Positions 1 through 48,402 of a stretch of 48,402 nt of DNA are shown one piece after another. The translations under genes were made by a program, and so were the position numbers. The DNA lies in the NCBI GenBank assembly GCA_016178135.1, contig JACOTW010000003.1, positions 66,472-114,873 on the forward strand, given 5' to 3'. Within the stretch, counting starts at the first letter, position 1. Every line of letters starts with the position of its first letter. Source of the DNA: Candidatus Saccharimonadota bacterium. GTDB lineage: Bacteria > Patescibacteriota > Saccharimonadia > Saccharimonadales > JACOTW01. Below the pieces are notes generated by a model. It worked only from the letters and a program-made list of their open reading frames with translations. It did not search any database and was not told the DNA's origin.

Positions 1-3000
1 AGGCGTCATACAGACAAAGAGGCAGTTAAAGACAAGACCTACTATCATTTAATTCTGATCGCCATGAATGAAACTGGCTATAAGAATCTCATGCGACTTT
101 CTACGATTGCCAATCTGGATGGTTTTTATTACAAACCTCGTATTGACCATGAGCTTTTAGAAAAATATAACGAAGGCTTAATTGTGCTTTCTGGCTGTAT
201 CGGTGGTGAGGTAGGCGATGCCTTGCGTCAGGATCAGTTTGATCAAGCAAAACAAATAGCTACATGGTATAAAACAATCTTCGGAGATCGCTATTATCTT
301 GAAGTCCAGGATCATGGGCATAAAGATCACCCAAAAGCCTGGCAAGAACAGGTTGTGGTAACTGAAGAAACTTTTAAGCTTTCTGAAGAGCTGAATATTC
401 CTTGTGTTGTTACCTGCGATGCCCATTATCTAAAACCGGAAGATCAAGAAGCTCATGAGATTTTGCTTTGCGTACAAACCGCCTCATTTTTAGATGATGA
501 AAACCGTATGAGTTTACAAAACTTTGATCTGCATGTTACTGACCCAAAAGAAATTATCAAACGTTGGGGCAAAGACCATCCAGAAATAATAAAAAATACC
601 AAAATAATTGCCGATAAATGTAATGTAGAAATAAAGCTGGGGAGCTACCTGATACCTAAGTTTCCAGTACCAAAAAGCGAAACTGAAAAAAGTTTTTTAG
701 ATAAATTAACGTACGCTGGACTTGTTCGTCGTTATGCACCTGACAAAAGTAGCGAAGGCACAGTAGCCGCATTAAAAAAACGTCTGCCAAAATCCGTAGT
801 TGAACGCGCTGAATATGAACTTGGCGTAATTGATCACATGGGTTTTAACGGCTATTTTTTGATAGTACAAGATTTCATTAATTGGGGTAAGGATCAAGAA
901 GGTATTGTGTTTGGGCCAGGACGTGGCAGTGGTGCCGCATCAATCGTGGCCTACGCCTTACATATTGCCGAAATAGACCCGTTAGCATATAACTTGATGT
1001 TTGAACGATTTTTGAATCCAGATCGTATTTCGATGCCTGATTTTGACATTGATATCCAAGATGATCGTCGGGACGAGGTTATCCAGTACTGCGTTAAAAA
1101 ATATGGTACTGATCGGGTGGCAAATATTGTTACTTTTGGACGTATGGCTGCTAGAAATGCCGTTCGTGATGTAGCGCGAGTCCTGAAAGTTCCTTACGCG
1201 GAAGCCGATAGATTAGCGAAGATGATCCCCCCTCCCCTGCAGGGGCGTCATATACAGCTGGCGACCTCACTTAAAGAAAATAATGATTTAAGACAGGAAT
1301 ACAACACCAATGAGATTTCTAAAAGAGTCTTTGATCTTGCCGTGCAGCTTGAAGGTACTATTAGGAATCATGGCGTTCATGCAGCCGGTGTTATTATCGC
1401 TCCAGACGACATAGCTTGTTTTACCCCCCTTGAAATGGCTCAAAAAGGTGTAGTAGCTACACAGTATTCAATGGGCCCAATTGAAGAGCTTGGTTTATTT
1501 AAGATAGATTTTCTGGGACTTTCTAACCTGACTATTATTAAAAATACCTTGAGAATCATTAAAAAAGTTTTTAAGGAAGACATTGACATCAATGCTATTT
1601 CTTTGCATGACAAGAAAACTTTTGAATTATTGGCACGCGGAGATACCACTGGTGTTTTTCAGCTTGAATCCGCTGGCATGAAGCGATATCTAAAGGATTT
1701 GAAGCCGACCGTTTTCGAAGATATTATCGCCATGGTTGCACTCTATAGACCCGGGCCTATGGCCGAGTTACCACGTTTTATCGAAGGCAAAAATAACCCA
1801 GCCAACGTAACCTATCCGCACCCTTCATTAAAACCAATTCTAGGTGATACCTATGGAGTGATGGTTTTTCAGGAACAGATAATAGCCTTATTGCAACTAA
1901 TTGCTGGTTATACACCCGGTGAAGCAGACTTGATACGAAAAGCTATAGGGAAGAAAAAACGCGATATCATGAATGCTGAACAGCCACGTTTCATAGAAGG
2001 TTGTTTAAAGCGCGGACTAACAAAAGCTGGGGCGGAAAAACTTTGGGCGCTCATACAGCCATTTGCCGACTATTCATTTAATAAAGCTCATGCAGCTTGC
2101 TATGGCTTGATAGCTTATCAGACTGCCTATTTGAAGGCCCATCATCCGACCGCCTTCATGGCGGCACTTATGACTAGTGATAATGATGATACTGATCGTT
2201 TAGCAATTGAGATTACTGAATGCAAACACATGGGCATAGAGGTGTTGCCTCCAGACATCAATGAGTCATTCGTAGAATTTGGCGTAGTACCAGAAACTAA
2301 GCAAATTCGTTTTGGTATGGCTGCCATCAAGAATGTTGGGACGGGTGCGGTAGAGGAAATAATTCGTGCTAGGCAAATCGGAGGTTATTTTACAAATCTC
2401 GAAGATTTTTTTAGTAAGGTTAACATACGAATAGTAAATCGCAAGGCTCTGGAGAGTCTTATTAAGGCGGGGGCATTGGATCGTTTTGAAGATCGTAGTG
2501 TTTTGTTACATAACCTTGACAGGTTACTGGCTTATGCTGCTCGACTGCAAAAGCAAGCTAGCAGTGGTCAGGCTGATTTATTTGGTAATCTTTTAGAAGA
2601 GACCACCAGGCCGAGGCTGTCCTTGGAAGCCGCCGCCGTGAATTTTACTGATCATGAGCAGTTGGTTTGGGAACGGGAGTTACTCGGGTTGTATCTTAGC
2701 CAACATCCCCTTCAGGCATTTGAAGTTCTTTTAGTTGAGCAATCTATTCCGATCAGTTCTCTAAAAGCTGAACATGACAATAAATCTGTAAGTGTTGGTG
2801 GTGCCATACAAGAAATGCGTGAAATTACCACCAAAAACGGCCAGAAAATGGCTTTTGTCAGAATTGGCGATCAGTTTGGAGAAATAGAACTCATTCTTTT
2901 TCCGAGTATTTATCAGCAAACCACCGGCATATGGGAACGTGATAAAGTCATATTGGCCAAAGGTAAGGTAACTGCTAGAGATCGTGAAGGTAATTTGATT

Positions 3001-3378
3001 CAAGATATCAAAGTGCTTGTCAATGATGCTCGTGAAATTACCCCCGAACAAGCCGCTGCCTATCAAGCGACTGGTAAAAAACCCAAGCCACCAAAGCAAC
3101 CAAGTTCCATCACGGTACCCATTACGACTCCATCTGTTACCCAGAAACCATTGTCCAAGTTATATATTAGGCTTGAAGATAGCGATAATTCTGATATCTT
3201 GTTGTCGTTAAAGGCCATCATTGATGATCACGAGGGAAGTACTGCCGAGGTAGTTTTGGTTTTGGGGCCGGCAGAACAAAAACAAGTGGTGAAATTACCG
3301 ATGCGCATAAATCAAGAGTCCGAAGTATTGACTAAGCTCCAATCTCTAGTAGGAGCTGAAAACGTTAAGCTTCAGTAG
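1..3378 (+). CDS. dnaE: DNA polymerase III alpha subunit, N-terminus runs off the 5' edge of the window
   Basis: The frame is open from nt 1 (..YYHLILIAMNETGYKNL..). Pol III alpha motifs are present: GPGRGSGAASIVAYAL, PDFDIDI, HAAGVIIAP, FNKAHAACYG. An OB-fold region and C-terminal tail follow. Confidence 0.95.
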   Translation, partial: RRHTDKEAVKDKTYYHLILIAMNETGYKNLMRLSTIANLDGFYYKPRIDHELLEKYNEGLIVLSGCIGGEVGDALRQDQFDQAKQIATWYKTIFGDRYYLEVQDHGHKDHPKAWQEQVVVTEETFKLSEELNIPCVVTCDAHYLKPEDQEAHEILLCVQTASFLDDENRMSLQNFDLHVTDPKEIIKRWGKDHPEIIKNTKIIADKCNVEIKLGSYLIPKFPVPKSETEKSFLDKLTYAGLVRRYAPDKSSEGTVAALKKRLPKSVVERAEYELGVIDHMGFNGYFLIVQDFINWGKDQEGIVFGPGRGSGAASIVAYALHIAEIDPLAYNLMFERFLNPDRISMPDFDIDIQDDRRDEVIQYCVKKYGTDRVANIVTFGRMAARNAVRDVARVLKVPYAEADRLAKMIPPPLQGRHIQLATSLKENNDLRQEYNTNEISKRVFDLAVQLEGTIRNHGVHAAGVIIAPDDIACFTPLEMAQKGVVATQYSMGPIEELGLFKIDFLGLSNLTIIKNTLRIIKKVFKEDIDINAISLHDKKTFELLARGDTTGVFQLESAGMKRYLKDLKPTVFEDIIAMVALYRPGPMAELPRFIEGKNNPANVTYPHPSLKPILGDTYGVMVFQEQIIALLQLIAGYTPGEADLIRKAIGKKKRDIMNAEQPRFIEGCLKRGLTKAGAEKLWALIQPFADYSFNKAHAACYGLIAYQTAYLKAHHPTAFMAALMTSDNDDTDRLAIEITECKHMGIEVLPPDINESFVEFGVVPETKQIRFGMAAIKNVGTGAVEEIIRARQIGGYFTNLEDFFSKVNIRIVNRKALESLIKAGALDRFEDRSVLLHNLDRLLAYAARLQKQASSGQADLFGNLLEETTRPRLSLEAAAVNFTDHEQLVWERELLGLYLSQHPLQAFEVLLVEQSIPISSLKAEHDNKSVSVGGAIQEMREITTKNGQKMAFVRIGDQFGEIELILFPSIYQQTTGIWERDKVILAKGKVTARDREGNLIQDIKVLVNDAREITPEQAAAYQATGKKPKPPKQPSSITVPITTPSVTQKPLSKLYIRLEDSDNSDILLSLKAIIDDHEGSTAEVVLVLGPAEQKQVVKLPMRINQESEVLTKLQSLVGAENVKLQ

Positions 3379-3470
3379 ACACTTTGTCCCAGCTCACATC
3401 TGAACGGCTCCGATTTACTACTCCGCCAAACAGACATCACATTCCAGCCTGCCCCGATTCCTGACTATTA

Positions 3471-3613
3471 TATAGCCCCCGCAAAACAAATTCCCGACTT
3501 TTCGAATCACCCTCTTTGGCCCAAAACCGCCTTTCCTCGTTCAACGTATCTAAGGATATGTCTCTCTCGGAAAAGTCAGTTTTTGACTCAAAGATCATTG
3601 CTTCAAAAACCCA
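3471..3613 (+). repeat. Family-A repeat copy 1 (subfamily A1), 3' TIR degenerate
   Basis: Starts TATAGCCCCCGCAAAACAAATTC. It differs at 2 of 143 positions from copy 32195-32361. The match is lost after 3613. Confidence 0.9.
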
Positions 3614-4430
3614 GGATAAATGTTTCACCCTCCTTGAGTGCTCTTTTGATCGCCAGACCGTGTTTTATAACTAAATACACCACCACTGCGCCTATGAATA
3701 GTCCGGCAGCGAAAGTCGTCCATGGGGCTTGTCCGTTGGTGAGTGTTTGGATATGACTTACGGCAATGGTCGCTGATTTATGCATGGGATTTTCAGTGGA
3801 AAGAGCGGAGGGTGATGACGGAGTTGTTGATATTCCTTTTACGCGTGATCCATACATAGCAACGACGACTGTTTCAGGGCCGGTATTTTGGTAGTTACTA
3901 GAATTAGCATAACCAAAACCAACCTCGCTATATGCCGAATCCAGTAAATTAGCACGATGATCCTCGCTGTTCATCCAGCCTGCCACGATGTTGTTGCTGG
4001 TATCAAAGCCGTAAGCTAGATTTTCTCCGGCTTTTTGATATTTGTAGTCGGCTTGCTGTATGAATGCCCAGGGCTCTTGCCCATCCGGCGTAGTATGCGA
4101 CCAGTAATTACGGGCAACCATGTCATTGGCCTTAGCTTGTGCAGCTGCTGTTAATTGATTGTTGATACCAAGGGCTGATTGGTTATTTTGAGTTCGTTGA
4201 TAGTTTGTTGCTACCAGCAAACTATCTTGACTAATATTAGTACTGTAAGCCAGGATACCCTTATTATTCATCGGTGGCTTGAAGTTGCCCAGTAAAACCC
4301 CTACACCAATCACTAAAAGCAAGGGTAGGTATGGCAAATAGACCTTTTTATAGTGATGGCCGTGGTTGTGGTGTAGGCCACGCCGTTTTTTGTCAGTGAT
4401 TGATGTTTTCTTTCGGGTTTTCATAACCAT
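3603..4430 (-). CDS. CAP/SCP (PR-1-like, YkwD-type) domain protein with N-terminal membrane anchor
   Basis: TM helix LPYLPLLLVIGVGVLLG. CAP motifs NYWSHTTPDG, GENLAYGF, AGWMNSEDHRANLL, VGFGYA. The stop codon lies inside family-A copy 1. Confidence 0.8.
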   Translation of the reverse strand: MVMKTRKKTSITDKKRRGLHHNHGHHYKKVYLPYLPLLLVIGVGVLLGNFKPPMNNKGILAYSTNISQDSLLVATNYQRTQNNQSALGINNQLTAAAQAKANDMVARNYWSHTTPDGQEPWAFIQQADYKYQKAGENLAYGFDTSNNIVAGWMNSEDHRANLLDSAYSEVGFGYANSSNYQNTGPETVVVAMYGSRVKGISTTPSSPSALSTENPMHKSATIAVSHIQTLTNGQAPWTTFAAGLFIGAVVVYLVIKHGLAIKRALKEGETFILGF

Positions 4431-4447
4431 TATAGGTATTGTAACCG

Positions 4448-4942
4448 TTATTTCACGGTTGTAAAATGAAACAAGGCCATAGCTGTAGCTTGGACAACAT
4501 TAAAGGATTCTTTCTTGCCCAACATAGGTATCTCTAAGATTACTGAACACAGAGACAGTATCTCGGCATCCAAGCCACTAACTTCGTTACCTATGATTAG
4601 GGCGATTTTTGGCGGTGGCGTGAATTGGGCTAAATTGATGGCTTTTTGATGTTGTTCGAGTCCTGCGATGATAAAACCCTCTTGCTTGAGTTGCTTTAAA
4701 ACGGGTTCAATCTGTTCGCTATGTCGCCAATCAATAAGTTTTTCTGCACCTAGGGCTGTTTTATGTATTTGGGCGTTTAGTTTGCGAGCTATATGTGGCA
4801 GTCGTGTGTCGTTCTCTTTAGAGGGATAGGGGGTATGTCCCGTAAGCCATACGTCGGTAATACCCAGGCCTTCCGTGGTACGTAACAATGACCCAACGTT
4901 ATGGCAACTACGTAAATTGTGAACTATTAATGAATATTTCAT
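4448..4942 (-). CDS. SpoU/TrmH-family RNA 2'-O-methyltransferase
   Basis: HNVGSLLRT, IIGNEVSGL and SFNVVQATAMALF motifs are typical of SPOUT methyltransferases. Confidence 0.8.
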   Translation of the reverse strand: MKYSLIVHNLRSCHNVGSLLRTTEGLGITDVWLTGHTPYPSKENDTRLPHIARKLNAQIHKTALGAEKLIDWRHSEQIEPVLKQLKQEGFIIAGLEQHQKAINLAQFTPPPKIALIIGNEVSGLDAEILSLCSVILEIPMLGKKESFNVVQATAMALFHFTTVK

Positions 4943-4949
4943 ATAAGCT

Positions 4950-5029
4950 ATCTTACACGAGTTTGCGACAGGTCCAGCTTAGCTGTTCCGGATAGGGCAA
5001 TGAAAAAGTGCGAACCCCGTGTCTTACTA
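4950..5029. promoter_or_regulatory. Divergent promoter-like region built from an inverted pair of motif C / family-B end
   Basis: Minus strand: CTGGACCTGTCGCAAACTCGTG-TAAGAT-7nt-ATG (trmH-like gene). Plus strand: CAATGAAAAAGTGCGAACCCCGTG followed by a weak -10 upstream of the pilB-like gene. Confidence 0.4.
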
Positions 5030-5061
5030 AATTTCTCTTCTTATGCTTAAATAAGACCACT

Positions 5062-6663
5062 ATGAGTCAAGATGCTAGACGTGATGAAGAACTGGCTACC
5101 CAGCGTCGGGCCCGGATTTTGGGCCTTGATTATGTAGATACCTCCAATATGCCTAGCCAGCCACTCTATAAAGATATTTTAACAACTAAAGATTTGTATG
5201 ATTTTCGCATCATACCACTACAAACAGATCAAAATCATATTATTTTTGGAGTAACCAATACGACATCTCAACAGACTATGAGTAGTTTGCGTCAGAATTT
5301 TATGGATCATCGTGTCAATTTTGCACTTATTTCTGACACCGGCTATCAGCAATACATGAAGCTGTATGATCCACCAAAAGAAGTTGTATACCATGACATT
5401 ACCATTCAATCCACGGGTAATGAAGAGTTAGTACGATCCGTTTCAGAAACACTTGATCAGGTTCGAGCTGATGACATGCTAGCATATCTGGTACAACAAG
5501 CTCATCGTCTAAACGCGTCAGATATTCACCTGGAGACGCAGACAGATTACATACGTATAAGGATCAGGATTGATGGCATACTGCACAAAATCGCTCGTTT
5601 AAGTCATGAAAAGTACAGGATATTAATTTCGGCCATTGCCAGTGCCGGTAATATATCAACCGCTTCCGAGGAATCCCAACAAGGTCATATTGCTCAACGA
5701 GTACGCATGGCTGACGGGAGTAACGTAGATGTAAACGTTCGTCTAGAGACCGTACCAACAACCAATGGTATAGATGTTGTTATGAGACTTTTTAATATGA
5801 ATCAAGATATGTACAATCTGGAAAAACTTGGGCTATCGGAACAAGAGCGTGCTGTCGTGGATGAAATTATCGCTAAACCTAGTGGTTTAGTTTTGGTGGT
5901 CGGCCCGACTGGTTCTGGTAAAACGACTACGCTCTACTCCATGTTAAATAGTTTAAATAACGAAGACCGTAAGATAATTACCATAGAAGACCCTGTCGAA
6001 TATCAATTTGAAGGTATTACTCAGATTTCGGTAGCAACTAAGTCGGCCGACGAAACAAGTTTTGCTGAAAAACTTCGGGCAGTACTTAGGCTTGATCCTG
6101 ATGTTGTGATGGTTGGTGAGATTCGAGATATTGATACTGCAAAGACTGCGTTGCAGGCATCACTGACTGGCCATCTTGTTCTCTCTACTTTTCATGCTGC
6201 GTCAGCTGCCGCCGCCATAACTAGGCTCATGGACGTGGTAAGGGAGAATCCGTTATTTGTTTCAGCTATACGCTTAATAATGGCCCAACGTCTAGTAAGA
6301 CGGCTTGATGATGCAACCAAACAAGCTTATGAGCCAGACGCGCGTACCCTAGAAAAGCTTCAGGAAATCATAAGTACGTTACCTGAAAATATTGAGCGCC
6401 CAGATCTAGGTGATCTACTGCTATATAGTCCTGGCAGTTCCGCAGAAAATCCATACGGTTTTCGTGGTCAGCTTGCTTTGCGCGAACAGTTTCTTATGAC
6501 GGGCGAAATTCGTCGCCTCGTAGAGCACGGTAAAATTTTATCTTCCCAAGAAATTGAAGAAGCTGCTATTAAAAGTGGAATGCATACAATGTTGCAGGAT
6601 GGGATTTTGAAAGTGATAGCAGGGGAAACCACCATAGAAGAGGTTTATCGTGTAGTGGGCTGA
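5062..6663 (+). CDS. Type IV pilus assembly / type II secretion ATPase (GspE/PilB family)
   Basis: Walker A GPTGSGKTTT, Asp box, Walker B VVMVGEIRD, His box. Start placed at MSQDARRDEE; the 18 upstream codons of the listed ORF overlap the promoter motif. Confidence 0.85.
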   Translation: MSQDARRDEELATQRRARILGLDYVDTSNMPSQPLYKDILTTKDLYDFRIIPLQTDQNHIIFGVTNTTSQQTMSSLRQNFMDHRVNFALISDTGYQQYMKLYDPPKEVVYHDITIQSTGNEELVRSVSETLDQVRADDMLAYLVQQAHRLNASDIHLETQTDYIRIRIRIDGILHKIARLSHEKYRILISAIASAGNISTASEESQQGHIAQRVRMADGSNVDVNVRLETVPTTNGIDVVMRLFNMNQDMYNLEKLGLSEQERAVVDEIIAKPSGLVLVVGPTGSGKTTTLYSMLNSLNNEDRKIITIEDPVEYQFEGITQISVATKSADETSFAEKLRAVLRLDPDVVMVGEIRDIDTAKTALQASLTGHLVLSTFHAASAAAAITRLMDVVRENPLFVSAIRLIMAQRLVRRLDDATKQAYEPDARTLEKLQEIISTLPENIERPDLGDLLLYSPGSSAENPYGFRGQLALREQFLMTGEIRRLVEHGKILSSQEIEEAAIKSGMHTMLQDGILKVIAGETTIEEVYRVVG

Positions 6664-6671
6664 ACGATATA

Positions 6672-6769
6672 CTGGACTTACCCAAAACCCCTCCATCCCC
6701 AGATCGAATTCTATCGGCTACAAACGGTTTTTCTTCTCTCGATGTAGCTAAGGCTACCTCTCCTTCAGA
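6672..6769 (+). repeat. Family-B left half (TIR plus internal segment) fused to family-A copy 2
   Basis: CTGGACTTACCC..CCCCAGATCGAATTCTATCGGCT..CTTCTCTCGATGTAGCTAAGGCTACCTCTCCTTCAGA aligns with 37169-37265. Confidence 0.8.
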
Positions 6770-6909
6770 TATAGCCCCCGCAAAACAAATTAACGGCTTT
6801 TTGAACCGCCCTCTCCGGTCAAAAGCTGTCTTTCCTCATTCACCTTATCTAATGATATGCTTCCCTCGGAAAAGCCAGTTTTTGACTCGAAGATCATCGG
6901 CTCCAAAAC
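6770..6909 (+). repeat. Family-A repeat copy 2 (subfamily A2), lacks 3' TIR
   Basis: Same 5' TIR. It differs at about 5 of 140 positions from copy 8439-8579. Confidence 0.9.
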
Positions 6910-6933
6910 GTACATGACTGTGATGTACGGGCT

Positions 6934-7182
6934 TTGGTGCTTAAGTATCCTGGCTCAGGAATTGTTACTCAGTTTAGGTTTACTTGTCCTGAAGACAAGC
7001 TTCCAGCTATGAAAAATTGCAATCAGAGGATTTTGGGTTTATTGACTACAGCAGGGGTGGGCATTGATGTTATAGAAATGCCCGAACGTGATACTCCAGA
7101 ACAGGGTAATAAACCATTAACGGATAATGATGTGACTGATTTTATGTTTGACTTACATTATCTTCCTGAAATTTCGAGTTAA
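6934..7182 (+). CDS. Hypothetical small protein (doubtful)
   Basis: Only an ORF that fills the gap. It has a TTG start, and I recognise no motif. Confidence 0.25.
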   Translation: MVLKYPGSGIVTQFRFTCPEDKLPAMKNCNQRILGLLTTAGVGIDVIEMPERDTPEQGNKPLTDNDVTDFMFDLHYLPEISS

Positions 7183-7190
7183 AATAGAAT

Positions 7191-8324
7191 TTAACGAATA
7201 ATTGCGGCAATGGCCGGCACTAAACGTTCGTCAAGTACGCTTGGGACTATCATGTTTGCTGAAGGTTCTTGGACTAGGCTCGCAATAACTTCAGCGGCAT
7301 TGATTTTATGTTGATCGGTTATTTTATTAACGCGGTTGTCTAACGCGCCGCGAAAAATACCCGGAAAGGCCAAGGCATTATTGACTTGATTTGGAAAATC
7401 ACTTCGGCCTGTCGCTACAATTGCCGCACCTGCTAATCTAGCATCAGCGGGCATTATTTCTGGCGTTGGGTTGGCCATCGCAAAAATAATTGCACCTTTG
7501 GCCATACTCTGGATCATTTTAGTAGTTACCAGTCCTGCTTGTGATACGCCAATGAAAATGTCCGCATTTTCCATGGCGTCTTCCAGCGTACCTTCCACTG
7601 CATTGGAATTTGTGAATTCTAGCAGCTTCCTCTTTTCAAAAGTAAGTCCTGGGCGATTTTTGCTAATAATTCCTTGGCTATCGACAGCCAATATAACCGG
7701 TCTGGCATATCTATAAAGTAACTTCATTATAGCTGTTCCGGCTGCACCCGCGCCTACGCAGACTACTCGACAGCTATGCAGATCCTTGCCAGTCACTTTC
7801 ATGGCGTTTATAAGTCCAGCGAGCACAACTATAGCCGTACCATGTTGATCGTCGTGCATTACGGGAATATTGAGTTCAGCTTTGATGCGGTCTTCTACTT
7901 CAAAACAAATTGGTGCGGCAATATCTTCTAGGTTTATGCCGCCAAAACTGGGGGCTATAGCGGTAACAGCTGCCACGATCTCGTCAGCCGTGTGTACATT
8001 TAAGACAATCGGCACAGCATCAATACCGGCAAAATGCTTGAAAAGCATGGCCTTGCCTTCCATGACAGGCAGAGCACCATAAGGACCAATATTCCCAAGT
8101 CCCAGTACAGCTGAACCATCAGAAACAATTGCTACGGAGTTATTCAGCCAGGTATAATCTCTAGCTTCCTCTGGATGTGCTGCGACATAGCTCGAAACAG
8201 CGGCGACTCCCGGGGTGTAGTAAGTGCTTAATTTTTCTTGGGTATCCAGAGTGTCCTTGAGTGTAACCTCAATCTTGCCCCTTAATTCTTTGTGTTTTTT
8301 GAGCGCCTTTTCCTGGTAGTCCAT
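7191..8324 (-). CDS. NAD(P)-dependent malic enzyme (short prokaryotic type)
   Basis: LSTYYTPGVA, VSDGSAVLGLGNIGP, FGGINLEDI, HDDQHGTAIV and VGAGAAG are typical malic enzyme motifs. Confidence 0.9.
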   Translation of the reverse strand: MDYQEKALKKHKELRGKIEVTLKDTLDTQEKLSTYYTPGVAAVSSYVAAHPEEARDYTWLNNSVAIVSDGSAVLGLGNIGPYGALPVMEGKAMLFKHFAGIDAVPIVLNVHTADEIVAAVTAIAPSFGGINLEDIAAPICFEVEDRIKAELNIPVMHDDQHGTAIVVLAGLINAMKVTGKDLHSCRVVCVGAGAAGTAIMKLLYRYARPVILAVDSQGIISKNRPGLTFEKRKLLEFTNSNAVEGTLEDAMENADIFIGVSQAGLVTTKMIQSMAKGAIIFAMANPTPEIMPADARLAGAAIVATGRSDFPNQVNNALAFPGIFRGALDNRVNKITDQHKINAAEVIASLVQEPSANMIVPSVLDERLVPAIAAIIR

Positions 8325-8392
8325 AAATATAGCATAACAGATAATCTATTAAATAGGACTTTCACACTTGGCTGTTCAGGTGTAATCTGGGG

Positions 8393-8422
8393 CAATGGAG
8401 AGGTGTGAAATTCGTGTAGATA
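8393..8422 (+). promoter_or_regulatory. Motif C plus -10-like hexamer upstream of recG
   Basis: CAATGGAGAGGTGTGAAATTCGTG-TAGATA. A related half site (GTGTGAAAGTCC, 8356-8367, minus strand) faces the malic enzyme gene. Confidence 0.35.
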
Positions 8423-10521
8423 ACAAGACACAGCTAATTATAGCCCCCGCAAAACAAATTCACGGCTTTTTGAACCGCCCTCTTCGGTCAAAAGCTGTTT
8501 TTCCTCACTCACCTTATCTAAGGATATGCTTCCCTCGGAAAAGCCAGTTTTTGACTCGAAGATCATCGGCTCCAAAACCTATTGATCATTATCCTAGACG
8601 TTATGATGATTATTCTAGAATACAACCTATCAATCGCCTAAAACCCGGCACAATAACACTAAAAGCCATTATCAAACAAGCTAAAGGTCATTATGTGCGG
8701 CGTGGAATGCACATTACCGAAGCTGTCGCTAGTGATGATACGGGTAGTGTGCGACTTATTTGGTTTAATCAACCATACAGAGAGAACTCCCTGAAACATA
8801 ACGTTGAATACTATGTTTCGGGTGAGTTTGGACTAAGCCATCAACGGTTAAGTATATTGAATCCTTCCATCGAACTAGTTAGTGATTTTCCGGTAAATAC
8901 GGCCCGAATTGTGCCAATTTACAGGGAAACAAAAGGTCTAAAATCACTTCAGATCAGAAAAACTCTAAAAACTTTATTACCAACTATCCAAAAGTTACCA
9001 GAGACGTTACCGAATTGGTTGATAGAAGAACAGGGCTTAATCGCTCGCGCCGATGCTATACGATCCATACACTTCCCCGAAAATGTTGAAGCTTTGGAGA
9101 GGGCAAAACAGCGTTTAGGTTTTGAGGAGGTGTTCAGTCTTAGCCTCGCCAGCCTTCTAAATAAACATGAGCTAATCAAGGAACATGCCCTGAAAATCCC
9201 TTTTAATGAAAAACTTGCTAAAGATTTTGTGGCGCACTTACCCTTTAAGTTGACTGATGCACAGCGCAAGGTGATTTGGCAAATATATCTAGACCTACAA
9301 AAAGATCAACCGATGAATAGACTTATAGAAGGCGATGTTGGTTCTGGGAAAACAGTAGTAGCAGCTATGGCGGCGGTGATGGTGATTAGTCAGGGTTATC
9401 AAGTTGCATTTATGGCACCAACCGAGTTATTGGCTCGTCAGCATGCCGAAAATATCCACAAACTATTAGTACCATTGGGTATGGCCGATAATTTAAGCCT
9501 ACTGATTGGCAGTATGAAACCAGCTCAAAAGATTGCCGTTTGGCAACGAGTAAAAGATGGAACGATTAGATTTATAATTGGTACACATGCACTTATTCAG
9601 GAAAAAGTAGATATACACAAACTGGGGTTGGTTATCATAGACGAGCAGCATCGTTTTGGCGTGGAACAGCGCAAGGTATTACAAACTAAGGCCGGCCACG
9701 CCGTTCACGTCTTGTCAACAACAGCTACACCAATCCCCCGCAGTTTAGCTCTGACTCTTTACGGTGAACTGGATATCTCAACCATTGATACCAAGCCAAT
9801 TGGGCGCAAGATGATACATACCAAAATTTGCTCGCCGAACTCGCGCGAACAGCTTTATAAAAAGATAGATGGTGAATTAAGTGATGGACGGCAAGTGTTC
9901 GTGGTCTGTCCTACGATATCCGAATCTTATTTGATGCCTGTTAAATCGGCCGAACAAACCTATGAAGAGTTAAGTAAAGGCCCGTTCAAACATCGCAGAG
10001 TCGGCGTACTACATGGCAAGATGAAAGCTGACCAGAGGGATAAAGTCATGAAACAGTTTATTGACCATGAACTGGATATTCTAGTAGCGACTACCGTTAT
10101 AGAGGTGGGTGTGGATGTCCCGAATGCTTCAGTTATGCTGATTGAAAATGCTGAGCGTTTTGGGTTGGCACAGATCCATCAGCTACGCGGTCGAGTTGGC
10201 CGGAGTGATCACCAGGGTTATTGTTATCTAATGATGAGCGATAGCGGGCAACCAGGCCAACGCCTAAAAGCATTAGAAGAGTCGGACGATGGCTTCCGAT
10301 TAGCGGAGCTTGATCTAAAAATTCGTGGACCTGGCGCGATTTATGGCAGCGCACAGCATGGGCAACTTGACCTTAGGATCGCTAAATTAACAGATGTAAA
10401 TCTACTAATAGCTGCTCGTGCTGCCGCCCAAAATTTTATTGATAAAAACGAAAATCTGCTACAATACGAGGAGTTAAATAATCGCATACAAAAACTAAGT
10501 ACTCTAACAAACCTAAATTAG
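8395..10521 (+). CDS. recG: ATP-dependent DNA helicase RecG (start codon uncertain: ATG 8395, TTG 8470 or TTG 8551)
   Basis: Wedge/OB region (VRLIWFNQPY). Helicase motifs GDVGSGKTVVA, DEQHRFGV, TATPIPR, QLRGRVGR. Confidence 0.85.
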   Translation: MERCEIRVDNKTQLIIAPAKQIHGFLNRPLRSKAVFPHSPYLRICFPRKSQFLTRRSSAPKPIDHYPRRYDDYSRIQPINRLKPGTITLKAIIKQAKGHYVRRGMHITEAVASDDTGSVRLIWFNQPYRENSLKHNVEYYVSGEFGLSHQRLSILNPSIELVSDFPVNTARIVPIYRETKGLKSLQIRKTLKTLLPTIQKLPETLPNWLIEEQGLIARADAIRSIHFPENVEALERAKQRLGFEEVFSLSLASLLNKHELIKEHALKIPFNEKLAKDFVAHLPFKLTDAQRKVIWQIYLDLQKDQPMNRLIEGDVGSGKTVVAAMAAVMVISQGYQVAFMAPTELLARQHAENIHKLLVPLGMADNLSLLIGSMKPAQKIAVWQRVKDGTIRFIIGTHALIQEKVDIHKLGLVIIDEQHRFGVEQRKVLQTKAGHAVHVLSTTATPIPRSLALTLYGELDISTIDTKPIGRKMIHTKICSPNSREQLYKKIDGELSDGRQVFVVCPTISESYLMPVKSAEQTYEELSKGPFKHRRVGVLHGKMKADQRDKVMKQFIDHELDILVATTVIEVGVDVPNASVMLIENAERFGLAQIHQLRGRVGRSDHQGYCYLMMSDSGQPGQRLKALEESDDGFRLAELDLKIRGPGAIYGSAQHGQLDLRIAKLTDVNLLIAARAAAQNFIDKNENLLQYEELNNRIQKLSTLTNLN
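8439..8579 (+). repeat. Family-A repeat copy 3 (subfamily A2), lies inside the recG 5' reading frame
   Basis: Same 5' TIR, no 3' TIR. It is translated in frame in ORF 8395..10521. Confidence 0.9.
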
Positions 10522-10583
10522 AAAGCAGGAATTATCAATTATCAAATACCCAGTTTTTACTTAGCAATTTATGGAGTTTGAAG

Positions 10584-11444
10584 ATGTATTCAGGCACAAC
10601 ACTAACTAAATATTCTGGCCGTATTATGGGCACGCACCAGAAAATCGATCGAACAGCTAGGCGGCATCTTTCTAGGCTAATTATTGATGACGGACTATTT
10701 CCGAATAGTTCTATGATCTTGCAATTTGAGGGTAAAAATGGTCCGGATGGCATTAAACGAAAAAGTCCGGCAAAGAACGAACCTTGGCATTTTTATAGTC
10801 CGTTTGACGATGATGATTCCCAGTTAATAGAGTTGATCAACGACCATTACCAAGAACTAGTCAATCAGCTAAAGAGCAACAACACTGAAAGGGTTGCTTT
10901 TGAAGCCGCTTGGTTAGCGCACGCTATCGTGGATGGCCTAACACCAGCCCATCATTATCCGTATGAAGAGAAATTAACAGAATTACGCGGCGAAGGTATA
11001 GAAAGTCGGGCAACTATAAAAACCAAAATTGTTATTCCTGGCGACACACGTAGTCAGAAAGTTAAAAATAATTGGAAAATGTGGGGGCCCAAGGGTTTAT
11101 TTACGACACACGGCTTGTTTGAAATAGGCGTTGCTAGTATTTTTACTCCATTAAGTTTCAATGATGCCCTGCCAACAGAAGATGATGTGAAAGAACTTCA
11201 TGAGTTTGGCGTGACCGGCTTGTTCAAAAACAAGGCTCGTGAAATTGCCGTACTAGATATGTATGGAGAGTATTATCGTAAGGGCTGGACATCAAAACTC
11301 GCTTACGATGTCCGTCATAAGCTTGGCCCAATTATTGTTAAAACCGTTACTTTGGTTTGGTATGAATCACTTATTGAAGCAGGAATTATAGAGGGTACAT
11401 ATGCGTGTAATAAGCGGACGATTAAGCGGAAGACAGTTCAGTAG
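10584..11444 (+). CDS. Zinc-dependent phospholipase C / S1-P1 nuclease-superfamily-like protein
   Basis: His-rich motifs resemble the Zn-PLC family: THQKI, PWHFYSPFDDDD (compare SHFYDPD), AWLAHAIVDGLTPAHH (compare LHYLGDVNQPMH). A GGAG lies 7 nt upstream of ATG 10584. Confidence 0.5.
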   Translation: MYSGTTLTKYSGRIMGTHQKIDRTARRHLSRLIIDDGLFPNSSMILQFEGKNGPDGIKRKSPAKNEPWHFYSPFDDDDSQLIELINDHYQELVNQLKSNNTERVAFEAAWLAHAIVDGLTPAHHYPYEEKLTELRGEGIESRATIKTKIVIPGDTRSQKVKNNWKMWGPKGLFTTHGLFEIGVASIFTPLSFNDALPTEDDVKELHEFGVTGLFKNKAREIAVLDMYGEYYRKGWTSKLAYDVRHKLGPIIVKTVTLVWYESLIEAGIIEGTYACNKRTIKRKTVQ

Positions 11445-11934
11445 TCCTGGGAGCAATCACACCCACCCCATGAGCGAGAAAATTCGTGGGGCACTTTTTA
11501 GTATCCTGGGTGATATAGAAGGCCTATCGGTGCTGGATCCGTTTTCTGGAAGTGGCGCTATCAGTATTGAAGCTGCAAGTCGAGGAGCTATCAATATAGT
11601 AGCAATTGACAAAGACAAGCAAGCTTATAAAACTATAGTGAAAAGCCTACAGAGTTTAGGGCTTTTAGATTTGATTGATGTTATTTTCGGTAATGCTATT
11701 ACATGGAGCAACGCTCATAAAGATACTCAATTTGATATTGTTGTGCTGGATCCGCCATACGACAAAGTCCTCTACACTACTTTAATAAAGCTCACTAGGC
11801 ACGTTGCCTCGTCTGGGATATTGGTAGTTTCTCTGCCCGGTGACGAGGACGGCTTTAGTCTAGTTGGCTTCGATAAAATTACGAGAAAATCTTACGGAGA
11901 TGCTCAGCTGGCATTTTATCGCAAGATTTCGTAA
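11401..11934 (+). CDS. rsmD: 16S rRNA (guanine966-N2)-methyltransferase RsmD
   Basis: MRVISGRLSGRQF, DPFSGSGA and LDPPY motifs. Confidence 0.8.
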   Translation: MRVISGRLSGRQFSSPGSNHTHPMSEKIRGALFSILGDIEGLSVLDPFSGSGAISIEAASRGAINIVAIDKDKQAYKTIVKSLQSLGLLDLIDVIFGNAITWSNAHKDTQFDIVVLDPPYDKVLYTTLIKLTRHVASSGILVVSLPGDEDGFSLVGFDKITRKSYGDAQLAFYRKIS

Positions 11935-11944
11935 ACTATACAGT

Positions 11945-12262
11945 ATGAGCTTAACTAAAGATGACCTAGCTGCGATTAAGGATATTGTTGAAGGTGCTAA
12001 TGAAGATTTAAGAATCGATGTTGCCACCGGTTTTGCTGAAGTACACGACAAGTTTGCCGAAATACATGACAAGTTTGCTGAAGTACACGACAAGTTTGCC
12101 GAAGTACATGACAAGATTGATCATGTAGCCAAAGAACTATCAGCTCAAATTGATTCAGTTGATGATAAATTAACAGTTAGAGATGGGAAATTAGAAGATA
12201 CTGTTCGGCGAGTTGATGAGCTTCAAATATCTATTGCAAAGCTTACACATCGAACAGTCTAG
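11945..12262 (+). CDS. Small coiled-coil protein with four tandem heptads (FAEVHDK)
   Basis: ATG 11945 lies just after the rsmD stop. The sequence has heptad periodicity throughout. No homolog recognised. Confidence 0.5.
   Translation: MSLTKDDLAAIKDIVEGANEDLRIDVATGFAEVHDKFAEIHDKFAEVHDKFAEVHDKIDHVAKELSAQIDSVDDKLTVRDGKLEDTVRRVDELQISIAKLTHRTV
12032..12115 (+). repeat. Tandem repeat, 21 nt x 4 (effectively 42 nt x 2), in frame
   Basis: TTTGCTGAAGTACACGACAAG / TTTGCCGAAATACATGACAAG / TTTGCTGAAGTACACGACAAG / TTTGCCGAAGTACATGACAAG. Confidence 0.95.
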
Positions 12263-12352
12263 GACTCCATCTGTTACAATAATTAGTTAGTACGCGAATG
12301 TGAAATAAGTATATGCGCGTACCGTAACGCAGTTCTATATATAGACATACAT

Positions 12353-12389
12353 GGGGATGTGGTGGAATGGTAGACACGCTAGTTTTAGG
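12353..12389 (+). pseudogene. Duplicated 5' half of tRNA-Leu (acceptor 5' strand to anticodon-loop position 37), no 3' half
   Basis: The 37 nt are identical to 12527-12563, or 39 nt counting the preceding AT. No CATCCCC acceptor partner occurs before 12600. Confidence 0.85.
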
Positions 12390-12526
12390 TGAGGGCTGCC
12401 GGTGGCAGCCTGCAAGGGAGTCAACTCTTGCAAACTGGTTTGCAAAGATGTTGCGACGGGGCCGCGGAACGTGGCCTAGTGCCCTAGCCGAAAGGCTTGC
12501 AGTAAGCTAAAATACTACAGCGTAAT

Positions 12527-12610
12527 GGGGATGTGGTGGAATGGTAGACACGCTAGTTTTAGGAACTAGTGCCGCAAGGCGTGAAGGTTCAAGTCCTTTC
12601 ATCCCCACCA
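12527..12610 (+). tRNA. tRNA-Leu (anticodon UAG), class II with long variable arm, encoded CCA
   Basis: Hand fold: acceptor GGGGATG/CATCCCC, anticodon stem CTAGT/ACTAG with loop TTTAGGA, variable arm GCC-gcaa-GGC, T arm GAAGG-TTCAAGT-CCTTT, discriminator A, then CCA. Confidence 0.9.
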
Positions 12611-12616
12611 AATCGA

Positions 12617-12666
12617 GACTAAAGTCAGAATTGTCGCCCAAAAAGACGACAATTCTGACTTTAGTC
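12617..12666. repeat. Perfect 20-bp-stem palindrome 7 nt after tRNA-Leu
   Basis: GACTAAAGTCAGAATTGTCG-cccaaaaaga-CGACAATTCTGACTTTAGTC. No T-tract follows. The GAATTGTCGC core resembles the family-B TIR. Confidence 0.9.
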
Positions 12667-12672
12667 AATTCT

Positions 12673-12799
12673 TGGTGAGTTTTTACGCCCACGCTAGAAC
12701 CCATTTTAGCACCAAATGCGAGAAATGAGATTTTCGGCGGGTCGCCCCCGACCCGACCCGCCGAACTGCTCCGCAGGGTTTTTGGCTGAAAAGATTTTG
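12673..12799. repeat. Left arm of 127-bp inverted repeat (IR127)
   Basis: Reverse complement of 14780-14906 with one mismatch. Contains the GC hairpin CGGCGGGTCG-n9-CGACCCGCCG. Confidence 0.95.
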
Positions 12800-12824
12800 G
12801 CTGTTTTTATGGTAAAATGTACCT

Positions 12825-13757
12825 ATGAAAATCGTTGTAACCAACCCCTCAGGCTTAACCGACAATCAAATACAAGAATTAAAGCAACTTGGCGAAGTCG
12901 CCGTTTATAACGATACGAATAACGACAATTACGCAGAGCGAGTAAAAGACGCAGAAATTGCTGTTCTTGATTGTTTTTTGACACCAGTTACAAGCGAACT
13001 TTTAGCAAAAACGCCAGACTTAAAGTTTTTCTCTATAAACTCAACTGGTTTTGATAAAGTTGATGTAGAAGCCACAAAAAATGCTGGTGTTATTGCGTCA
13101 AATGTTCCGCATTTTTCTACCAATTCTGTTGCTGAAATGGCCATCGGTTTAATGTTTGCCGCCAACCGCAAAATCGCCCTTGGCGATAAAGAGTTTAGAA
13201 ACGGACTAATTGCGGTTGATCCTGGAACACCAGAACAAACCAGATATTCCGGTTTTGACTTAATCGGCAAAACACTTGGTGTTGTTGGTCTTGGCGACAT
13301 TGGCAGTCGCATTGCCGAAATCGGCAATGGAATTGGTATGTCTGTGATTGCCTATAACCGAACAGAAAAAGACCTGCCAAATGTTAAACAGGTATCTCTA
13401 CAAGAACTTTTTGAGAAAGCAGATGTAGTCGTTTTGGCTCTCGCCTTAAACGACCAAACCAAAGGTATTATCACAAAAGAACTCATAGAAAATATGAAAA
13501 AATCTGCGATTTTTGTGAGCATTGCTGGTCTTGGCTTGATTGACCAAGACGCACTCAAAAACGTATTAAACAATGATTTAATTGCTGGCACTGGAATTGA
13601 CACCGCAAGCCAAGACTGGGCAGAAGTTAAAAATGCCGTTTTAACTCCGCACAATGGCTACAATACTCGTGAGTCAGACGAAAATATGGGTCGTATAATC
13701 ACAGAAAACATTAAAGCCTACATTGACGGCAAACCAATAAATAGGATAGACTCATGA
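12825..13757 (+). CDS. D-isomer-specific 2-hydroxyacid dehydrogenase family protein
   Basis: NAD-binding motif GKTLGVVGLGDIGSRIA. The C-terminal region is typical of the family (LTPHNGYNT). Confidence 0.85.
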   Translation: MKIVVTNPSGLTDNQIQELKQLGEVAVYNDTNNDNYAERVKDAEIAVLDCFLTPVTSELLAKTPDLKFFSINSTGFDKVDVEATKNAGVIASNVPHFSTNSVAEMAIGLMFAANRKIALGDKEFRNGLIAVDPGTPEQTRYSGFDLIGKTLGVVGLGDIGSRIAEIGNGIGMSVIAYNRTEKDLPNVKQVSLQELFEKADVVVLALALNDQTKGIITKELIENMKKSAIFVSIAGLGLIDQDALKNVLNNDLIAGTGIDTASQDWAEVKNAVLTPHNGYNTRESDENMGRIITENIKAYIDGKPINRIDS

Positions 13758-14740
13758 AAAATTTTGCGATTCTTGGTGGTGGAATATCAGGGATAACGGT
13801 TGGTAATATTTTGCTTGATATGTTTCCTGATTCAAAAGTCACAATATATGCACAGGAAACCAGAGATATTGTTAGTTACGTTGCCAGTGCTCAGTTTTAT
13901 CCAATTTGGTTAGGAGATAATCTACCAGAGAATTATGAATTAACCCTCAAGCGATGGTTCTTGAAATCGAAGGAAGAGTTCATCAAGCGGCGTGACGATG
14001 TTAATTATGGGATAGCGACTTACCGCAATCATGAATTGTTTAAGGAAGCGGAAGAGCCACCTGCTTACTTTAGAGATGTTCTTTCCAATTTTGAAGCATT
14101 AGAAGATCACAACTTACCTGCTGGTTACAAGTACAGATTTTCTTTTGACACAATGATTATTGACACCTGGGTGTATATTCCCCAACTTACCAAGGACTTT
14201 TTGAATAGGGGGGGGCAGATTGTCCAACGAGAGTTTAAGTCTATAGCAGAAGTTATAGACTTAGATGAACCGGTTATCTTCAATTGTCTAGGTATGGGCG
14301 CTAAGCCAATATTTGGCGACGAGTATCTAAAGCCCGTTAAGGGTGTCGTCTTAAGACTAAAACCAGTTAATATTGGCGACGTTGTGGTATCAACAGGAGA
14401 TTTTATAGTCGCTCAAAGAAGTCAAGATTTATATTTAGGGGCTTCCTACGACGAGAACTGGGAGACAGCCGACCCTACCCAACAAGAGGAAGAGTATTTG
14501 TTTGATAATGTGAAGGAAATCATGGAAACACCAGGTAGTATTTTTTCTATACCTCAAGGTACTCTACGCAAAGAAAATATTATTGAACGTATGGTGGGCT
14601 TTAGGCCAGTGAGGAGTATCGGGCCTAGAGTCGAAAAGGAAACCTTAGGAGATAAAACAATCATTCACAACTATGGGCACGGTGGCAACGGTATCATCTT
14701 ATCCTGGGGAACTGCCCACGAAGCACTATCCTTATTGTAG
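13754..14740 (+). CDS. FAD-dependent oxidoreductase, D-amino-acid-oxidase (DAO) family
   Basis: N-terminal FAILGGGISGITVG (GxGxxG) and C-terminal FRPVR...HNYGHGGNGIILSWGTA signature. ATGA overlap with the upstream gene. Confidence 0.8.
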   Translation: MKNFAILGGGISGITVGNILLDMFPDSKVTIYAQETRDIVSYVASAQFYPIWLGDNLPENYELTLKRWFLKSKEEFIKRRDDVNYGIATYRNHELFKEAEEPPAYFRDVLSNFEALEDHNLPAGYKYRFSFDTMIIDTWVYIPQLTKDFLNRGGQIVQREFKSIAEVIDLDEPVIFNCLGMGAKPIFGDEYLKPVKGVVLRLKPVNIGDVVVSTGDFIVAQRSQDLYLGASYDENWETADPTQQEEEYLFDNVKEIMETPGSIFSIPQGTLRKENIIERMVGFRPVRSIGPRVEKETLGDKTIIHNYGHGGNGIILSWGTAHEALSLL

Positions 14741-14779
14741 TGCTACCGGTAGTAGCACAAAAGCCAACCTTAAACTCCT

Positions 14780-14906
14780 CAAAATCTTTTCAGCCAAAAA
14801 CCCTGCGGAGCAGTTCGGCGGGTCGGGTCGGGGGCGACCCGCCGAAAATCTCATTTCTCACATTTGGTGCTAAAATGGGTTCTAGCGTGGGCGTAAAAAC
14901 TCACCA
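14780..14906. repeat. Right arm of IR127
   Basis: See 12673-12799. Confidence 0.95.
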
Positions 14907-14980
14907 GAAAAATTTTTGGGAGTTTATCTTTTAGTCACCAGGGGTAAGGATGCTCATATTGCTCCTACACCAAGCCAAGG

Positions 14981-15147
14981 TATAGTCCCCGCAAAACAAA
15001 TTCGTGGGTTTTTGAAGCAATGATCTTTGAGCCAAAAACTGACTTTTCCGAGAGATACATATCCTTAGATACGTTGAACGAGGAAAGGCGGTTTTGGGCA
15101 AAAGAGGGTGCTTCGAAAAGTCGGGAATTTGTTTTGCGGGGGCTATA
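14981..15147 (-). repeat. Family-A repeat copy 4 (A1), complete, 167 bp
   Basis: Both TIRs are present. It differs at 4 of 167 positions from copy 32195-32361. Confidence 0.95.
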
Positions 15148-15196
15148 TCTTTGGTTTTTGTTGTGGTCGCTTTCTTTAGTAGCTGATGCAAAGATG

Positions 15197-15225
15197 TTGA
15201 CCGAAGTTCGACAATAGTGTAGTAT
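15197..15225 (+). promoter_or_regulatory. rplS promoter candidate (TTGACC-17-TAGTAT)
   Basis: Canonical -35/-10 spacing. The spacer contains the motif-C-like GTTCGACAATAGTG. The -10 ends 9 nt before the ATG and no SD is visible. Confidence 0.5.
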
Positions 15226-15234
15226 TTATAGATT

Positions 15235-15702
15235 ATGCAATCTGTTATTCAGAAAATTGAGGAAAAGTACAAAAAAGCGCAAGTTGTTGATGTGCGTTCC
15301 GGCGATACCGTAAAAGTACATCAGAAGATTCGCGAAGGCGTTAAAGAGCGTGTTCAGATATTTCAGGGTCTGGTAATCCGTACGGACCGCAAGAGTAGTC
15401 ACACTAGTCGTATTACCGTACGTCGCGTAGCAAGTGGTGTTGGTGTGGAAAAATCTTTTCTGCTGCACAGCCCCTTAGTTGTTAAGGTAGAAGTAAGTAA
15501 GCGTAGCAAAGTACGCCGTAATTATCTGACCTACATGCGTCAGCGTACTGGCAAGTCGGCTCGCTTGACGGGTATGGACTTTGATAAAGAAGCGGTTAAT
15601 ATAATTAGAGACGAAACTACCGAAAAAATAGAAACTGAAGCCGCAACACCCATAGTTACTAATGATACAATTGCCGATAATGTAGCCAAAACCAAAGAAT
15701 AA
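15235..15702 (+). CDS. rplS: 50S ribosomal protein L19 with C-terminal extension
   Basis: GDTVKVHQKIREG..ERVQIFQGLVI..ITVRR...GVGVEK.F.LHSP. Confidence 0.9.
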   Translation: MQSVIQKIEEKYKKAQVVDVRSGDTVKVHQKIREGVKERVQIFQGLVIRTDRKSSHTSRITVRRVASGVGVEKSFLLHSPLVVKVEVSKRSKVRRNYLTYMRQRTGKSARLTGMDFDKEAVNIIRDETTEKIETEAATPIVTNDTIADNVAKTKE

Positions 15703-15760
15703 TATTCCTCTGCAAGCGTTAATTAAGGTGTCTGCAAAGTGCGCAACTCGTGACTATTTG

Positions 15761-16534
15761 CTATTTGGCTTTACGGATTAGGAAAAAGACGCTGGGACCG
15801 AAATAAGTTTTGGCCAGCATTGGTTGCATAATACGCTCGGCTGTTAACATTACGCTACTAGGTAATACTTTTTTGAGAGCTGGACTTCGTAAATTAGAAA
15901 CTGATAAAACTTTTTCTACCTTTAGGCCGGCGTGAGCAAGCTGTTTTATCACTGTTTTGGGGTTGTGGTTTACGAATGGAATATTTTCTTGTGTCTGATT
16001 TTTAGAAGAACGAATATCTACCGGTCGTTTCGGTAAGCGGCGACCTTTTAATAAGAGTTTTAAGCGATTACGACCATGTGCGTAGTTGGCAACTTCTAGA
16101 ATCAAGTAACCGTCATCTGTCATGATGCGAGCCAACTCGCCAAACTCTAGTATTGGATCAGGCAAATGATGCATTACGCGAACCATAGCCACCAGATCAA
16201 AAGATTTATCGGCAAACTTCAAACTATCAGCTTGGGTAAGTACTTGATCAATTTTAGGATGATCTTTTAGATAGTCTTTTGCAATGTCCAATTGCTGTTT
16301 TGAGGGCTCGGCTAGGGTTACTTTGTCAGCATAATCCTCTAGTAGCACACTCAATCGCCCATAACCTCCACCTATATCCACGGCATTTTCAAAATGCTTA
16401 CCATTTAATAATCGCTTAACGGCTATACGCTCCGAAGCATCCTCATAATCTCGGCCAATCCAATAATCTTTGTAAACAAATTGCGGAAAATTGTACTGAT
16501 CGGCCCTCTTTTTGCTGTTTGTAGGTTTTTTCAT
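15761..16534 (-). CDS. Class I SAM-dependent methyltransferase
   Basis: Motif I VDIGGGYGRL and post-I/II regions. Confidence 0.75.
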   Translation of the reverse strand: MKKPTNSKKRADQYNFPQFVYKDYWIGRDYEDASERIAVKRLLNGKHFENAVDIGGGYGRLSVLLEDYADKVTLAEPSKQQLDIAKDYLKDHPKIDQVLTQADSLKFADKSFDLVAMVRVMHHLPDPILEFGELARIMTDDGYLILEVANYAHGRNRLKLLLKGRRLPKRPVDIRSSKNQTQENIPFVNHNPKTVIKQLAHAGLKVEKVLSVSNLRSPALKKVLPSSVMLTAERIMQPMLAKTYFGPSVFFLIRKAK

Positions 16535-16598
16535 ACCGCGTTAGTATATAGGACATTCGCGTTTTTTCGTAGTTTTACTTTATGCTGGACCTATATGA

Positions 16599-17849
16599 TT
16601 ATTTAATAATGATGGCGAATGAATTTTTGCCACGCTTTAACAGATTATAGCCATCCAAAAATACTGGTGCTGTGCCCGGAACTATTTTGACACTGTTCAA
16701 GCTAAAGGCTTGTTGCGAATCCAGTCGTCGTGCCTCTGAAACAGAGCTTGCTAATCCGGCTTGAACGACTAAGTTATGAAATTGAAACGGCTCTTTATAG
16801 GTTATCGGCGCAAATTCTTTAATCAATAACTCAAAATCAGTTTTTTGAAGATTAAACTTAGCAGAACCAAACAGTACATTGCTGGCTCGTCTGACGGCAT
16901 CGGCCTTTTCTTTACCATGAACAAGCTTAGTAACTTCATAGGCAAGCGTCTTTTGAGCCAACCGCGTGGATTGATCGCGTTCAAAGTCAGTTATGACGGT
17001 AGCAACCGCCTCTTTGTTAAGCTCCGTAAAGACTTTTAGGTAGTCTCCCACACCAGCATCATCAACATTCAGCCAGAATTGATAAAATTTATAAACGCTC
17101 GTTTTATCAGGATCAAGCCAAATAGCGCCATCCTCACTTTTACCGAACTTCTTACCTGTTGCCTTATTTATAATGAGTGGCAGGGTAATTACGTTAACCT
17201 CTGCACCTCTAGTTTTGCGTATGAGTTCTACGCCTGATAAGCAATTTCCCCACTGATCAGAGCCGCCAAGCTGCAATGTGCAACCATATTTATCATAAAG
17301 CTGCAGGTAATCCATGCCCTGTAAAATGGTGTAGCTAAACTCAGCATAGCTGATGCCGCTACCGCCTTCCCCAAGACGTTTTGCTATGTAGTCCCGTTGT
17401 ACAAGCGGGGTCATGCTAAAGTGTTTGCCGATATCGCGCAAAAACTCGAGCACAGACATGTTTTTAGTCCAGTCAAGATTATTGACTAATGTAAACTCGT
17501 GGCCAGTAAAAATTCGTTTGAGTTGTTCTTCGGTTTTTGCGATGTTTTGAGCAATCGTTGTTTCGTCTTGCAAAAGACGCTCATTATCTTTTCCGCCTGG
17601 ATCGCCAATCAGACTTGTTGCTCCACCAGCAAGAATAACAGCCTTATGTCCGTGTCGCATAAACACCCGATCAAGCATCATAGCCGCTAGATTACCGATT
17701 GTTTGCGAATCGGCCGATGCGTCAAAGCCATGATAAAAGGTTAGTTTCTGCTCGTCTAGAACAAAGAGATTATCCAGTGTTGTTTGCTTGATGAAGCCAC
17801 GCCATTTTAGTTCTTCAGATAAAGTCATGGGAATCACATCCATAGTCAA
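16599..17849 (-). CDS. tyrS: Tyrosine--tRNA ligase (start could be Met8 at 17828)
   Basis: Class I aaRS HIGH-equivalent region, KFGKS (KMSKS-type) motif, C-terminal S4-like domain. Confidence 0.9.
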   Translation of the reverse strand: MTMDVIPMTLSEELKWRGFIKQTTLDNLFVLDEQKLTFYHGFDASADSQTIGNLAAMMLDRVFMRHGHKAVILAGGATSLIGDPGGKDNERLLQDETTIAQNIAKTEEQLKRIFTGHEFTLVNNLDWTKNMSVLEFLRDIGKHFSMTPLVQRDYIAKRLGEGGSGISYAEFSYTILQGMDYLQLYDKYGCTLQLGGSDQWGNCLSGVELIRKTRGAEVNVITLPLIINKATGKKFGKSEDGAIWLDPDKTSVYKFYQFWLNVDDAGVGDYLKVFTELNKEAVATVITDFERDQSTRLAQKTLAYEVTKLVHGKEKADAVRRASNVLFGSAKFNLQKTDFELLIKEFAPITYKEPFQFHNLVVQAGLASSVSEARRLDSQQAFSLNSVKIVPGTAPVFLDGYNLLKRGKNSFAIIIK

Positions 17850-17869
17850 GAGTATAACAAAATGATGAC

Positions 17870-17901
17870 ATTATAGGTACGAGTTTCGCACTTTTCCATT
17901 G
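17870..17901 (-). promoter_or_regulatory. Motif C plus TATAAT upstream of tyrS
   Basis: Minus strand: CAATGGAAAAGTGCGAAACTCGTACC-TATAAT. It matches copy 32049-32072 at 22 of 24 positions. Confidence 0.45.
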
Positions 17902-18002
17902 ATATCAGCCACGTGCAAACAGGTTTTCTTTTATTTCTCTTTCGGCCTGAAAGTTTTCGCAACCAGTTGCACCCTGTTGATAGTCTGTTATCGGTATCTA
18001 CT

Positions 18003-18027
18003 AAAAAGTGCGACAATCCTATATAAT
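18003..18027 (+). promoter_or_regulatory. Motif-C-like core plus TATAAT upstream of the PBP gene
   Basis: AAAAAGTGCGACAATCCTA-TATAAT. Confidence 0.4.
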
Positions 18028-18060
18028 AATGGTACTTACGAGGGAGAATTTTTATAATTG

Positions 18061-21000
18061 ATGAATAGTACCAAGAAAAATCCATCAGGTCGTCGCGGTA
18101 ACGTCGGACGAAAAAGCAAGAATACTTTTACTACCAAGAGTGGTAAAACCATAAGAATTCATCGTAATATTGGTGAACGCTTATTGGCCCGCCGGGCTAC
18201 TATAGCCGACCATAAGGCATTGCGACTTGCTGGATTGCCAAAATCTAGAATAAAGCGTTTTATCTACCGCCTGCATCCTAAGCGTCTTTATAAGTATTGG
18301 TTTAGTCGAGAAGGTGCCATAATGGCTCTCAAGATTGCCGGTATTGGTTTGATTGCCGGATTCATAATGCTCATAGGACTTTTCGCCTATTTTCGCAAAG
18401 ACCTGCCAAACCTTCGCGATATATCAGGAAAAAATATCGGCGGAAGCATCAGTTATTACGATCGTAGCGGTAAAACACTTTTATATGAAGATTATGATGC
18501 CGTAAAACGCATACCAGTCAAGGACGAAGAAATTTCAAAATTCATAAAAGATGCTACCGTGGCCATAGAGGACAAAGACTTCTTTCATCATGGTGGATTT
18601 GATGTTCGGGGAATTACGCGCGCCGGATTTAGCAATATTACTGGCAGTGGCAATACTCAAGGTGGTTCGACCATCACCCAACAGCTCGTGAAATTAACTC
18701 AAAACTGGACCAAGGACCGTAGTTATACTCGAAAAGCTAAGGAGTTAATTTTAGCGATTGAGCTAGAGAGAAGTTATTCCAAACAAGAAATCCTAGTAGG
18801 TTATTTAAACGCTGCTCCCTATGGCAGCATAGATTATGGCGTGGAAGCGGCATCTAGAGATTATTTCAATAAGCCCGCCAAAGATCTCACTCTGGACGAG
18901 GCCACGTTTTTGGCAGCTATACCAAAATCCCCAGGATTTTATTCGCCCTATAATACAGACTTCGTTTCGAGCGGCGGCAAAGATGCGCTTGTAGGGCGTC
19001 AACACTACATACTGGATCTCATGGAACAACAAGGTAAGATCACCAAAAAAGAGCGCGACAATGCCAAAAAAATTGATACCGTAGCGACTGTCAAGCCGCG
19101 CAAACCAAAATATGCCGGGATTAAAGCTCCGTATTTTGTCTTGACGGCCAAAGAAGAATTGCAAGATCGTCTAGGGGCCAAGAGTGTCAAGGTAGGGGGA
19201 TGGAAGATTATTACTACGCTTGATCTAGACAAGCAGACTATAGCCGAGCAGCAAGTTGCCAAAGGCTTAACCCAAGTCAAGCGTCAAGGTGGCGACATAG
19301 CCACTTTTGTGGCCGAAGATGTAAAAACTGGACAAGTAGTTGCCCTGGTGGGCGGACCGGATTTTACCAACCAAGAATATGGGGAAAATAATTATGCCCG
19401 CGATTATCAATTGCCACCCGGATCAAGCTTTAAGCCATATGATTACATATCACTCATGGAGAACACTACTAACTTTGGTGCTGGTTCAGTCCTTTATGAT
19501 ACACAAGGAGCAGTCGATGGCTACCCTTGTACCAACAAAGCACTTCCCGAAAAAGGCGGAAATTGTATCTGGAATTATGATCGACGTTTTATTGGACCGG
19601 TAACTCTGCGCTATGCGATTGGTGGTTCACGCAATATTCCAGCCGTAAAAGCCATGGTTACGGCTGGCATTAACCCGACAATAGGTATCGCTCATAAGCT
19701 TATGACTACCTATAAAGATGGCCAACCGACAGATAGGGGCAGGTATCGATGCTATAAAGATGGCGTAGATATTAATCGGGCAACTGTGGCTGATGAACAA
19801 CAGTGTTATTCTTCTTCGGCAATTGGTGATGGCGCTTATTTACGTCTTGATGAACATGTCCACGGTTATTCTACAATAGCGCGGAACGGTTTAAATATAC
19901 CTCAAACCTACATCCTAAAAATTCAAGATGCGTCTGGTAAAACGATTGACGAATGGAAACCAAGCAAAGGCAATCAAGCTGTTCGTCCAGATTCTGCCTA
20001 CATAGTCGGCGATATGATATCCGATCCTAACGCTAGTTACTTTCCGCCAGGCAACAAACCACAACGTTACAACACCAGTTTGGGTACATGGAAATTCGGC
20101 GTAAAAACTGGCACCACCAACGATTCTAAAGATGGTTGGATGATGGGCTTTTCAACTCAGTACGCCGCCGGTGTTTGGGTAGGCTATCACAATCGTCAGC
20201 GAGCCATGACTGGCTCTATGGAAAATATGACTCTGCCCATCTGGCAAGGCTGGATGCGAGCAGTGCATGCCAATATCAAGCCCGAGGAACGGGCTAAACC
20301 ATCTGGTGTGCAAACCTTGCCAGCATTTATAATCCGCAGTCATGTGGGATTCGGATCCATTGAGCCTAGCCCCAGTACCGACCTATATCCTTCGTGGTAC
20401 TCACAAAAGAAAGTAACTGGCAAAAAACAGACTATCGACATAGTTTCCGATAAACTAGCAACCGATTGTACTCCAGCACGAGCCAAAAAAGAAGTTACCG
20501 ATACTGATGCCAGTAGCTTTTCTGGCGATCGTTTCGCGCAGAACACGGCAAACACCAATCAGACAGATGACATACATAAATGCGAAGATACCAAGCCATC
20601 ACTTTCCAATCTAGTGCTTAATGCTGACGGCAGTATAAGCGTTACTGTATCTCAAGGAACGCATCCAATTAGTAGCGATAAATACAAGGGCACCGTTAAC
20701 TTCATTGTCAACGGGCAGGTTATACAATCGTTTAACGTTACTTACGATCAACAGATTGTTACTCTGCCCGCCGGTACTGCTCCGGCCGGATCCAGTGTCT
20801 CGGCAGAAGTAATAGACAGCGTACTTTATGACGGTCAAAGCCCTAACTCCGTAACAGTAGCCGCGGCGACCGCGTCCCCTTTAGTTCTAAGCGCCACAAG
20901 AAGTGGCGCTGAAGTCACGTTCACATGGACAGGATCGTCTGTATCGGTTACGGTATATAAAGGATCAGGTACCGTGGTTTGTAATGGAACAGCTTCCGGG

Positions 21001-21087
21001 TGTTCCTCATTCATCGTACCGACAGGAACATCTGTTTATGCCAAAGACAGTACAGGAAAAACCTCCGACCCTATAACAGCTCCGTAG
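18061..21087 (+). CDS. Class A penicillin-binding protein (transglycosylase/transpeptidase) with C-terminal Ig-like extension
   Basis: GT51 motifs EDKDFFHHGG and GGSTITQQL. Transpeptidase motifs SSFKP and KTGTT. N-terminal TM helix. Confidence 0.9.
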   Translation: MNSTKKNPSGRRGNVGRKSKNTFTTKSGKTIRIHRNIGERLLARRATIADHKALRLAGLPKSRIKRFIYRLHPKRLYKYWFSREGAIMALKIAGIGLIAGFIMLIGLFAYFRKDLPNLRDISGKNIGGSISYYDRSGKTLLYEDYDAVKRIPVKDEEISKFIKDATVAIEDKDFFHHGGFDVRGITRAGFSNITGSGNTQGGSTITQQLVKLTQNWTKDRSYTRKAKELILAIELERSYSKQEILVGYLNAAPYGSIDYGVEAASRDYFNKPAKDLTLDEATFLAAIPKSPGFYSPYNTDFVSSGGKDALVGRQHYILDLMEQQGKITKKERDNAKKIDTVATVKPRKPKYAGIKAPYFVLTAKEELQDRLGAKSVKVGGWKIITTLDLDKQTIAEQQVAKGLTQVKRQGGDIATFVAEDVKTGQVVALVGGPDFTNQEYGENNYARDYQLPPGSSFKPYDYISLMENTTNFGAGSVLYDTQGAVDGYPCTNKALPEKGGNCIWNYDRRFIGPVTLRYAIGGSRNIPAVKAMVTAGINPTIGIAHKLMTTYKDGQPTDRGRYRCYKDGVDINRATVADEQQCYSSSAIGDGAYLRLDEHVHGYSTIARNGLNIPQTYILKIQDASGKTIDEWKPSKGNQAVRPDSAYIVGDMISDPNASYFPPGNKPQRYNTSLGTWKFGVKTGTTNDSKDGWMMGFSTQYAAGVWVGYHNRQRAMTGSMENMTLPIWQGWMRAVHANIKPEERAKPSGVQTLPAFIIRSHVGFGSIEPSPSTDLYPSWYSQKKVTGKKQTIDIVSDKLATDCTPARAKKEVTDTDASSFSGDRFAQNTANTNQTDDIHKCEDTKPSLSNLVLNADGSISVTVSQGTHPISSDKYKGTVNFIVNGQVIQSFNVTYDQQIVTLPAGTAPAGSSVSAEVIDSVLYDGQSPNSVTVAAATASPLVLSATRSGAEVTFTWTGSSVSVTVYKGSGTVVCNGTASGCSSFIVPTGTSVYAKDSTGKTSDPITAP

Positions 21088-21097
21088 TGTAGTTTTC

Positions 21098-21146
21098 ATA
21101 GGTCCAGTATAGTTACATCGAGAGATAAAAAACTGTTTGTAGCTGG
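21098..21146 (-). repeat. Family-B fragment (TIR end plus internal segment)
   Basis: ATAGGTCCAG then TTACATCGAGAGATAAAAAACTGTTTGTAGCTGG, similar to 25165-25200 and to the reverse complement of 6715-6750. Confidence 0.6.
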
Positions 21147-21188
21147 TTTTGCTATCGCCAATCTAAAAAATCCTATAAAATACTTACA

Positions 21189-23948
21189 ATGAATAAAAAA
21201 GTCCGGAGGCTGTATAAACAATTCCAGCCCAGCCATTATGTGTTGGATTTAATACCTGACCCCGAAAATATGGTATTTAGCGGGTCAGTTACGGTTAGTG
21301 GTCAAAAAACCGGTCGGCCCAGTCAGCGCCTAACCTTTCATCAAAACGGACTAAAGATTACCCGCGCTCATATAACAAGACATGACAAAAAAGGCGACTA
21401 TGAACTGGATATTGACCGCATCAATAACCATAACAGCTTCAATGAAGTTCGTATTCATACCAAAGCAATGGCGTATCCAGGTAAATACACGGTACGGCTT
21501 GAGTTTGAGGGTAAAATCACGCGTTCGATGAACGGCATATACCCCTGTTATTTTGAGTACAAGGGCAAGAAAAAACAGCTCATAGCCACTCAATTTGAAA
21601 GTCATCATGCGCGCGAAGCTTTTCCGTGTATCGATGAGCCCGAAGCCAAAGCCACCTTTCAACTATCTTTAACGCATACAGCGAGCGAAACGGTTTTATC
21701 TAATACCCCCATAAAACAATCAAAAGTCATAAAGTTGAAAGTAAAAAGTCGAACAATCACAAAACATTCAACCACTTTTGAGACTACTCCGCGCATGTCA
21801 ACCTATCTGTTAGCCTTCGTAATTGGTAGTCTGGATTTCAGAGAAAGTAAAGCCAACAATGGCGCAATTGTACGAGCTTATGCTACACCTAACAACGTTC
21901 AGTTTACCAATTTCGCGTTAGATGTCGCGGTAAAATGCCTGGATTTTTTTAATGACTACTTTGGCATTGAATATCCTTTAGAAAAATGTGATCTAATTGC
22001 CCTGCCAGATTTTGCCAGTGGCGCCATGGAAAACTGGGGTTGTATCACATTTCGCGAACAGACACTCTTGGTTGATCCAAAAAATTCAACGCTTGGCAAT
22101 AAACAATATGTGGCCATGGTAATCGCCCACGAACTAGCCCACCAGTGGTTTGGCAACCTTGTAACCATGCGTTGGTGGACCGATCTTTGGCTTAATGAAG
22201 GTTTTGCCAGTTGGATTGAATATTTGGCGGTCGATCATCTTTTTCCTGAATGGAAAATGTGGATTCAATTTATTGTGGACGAACAGCAGCAGGCACTCAA
22301 ACTTGATGCGCTGGAAAATACTCACCCAGTCGAAGTACCAGTTAATCATCCAGACGAAATTCGTACAATTTTTGACACTATTAGCTATAGCAAAGGAGCC
22401 AGCGTTATTCACATGCTGCATCAATTCTTGGGCCCAGAGGTTTTTCGGGATGGGCTGCGCCACTACCTGGTCACGCACGCCTATGGCAATACCGATACCG
22501 TTGACCTTTGGACGGCACTGGAAAAAGTATCCCATAAGCCAGTAAAAGAATTTATGCAAGCATGGACGTCTACTCCTGGTTTTCCACTCATTCACGCCGA
22601 TTTTAAAAACAATAGCACCATGCACGTAGAGCAAGAGCGTTTCATACTAAATCCCGCTCATAGTCCAGTACCAGAAAGCTTATGGCCAGCGGCATTATTA
22701 CCAGATAAACTACTTACAACCAAAGATGCAACCTACCAAATTGATGTCGCCAAACTGGACCTCCGCACAACCCCTAGTTTTCAACTTGAATCAGCTCGAG
22801 CGAAAATTGTTTTATCTGAAGGAGAGGTAGACTTAGCTACATCGACAGAAGATAAGCTGTTTGTACCCGAGACTATTCAATCTGGTAATGAGCGAGTTTT
22901 GCGTGAGCCTAGTAAGCTCAATCACGAACAAGGTGGTTTCTACAGAACTATCTATAACACATCGCACCTAGAATATCTGGGCAAACAAATTCTTAGGGGC
23001 AAACTATCACCACAAGACAGATTGGGTTTGTTAAGTGACGTTTTTGAGACCGCCAAGGCGGGTAAGTCCAGCACAGCTGTAGCGCTAAAATTCCTGACTA
23101 ACTTTCAATACGAAGACAATTATGCCGTCTGGGACGTTATGGCCGGAGCTTTAGGCAATATTAGACTGATTATGGACGATTCTAATCTGCGGGAGGATAT
23201 GAAGCCGTTTATTCGCAAGCTTATTTCCTTAGAACTTAAACGTGTTGGTTGGGATCGTCAGCCACACGAATCGTACTTTGATCGCATGCTAAGGCCGACT
23301 ATTTTGAGTCTGGCATCGGCTGCCGATGAGGATAGTATTATCAAACGCTGCCAAAAATTATTCGCATCTATCGACTATACAGAAGATAGTACTTCCGGCC
23401 TCAAGACGACGGCTAGACAGAAAGTTGCTATTGATCCGGACTTGCGTGGAATAGTCTTTGGTACAGTTGCCAGGCTGGGCGGCAAAATTGAGTTTAATAA
23501 ACTTCTAATGATATATAAAGCCTCGACGCTAAGCGAGGAACGCACAATACTTGCCGCGGCTCTAACTAGTTTCAAACAACCTGAAATTATCAAACAAGCC
23601 CTTGCTAAAATTGACTCAAACGATGTGCGCCTACAAGATGTTTCATACTGGATAGCCTATAGTTTGCTCAATCACCATGCCCGCAAAATAACTTGGCAAT
23701 GGCTAAAAGACAACTGGTCATGGCTAGAGGAAAATATAGGCACCGATCTTAGCTTTTCGCGCCTGCCTATTTACGTAGCTCGAGTTTTTAGCGATGAAGC
23801 TTTTATTGATAATTATAAAGAGTTCTTCGAACAAAGACTCACACCGGTAATTGAGCGCAGTTACAAACAAGGTCTGGAAATGCTTGAATGGCAAGCCGCC
23901 TGGAAAAAACGCGACCTCAAAGAAATTAAAGCCTTTTTCGATCACTAA
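21189..23948 (+). CDS. pepN: Aminopeptidase N (M1 family)
   Basis: GAMENWG exopeptidase motif, HELAHQWFGNLVT...WLNEGFA zinc site, C-terminal ERAP1-like domain. Confidence 0.92.
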   Translation: MNKKVRRLYKQFQPSHYVLDLIPDPENMVFSGSVTVSGQKTGRPSQRLTFHQNGLKITRAHITRHDKKGDYELDIDRINNHNSFNEVRIHTKAMAYPGKYTVRLEFEGKITRSMNGIYPCYFEYKGKKKQLIATQFESHHAREAFPCIDEPEAKATFQLSLTHTASETVLSNTPIKQSKVIKLKVKSRTITKHSTTFETTPRMSTYLLAFVIGSLDFRESKANNGAIVRAYATPNNVQFTNFALDVAVKCLDFFNDYFGIEYPLEKCDLIALPDFASGAMENWGCITFREQTLLVDPKNSTLGNKQYVAMVIAHELAHQWFGNLVTMRWWTDLWLNEGFASWIEYLAVDHLFPEWKMWIQFIVDEQQQALKLDALENTHPVEVPVNHPDEIRTIFDTISYSKGASVIHMLHQFLGPEVFRDGLRHYLVTHAYGNTDTVDLWTALEKVSHKPVKEFMQAWTSTPGFPLIHADFKNNSTMHVEQERFILNPAHSPVPESLWPAALLPDKLLTTKDATYQIDVAKLDLRTTPSFQLESARAKIVLSEGEVDLATSTEDKLFVPETIQSGNERVLREPSKLNHEQGGFYRTIYNTSHLEYLGKQILRGKLSPQDRLGLLSDVFETAKAGKSSTAVALKFLTNFQYEDNYAVWDVMAGALGNIRLIMDDSNLREDMKPFIRKLISLELKRVGWDRQPHESYFDRMLRPTILSLASAADEDSIIKRCQKLFASIDYTEDSTSGLKTTARQKVAIDPDLRGIVFGTVARLGGKIEFNKLLMIYKASTLSEERTILAAALTSFKQPEIIKQALAKIDSNDVRLQDVSYWIAYSLLNHHARKITWQWLKDNWSWLEENIGTDLSFSRLPIYVARVFSDEAFIDNYKEFFEQRLTPVIERSYKQGLEMLEWQAAWKKRDLKEIKAFFDH
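22755..22912 (-). mobile_element. Family-B element embedded in frame in pepN (codons about 523-575)
   Basis: Its right 101 nt (22812-22912) match the reverse complement of 6672-6769 at about 78%; the left ~57 nt match other family-B right ends more loosely. Both degenerate ends are present (CTGGACCT... / ...GAGCCTAG). Confidence 0.8.
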
Positions 23949-24280
23949 ATATTATCTACAAAGGTAATTGTTTGATTGTCAATGGCGAGCGCTGCCATCT
24001 GGTAATCTTTTTCCCAATTATTACTGCTGACCCATAGATCAGCGGCAAAACGCATCTTTTTAAGCTTGGATTTTGTTATATATTCAAGCCCTGTACCTTG
24101 AGAATTATTTTTACGATATTTGACTTCGACGAAATAAATTATATTGTCTTTTTCGGCTACTATATCAATCTCACAAAAACGCGTTCTCCAATTTAATTCT
24201 CGGATTTTGAAATTACGTTTTTTGAGATATTCAGCGGCCGTTTTCTCGGCATCATGACCCGTCTGATAATTGGTTATCAC
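23945..24280 (-). CDS. yraN: YraN-family (UPF0102) endonuclease-like protein
   Basis: GHDAE..A..YL, CEIDIVA and FVEVKYR motifs. Confidence 0.8.
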   Translation of the reverse strand: MITNYQTGHDAEKTAAEYLKKRNFKIRELNWRTRFCEIDIVAEKDNIIYFVEVKYRKNNSQGTGLEYITKSKLKKMRFAADLWVSSNNWEKDYQMAALAIDNQTITFVDNI

Positions 24281-24840
24281 AAAAATGCTCTTACGGGCTT
24301 ATAGCTTTTTCGATGTATCCGACTCACACCGTGAGTTTTTAGAGTTATTCTGTGTAGCTCCGTACCATAACCAACATGACTTTCAAAGCCATAGAATGGG
24401 TAGAATATTGCCACCCTGGCCATGTGGGCGTCACGCTTTACTTTGGCATAAATACTGGCGGCGCTAACAACATCATAAGTACTATCCGCTCTAACAACAG
24501 CTCGTGCCGCATTGAATTCTTTTGGGCAATAATTAGTGGGGCCATCCAAGATAATTTCGTCATTAAATGACGCGCCGAGAGCGATCAGCGCCCGACTGAC
24601 CCCGATCCGCATTGCTTCAGCCAGCCCAACCTTATCTATTTCTTCTGGCTGCACCCAGCCCTCACCCAATTCACATGTTTCAACTATCGACTCAATCAGG
24701 CCTTCACGGACTTTTTTTGATAAAACTTTGGAATCAGCTAAGCCAACTGGTAATACTCTCTTAGCCCTAGCGGCAACAACCAGCAAGGGGCCGGCCCAAC
24801 AGCCTCTACCCACCTCGTCAATTCCTATCAAACTACCCAT
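24277..24840 (-). CDS. rnhB: Ribonuclease HII
   Basis: GIDEVGRGCWAGPL, DSK and ASI.AKV motifs. ATGA overlap with yraN. Confidence 0.9.
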   Translation of the reverse strand: MGSLIGIDEVGRGCWAGPLLVVAARAKRVLPVGLADSKVLSKKVREGLIESIVETCELGEGWVQPEEIDKVGLAEAMRIGVSRALIALGASFNDEIILDGPTNYCPKEFNAARAVVRADSTYDVVSAASIYAKVKRDAHMARVAIFYPFYGFESHVGYGTELHRITLKTHGVSRIHRKSYKPVRAFL

Positions 24841-24846
24841 ATATTT

Positions 24847-24866
24847 ATTTTAACACGATTTCATAC
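24847..24866 (-). promoter_or_regulatory. Motif-C-like core plus TAAAAT, 6 nt before the rnhB ATG
   Basis: Minus strand: GTATGAAATCGTGT-TAAAAT-aaatat-ATG. Confidence 0.35.
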
Positions 24867-24929
24867 CTATTGGATTCACGCTAAATCACTCACCCCCAGA
24901 CCAAATCAGCTTGAGCAAAAAGAATTTCA

Positions 24930-24987
24930 CTGGACCTGTCGCAAAATCGTCCGTTCCCAGAGTGAATTATCTCGAGCGAAAACTGTT
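24930..24987 (+). repeat. Family-B end, variant 2; left arm of a 58-bp perfect inverted repeat
   Basis: CTGGACCTGTCGCAAAATCGTCCGTTCCCAGAGTGAATTATCTCGAGCGAAAACTGTT is the exact reverse complement of 26246-26303. Confidence 0.95.
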
Positions 24988-24988
24988 C

Positions 24989-25155
24989 TATAGTCCCCGC
25001 AAAACAAATTCGTGGGTTTTTGAAGCAATGATCTTTGAGTCAAAAACTGACTTTTCCGAGAGAGACATATCCTTAGATACGTTGAACGAGGAAAGGCAGT
25101 TTTGGGCCAAAGAGGGTGATTCGAAAAGTCGGGAATTTGTTTTGCGGGGGCTATA
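24989..25155 (-). repeat. Family-A repeat copy 5 (A1), complete, 167 bp
   Basis: Both TIRs are present. It differs at 3 of 167 positions from copy 32195-32361. Confidence 0.95.
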
Positions 25156-25208
25156 TCTGAAGGATAGGTACATCGAGAGAAGAAAAACTGTTTGTAGCCG
25201 GATTGGAG
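25156..25208 (-). repeat. Family-B internal fragment adjoining family-A copy 5
   Basis: The reverse complement reads ..CGGCTACAAACAGTTTTTCTTCTCTCGATGTACCTATCCTTCAGA. It joins family A at the same point as at 6769/6770. Confidence 0.75.
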
Positions 25209-25238
25209 CAATGACTAAGTGCAAAACTCGTGTAAACT
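25209..25238 (+). promoter_or_regulatory. Motif C plus TAAACT, 6 nt before ATG 25245
   Basis: CAATGACTAAGTGCAAAACTCGTG-TAAACT-aaaaat-ATG. Confidence 0.4.
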
Positions 25239-25244
25239 AAAAAT

Positions 25245-26210
25245 ATGCAGAAAAAACGCACTGGTTCGTTAATAGCCAGTTTTGTGATTGTGGCGGTATT
25301 TTTGGGCGGTGTATGGCAGCGTCAGGTGGTTTTTGATTGGTTCAGGTTGCGTAATTACACCCCATCGGCTGAAATTATCGCATTGGGCGATCGTACCACA
25401 ATGAGTAACAACACGCGCCGTTTATTTTATGTCTATCACCCGGAATTAAACGATAAAGCAACATTTAATGATCATTGCACAGGTGGCGAACAAACCATTG
25501 TTCTGGGCTGCTATATACATAATCGAGGCATATACATCTACAATGTTACCGATGTTCGGCTTAATGGTATTTTAGAAGTTACAGCAGCACACGAAACATT
25601 GCACGCCACTTACGATCGCCTAAGCAGTAGCGAACGGCAACGCATTGACGGTTTTTTGAATCAAGCTTTTGCTGGCATAAAAGATGAACGTATCCTAAAA
25701 ACGATTGAATCATATCGCAAAAATGGCGCTGACATAGTTAATGAATTACATTCAATTCTAGGTACTGAAGTTCGGAATTTGTCACCAGAACTCGAAAATT
25801 ATTACAAACAATATTTTAATGATCGGTCTAAAATCGTAGCTTATTCTGAACAATATGAACAGGCGTTTACTGAACGTAAAACCAAGGTAGAAGATTACGA
25901 CAAGCAACTTGCTAACTTAAAACAGCAAGCTGAAGCTAATCAAAGTTCACTTAATATCCAGGTTAATGCTCTGAATACCGAAAAGCAACAACTGGATCGC
26001 TTATTGGCACAAAAGCAATACGACGCCTACAACCAGGCCGTACCTGATTACAACATAAAAATAAAAGACTACAACGCCCTAGTTAATCAAACAAAAGCAC
26101 TGATTACTCAATATAATTTCTTAGTTGAGGCTCGTAACGCTTTAGCGCTGGAAGAAAACCAACTATACAAAGCAATCGACAGCCGCCCCAACACACTCCA
26201 GATTCAGTAA
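25245..26210 (+). CDS. Hypothetical membrane-anchored protein with HExxH motif and C-terminal coiled coil
   Basis: N-terminal TM helix LIASFVIVAVFLGGVW, AAHETLHATYD, and a Q/N/K-rich heptad C-terminus. No family recognised. Confidence 0.65.
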   Translation: MQKKRTGSLIASFVIVAVFLGGVWQRQVVFDWFRLRNYTPSAEIIALGDRTTMSNNTRRLFYVYHPELNDKATFNDHCTGGEQTIVLGCYIHNRGIYIYNVTDVRLNGILEVTAAHETLHATYDRLSSSERQRIDGFLNQAFAGIKDERILKTIESYRKNGADIVNELHSILGTEVRNLSPELENYYKQYFNDRSKIVAYSEQYEQAFTERKTKVEDYDKQLANLKQQAEANQSSLNIQVNALNTEKQQLDRLLAQKQYDAYNQAVPDYNIKIKDYNALVNQTKALITQYNFLVEARNALALEENQLYKAIDSRPNTLQIQ

Positions 26211-26245
26211 CCCAAAATCCACAGATTGAATCAGTTCGAGCGAAA

Positions 26246-26303
26246 AACAGTTTTCGCTCGAGATAATTCACTCTGGGAACGGACGATTTTGCGACAGGTC
26301 CAG
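26246..26303 (-). repeat. Family-B end, variant 2; right arm of the 58-bp perfect inverted repeat
   Basis: See 24930-24987. It is preceded by the local palindrome TTCGAGCGAAAA-acag-TTTTCGCTCGAG. Confidence 0.95.
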
Positions 26304-26328
26304 TCTAGTAGATGCTACACTTGGTATT

Positions 26329-27672
26329 ATGACAAAAAGAGGGGTTCAGTTTGTTTGTAGCAGTTGCGGAGCAGTTAGTGCTTCGTGGAGCGGACGGTGT
26401 TTTAGCTGCGGGGAATGGAATACACTACAGGAGCAGTTAGATGTTACCCAAAATGCCATAACAAAAGATGGCCGTGTTTTATCAACACAGTCAGTCGGCG
26501 CCTCTATAACCAAAGATTTACCGCGTCTAAAAAGCGGGATACAAGAAGTAGACAACGTTCTGGGCGGTGGATTTGTGGCCGGTAGTGTTAATTTGATTGC
26601 CGGACAACCAGGAATTGGCAAGAGTACACTATTGTTACAGCTGGCCTACACGTTATCTGACAACCAGTCAATTTTATATGTTAGTGGCGAAGAATCAGAG
26701 CACCAGATAGGCTTGCGTGCCGAACGGCTTGGTACGAAAAGTCAAAAATTACAACTAGCAACTAGTACGGTGGCAGACGATATCGCGGCGACTATTGCTG
26801 GGGGCAAATATCAACTGGTTATTGTTGATTCAATTCAGACTGTTGCTTGTTCAGCTATTGCGTCAGCCGCTGGAACAGTTAGTCAGATCACCAATAGTAC
26901 TCAACTATTGACCGCGGCGGCCAAAAAAACCAATACGGCACTGATTTTGGTCGGTCATGTTACCAAGGAAGGTGCAATTGCCGGACCGAAAGTGCTTGAG
27001 CATCTAGTTGATGTGGTTTTACAACTGGAAGGTGACAGGTACGGTGGCTTTAAGGTACTTAGAGCTATCAAAAATCGCTATGGATCTACCAATGAAGCTG
27101 GTATTTTTGAGATGACTGATAATGGCTTGCAGCCAGTTGCGAATCCATCGGCTGCTTTGTTGGCCGAACGGCAAATAACCGATGGTTCTGTGATTCTAGC
27201 TACACTTGAAGGCACTAGGCCACTTTTAGTAGAGGTGCAGGCACTGGTAAATAGGACCTCCTATGGCTATCCCAAGCGTGCCGCCAGTGGTTTTGATCTA
27301 AACAGGCTAAATCTATTGGTGGCCATGCTGGAAAAGCGCACAAAACTAAACTTAGCCGACCAAGATATTTACATCAATATAGTTGGTGGACTTCGCTTGA
27401 CCGAACCGGCAGCCGATCTGGCTATTTGTATGGCTATCGCATCGGCCAGTAAAGGTATGCAACTCAAGAAAAACGCTGTTGTGTTCGGTGAGGTCGGTTT
27501 GTCTGGTGAAGTTCGCCATGTACCGCACGTTGATAAACGCGTGGCGGAGGCCAAAAAACTTGGTTTTGATGGCGCCATTGGCCCAATAATTAAAACAGGC
27601 AAAAAGCCGGCTCTGTATAGCGGGGTGCAGGATGTTCGCTCGGCGCTAAATACTTTCCTAGAAAAAGATTAA
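26329..27672 (+). CDS. radA: DNA repair protein RadA
   Basis: Zinc finger CSSCG...CFSCGEWNT, Walker A GQPGIGKST, KNRYG motif, Lon-like C-terminal domain. Confidence 0.92.
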   Translation: MTKRGVQFVCSSCGAVSASWSGRCFSCGEWNTLQEQLDVTQNAITKDGRVLSTQSVGASITKDLPRLKSGIQEVDNVLGGGFVAGSVNLIAGQPGIGKSTLLLQLAYTLSDNQSILYVSGEESEHQIGLRAERLGTKSQKLQLATSTVADDIAATIAGGKYQLVIVDSIQTVACSAIASAAGTVSQITNSTQLLTAAAKKTNTALILVGHVTKEGAIAGPKVLEHLVDVVLQLEGDRYGGFKVLRAIKNRYGSTNEAGIFEMTDNGLQPVANPSAALLAERQITDGSVILATLEGTRPLLVEVQALVNRTSYGYPKRAASGFDLNRLNLLVAMLEKRTKLNLADQDIYINIVGGLRLTEPAADLAICMAIASASKGMQLKKNAVVFGEVGLSGEVRHVPHVDKRVAEAKKLGFDGAIGPIIKTGKKPALYSGVQDVRSALNTFLEKD

Positions 27673-27735
27673 CAATCATAAGTTTAGAGTAAATCCGGTA
27701 AAGCTAGCTATAACCTATGTTGAGCGAGTAGTAGA

Positions 27736-27813
27736 CTGGACTTGTCGCAAAGCTCCCCCATCCTCAACTCGAGCTGATTTGGCTAAGAACGGGCGATTTT
27801 GCGACAGGTGCAG
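27736..27813 (+). mobile_element. Family-B miniature derivative (78 bp) with 4-bp direct duplication TAGA
   Basis: Both TIRs are present, and the internal region is deleted relative to 37169-37328. TAGA occurs at 27732-27735 and 27814-27817. Confidence 0.8.
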
Positions 27814-27818
27814 TAGAA

Positions 27819-27847
27819 TTGACAATTATAGTGTTTGTCGGTAAGCT
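27819..27847 (+). promoter_or_regulatory. nusA promoter candidate (TTGACA-17-TAAGCT)
   Basis: Canonical -35 at the correct spacing from a weak -10. Confidence 0.3.
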
Positions 27848-27860
27848 ATATTATGTTCTG

Positions 27861-27885
27861 TCCGGCCAAAGTGGTCGGATTTTTT
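27861..27885 (+). terminator. Hairpin plus T-tract in the nusA leader (intrinsic terminator/attenuator-like)
   Basis: TCCGGCC-aaagt-GGTCGGA followed by TTTTTT. It lies 57 nt upstream of the nusA ATG. Confidence 0.4.
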
Positions 27886-27941
27886 CGTAAGTAGGGGTCA
27901 TGAATAATAAATTAAAATTGTAAATTGGAGTGAAATAACCC

Positions 27942-29099
27942 ATGGATTTAGACTTTAAACAACTGGCTGTTGCCATAAAGGCCATCGCCGAAGAAAAGAA
28001 TTTACCAGAAGAAGTTGTACAAGAAGTAGTAGAACAGGCGTTGGCTGCTGCCTATCGGCGTGATTATGGCGACCGCGAACAAGAAGTACGGGTTGGTATG
28101 AACCTTAATACCGGTGATATTGACGTTTATGTGACCAAGGAAGTGGTTGATAAGGTTCATGATCCATTAATTCAAATTAGTGCCAAAGACGCTGGCGTCA
28201 TGAAAAAAACAGCCAAAGTTGGTGATTTCATTGAAGTCCATGAAAATGTTGAAGATTTTGGCCGAGTAGCTGCCCAGACCGCTAAACAAGTGATTTTGCA
28301 GCGTTTGCGTGAAGCTGAAAGAGACATAATTATGAATGAATACGAAGACAAAATCGGCACCGTTATTAATGGAATTGTTTCTAGGGTTGAGGGTAATATT
28401 GTTCGTGTAGATATTGGAAAAGCTCAAGGTATCATGCCTCGTAGCGAGCAAATTCAAGGTGAAAGATATTATCCAGGCCAGCGGCTTAAAGTTTTTCTAA
28501 AGGACGTTGAGCGTGGCTTTAGAGGACCGCAACTGGTGGTTTCTCGTGGTAATACGCAGTTTATTGAGTGGCTATTCAGGGCTGAAGTACCAGAGATGGA
28601 AAACGGCGCCGTTGAGATCAAAGATATCGCTCGCGAAGCCGGTGTGCGTAGCAAGATTGCTGTGGCCAGCACCGTACAGGGCGTTGATCCGGTCGGCACT
28701 TTTGTGGGTGGCCATGGTACTCGCGTTAACGCTGTTATGGGCGAGATTGGTGAGCAGGAAAAGATTGATATCATCGTTTGGAGCAGCAATAGTATTGAAT
28801 ATATTACTAATTCGCTTAGCCCAACAAAAGTCGTAGCGGTTACGTTAGATGAAAAGAATAAAAAAGCCAGAGTCGTTGTGCCCGAGGATCAATTGAGTAT
28901 TGCTATTGGCAAAAGTGGCCAAAATGTTCGACTAGCTAGCAAGCTTGCTGGCTACGATATTGATATAGTCGCGGAAACTGCCGTGATAGCCGAAACGGTG
29001 ATTGAGAGTAAAAAACCAACTCAAAAGCTCAAGAAAAAAGAACAACTTGAAAGCTCTTTACTGGACGCAATTGAAGAGCACGGCGTGGAGAATGAATAG
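27942..29099 (+). CDS. nusA: Transcription termination/antitermination factor NusA
   Basis: N-terminal domain, S1 (GIVSRVEGNIVRVDIG) and two KH domains (GQNVRLASKL). Confidence 0.92.
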   Translation: MDLDFKQLAVAIKAIAEEKNLPEEVVQEVVEQALAAAYRRDYGDREQEVRVGMNLNTGDIDVYVTKEVVDKVHDPLIQISAKDAGVMKKTAKVGDFIEVHENVEDFGRVAAQTAKQVILQRLREAERDIIMNEYEDKIGTVINGIVSRVEGNIVRVDIGKAQGIMPRSEQIQGERYYPGQRLKVFLKDVERGFRGPQLVVSRGNTQFIEWLFRAEVPEMENGAVEIKDIAREAGVRSKIAVASTVQGVDPVGTFVGGHGTRVNAVMGEIGEQEKIDIIVWSSNSIEYITNSLSPTKVVAVTLDEKNKKARVVVPEDQLSIAIGKSGQNVRLASKLAGYDIDIVAETAVIAETVIESKKPTQKLKKKEQLESSLLDAIEEHGVENE

Positions 29100-29104
29100 A
29101 TAGG

Positions 29105-29131
29105 CTGGCACTCTTGACCTGTGAGTGCTAA
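29105..29131. promoter_or_regulatory. CIRCE-like inverted repeat overlapping the clpC promoter
   Basis: CTGGCACTC-ttgacctgt-GAGTGCTAA versus consensus TTAGCACTC-N9-GAGTGCTAA. TTGACC in the spacer lies 16 nt before TATTAT (29136-29141). Confidence 0.6.
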
Positions 29132-29188
29132 GTGGTATTATGGATTTAGCGATATTTTAAGATCATCGTTAAGGAGTAATCATAATTT

Positions 29189-31669
29189 ATGATGCCAAAT
29201 TCACCAGATTTCCAGGATTTTTTGAATCATTTCACTAATAACGCGGTTAATAGCCTAAAACATGCCGATGCCATTGCTAGAAGTTTCGGCAGTGCGTATG
29301 TGGGTACCGAGCATTTATTGCTAGGAGTTCTAGCCCAAGATAGTAGTATGGGTGCTAAAATCCTTGAAGGTGCTGGCGTAACGCTTGATCGCGCGCGACT
29401 GGTGCTTAATCTGGCGCCAAAGACATTGGTTATAAATATGGGCGCCAAAGGCTTGAGTGAAACGGCCAAACTAACACTCAAAATGGCTCAAGACGTCGCT
29501 CAGGACTTTAGTCAAGACTATACCGGCACGGAGCACATTCTTTACAGTATTTTGTCGCAAAAGAATGCTCGTGCCACACAACTATTACGCGACATGAGTG
29601 TTGACGTCGATGGATTAATTAATGAACTAGAGAATTTTTTAAACCGACAGCAATACGGAGAAGAAAACGGGCGAGTAACAGAGGGTCGTCGTTTAGATAA
29701 GCGCCCAAAGAAAACGGCTTTAGATTTTTTTGGCACCGATCTAACAAATATGGCACGTCAAGGTAAGTTGGATCCGGTCGTTGGTCGTGAATCTCAAATA
29801 CGGCGAGTAATTACGATTTTAAATCGTCGAACAAAAAATAATCCGGTACTGATTGGCGAGCCTGGCGTTGGCAAAACGGCTATCGTAGAAGGTTTAGCTC
29901 AACGAATTATTGCTGAAGACGTTCCAGATAGCCTGATTGATAAACGTCTTGTTATGCTTGATTTGGCAGGTATGATTGCTGGCACGAAATATCGAGGAGA
30001 ATTCGAAGAACGACTCAAAAAAGTCATGACAGAACTAGAACGCGACAATAAAACGATTATATTTATTGATGAACTGCACTTGATAGTTGGTGCCGGAGCG
30101 GCTGAAGGCGCGATGGATGCAGGCAGTATACTAAAGCCCGCGCTAGCTCGAGGCAAGATTCAGCTAATTGGTGCCACAACCACAACGGAATACACCAAAC
30201 ATATAGAAAAAGATGCTGCACTGGAGCGTCGATTCCAGACGATTCAGGTGCCAGAAAGTACCACGGCTGAAACCCTATCTATATTAAAAGGTTTACGCAA
30301 ACATTATGAAGCGTTTCATGGCGTAAAAATAACAGACGAAGTGCTTGATGATACGGTTACGCTGGCCAAACGGTATATAAATGATCGATTTATGCCGGAT
30401 AAAGCCATTGATTTGCTTGACGAAACTGCCGCGCATTTGCGTGTCGATAAAGGTAAAACACCACCAGAAATACGTGCACTTCAAAAAGAACTTAAACTTG
30501 TTAATACTCGTATTGATGAAGCGGTTGACACGGAGGACTACGAAAAAGCCGCCAAGTATAAACAGCGTGCTTCTCAAGTTAGCGAAGAGCTCAAGAAATT
30601 ACAAAGCAAAGGCAAGTTAGCAAGTAATATAACGGTAACTGGCGAAGACGTAGCAGAGGTTGTTGCGCGGATGACAGGAGTACCTGTTACTAAAGTGATT
30701 CGTTCAGAAGCCAGATATTTATTGAATCTTGAAAAGACTCTTGGCAAATATGTAATTGGTCAGGATGAAGCGGTTGAAGCCGTCGCAAAGGCCGTTAGAC
30801 GCAATCGTGTCGGTGTTGGTAGTAGCCAGCGGCCGATCGGTTCATTTGTCTTTTTGGGCCCGACTGGGGTTGGCAAAACAGAACTGGCTCGGGTTTTGGC
30901 CCGTGAATTTTTTGGTAGCGCAAATGCGTTGGTCAAGATTGACATGAGCGAATTTAGTGAACGTCACACATCAGCAAGATTAGTTGGTGCTCCGGCGGGT
31001 TACGTTGGCTATGACGAAGGCGGCCAATTAACTGATAAAATTCGCCGTCAACCATACAGTTTGGTGCTTTTTGATGAAATCGAAAAAGCTCATCCAGAAA
31101 TTTTTAACATGCTTCTTCAGATACTAGAAGATGGCGTTCTGACCGACGCTAAAGGTCGAAAGATTGACTTCACCAATACTATAATTATTATGACTAGCAA
31201 TATTGGTGCCGAAAAGCTTCAAAAAGAAGCCTCTCTAGGCTTTCAGGCTATCGAACCACGCGAGCTTAGGGATCTCGATTCATTACATCAGAAAAATAAA
31301 GACAAGGTACATGATGAACTAAGAAAAATGATGCGTCCCGAGCTGTTAAACCGTATTGATAAGACTATTGTTTTTCGGGCATTAACTAAAAAAGATGTCC
31401 TGAAAATTCTTGATCTTCAGATTGAAGAATTACGTCAGCGACTAGTCAAACATGGTCTGGGACTTGAAGTTACTGCTCGTGCCAAGCAAAATCTACTTGA
31501 TCAAGGCTATGACGCTCATAACGGTGTTCGTCCGATGAGACGACTCCTCCAAGATACCATCGAGGATTATGTAGCTATGTCGCTTTTGGATAGCTCGCAT
31601 GAAAAGGGTTTTGTTGTACGCGTTGGCGCAAAAGAAAACAAACTGACGTATGTATTAGCTGGCGAATAA
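29189..31669 (+). CDS. clpC: ATP-dependent Clp protease ATP-binding subunit ClpC
   Basis: Two Clp_N repeats, two AAA+ modules ([18 protein letters not shown]) and a short UVR-like middle region. Confidence 0.9.
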
Positions 31670-31670
31670 A

Positions 31671-31726
31671 CTGGAATTGTCGCAAAATCGCCCGTTCCCA
31701 GAGTGAATTATCTCGAGCGAAAACTG
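31671..31726 (+). repeat. Family-B end, variant 2 (solo half)
   Basis: CTGGAATTGTCGCAAAATCGCCCGTTCCCAGAGTGAATTATCTCGAGCGAAAACTG, close to 24930-24985. Confidence 0.85.
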
Positions 31727-31745
31727 ATTGGTCTTGGCTCGGTTT

Positions 31746-32036
31746 TTAGAAAAAGAAAAAGGGTGGTGAAACTAGGCCTTTGAGTAGCCAGGTTCCTAAC
31801 GCCACTCCCAAAGTGTCAAAAACAATATCTGATAAGGAATTGTTGATAGATTCATAGCCAAAAACTATATTTACCTTGGCTAGTAATGGCGATAATACGA
31901 AGATTTCCAGCGGTTCCCATAATACTAGTAGGCTTAGGGCTATAAAGGGTGGCATGATCCAGCCAGCAACTATCCCTGAACTAAAATGAATAATACTCCA
32001 GACATCGAATAGTTTGCCGTTACGTTTTCCGTGCAT
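31746..32036 (-). CDS. Hypothetical small membrane protein (3 predicted TM helices)
   Basis: Hydrophobic segments. Preceded by motif C, TAATAT and a 6-nt spacer. Confidence 0.55.
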   Translation of the reverse strand: MHGKRNGKLFDVWSIIHFSSGIVAGWIMPPFIALSLLVLWEPLEIFVLSPLLAKVNIVFGYESINNSLSDIVFDTLGVALGTWLLKGLVSPPFFFF

Positions 32037-32042
32037 ATGCTT

Positions 32043-32072
32043 ATATTACACGAGTTTCGCGCTTTTCCATTG
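32043..32072 (-). promoter_or_regulatory. Motif C plus TAATAT, 6 nt before ATG 32036
   Basis: Minus strand: CAATGGAAAAGCGCGAAACTCGTG-TAATAT-aagcat-ATG. Confidence 0.45.
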
Positions 32073-32194
32073 TGCCTTGGTCACACCTGAACGGCTGCAA
32101 ACCGTCTATCTCGTGTCAGGCACGAGTTTCGGACTTAGCCGTCGATGCCAGGTTGCACCAAACCGAGCGAAAATAGTTTTATCTGGCGGAGAGA

Positions 32195-32361
32195 TATAGC
32201 CCCCGCAAAACAAATTCCCGACTTTTCGAATCACCCTCTTTGGCCCAAAACCGCCTTTCCTCGTTCAACGTATCTAAGGATATGTCTCTCTCAGAAAAGT
32301 CAGTTTTTGGCTCAAAGATCATTGCTTCAAAAACCCACGAATTTGTTTTGCGGGGACTATA
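32195..32361 (+). repeat. Family-A repeat copy 6 (A1), complete, 167 bp
   Basis: TATAGCCCCCGCAAAACAAATTC ... GAATTTGTTTTGCGGGGACTATA. Confidence 0.95.
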
Positions 32362-32409
32362 CCTATTATGTAGGGGTTAGCCGAAGTTGATGATACAATT
32401 TAATTAACT

Positions 32410-33717
32410 ATGACATTATCTACTCAACCATACAAAGGGGCACGAGATTTTTATCCGGAAGACAAACGTATACAGAAGTATATGTTTGGTGTTATGCGAA
32501 ATGTGGCGGAGCGATTTGGTTACGAAGAATATGACGCGCCGATATTGGAACCGTTGGAGATTTTTACCGCTAAAACCAGCGATGAAATTGTTGGAGAACA
32601 GACCTACTCATTTGAGGATCGTGGTGGACGAAAGGTTGTCATTCGACCGGAAATGACCCCTTCAGTTTCGCGTATGGTGGCCGGCAGGCGTCAGGAGCTT
32701 ACTTACCCACTTAGGTGGTATTCTATTCCGAATCTATGGCGTTATGAACGCCCCCAGCGGGGAAGATTACGAGAACACTGGCAACTTAATGTTGATTTAT
32801 TTGGCATAGATGGAATCGAGGCCGAACATGAAATATTGTTGGTAGCTGATGGCATTATGCAGGCTTTGGGTGCCACTAAAGATATGTATACCATCAAATT
32901 GAATAGCCGTAAGCTAATGAATGGTTTAATGCGTGATTATTTACAGCTAGATGAAGCCCAAGCCCATAAACTTAGTAGGCTAATTGATCGAATGCACAAA
33001 ACAGATCACGCCGAATTTGTCGACCAAGTTGGTGCCATTTTTACGCCCAACCAACACGAAAAAGGCTTGGACAAGGCATTATTAAGCTTGTTAAAAACTT
33101 CGAATTGGGATGAGGTGTCGCTTGATGCCTCAAGCAGTGAAGCACTCAAAAAGATTAAACAATTAATAAATATGTTAGAGACTTCTGGTATTACTAATGT
33201 GGTTTTTGACCCGACTATCATGAGGGGATTTGACTACTATACCGACGTAGTTTTTGAAGTTTTTGATAATAATCCGAAGAATAATCGTTCAATGTTTGGC
33301 GGTGGTCGTTATGATGGACTGGTAGGCCTATTTGGCGTGAAGCCCGTTCCAACGATTGGTTTCGGTATGGGCGATGTAACATTGCAGAATTTTCTAGAGG
33401 ATCACGGTTTAATACCAGAACCAAATACAGAAACAGACATTTACGCGGTGTTGATAGGTGATGTTTATGATAGAGCGCAGAACGCAATTTCTTCATTGCG
33501 TGGCCTAGGGATTAACGTAACGGTTGATAGCACGGGGCGCAAGCCGGAAAAACAAATCAGAGTTGCCTTAAAAAAACAGGTTAATTATGTGTTGTTTATA
33601 GGCGAGTCAGAGCTTAATGATGGGCGATTTACGCTTAAAAACCTTTATTCCGGCGAAGAAGCGCGTTATGATATCCAAAAGATCGCAAGTATTGTCAAAG
33701 ATTATAAAAAGACCTGA
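32410..33717 (+). CDS. hisS: Histidine--tRNA ligase
   Basis: Class II motifs (GARDFYP, RPEMT, WYSIPNLWRYERPQRGR, GGGRYD) and an anticodon-binding domain. Confidence 0.92.
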   Translation: MTLSTQPYKGARDFYPEDKRIQKYMFGVMRNVAERFGYEEYDAPILEPLEIFTAKTSDEIVGEQTYSFEDRGGRKVVIRPEMTPSVSRMVAGRRQELTYPLRWYSIPNLWRYERPQRGRLREHWQLNVDLFGIDGIEAEHEILLVADGIMQALGATKDMYTIKLNSRKLMNGLMRDYLQLDEAQAHKLSRLIDRMHKTDHAEFVDQVGAIFTPNQHEKGLDKALLSLLKTSNWDEVSLDASSSEALKKIKQLINMLETSGITNVVFDPTIMRGFDYYTDVVFEVFDNNPKNNRSMFGGGRYDGLVGLFGVKPVPTIGFGMGDVTLQNFLEDHGLIPEPNTETDIYAVLIGDVYDRAQNAISSLRGLGINVTVDSTGRKPEKQIRVALKKQVNYVLFIGESELNDGRFTLKNLYSGEEARYDIQKIASIVKDYKKT

Positions 33718-34179
33718 ATGACCGCCACGAATCACGCTTTAACCGGATCTTTGATTGGTCTGAGTGTCATCAATCCTTTTGTAGCGTTGCCCTTGGCATT
33801 TTTGTCGCATTTTGTTCTTGACGCGTTGCCCCATTTTGGCAATAAGACGCTAGAAATGAACAGCTCGGAATTTACACTGATGTTAATGGTAGATGCTTGG
33901 TTTTGTCTTCTACTTGTCTGTGTTCTGTTAATATTGCAACCTAGCGGCTGGCTAGTTGTTATAGCGTCAGCTTTTTTGGCAACATTGCCTGATTTTATGT
34001 GGTTTCCTAAATATTGGCGCGCCATAAAACATCGACCCAAACGCGCCTACAAGAATATGTTTGTACGTTTCCATGCCAATATCCAGTGGTCAGAGACACC
34101 CAAAGGAGCCTATGTCGAAATCGCCTGGGCACTAATAGTGGCGACCTTATTAATGCGTGGTTTGGGGCAAGCAATCTGA
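33718..34179 (+). CDS. Membrane protein, YdjM/DUF457-like metal-dependent hydrolase (tentative)
   Basis: NHALTG..., SHFVLDALPH and several TM helices. The start abuts the hisS stop. Confidence 0.45.
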   Translation: MTATNHALTGSLIGLSVINPFVALPLAFLSHFVLDALPHFGNKTLEMNSSEFTLMLMVDAWFCLLLVCVLLILQPSGWLVVIASAFLATLPDFMWFPKYWRAIKHRPKRAYKNMFVRFHANIQWSETPKGAYVEIAWALIVATLLMRGLGQAI

Positions 34180-34230
34180 AGTATCTACACTTTTTGCATC
34201 AGTTTAGGTAATCTGTTAGACTACATCCCT

Positions 34231-35514
34231 ATGCAGATAAAAATATCTAAAAAATCAGATACAACAATAATGATGTCGATTACAGCGGCTGGTGATGATT
34301 TGGCACCAATTAAAGATAAAGTCGTGGCGCGCTTGGCACCACAAATTAAATTGCAAGGGTTTCGGGATGGAAAAGTGCCAGCCACTCTTGCCGCAAAGAA
34401 CATTGATCAAAATGTTTTGCAGCAAGAATTTCTGGACGATGCGCTTAATGAGCTTTATGCCCAGGCTTTGCGTCAAGAGAAGTTACGGCCGGTTAATCAA
34501 CCCCAAGTATCGCTTAAAAAGTTTGTGCCCTTTACCGAATTAGAAATAGAGCTTGATTTAGAAGTAATTGGCGAAATCCAGCTTCCGGACTACATCAAAA
34601 TCAAAAAAACTAAACCGTCAATATTGGTTACCTCTAAAGACATTGAGGCGGTAATAGATTCGTTGCGGCAACGTATGGCCCAGCGTATTCGAGTTGAGCG
34701 GGCGGCAAAAAACAGCGATGAAGTCATTATAGATTTTAAAGGCATTGATGCTGAATCAAAGATGCCAGTTAACGGAGCTGAAGGTAAGAATTATCCGTTA
34801 ACACTGGGTAGTGATGCTTTTATCCCTGGATTTGAAAAAAAAATCGTTGGACTAAAAGCGTCGGAGGAAAAAATATTTACCCTAACCTTTCCAAAAGACT
34901 ACGGCATCAAGGCTCTGGCCAATAAAAAGGTTAGTTTTAGCTTAACGGTACGAACCGTAAATGAACTTGCTATGCCAAAACTTGATGATGTTTTTGCCTC
35001 TAGTGCTGGTCCTTTTCAGACGCTCGAGGAGCTTAAACAGGACATCAAAAAACAGCTGACAATTGAACGGCAACAAGATGCCGACAGAACTTTTGAAAAT
35101 GAATTAATACAGGAAATTGCCGATAAATCAAAAGTCACAGTTCCCGATACGTTAATAATAGAACAGGTACAGAGAGACGAAGAAGAAGAGAAGCGTAACT
35201 TGGCTTATCGGGGTCAGACATGGCAAGAGCATTTAGCTGAAGAAGGCGTTACCGAAGAGCAACATCGCGAACGCAATCGTCAGCCAGCCGAACAACGAGT
35301 GAAAGCCAGTATTGTATTATCGGAAATTGCTGAACATGAGAAGATTGACGTAACTCCCGAGGAATTAGAAATTCGTTTACAACTTCTCAAGGGTCAATAC
35401 CAAGATCCTAAAATGCGTGCCGAACTAGACAAGCCAGAGGCTGTTAGAGATATTGCGGCTAGACTTCTGACGGAAAAAACTATCGCAAAACTGACAAATT
35501 ACGCCAGCAAATAG
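34231..35514 (+). CDS. tig: Trigger factor
   Basis: N-terminal ribosome-binding region with GFRDGKVP, FKBP-type PPIase domain, C-terminal arm. Confidence 0.9.
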   Translation: MQIKISKKSDTTIMMSITAAGDDLAPIKDKVVARLAPQIKLQGFRDGKVPATLAAKNIDQNVLQQEFLDDALNELYAQALRQEKLRPVNQPQVSLKKFVPFTELEIELDLEVIGEIQLPDYIKIKKTKPSILVTSKDIEAVIDSLRQRMAQRIRVERAAKNSDEVIIDFKGIDAESKMPVNGAEGKNYPLTLGSDAFIPGFEKKIVGLKASEEKIFTLTFPKDYGIKALANKKVSFSLTVRTVNELAMPKLDDVFASSAGPFQTLEELKQDIKKQLTIERQQDADRTFENELIQEIADKSKVTVPDTLIIEQVQRDEEEEKRNLAYRGQTWQEHLAEEGVTEEQHRERNRQPAEQRVKASIVLSEIAEHEKIDVTPEELEIRLQLLKGQYQDPKMRAELDKPEAVRDIAARLLTEKTIAKLTNYASK

Positions 35515-35516
35515 TA

Positions 35517-35543
35517 TTGGCACTCTTGACCTTGGAGTGCTAT
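35517..35543. promoter_or_regulatory. CIRCE-like inverted repeat overlapping the clpP promoter
   Basis: TTGGCACTC-ttgaccttg-GAGTGCTAT. The right arm runs into TATAAT (35541-35546). Confidence 0.6.
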
Positions 35544-35547
35544 AATA

Positions 35548-36147
35548 ATGGCTATGAGTATATTGATTCCAACGGTTATTGAACAAGAAGGCCAAATGGA
35601 GCGGGCTTATGATATTTATTCGCGCCTACTAAAAGACCGCATTATCTTTTTGGGTGATGCCGTCAACGAACATACAGCCAACTTGATCGTGGCTCAATTA
35701 TTGTTTCTAGATAACGAAGATAATAAAAAAGACATATTCCTGTATATAAATAGTCCGGGTGGTAGTGTTTATGACGCTCTGGCTATCTACGACACTATGC
35801 GATATGTAAAGGCTGACATTCAGACAGTAGGTATTGGCGTGCAAGCTAGCGCGGCAGCCTTTTTGTTGAGTAGCGGAACCAAGGGCAAACGATTCATATT
35901 ACCTCACTCAACAGTTATGATCCACCAACCTTCCAGTGGCACTCGCGGTAAGGTTACTGATCAGGAAATTGATCTTCGTGAATCGCTACGCGTCAAGAAA
36001 CTATTAGAGGAAATTATGGCTGAAAATACCGGTCAAAAACTTGAAAAAATTCATACCGATATGGAACGAGATAAATGGTTGACCGCCGAAGAAGCCAAAA
36101 AATATGGGATTGTTGATTCGGTAATAGTTAATCCGCCAAAAAAATAA
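35548..36147 (+). CDS. clpP: ATP-dependent Clp protease proteolytic subunit (probable true start ATG 35554)
   Basis: [26 protein letters not shown]. Catalytic Ser ([11 protein letters not shown]) and His (MIHQP). Confidence 0.93.
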
Positions 36148-36163
36148 GCTTGTGTCAAGTTAA

Positions 36164-36322
36164 CTGGACCTGTCGCAAAATCCTCCATCTCCAGACCAAT
36201 TCATCTCGGCTGATAGCGGTCTGTCTTCTCTCGATGTAGCTACGGCTACCTCTCCTTCAGATAAACCACTCTCAACTCCAGCTGATTTAGCCTGGGAACG
36301 GGCGATTTTGCGACAGGTCCAG
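36164..36322 (+). mobile_element. Family-B element, complete (159 bp), flanked by TTAA/TTAA
   Basis: TIR CTGGACCTGTCGCAAAATC / GATTTTGCGACAGGTCCAG. TTAA occurs at 36160-36163 and 36323-36326. Confidence 0.85.
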
Positions 36323-36368
36323 TTAAACTGCTTGTGTTTATGCGAGTTGGTTATGCTATCTTGTATTT

Positions 36369-37127
36369 ATGAATACTATTAATGGCATGACATTTCACCG
36401 GAGTGGCGAGGTTGAGGGAATAACTGTTAATCGTATTCCATTACGGGACACTTTGCGCTTTGCGCCAGAAATTTTAAAGATTATGCATAGTGCGTATATG
36501 CGCCAATTTGTTGAGGTTGTACCCACCGAGGATGATGTACTGGACTCACGCGAAATCACTCGTTCCCAGAATGAATTATATCCAGCGAAAACAGGGTCTC
36601 GATTGTCAGCGGGAGCGGTTAATGCTCAATTTGGGCCGGACAACATTGTCAGACAAACACTTAGAATGAATGAGTCTATCAAGGACGGATCAACATATTG
36701 GATAACTCGATCAGGAAGTTATCCGAACAACAGCCACGATTACAACGGTGTTTTAAAAACCAGTCCATCGGCACCAGGGAAAATAAGTCGATTTTTTAAA
36801 TCACCAAATTGTTTTGTTAATGATATGGCTACTACGGAGGAAGACACCGGCATCTGGAGTGCTATGATGTTTACTGGCTTGAGCGATTTTCGGGATGATC
36901 GCAAAGTTGTAACACGAGCTCAAGCAGGCAATGATGTTGAGAATTCCTGGTTGAAGGAAGTTGGTTTTGAAGATAAAGGGAAGGTTGGGTATCTTGAAAT
37001 TGGTGGTGAACAAGTTGGTCAATATAACTACGAAGCTGGTTCAGTAAGTATCGTGAGAGTAGCCTTGCTCCAAATGGAGCCCTGGCTAGCCGACGGCCTT
37101 CCGCACCCTAGATACATCACACCCTGA
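36369..37127 (+). CDS. Hypothetical protein (weak GNAT-like C-terminal motif), contains a family-B-like segment
   Basis: A 252-codon ORF bracketed by two family-B copies. NDVENSWLKEVGFEDKG resembles the GNAT motif-B region. No confident family assignment. Confidence 0.45.
   Translation: MNTINGMTFHRSGEVEGITVNRIPLRDTLRFAPEILKIMHSAYMRQFVEVVPTEDDVLDSREITRSQNELYPAKTGSRLSAGAVNAQFGPDNIVRQTLRMNESIKDGSTYWITRSGSYPNNSHDYNGVLKTSPSAPGKISRFFKSPNCFVNDMATTEEDTGIWSAMMFTGLSDFRDDRKVVTRAQAGNDVENSWLKEVGFEDKGKVGYLEIGGEQVGQYNYEAGSVSIVRVALLQMEPWLADGLPHPRYITP
36540..36594 (+). repeat. Family-B variant-2 half embedded in frame in ORF 36369..37127
   Basis: CTGGACTCACGCGAAATCACTCGTTCCCAGAATGAATTATATCCAGCGAAAACAG is about 80% identical to 24930-24985 with one 1-nt gap. 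Confidence 0.7.
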
Positions 37128-37168
37128 CTGGTTTTATTAAATAGCTCTTGTGGAATATAATATATTTA

Positions 37169-37328
37169 CTGGACCCGTCGCAAAGCTCCCCCATCCCCAG
37201 ACCAATTCATCTCGGCTGGTAGCGGTCTGTCTTCTCTCGATGTAGCTAAGGCTACCTCTCCTTCAGCCAAACCACTCCCAACTCCAGCTGATTTGCCCTG
37301 GGAACGGGCGATTTTGCGACAGGTCCAG
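37169..37328 (+). mobile_element. Family-B element, complete (160 bp), flanked by TTTA/TTTA
   Basis: About 92% identical to 36164-36322. TTTA occurs at 37165-37168 and 37329-37332. Confidence 0.85.
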
Positions 37329-37449
37329 TTTATACTTGACGGCACTAAATAAACTGTATATCCTGTATAGTTAAGAAGTAGTGTACGATCAGTCGTTGTT
37401 TCTATTTTTTTAAAAATAGAATAACAGAAGATGTGACGTAGGGATCTTC

Positions 37450-37472
37450 GTGCGACAACAATACAATATAAT
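37450..37472 (+). promoter_or_regulatory. rpoB promoter candidate (motif-C-like core plus TATAAT)
   Basis: GTGCGACAACAATACAA-TATAAT. GGGAG lies 12 nt before the ATG. Confidence 0.35.
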
Positions 37473-37502
37473 CTTAAAATCAGGCGGGAGTATTGCTAGC
37501 TT

Positions 37503-40500
37503 ATGGCCAAAAGTGTTGGATTAAAGATTTCAAATACAAAAAGAATTTTTTATACAAAAACCGATGATGCACTTGATTTGCCAAATTTGGTTGATCATCA
37601 AAATCGTTCGTTTCAATGGTTTGTCGAAGAGGGTTTAGGCGAGTTGCTCGCCGAAGTTAGTCCAATTGACGATTACACCGGTACGAAATTGTCATTAAGT
37701 TTTAAGGGGTATCGGTTCGAGGCGCCAAAACTTACGGAAAATGAAGCCCGAGAAAACAATGTTTCTTACGACGCCCCTCTAAAAGCTACCGTCGAACTAA
37801 TCAACAAAGTAACAGGAGAAATTAAAGAGCAGGAAATTTACCTGGGTGACTATCCTTGGATGACGGAACGAGGTACATTCGTTATTAATGGTGCCGAGCG
37901 GGTTGTTGTCTCGCAGCTTATTCGTTCAGCTGGCGTGTTTTTTACAGCCGACTCGCATGGTGCAACCAATCTTTATGGTGCGAAGATTATCCCTGGTCGT
38001 GGTGCATGGCTAGAATTTGAGACGGCCGCTTCAGGCGCTATTTTTGTGAAAATTGACCGTAAACGCAAGATTCCAGTTACTACACTCCTACGCGCACTAA
38101 GTATGACTGAAGCTCAAATGAAAGAAGTGTTTAGTCATGTTGATCAGGGTAAATTGAATTATTTGGACGCCACTATGGCCAAAGATCCAGCAAGGGGCTC
38201 TAACGACGCACTTATAGAGGTCTATCGTCGTCTACGGCCTGGCGATTTGGCAACCGTAGATAATGCTCGCAGCTTACTAGAGAACATGTTTTATAATTTC
38301 AAGCGATTTGATTTTAGTCGCGTTGGTCGCTACAAGATCAATAAACGACTCAATATAAATATACCTAATGTTGCCGAAAATCGTATTATGAGGCTTGAGG
38401 ATTTGACGGCAATCATTGCGGAAATTATACGACTCAATAATACCCAAGAGCCAGCCGATGATATTGATTCATTGGCAAGCCGTCGCGTAAAACTTGTTGG
38501 CGAGCTTGTGCAGCGTCAGTTTCGCATTGGTTTATTGCGCATGGAACGCAATACCAAAGACCGTATGTCGATGAGTGAAATAGAAACAGTTACGCCGGCG
38601 CAACTGATCAATGCCCGACCAGTGGTGGCTGCAGTACGCGAATTTTTTGCGAGTTCACAGCTATCGCAGTTCATGGATCAAATTAATCCGTTGTCAGAGT
38701 TGGCACACAAGCGTCGTTTGAGCTCTATGGGGCCAGGTGGTTTGAGTCGCGAACGAGCCGGTTTTGAAGTTCGCGATGCCCACGCTACTCATTATGGACG
38801 TATTTGTGCGGTAGAGACGCCGGAAGGTGCCAATATTGGGCTTGTACTAAATATGGCTTCGTATGCTCGTATTAACGATTATGGTTTTATAGAAACACCC
38901 TATAGAAAAGTGGTAAACGCTATAACGGCCAAAGATGCGGTTGGTGAAACCGCCGCCGTTAATCTGGAAGATGAAGAAGGTAAAGTTATTGTTAAGGCCG
39001 GTACCAAAATTACGACCGAACAAAGCAAAAAGCTAGCTGCCGTCAAGGGCAGGATTACCTGGCCAATAAAAGCAAGAGTTACTGCTGAAGTGGTTTATCT
39101 TGACGCAGCCGAGGAGGAGGTTTCAGTTATCGCTAGTGCAGGCGAAGAAATTGACGAAAATGGTTTTTTTGTCAATGAGCGCGTTAGTGCTAGAAGTTAC
39201 TTGAAATCTGGTGAAGTTGATGCCGATGAAGTTACTCATATGGATGCGTCGCGCAAGCAAATTATTGGTTCAAGTGCCGGACTCATTCCCTTCATAGAAA
39301 AGAACTATGTGTATCGTTCGTTGATGGGAAGTAATCAGCAACGACAAGCCGTTCCGTTAGTTAGTCCGCGGTCTCCTGTTGTGGGTACTGGACTGGAAGC
39401 TATAGCGGCTCGTAATACCGGTCAGCTTATTGTTGCTGAAGCTGATGGCGAAGTAATAAAGGCCGCTGGATCAGAAGTAGTAGTTAGATACAAAGATGGG
39501 TCTATAACCTACCGCCCGCAGCATTTTATTCGTAGCAACGAGGGAACTTCGATTAACCAAAAGGTTGTCGTGAATACCGGGGATAAAGTCAAAGCCGGTG
39601 ATCCTATTATTGAAGGTATGTCTGTAGCTGGTGGCGAATTAGCACTTGGTAAAGATCTGCTGGTGGCATTTATGCCCTGGAAGGGCTATAACTTTGAAGA
39701 TGCGATTGTGATATCTCGCAAACTGGTTGAAGACGATACGCTAACAAGCATACACATCGTAGACTTTATGGTTGAAGTTCGTGAAACGAAACTTGGGCCT
39801 GAAATCGTAACCCGAGATATTCCAAATGTTTCTGAAGATGCTCTGCGTCATCTTGATGAAGATGGTATTGTTCGTATTGGTGCCGAGGTTCATCCTGGCG
39901 ATATTTTGGTTGGTAAAATTACACCCAAGGGCGAACAAGAACTTTCTTCTGAAGAAAGACTACTACGTGCTATCTTTGGAGAAAAAGCTAAAGAAGTGCG
40001 CGATACCTCGCAACGCATGAGTAATGGTAAACATGGTAAGGTGGTCGGCGTAAAAGTGTTTAGTAGGGCTAATGGTCACGAACTAAAGGCCGGCGTAATC
40101 ATGCAAATACAAGTTTTTGTTGCTCAAATGCGTAAGATTGCTGTTGGTGACAAGCTTGGTGGTCGCCACGGTAACAAAGGTGTTATTGCCCGTATTCTGC
40201 CGATAGAAGACATGCCCTTTACTGAAGATGGAACACCTGTAGATATTATTTTAAACCCACTTGGCGTGCCCTCTCGCATGAATGTTGGGCAGCTGTTTGA
40301 GGCTCATTTAGGTATGGCGGCTCACGTATTAGGTATTAAGGTTGCCAGTCCGTCATTTGACGGCGTGCCGATGACCAAGATATGCGAACTATTAAAAGAA
40401 GCTGGTCTGCCAGAGGATGGAAAACAGCAATTATTTGACGGGGGTAGTGGTGAAGCATTCAAAGAACGCACTACGGTTGGTTCTATGTATATAATTAAGC

Positions 40501-41084
40501 TAAATCACATGATTGCTGATAAGATTCACGCGCGCTCAACTGGTCCTTATACTATGGTAACGCAGCAACCACTAGGTGGTAAGGCCCAAAATGGTGGCCA
40601 GCGCTTTGGCGAAATGGAAGTTTGGGCTCTAGAGGCTTACGGTGCCAGCAATACTTTGCAGGAAATGTTAACCATTAAGTCTGATGATGTTTACGGACGT
40701 TCAAAGGCCTACGAGGCGATCATTAAGGGTACTGAAATTGTTGGACCAAAAGTTCCTGAAAGCTTCAATGTGCTCGTGAAAGAGCTACAGGGTCTTGGGC
40801 TAAAAGTTGATCTCATGCACTCGGAGACGATTATTGATGCCGAGGCTATTTTGGCCGAAAACATCAAGGAAGAAGCCAAACACATGTCTAAGGTTCAGAT
40901 ACCGACACCATCACCGTCGGATATTGATGTGACTGATGATGCTACGGTTGACGAATTTGTTGTCATGGAACTGGAAGATGTTATTTCGTCAACGGTAACC
41001 GTAGCGGATGAGCCAGTAGTAGCTGACGACGATGATAGTCTTGTTATGGTAGATAGTGAAGATGATGAAAAAGGAGCCAAATAA
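37503..41084 (+). CDS. rpoB: DNA-directed RNA polymerase subunit beta, with acidic C-terminal tail
   Basis: Conserved beta-subunit blocks throughout (e.g. GRHGNKGVI, NPLGVPSRMN, GGQRFGEMEVWALEAYGA). Confidence 0.97.
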   Translation: MAKSVGLKISNTKRIFYTKTDDALDLPNLVDHQNRSFQWFVEEGLGELLAEVSPIDDYTGTKLSLSFKGYRFEAPKLTENEARENNVSYDAPLKATVELINKVTGEIKEQEIYLGDYPWMTERGTFVINGAERVVVSQLIRSAGVFFTADSHGATNLYGAKIIPGRGAWLEFETAASGAIFVKIDRKRKIPVTTLLRALSMTEAQMKEVFSHVDQGKLNYLDATMAKDPARGSNDALIEVYRRLRPGDLATVDNARSLLENMFYNFKRFDFSRVGRYKINKRLNINIPNVAENRIMRLEDLTAIIAEIIRLNNTQEPADDIDSLASRRVKLVGELVQRQFRIGLLRMERNTKDRMSMSEIETVTPAQLINARPVVAAVREFFASSQLSQFMDQINPLSELAHKRRLSSMGPGGLSRERAGFEVRDAHATHYGRICAVETPEGANIGLVLNMASYARINDYGFIETPYRKVVNAITAKDAVGETAAVNLEDEEGKVIVKAGTKITTEQSKKLAAVKGRITWPIKARVTAEVVYLDAAEEEVSVIASAGEEIDENGFFVNERVSARSYLKSGEVDADEVTHMDASRKQIIGSSAGLIPFIEKNYVYRSLMGSNQQRQAVPLVSPRSPVVGTGLEAIAARNTGQLIVAEADGEVIKAAGSEVVVRYKDGSITYRPQHFIRSNEGTSINQKVVVNTGDKVKAGDPIIEGMSVAGGELALGKDLLVAFMPWKGYNFEDAIVISRKLVEDDTLTSIHIVDFMVEVRETKLGPEIVTRDIPNVSEDALRHLDEDGIVRIGAEVHPGDILVGKITPKGEQELSSEERLLRAIFGEKAKEVRDTSQRMSNGKHGKVVGVKVFSRANGHELKAGVIMQIQVFVAQMRKIAVGDKLGGRHGNKGVIARILPIEDMPFTEDGTPVDIILNPLGVPSRMNVGQLFEAHLGMAAHVLGIKVASPSFDGVPMTKICELLKEAGLPEDGKQQLFDGGSGEAFKERTTVGSMYIIKLNHMIADKIHARSTGPYTMVTQQPLGGKAQNGGQRFGEMEVWALEAYGASNTLQEMLTIKSDDVYGRSKAYEAIIKGTEIVGPKVPESFNVLVKELQGLGLKVDLMHSETIIDAEAILAENIKEEAKHMSKVQIPTPSPSDIDVTDDATVDEFVVMELEDVISSTVTVADEPVVADDDDSLVMVDSEDDEKGAK

Positions 41085-44000
41085 TGAAACATCATTCATA
41101 CGGAACTGATATTACCGATTTTGATGCCGTACGTTTGGCAGTTGCCAGTCCGGAAGACATCTTGGAATGGTCTTACGGTGAAGTTATAAAACCCGAAACC
41201 ATTAATTATCGTACCCAGAAACCTGAACGCGATGGTCTATTCTGTGAACGTATTTTTGGGCCAGTAAAAGACATAAATCCGCATGATGCTAAATACAAGG
41301 GAGTTCGTTCCCGTGAGGCTGCCGTTGACAAGAATGGTGAAATTGTTACGAAATCTATTGTTCGTCGCGAGCGCATGGGTCATATTAATCTGGCGGCTCC
41401 AGTTGCTCATATTTGGTTCCTGCGTGGTACTCCGTCGGCCATTGGCTTACTACTGGGAATGACTGTAAAAAATCTGGAAAGGATTGCTTACTTTGCCAGT
41501 TACGTAATAAAAACCGTCAATATCGATAAACGCGACAAGATGTTAGCCGATAAAGAAGCTGAATTTGCCGCTGCGAAGGAAGCTATCAAGGCTCGCTATG
41601 AAAAAGAAGCCAAGGCGGAAGATGCCAATGTTAAAGCTTTAGCCGAAATGCAGACAAAAGAGCTAGATGAACTATCAAACGAATTTGATCTGGTCAAAAT
41701 ACAGTTAGAGGGACTAGAGAAGTTTCGCCTTATTAATGAGACCGACTACCGTGCTTTGCCGGATGAGTTGCAGGATCTTATTGAGATAGGTATGGGTGGT
41801 GCAGCTTTGAAAGATTTGCTTAACGACATTGATCTTAGTCAGCTCATTGAAGAACTGATAAAAGAGGCCGATGAAACTAAGGGTCAGCGCAAAAAGAAGG
41901 TGATGAAGCGTTTGCGTCTACTGGAGAGTATGCATCGCGCAGGCATTAAGCCAACCAGTATGTGCCTAACGGTGTTACCTGTAATTCCTCCGGATCTTCG
42001 TCCGATGGTACAGCTGACAGGCGGCCGCTTTGCTACCAGCGACTTAAATGATTTATACAGACGGGTTATAAATCGCAATAACCGCTTAAAGAAGTTGATT
42101 GAACTGAACGCACCGGAAGTTATCCGGCGTAACGAACAACGCATGCTTCAAGAAGCTGTAGATGCTTTGGTTGATAACAATAACGCCCGGAGTGGCAGGG
42201 CTGTAGCTGCTACTGGTCAGCGCCGTCGCCTTAAATCTCTATCTGATATGCTAAAAGGCAAACAGGGGCGGTTTCGTCAAAACTTGCTCGGAAAACGTGT
42301 TGACTACTCTGGTAGATCAGTGATCGTTGCTGGGCCGGAGCTAAAGATTTTCCAGTGTGGCTTACCTAAAATGATGGCCCTAGAGCTCTTTAAGCCATTT
42401 GTGATTGGTAATTTGATTACTGGCGAACTAGCTCACAATATTCGTTCTGCCACTCGTATGATTGAAGCTGGTGAAACAGCTGTTTGGGACGCACTGGATG
42501 AGGTTATTAAGAATAAATATGTTCTTCTAAACCGTGCTCCGTCTTTGCACCGCCTTTCAATCCAGGCTTTTCAGCCAATTCTGATTGAAGGTAAAGCTAT
42601 ACAATTACATCCGCTTGTTTGTAAAGGTTTCAATGCTGACTTTGATGGTGACCAGATGGCGGTACATTTGCCATTATCGGATGCCGCACAAGCTGAAGCT
42701 AAAGACATAATGTCCAGTAGTATGAACTTGCTAAAACCAGCCGATGGTTCACTGATCCTTAATATTGAACAAGATATCGTATTAGGTTGTTACTATCTGA
42801 CCTACGATAGGCCAGGTCAAGGTAAAAATCTACATATTTACTCTAGTCTTGAAGAGGCTCTCATGGCTTACGATAACGGGATTATCAAATTACAAAGTCT
42901 TGTTCGTTTACCTTTCCGAGGCGAAACGCACGAAACTTTGCTAGGTCGTGTATTGTTCAATGAAGTTTTTCCAGAAGATTTTCCGTTCCAAGATGAGCCG
43001 ATGACCAAGAAGCGACTATCAGCCGTTCTTGCTCTAGCCTACCAAAAATACGGTCAAGCCAAAACGGCTGAAATTGCTGATGACTTAAAGGATTTGGGCT
43101 TTGAGTATGCAACCAGTTCAGGCTTGTCTATGGGCATGACTGATTTTGCTGAAATCAAGGGCCTGGATAAGATCATGCAGGCTGGTGAAAAGCGTGCTGC
43201 TGATATTAGTGATCAATATGACAAAGGCTTCATTACCGACGAAGAACGTTACCGGCTAACTATCGACACATGGATGAACGCCGATGCTGAAGTACAGAAG
43301 ACTCTTAAAAAACAATTTTTAAATGAAGATAGTGCGATGTCTATTGCCGCTGTTTCTGGTGCTCGCGGTAATGTCGGACAGGTAAAAAATACCGTTGGTC
43401 TTCTAGGTGTCGTGACTGATGCTACGGGTAAGGCTATCGAACTACCCATTCGCTCCGGCTACAAACAAGGTTTGACGCCACTTGAGTACTTCACGGCTAC
43501 TCGTGGAGCACGTAAGGGTATGATTGACACCGCTCTTAAGACGGCTGATTCTGGCTATCTAACGCGTCGTTTAGTTGATGTATCTCAAGATGTGTTTACT
43601 CTTGATGAAAAGGCAAATGACCCTGGATTTTCTATCTTTCGTGATGACGCAAAAGAAATCGGTGTGTCCTATGCTTCTCGTTTGACTGGCCGGTTTGCTG
43701 CCGACAATATTGCTAAATATGTCAAAAAGAATGAACTCATCACTGGCGACATCGCTCAAGCTATTGATGCTGACGCCAGCCTAGACGGCGTTAAGATTAT
43801 GAGTGTCCTTAGTACAACTAGCGTTCGAGGTGTTTCACGTAAATCGTATGGTATTGATCCGGCCACTGGCGAATTGGTCGCCGAGCACCACCCGGTAGGT
43901 GTTATTGCGGCTCAAAGTATTGGCGAGCCTGGTACCCAGTTGACATTGCGTACTTTCCATGGCGGTGGTTCAGCCGCAGCTGATGATATAACCCAAGGAT

Positions 44001-44887
44001 TGCCACGTGTAGAAGAGATTTTCGAAGTTCGAACACCAAAAGGACAAGCATATTTGGCGGAGATTGCCGGTACAGTTAGTGCGCGGGAAGAAGGCGATCA
44101 TTATATTGTTCAAATTACCACTGACTCTGATGAAAAAGTTAAGCTTGAACTTGGCGAATGTAAAGTTCAGGTTGCCGATGACAGTGATGTATCCGTAGGC
44201 GATGTAGTAGCTACCGATGAGGATGGTGCTAATCCGCTAATTGCGCCGATTGCTGGACGAGTACACATTACCAATAAGGCTATACTGATTACGTCAACCA
44301 AACAAAGTGTAGCGCGCTACGAAATCCCTGGCTTTAAACAGCTAGTTGTCAAAGACGGAGATAGGGTTATTGCTGGACAACGCCTAACTAACGGCTCAAT
44401 CAATTTGCACGAACTGATGCGCTTGAGGGGAGTAGAAACTACCCAACGTTACATAATGAACGAAATTTTAAAGATATTTGCTTCTCAAGGACAAAATATT
44501 GCTGACAAGCATCTTGAGATTATTGTGCGTCAAATGTTTAGTCGTGTGCAAATCGATGACGCTGGAGATAGTGAATTTGTGACGGGTGATGTGATAAGCA
44601 AGCAGATTGTTATTGAGGCGAACGAGCAACTTATAGCTACCAAGAAAGCGCCGGCTAAGTTTAGTCAACTATTACTTGGTATCACTAAAGCTAGTCTTTC
44701 TACTGATTCCTTCTTGAGTGCCGCTTCTTTCCAGGACACCACCCGTGTGCTTATTGCTGCCGCCACAAGCGGTAAGGTTGATAAATTGTATGGATTGAAA
44801 GAAAACGTTATACTGGGTCGTCGTATTCCAGTTGGAACTGGTCTCCAGGCTAATCGCCGAACGACTGGCGTTGCGAAAGAAGAGTAA
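41084..44887 (+). CDS. rpoC: DNA-directed RNA polymerase subunit beta'
   Basis: NADFDGDQMAVH catalytic motif, zinc-binding N-terminal region, bridge helix and trigger loop blocks. One-nt overlap with the rpoB stop. Confidence 0.97.
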   Translation: MKHHSYGTDITDFDAVRLAVASPEDILEWSYGEVIKPETINYRTQKPERDGLFCERIFGPVKDINPHDAKYKGVRSREAAVDKNGEIVTKSIVRRERMGHINLAAPVAHIWFLRGTPSAIGLLLGMTVKNLERIAYFASYVIKTVNIDKRDKMLADKEAEFAAAKEAIKARYEKEAKAEDANVKALAEMQTKELDELSNEFDLVKIQLEGLEKFRLINETDYRALPDELQDLIEIGMGGAALKDLLNDIDLSQLIEELIKEADETKGQRKKKVMKRLRLLESMHRAGIKPTSMCLTVLPVIPPDLRPMVQLTGGRFATSDLNDLYRRVINRNNRLKKLIELNAPEVIRRNEQRMLQEAVDALVDNNNARSGRAVAATGQRRRLKSLSDMLKGKQGRFRQNLLGKRVDYSGRSVIVAGPELKIFQCGLPKMMALELFKPFVIGNLITGELAHNIRSATRMIEAGETAVWDALDEVIKNKYVLLNRAPSLHRLSIQAFQPILIEGKAIQLHPLVCKGFNADFDGDQMAVHLPLSDAAQAEAKDIMSSSMNLLKPADGSLILNIEQDIVLGCYYLTYDRPGQGKNLHIYSSLEEALMAYDNGIIKLQSLVRLPFRGETHETLLGRVLFNEVFPEDFPFQDEPMTKKRLSAVLALAYQKYGQAKTAEIADDLKDLGFEYATSSGLSMGMTDFAEIKGLDKIMQAGEKRAADISDQYDKGFITDEERYRLTIDTWMNADAEVQKTLKKQFLNEDSAMSIAAVSGARGNVGQVKNTVGLLGVVTDATGKAIELPIRSGYKQGLTPLEYFTATRGARKGMIDTALKTADSGYLTRRLVDVSQDVFTLDEKANDPGFSIFRDDAKEIGVSYASRLTGRFAADNIAKYVKKNELITGDIAQAIDADASLDGVKIMSVLSTTSVRGVSRKSYGIDPATGELVAEHHPVGVIAAQSIGEPGTQLTLRTFHGGGSAAADDITQGLPRVEEIFEVRTPKGQAYLAEIAGTVSAREEGDHYIVQITTDSDEKVKLELGECKVQVADDSDVSVGDVVATDEDGANPLIAPIAGRVHITNKAILITSTKQSVARYEIPGFKQLVVKDGDRVIAGQRLTNGSINLHELMRLRGVETTQRYIMNEILKIFASQGQNIADKHLEIIVRQMFSRVQIDDAGDSEFVTGDVISKQIVIEANEQLIATKKAPAKFSQLLLGITKASLSTDSFLSAASFQDTTRVLIAAATSGKVDKLYGLKENVILGRRIPVGTGLQANRRTTGVAKEE

Positions 44888-44984
44888 AACTGTTAGAATA
44901 GCAGAATAGTAAATTAAGTAATCTGAGCCGAACGTGCCTGGCATCCGTTTGCTGCAGTAGATTACATATTTAATAAGGAGTCTA

Positions 44985-45398
44985 ATGCCAACTATCAATC
45001 AACTTGTTCGTAAATCTCGTAAAGACGTGGTGACTAAATCTAAGTCGCCGGCTCTACAACGTGTAGTCAATAATCTTAAAACCAAAGTTTACGAAAAGCC
45101 AGCGCCATTTAAGCGTGGTGTTTGCATCAAAGTTACAACCAAAACGCCAAAAAAACCAAACTCGGCTCTGCGTAAAGTAGCGCGCGTAAGACTTGGTAAT
45201 GGTCAAGAAGTTTGGGCATATATTGGCGGCGAGGGGCATAATCTTCAGGAGCACGCTGTTGTGCTTGTTCGCGGTGGTCGAGTCAAGGATCTTCCTGGCG
45301 TACGTTACCATATTGTTCGTGGCTCATTGGACCTTCAGGGCGTAGCTAATCGCAAGCAAGGTCGCAGTAAGTATGGGACCAAAAAGGAGTCCAAATAA
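44985..45398 (+). CDS. rpsL: 30S ribosomal protein S12
   Basis: [41 protein letters not shown] lies 5 nt upstream. Confidence 0.97.
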
Positions 45399-45446
45399 TG
45401 ATTGAATTCCGCAATTCTCAATATTCCGCGACTGGAGGAGTTTTGG

Positions 45447-45926
45447 ATGCCTAGAAAAGTTACTAAATCGCTTGTTCGCGATATCAAACCCGATCGTTTA
45501 TACAACAGCGTTATGGTTCAAAGATTAATCAATCGTGTTATGTTGAACGGTAAAAAACAATTAGCCGAGCGGCTGGTTTATGGCGGTATGCAAAAAGCGG
45601 CTGACAAGCTGAAAGTCCAAAACCCTTTAGAAGTTTTCGATCAAGCAATGCGTAATATTCAGCCACATATGGAAACTCGCTCACGTCGTGTTGGTGGTGC
45701 TAATTATCAGATTCCGTTTGAGGTTAAGGGTCAGCGTCAGAATCATCTAACTATGATGTGGTTTGTGGCCGCTGCTCGTGGGCGCAAGGGTATGAGTATG
45801 GAAGATCGTTTAGCACTTGAATTACATGATGCTTACAATAATGCCGGTTCAGCAGTTAAGAAAAAAGAAGACACCCACAAGATGGCAGATGCCAACCGTG
45901 CCTTCGCTCACTTTGCAAGGTACTAA
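45447..45926 (+). CDS. rpsG: 30S ribosomal protein S7
   Basis: Start at MPRKV preceded by GGAGG. Also VEV..RRVGGANYQIP.EV and NRAFAHFR-type C-terminus. Confidence 0.95.
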   Translation: MPRKVTKSLVRDIKPDRLYNSVMVQRLINRVMLNGKKQLAERLVYGGMQKAADKLKVQNPLEVFDQAMRNIQPHMETRSRRVGGANYQIPFEVKGQRQNHLTMMWFVAAARGRKGMSMEDRLALELHDAYNNAGSAVKKKEDTHKMADANRAFAHFARY

Positions 45927-45928
45927 TC

Positions 45929-46291
45929 ATGAGTATCCGACAAGATGCGCGCGAGTTTGTTACGAATACGATTGAAGATATAATTGGTGGTGATGTCCCA
46001 GCAGGAGAGGCAAATAAAAATAATACGCTAAATACGAACCCTGATCATTTTCAACTCCACGAAACCATCACGCTTCCTGGGCCAAATCAGCTGGCTAAAA
46101 CCTCCTCTAAAGAAGAAGCTTTTATCTCATCTGAAGATAGACATGCTAGTTTACGTAATATCAGTATATGGGCTAGGCTTAAGTTAGCGTATCTGTTGAG
46201 GCTTGAAGAGCTTCTCACTCCCGAGCGTAAACTTCCGGCATTATTTGATGAAAGAAATAACTTGACAGGAATTGATCATAATGGCAGATAA
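45929..46291 (+). CDS. Orphan 120-aa ORF inserted between rpsG and fusA
   Basis: The ATG lies 2 nt after the rpsG stop (AAGG 8 nt upstream). Its stop overlaps the fusA start by 11 nt (ATGGCAGATAA). No homolog recognised. Confidence 0.55.
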   Translation: MSIRQDAREFVTNTIEDIIGGDVPAGEANKNNTLNTNPDHFQLHETITLPGPNQLAKTSSKEEAFISSEDRHASLRNISIWARLKLAYLLRLEELLTPERKLPALFDERNNLTGIDHNGR

Positions 46292-48368
46292 AAAAACTGA
46301 AATGAAGAACATCCGAAATCTAGGTATCATTGCACATATTGATGCCGGTAAAACCACCACCACGGAAGGTATTCTGTATCGGACTGGCTTGAGTCATAAA
46401 ATTGGTGCTGTACATGACGGTGAAACCACGACTGACTGGATGGCTCAAGAACGTGAACGAGGTATTACGATCGTAGCTGCCTCTGTTACTTGTTTTTGGA
46501 AGGGTAACCAAATTAATATCATAGATACGCCAGGGCACATTGACTTTACCGTTGAGGTAGAGCGTTCACTCCGTGTTCTTGATGGTGCATGTGTAGTGTT
46601 CGACGGCAAGATGGGGGTAGAAAGTCAGTCTGAAACTGTTTGGCGACAAGCCGATAAGTATGAAGTACCGCGCATCTGTTTTATTAACAAGATCAACCAA
46701 ACTGGCGGCGATTTCTACAAATCACTGGAATCTATTCATAATCGTTTGAGTAAACGTGCTTTTCCGGTACATTTACCAATCGGTTTTGAGCAATCTATCA
46801 ATGGCTTAGTTGATTTGGTCGAAATGAAAGCCTACACCTACAAGGAGTTTGCTGACAAACAATTAGTAGAAGCTGAAATACCGGCTGATATGATGGATCA
46901 GGTCAAAAAATACAGAAGCTTATTAATAGAAAATGCCGTTGCCGAAGACGAAATCATACTAGAAAGATATTTTGAAGTCGGTGAAGAGGGTTTAAGCGTT
47001 GATGAAATCAAGCAAGCTATTCGTACTGCTGTTCTGTCGGGCAAATTCTTTGCTGTAACTGGTGGCGATGGTCGGGGTGTTGTAGTTGAAAAAGTTCTGG
47101 ACATGGTCAATGATTATCTGCCAAGCCCATTGGATCGTGGCTCTACGTGGGGTACTCATCCAAAAAATGGCGATAAAGTTGAACGTCAGCCAAATGAAGA
47201 TCAGCCGTTCGCTGCACTGGCTTTTAAAATAACAACAGATCCGTTTGTGGGTAAATTAGCATATTTTCGCGTATATTCAGGAAAAATAGAAGCAGGCAGC
47301 TACATACTGAATAGTTCAACTGGTGAAAGAGAACGCGTTGGTCGTATCGTACGGCTCCAAGCCGATAAGCGTGCTGATGTTAGTGAGATTGGTGCTGGCG
47401 ATATTGCCGCAATAGTAGGGCTCAAGGGAACGACCACTGGACATACTTTGTGTGATCAGGGTAACCCAATCGTTCTGGAAAGTATTACGTTTCCTGAACC
47501 CCCAGTATCTATTGCTATTGAGCCAAAAACAAAAGCCGACCAAGAAAAGATGGGAATTGCGCTACAAAGGTTGGCAGAAGAAGACCCCACATTCCGTATT
47601 CGAGTTGATGATGAAACCGGACAAACCATCATTAGTGGGATGGGTGAACTGCATTTGGAAATTCTAGTTGATAGAATGAAGCGAGAGTTCAATGTCGAGG
47701 CGAATATTGGTCAGCCACAGGTTGCTTATCGTGAAACAATTCGCAAAGACGGCGTAGAAGTTCAGGGTAAGTTCATCCGCCAATCTGGCGGCCGTGGTCA
47801 ATATGGTGATGTGTGGTTGCGTTTATCCCAGAATGAGGCTGGCAAAGGCTTTGAATTCATCAATGCCATTAAAGGTGGCATAGTCCCAAGCGAATACATC
47901 AAACCCGTAGAAGAAGGCATTAAAGAGGCCATGAGTAACGGAGTAATGGCCGGTTATCCAGTAGTGGACATTAAGGCTGAATTATATGACGGTAGTTACC
48001 ATGATGTTGATTCCTCTGAAATGGCCTTCAAGATCGCTGGTTCTATGGCTTTGCAGGAAGGTGTGAAAAAGGCCAGCCCTGTAATTCTCGAACCGATAAT
48101 GAAAGTGGTCGTAGTTACGCCAGAAAGCTTCATGGGCGACGTTATCGGTGATTTGAACTCCAAGCGGGGCCGTATTGAATCAATGGAAGATTTACCTGGC
48201 GGTATTAAGGAGATAATGGCCTTTGTACCACTAGGAGAAATGTTTGGTTACACTACTAACTTGCGCAGTACAACTCAAGGTCGTGCCAGCTCGAGTATGG
48301 AGCTAGACCATTATGCCGATGTACCAAATAATGTTGCCGAAGCTATCATCGCCAAAGCTGGCAAATAA
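46281..48368 (+). CDS. fusA: Elongation factor G
   Basis: G1 AHIDAGKTT, G3 DTPGHIDF, G4 NKID-type (NKIN), domains II-V. Confidence 0.97.
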   Translation: MADKKTEMKNIRNLGIIAHIDAGKTTTTEGILYRTGLSHKIGAVHDGETTTDWMAQERERGITIVAASVTCFWKGNQINIIDTPGHIDFTVEVERSLRVLDGACVVFDGKMGVESQSETVWRQADKYEVPRICFINKINQTGGDFYKSLESIHNRLSKRAFPVHLPIGFEQSINGLVDLVEMKAYTYKEFADKQLVEAEIPADMMDQVKKYRSLLIENAVAEDEIILERYFEVGEEGLSVDEIKQAIRTAVLSGKFFAVTGGDGRGVVVEKVLDMVNDYLPSPLDRGSTWGTHPKNGDKVERQPNEDQPFAALAFKITTDPFVGKLAYFRVYSGKIEAGSYILNSSTGERERVGRIVRLQADKRADVSEIGAGDIAAIVGLKGTTTGHTLCDQGNPIVLESITFPEPPVSIAIEPKTKADQEKMGIALQRLAEEDPTFRIRVDDETGQTIISGMGELHLEILVDRMKREFNVEANIGQPQVAYRETIRKDGVEVQGKFIRQSGGRGQYGDVWLRLSQNEAGKGFEFINAIKGGIVPSEYIKPVEEGIKEAMSNGVMAGYPVVDIKAELYDGSYHDVDSSEMAFKIAGSMALQEGVKKASPVILEPIMKVVVVTPESFMGDVIGDLNSKRGRIESMEDLPGGIKEIMAFVPLGEMFGYTTNLRSTTQGRASSSMELDHYADVPNNVAEAIIAKAGK

Positions 48369-48402
48369 AACCGCTACGTAACTCAACAGGACTTACGCAA
48401 AG

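Follow-up and report, generated by a model that had tools for sequence, protein, structure and literature searches.

The window, by which we mean the whole 48,402-nt stretch of DNA analyzed here, harbors six copies of a repeat designated family A, three of them complete (Table 1). When the 23-nt terminal sequence TATAGCCCCCGCAAAACAAATTC was searched against the window at ≤3 mismatches, nine matches were obtained, compared to 0.00 expected from dinucleotide shuffles. These were located at both ends of the copies at 14981-15147, 24989-25155, and 32195-32361, and at a single end of those beginning at 3471, 6770, and 8439. Each complete copy measures 167 bp and carries a 23-bp terminal inverted repeat with one mismatch. 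A covariance model, R1, returned from the window exactly the six copies of family A plus three copies of a related family, B. An earlier sequence-only reading of the same DNA had reported six copies, three of them complete at 167 bp, and the same inverted repeat with its single mismatch, all of which was borne out by the end matches and by R1. The copy that it had placed at 3471 is likewise present, with its homology extending to 3616 rather than 3613.

The copies fall into two subfamilies. Those of A1 differ at 2-5 positions, which preserves the small spread noted earlier but widens the range from the 2-4 then given. The two A2 copies are 96% identical to one another and 80-83% identical to A1, a closer relationship than the "roughly three-quarters" of the initial estimate. 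The family-A element proper is 163 bp, with the inverted repeat beginning at TAG and the outer TA representing the target duplication; its ends are inverted repeats of 21-23 bp having the form TAG(C/T)CCCCGCAAAACAAATT. The element is non-coding, being crossed by open reading frames only through accidents of frame, and no protein family is involved. Its length (under ~300 bp), its lack of coding capacity, and its terminal inverted repeats are all those of a MITE.

All family-A copies are intergenic or at gene ends. The copy at 14981-15147, flanked as ...AAGG TA [element] TA TCTTTGG, lies between two genes on the + strand, the downstream one encoding ribosomal protein L19. The minus strand of the copy at 32195-32361 corresponds in sense to the left end and the transposase gene of the parent insertion sequence (IS) described below.

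Table 1. Positions of family-A and family-B elements in the window, with the score of covariance model R1 or the locus comparison supporting each.
Feature	Position	Strand	Evidence
A1 copy without left inverted repeat	3471..3616	- (better-folding orientation)	locus comparison with L106, L105
A2 copy without left inverted repeat, in family-B element	6770..6909	-	locus comparison with L101, L100
A2 copy without left inverted repeat	8439..8579	-	locus comparison with L100, L101
Complete A1 copy	14981..15147	+	R1 183.3 bits
Diverged family-B copy, paralogous empty site for family-A insertion	22754..22914	+	R1 24.3 bits
Complete A1 copy in TA within family-B MITE	24989..25155	+	R1 188.5 bits
Complete A1 copy (TA + 163 bp + TA)	32195..32361	- (better-folding strand)	R1 186.7 bits
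Family-B MITE	36162..36326	-	R1 67.1 bits, minus strand only
Family-B MITE, second complete copy	37168..37330	-	R1 66.1 bits

Family B, whose inverted repeat is ACTGGACCTGTCGCAAAAT, is a relative of family A in both structure and sequence, the apical hairpin being homologous, and is at the same time a target of family-A insertion. The site filled by the copy at 24989 reads GTTC-TA-[A1]-TA-TCTGAAGGATAGG, compared to GTTT-TA-TCTGAAGGAGAGG in the uninterrupted family-B paralogues at 22754-22914 and 36162-36326. The filled and empty paralogous sites differ by the element and one TA, which constitutes a clean TA duplication. The 6770 copy occupies the same TA of another family-B copy, and the 32195 copy, which sits in the remnant of a family-B element, lies at a family-B TA eleven bases further on. 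The sequence TA|TCT adjoins the right inverted repeat in four of the six family-A copies.

Related genomes were also examined. At the 6770 locus of GCA_040960765.1 (L100), the family-B element is intact and carries no A2 copy, with the surrounding family-B sequence also differing, and another Saccharibacteria MAG (L004) has, at a locus unrelated to these, a copy 96-97% identical to those in the window. In a sister contig from Logan (L106), the left end of the element at the 3471 locus separates the final sense codon of a gene encoding a CAP-domain protein from its stop codon. The TAG of the inverted repeat itself supplies a new stop there, and the insertion therefore leaves the protein unchanged; the contig ends ~28 nt into the element. 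Look-ups with the exact proteins of the flanking genes found no orthologous empty site for the three complete copies, since related contigs break at repeats or the protein had no record; short-read contigs were seen to break at family-A copies.

We then sought the ends of family A in other genomes. A scan with an exact 22-mer, covering one genome per GTDB species, gave 14 matching stretches, all 14 from Patescibacteria MAGs and assigned to Saccharibacteria, Kuenenbacteria, CPR3, and Minisyncoccia. A 21-mer scan of metagenome contigs gave another 76 stretches. Pairing of the ends led to ~45 elements of 1082-1140 bp in Patescibacteria genomes and metagenomes, which have the form TA|TAG(C/T)CCCCGCAAAACAAAT...|TA. 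Flanking TA was found on both sides of every one of these elements and of all but two of the MITE-sized elements. Other short elements bearing the same inverted repeat had lengths of 82, 151, 161, 163, and 192 bp. No matches were found when viral contigs were scanned with the inverted repeat, or when metagenomes were scanned with the internal A1/A2 pattern CAGTTTTTGRCTCRAAGATCAT.

Two open reading frames from the 1.1-kb elements, encoding 342 and 348 residues, were tested against protein family models. They matched the NCBIfam model for IS630 family transposases (NF033545) at 202 and 186 bits, compared to a cutoff of 100, and also matched the Pfam models DDE_3 and HTH_29/32/33, the latter being N-terminal HTH or winged-helix domains. 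A tblastn search with one of these transposases detected homologues in four more 1.1-kb elements. A TA target is a property of the IS630 family, and the parent elements combine this target with the DDE_3 and HTH domains and the ~1.1-1.2 kb length of that family. The longer element with the same inverted repeats and a transposase for which the sequence-only reading had advised a search thus exists, in many Patescibacteria contigs. The short element is homologous to the parent over the terminal 35-52 nt at each end. The central ~70-90 nt of the MITE had no blastn match among the fetched loci carrying 1.1-kb elements, and the palindrome found between the ends of the short element is absent from the parents. 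Family A had been noted to start uniformly with TATAG, and from this it had been argued that a TA or TATA duplication could not be separated from the inverted repeat; the flanks of the 1.1-kb elements and the empty family-B site now assign the outer TA to the target duplication.

Within the window itself no transposase was detected by tblastn with the family transposase (best E = 1.9), in keeping with the earlier statement that none is present. The single IS-sized candidate, an open reading frame of 321 residues at 25245-26210, was rejected as a hidden transposase since its product had no similarity to the IS630 transposase and only sub-threshold Pfam matches. The protein combines a hydrophobic segment at its N terminus with an HExxH motif and a coiled coil, and is encoded between two perfectly complementary 59-nt family-B arms. 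The IS-sized unit at 24929-26304 turned out to enclose a membrane-anchored HExxH/coiled-coil protein and no transposase. A relationship to the cyanobacterial MITE Nezha, suggested by GC content, was also dropped, as every match in the genome scan was to Patescibacteria. On these sequence comparisons, family A has those defining features of an IS630-partnered MITE that were tested, including an inverted repeat common to an autonomous, transposase-encoding element; the partner was seen in other genomes.

Each complete copy of family A can be folded as one full-length hairpin, that is, an imperfect palindrome. The predicted RNA fold of the 32195 copy reached -84.1 kcal/mol for the minus strand and -57.7 kcal/mol for the plus strand, with z scores against shuffled sequences of -11.5 and -8.0, respectively. 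The same fold was found in the diverged relatives L039 (70-72% identical to A1), L086, L006, and L056, and in the complete A2 copy present in L100. L056 was detected by the model only, and both it and family B were left out of model building. The lineages align over their whole length at 68-83% identity, with the apical hairpin conserved. The full-length hairpin is kept across six diverged lineages and in the second family, B, in the window.

A test for covariation, as had been recommended from the sequence, was made on an alignment of eight complete members with a consensus of 64 pairs. Paired cells made up 92.1% of the consensus compared to 83.8% in shuffles, and 28 pairs were changed on both sides compared to 12.0±2.3 in shuffles, none of the 500 shuffles reaching 28. 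When the partners were slid by 1-3 columns as a control, 6-11 double-changed pairs were obtained. The compensatory double substitutions previously noted between A1 and A2 are real, and in the wider alignment one full-length hairpin explains them better than the separate hairpins then proposed. Four changes between A1 and A2 fall in and opposite the second of those hairpins, which pairs only two of the four, while the long hairpin accounts for them as two compensated pairs. The first and second helices represent local alternatives, with pairing maintained in 78-83% of cells, and form the minimum-energy fold only in the weaker strand with DNA parameters. The third, TATC-taag-GATA, is the apex of the full-length hairpin. 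The further suggestion that the hairpins are recognized as DNA gained nothing from our results, as we found no indication of such recognition.

Searches of Rfam (Rfam 15) at gathering thresholds identified only a tRNA in the whole window, and the region 32150-32410 had no match at E values up to 1, so that the Rfam check that had been proposed returned no known family. A scan of 31900-32500, covering the one copy at 32195-32361, gave no promoter-like or terminator-like sites inside the element.

The two strands of the element are not equally stable when folded. In A1, A2, L039, L086, L006, L056, and two family-B copies the same strand was more stable by 10-32 kcal/mol, and in every lineage the better-folding strand was the one having the sense of the IS left end. 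The difference arises from the mismatches, which on the better-folding strand are G·U instead of A·C. To count these we aligned each element to its own reverse complement in a strand-neutral manner, scoring G·T and A·C. For A1, the better and the other strand had values of -84 and -58 kcal/mol, with a G·T : A·C ratio of 8:2. The corresponding values were -89.5 and -79.2 kcal/mol (4:3) for A2, -85.6 and -64.8 kcal/mol (8:5) for L039, -88.8 and -68.2 kcal/mol (9:3) for L086, -82.2 and -56.3 kcal/mol (8:1) for L006, and -66.8 and -40.4 kcal/mol (6:3) for L056. The family-B copy at 36162 gave -93.6 and -71.7 kcal/mol (8:4), and that at ~37168 gave -99.8 and -68.0 kcal/mol (7:1). The wobble positions mostly differ among lineages, and the asymmetry was also obtained with DNA parameters (-45.2 versus -31.9 kcal/mol).

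This strand bias, which is based on 7-8 related lineages, points to selection on one single strand, either RNA or ssDNA; mutational asymmetry in master copies could also be its source. Copies occur in both orientations, some of them antisense to flanking genes. Where the flanking genes are in tandem, the better-folding strand was sense to them in one case and antisense in four. No consistent rule of orientation emerged relative to flanking genes or to replication.

The three copies lacking the 3' terminal inverted repeat had been noted as such without their origin being recognized. We compared these loci with those of near-identical genomes, obtained through exact-protein look-ups and having flanks 99.7-100% identical to the window. 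The alleles came from GCA_040960765.1 (L100), GCA_016196105.1 (L101 and L105), and the Logan contig (L106). Judged from the sister alleles, the three truncated copies appear to be secondary deletions. At the 8439 locus, L100 retains a complete 167-bp A2 element (L100 2220-2386). Relative to the L100 allele, 79 nt are absent from L101 and 162 nt from the window, the two deletions sharing their inner boundary. The deletion in the window removed the left inverted repeat and 136 nt of flank, including ~33 N-terminal codons of recG. The L101 copy at the 6770 locus is truncated too, but the window has lost a further 103 nt on the deleted side; here as well the inner boundary is shared. At the 3471 locus, L106 has the intact end of the CAP-domain gene followed by the A1 left end with its TA; ~103 nt of this are missing in the window and ~124 nt in GCA_016196105.1. 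The window has here lost the left inverted repeat and ~77 nt (~25 C-terminal codons) of the CAP-domain gene, whose stop codon (3603-3605) is now inside the element.

The left inverted repeat was lost in every deletion, along with flanking DNA of variable length. The inner end lies in the G-run at element positions 24-28, which is the junction of the inverted-repeat stem and the inner hairpin. Most deletion junctions have 2-5 nt of microhomology, with little or none at the 8439 junction of the window, and the three deleted copies share the same orientation relative to the fork direction inferred from GC skew. These features suggest that the deletions arose by slippage or end-joining anchored at the hairpin base. 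An assembly artefact is an unlikely cause of the truncations, as the sequence shared at a junction is 2-5 nt at most and not a k-mer, and independent assemblies carry different alleles.

The above results make it very probable that the 167-bp repeat is a non-coding MITE moved by an IS630-type transposase known from CPR bacteria. Under this explanation, the transposase would bind both inverted repeats, cut the element out, and paste it into a TA. Insertion would have occurred repeatedly into the same TA of the second MITE family, with the right flank often reading TA|TCT. The source of the transposase would be elsewhere in the genome, or would have been there in the recent past, since the A1 copies differ at only 2-5 positions. 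As the window holds no transposase bearing these ends, mobilization in the Saccharimonadota host is something that we infer. Within the family the hairpin would be kept by selection, and not persist as a leftover, with selection acting on one particular strand. The likeliest reason may be that the element is transcribed within neighboring mRNAs, on which its hairpin has an effect, as is the case for ERIC, Correia, and bcr1 elements, and a role of the hairpin as ssDNA in transposition or replication is conceivable. The hairpin would also destabilize its locus, as deletions starting from the base of the inner hairpin would take the left inverted repeat and adjacent host DNA, and a copy without the left inverted repeat could presumably no longer move.

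The sequence-only reading had offered either a MITE or a structured RNA, and had held that sequence alone does not decide between them. The IS630 partner and the TA duplication now support the former, and a role for the covarying, strand-biased hairpin as a single strand, RNA or ssDNA, may still accompany it. A free-standing, multicopy gene for a structured RNA, with no mobile element, would account for the strong conserved structure and its covariation, yet we consider it extremely improbable. The inverted repeat is common to transposase-bearing IS630 elements and the insertions duplicate TA; Rfam gave no match at E up to 1, and the one copy scanned has no internal promoter-like or terminator-like site. 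In addition, copies lie in both orientations, some of them antisense to flanking genes, they have inserted into another repeat and at the terminus of a coding region, and their states vary between near-identical genomes. A further proposal, which is an extension of the MITE explanation and not a replacement for it, is that the host has adopted the element as a strand-specific RNA module. Read-through transcription would yield a ~75-bp hairpin that is cut by RNase III or blocks a 3' exonuclease, and so sets mRNA levels. Covariation of the full hairpin, the bias toward G·U over A·C on the same strand in all lineages, and the placement of all copies between genes or at gene ends are consistent with such a role, for which there are precedents in Correia elements (PMC10969869), ERIC and bcr1 (PMC3184786), and RUP and BOX (PMC3049150). 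However, the strong strand is antisense in four of five tandem-gene contexts, and G·T wobbles stabilize DNA hairpins as well, the asymmetry holding with DNA parameters. A simple role in mRNA is also at odds with the lack of a promoter-like or terminator-like site in the one copy scanned. We regard adoption by the host as possible but doubtful.

The hairpin might instead act as ssDNA, in that folding at the time of replication would join the inverted repeats, aid assembly of the transposase, or mark the element, and the bias would reflect the exposed strand. The asymmetry obtained with DNA energy parameters is what this predicts, and the deletions resemble replication slippage at the hairpin base in their fixed inner end, their microhomology at most junctions, and their shared orientation relative to the GC-skew-inferred fork direction. 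Against this, the parent 1.1-kb elements have no such palindrome and copies occur in both orientations relative to skew. IS630 and Tc1/mariner transposases, moreover, act on double-stranded ends, and we know of no hairpin requirement for them. A function as ssDNA therefore seems quite unlikely. Finally, the palindrome could be functionless, having been formed by fold-back of one IS end in each lineage, with strand-biased transitions in a few master copies, the covariation then reflecting rebirth of the palindrome or conversion between its arms. The sampling of just 7-8 related lineages, the small bias of A2 (4:3; -89.5 versus -79.2 kcal/mol), the lack of an orientation rule relative to genes, and the fact that related sequences can exceed shuffle controls leave some room for this, and we give it a modest chance of being correct. 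It does not readily explain why every lineage is biased in the same direction though the G·U positions mostly differ, or why the slid-partner control, which keeps relatedness, gave 6-11 double-changed pairs rather than 28. Alignment over the whole length at 68-83% identity and the conserved apical hairpin also speak for descent and not independent births.

As a kind of element, the MITE described here is ordinary; the parts that merit further study are the strand-biased, covarying hairpin and the repeated loss of one end by deletion. In the literature searched, we found no descriptions of MITEs in Patescibacteria, and, as far as searched, this is the first; it links a CPR-wide IS630 lineage to its non-autonomous derivatives. 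Gene callers put spurious small open reading frames on such repeats and short-read assemblies break there, and recognition of the family should help in annotating and scaffolding CPR genomes. A hairpin that both covaries and has a G·U bias on one strand offers a means of testing the hairpins of bacterial MITEs for their importance as RNA. Should raw reads bear them out, the series of alleles at the three loci would represent deletions anchored at MITEs that encroach on host genes in very small genomes. A broader and more speculative reading, which we think unlikely but worth stating, is that families A and B belong to one old CPR MITE superfamily with a hairpin selected as a single strand, whose inner hairpin repeatedly triggers polar deletions of one inverted repeat and up to ~140 nt of host DNA, including coding sequence such as the start of recG and the end of the CAP-domain gene. 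Were this so, MITEs would actively generate micro-deletions and remodel gene ends in streamlined genomes, and "solo-end" copies would be their immobilized, possibly domesticated, products.

Several known elements resemble family A. The Correia elements differ from it in that we know of no partner transposase for them, and the IS630 partner family of family A has been identified. The two are alike in size class, inverted repeats, TA ends, and a long hairpin. Correia elements (CREE/NEMIS) of Neisseria are 100-155 bp, with inverted repeats of ~26 bp and TA at both ends, and their transcripts form long hairpins, which RNase III cleaves where the inverted repeats pair (PMC10969869, PMC3184786). They also possess promoter and IHF sites, whereas the one family-A copy scanned showed no promoter-like site.

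ERIC/IRU of Enterobacteriaceae and bcr1 of the Bacillus cereus group are imperfect palindromes of ~127-155 bp; ERIC-type elements have TA at both termini and affect mRNA in an orientation-dependent manner, and in bcr1 compensatory changes keep the RNA structure (PMC3184786). They are unrelated to family A in sequence and host, and effects on RNA that are experimental for them are inferred here. The cyanobacterial MITE Nezha has inverted and direct repeats common to ISNpu3 and a very stable hairpin (PMC3184786). Nezha and family A were identified alike, by an inverted repeat matching an IS in other genomes, by filled and empty sites, and by a stable hairpin. Nezha differs in its inverted repeat and its host, and has orthologous empty sites between species (PMC3184786), whereas family A has only a paralogous empty site and differences in locus state between sister genomes.

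The Repeat Unit of Pneumococcus (RUP, 107 bp), found in Streptococcus pneumoniae with IS630-Spn1, is likewise small, non-coding, intergenic, and multicopy, with IS630-like inverted repeats (PMC3049150, PMC3184786). RUP is thought to be moved in trans, and a tight fold is predicted for its transcript, in which the two inverted repeats pair with each other (PMC3049150, PMC3184786); RUP and BOX elements are co-transcribed (PMC3049150). Family A similarly has its inverted repeats paired in a tight predicted fold and would likewise be moved in trans. It differs from RUP in its Patescibacteria host, its greater length (163 bp), and in having no sequence similarity to any Rfam-curated repeat. Its deep covarying sub-lineages, G·U strand bias, one-sided deletions, and insertion at a fixed TA of a second MITE family are absent from the features reported for RUP (PMC3049150, PMC3184786).

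Besides family A, the MITE with IS630-type inverted repeats, the window contains a second MITE family, B, of ~163 bp, bounded by the inverted repeat ACTGGACCTGTCGCAAAAT...ATTTTGCGACAGGTCCAGT. The apical hairpin TAGC-nnTA-GCTACATYGAG is common to families A and B, as is the strand bias, by which one strand of the full-length hairpin folds better, and family B is the preferred landing site of family-A insertions. No partner transposase was identified for family B.

Coordinates of MITE-related features (window positions unless an L-numbered contig from another genome or metagenome is named)
Feature	Location
Family-B copies	36162-36326, 37168-37330, 22754-22914
Family-B short form	27735-27821
Family-B partial copies	4958-4985, 6671-6769, 24929-24987, 26246-26304, 31670-31726, 32153-32194
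MITE-crossing ORFs	14931-15191(-), 24911-25240(+), 24927-25211(-), 32145-32390(+); L094 288-485
Short IS630-ended elements	L035 1-86, L065 2184-2269, L088 2765-2850
Short IS630-ended elements	L013 815-888, L064 1919-1992
Short IS630-ended element	L080 34-188
Short IS630-ended element	L030 1-196

The 59-nt family-B arms at 24929-24987 and 26246-26304 are 100% complementary to one another, and together they enclose a copy of the A1 subfamily and a gene (25245-26210) whose 321-aa product combines an HExxH motif and a coiled coil with a hydrophobic stretch at the N terminus. At 1376 nt, the unit spanning 24929-26304 is IS-sized, yet it carries no transposase. Inversion, conversion, or the capture of a gene between half-elements are possible origins.

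A 2.3-kb segment (12611-14901), holding genes for a D-2-hydroxyacid dehydrogenase and an FAD-dependent oxidoreductase, lies immediately downstream of a tRNA gene (12527-12607) and is flanked by a 127-nt inverted repeat whose arms, 12673-12799 and 14780-14906, are 99% complementary. The segment is absent from GCA_040960765.1 (contig L094), in which the equivalent of window position 12610 is fused directly to that of 14902. The tRNA gene's 5' portion is present twice, with 39 nt exactly shared between 12351-12389 and 12525-12563, and the extra copy, 174 nt upstream of the gene, may have been left behind by an integration event at the tRNA.

MITE-adjacent deletions, in which the left inverted repeat and host flank were lost, have altered two proteins in the window alleles. 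RecG (8395-10521) lacks the conserved N-terminal segment ...LTEVKGVGEELAKKFAVLGIRTV..., its ORF now passing through the MITE, and the CAP-domain protein (3603-4430) is missing a hydrophobic helix at its C terminus, where the final residues are now encoded by the MITE. MITE copies are also crossed by ORFs of 65-109 aa, which are probably spurious. At least one of these, the 65-aa ORF of L094, is a called gene in a public assembly; it had no match in Pfam.

Two other repeats were observed in the window. At 12032-12136, inside an ORF, a 21-nt unit (TTTGCYGAARTACAYGACAAG) is repeated in tandem approximately four and a half times, with a 7-aa protein repeat as the predicted product. The 25-nt palindromic motif TGGCACTCTTGACCTGTGAGTGCTA occurs twice (29106-29130 and 35518-35542), each time directly downstream of a plus-strand gene, and may be a shared terminator or binding site.

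Further short elements, of 74-196 bp, have IS630-type ends as in family A and differing interiors. The same ends bounding different interiors indicate, therefore, that the parent IS lineage, the ~1.1-kb IS630-family elements of Patescibacteria, spawned MITEs several times.
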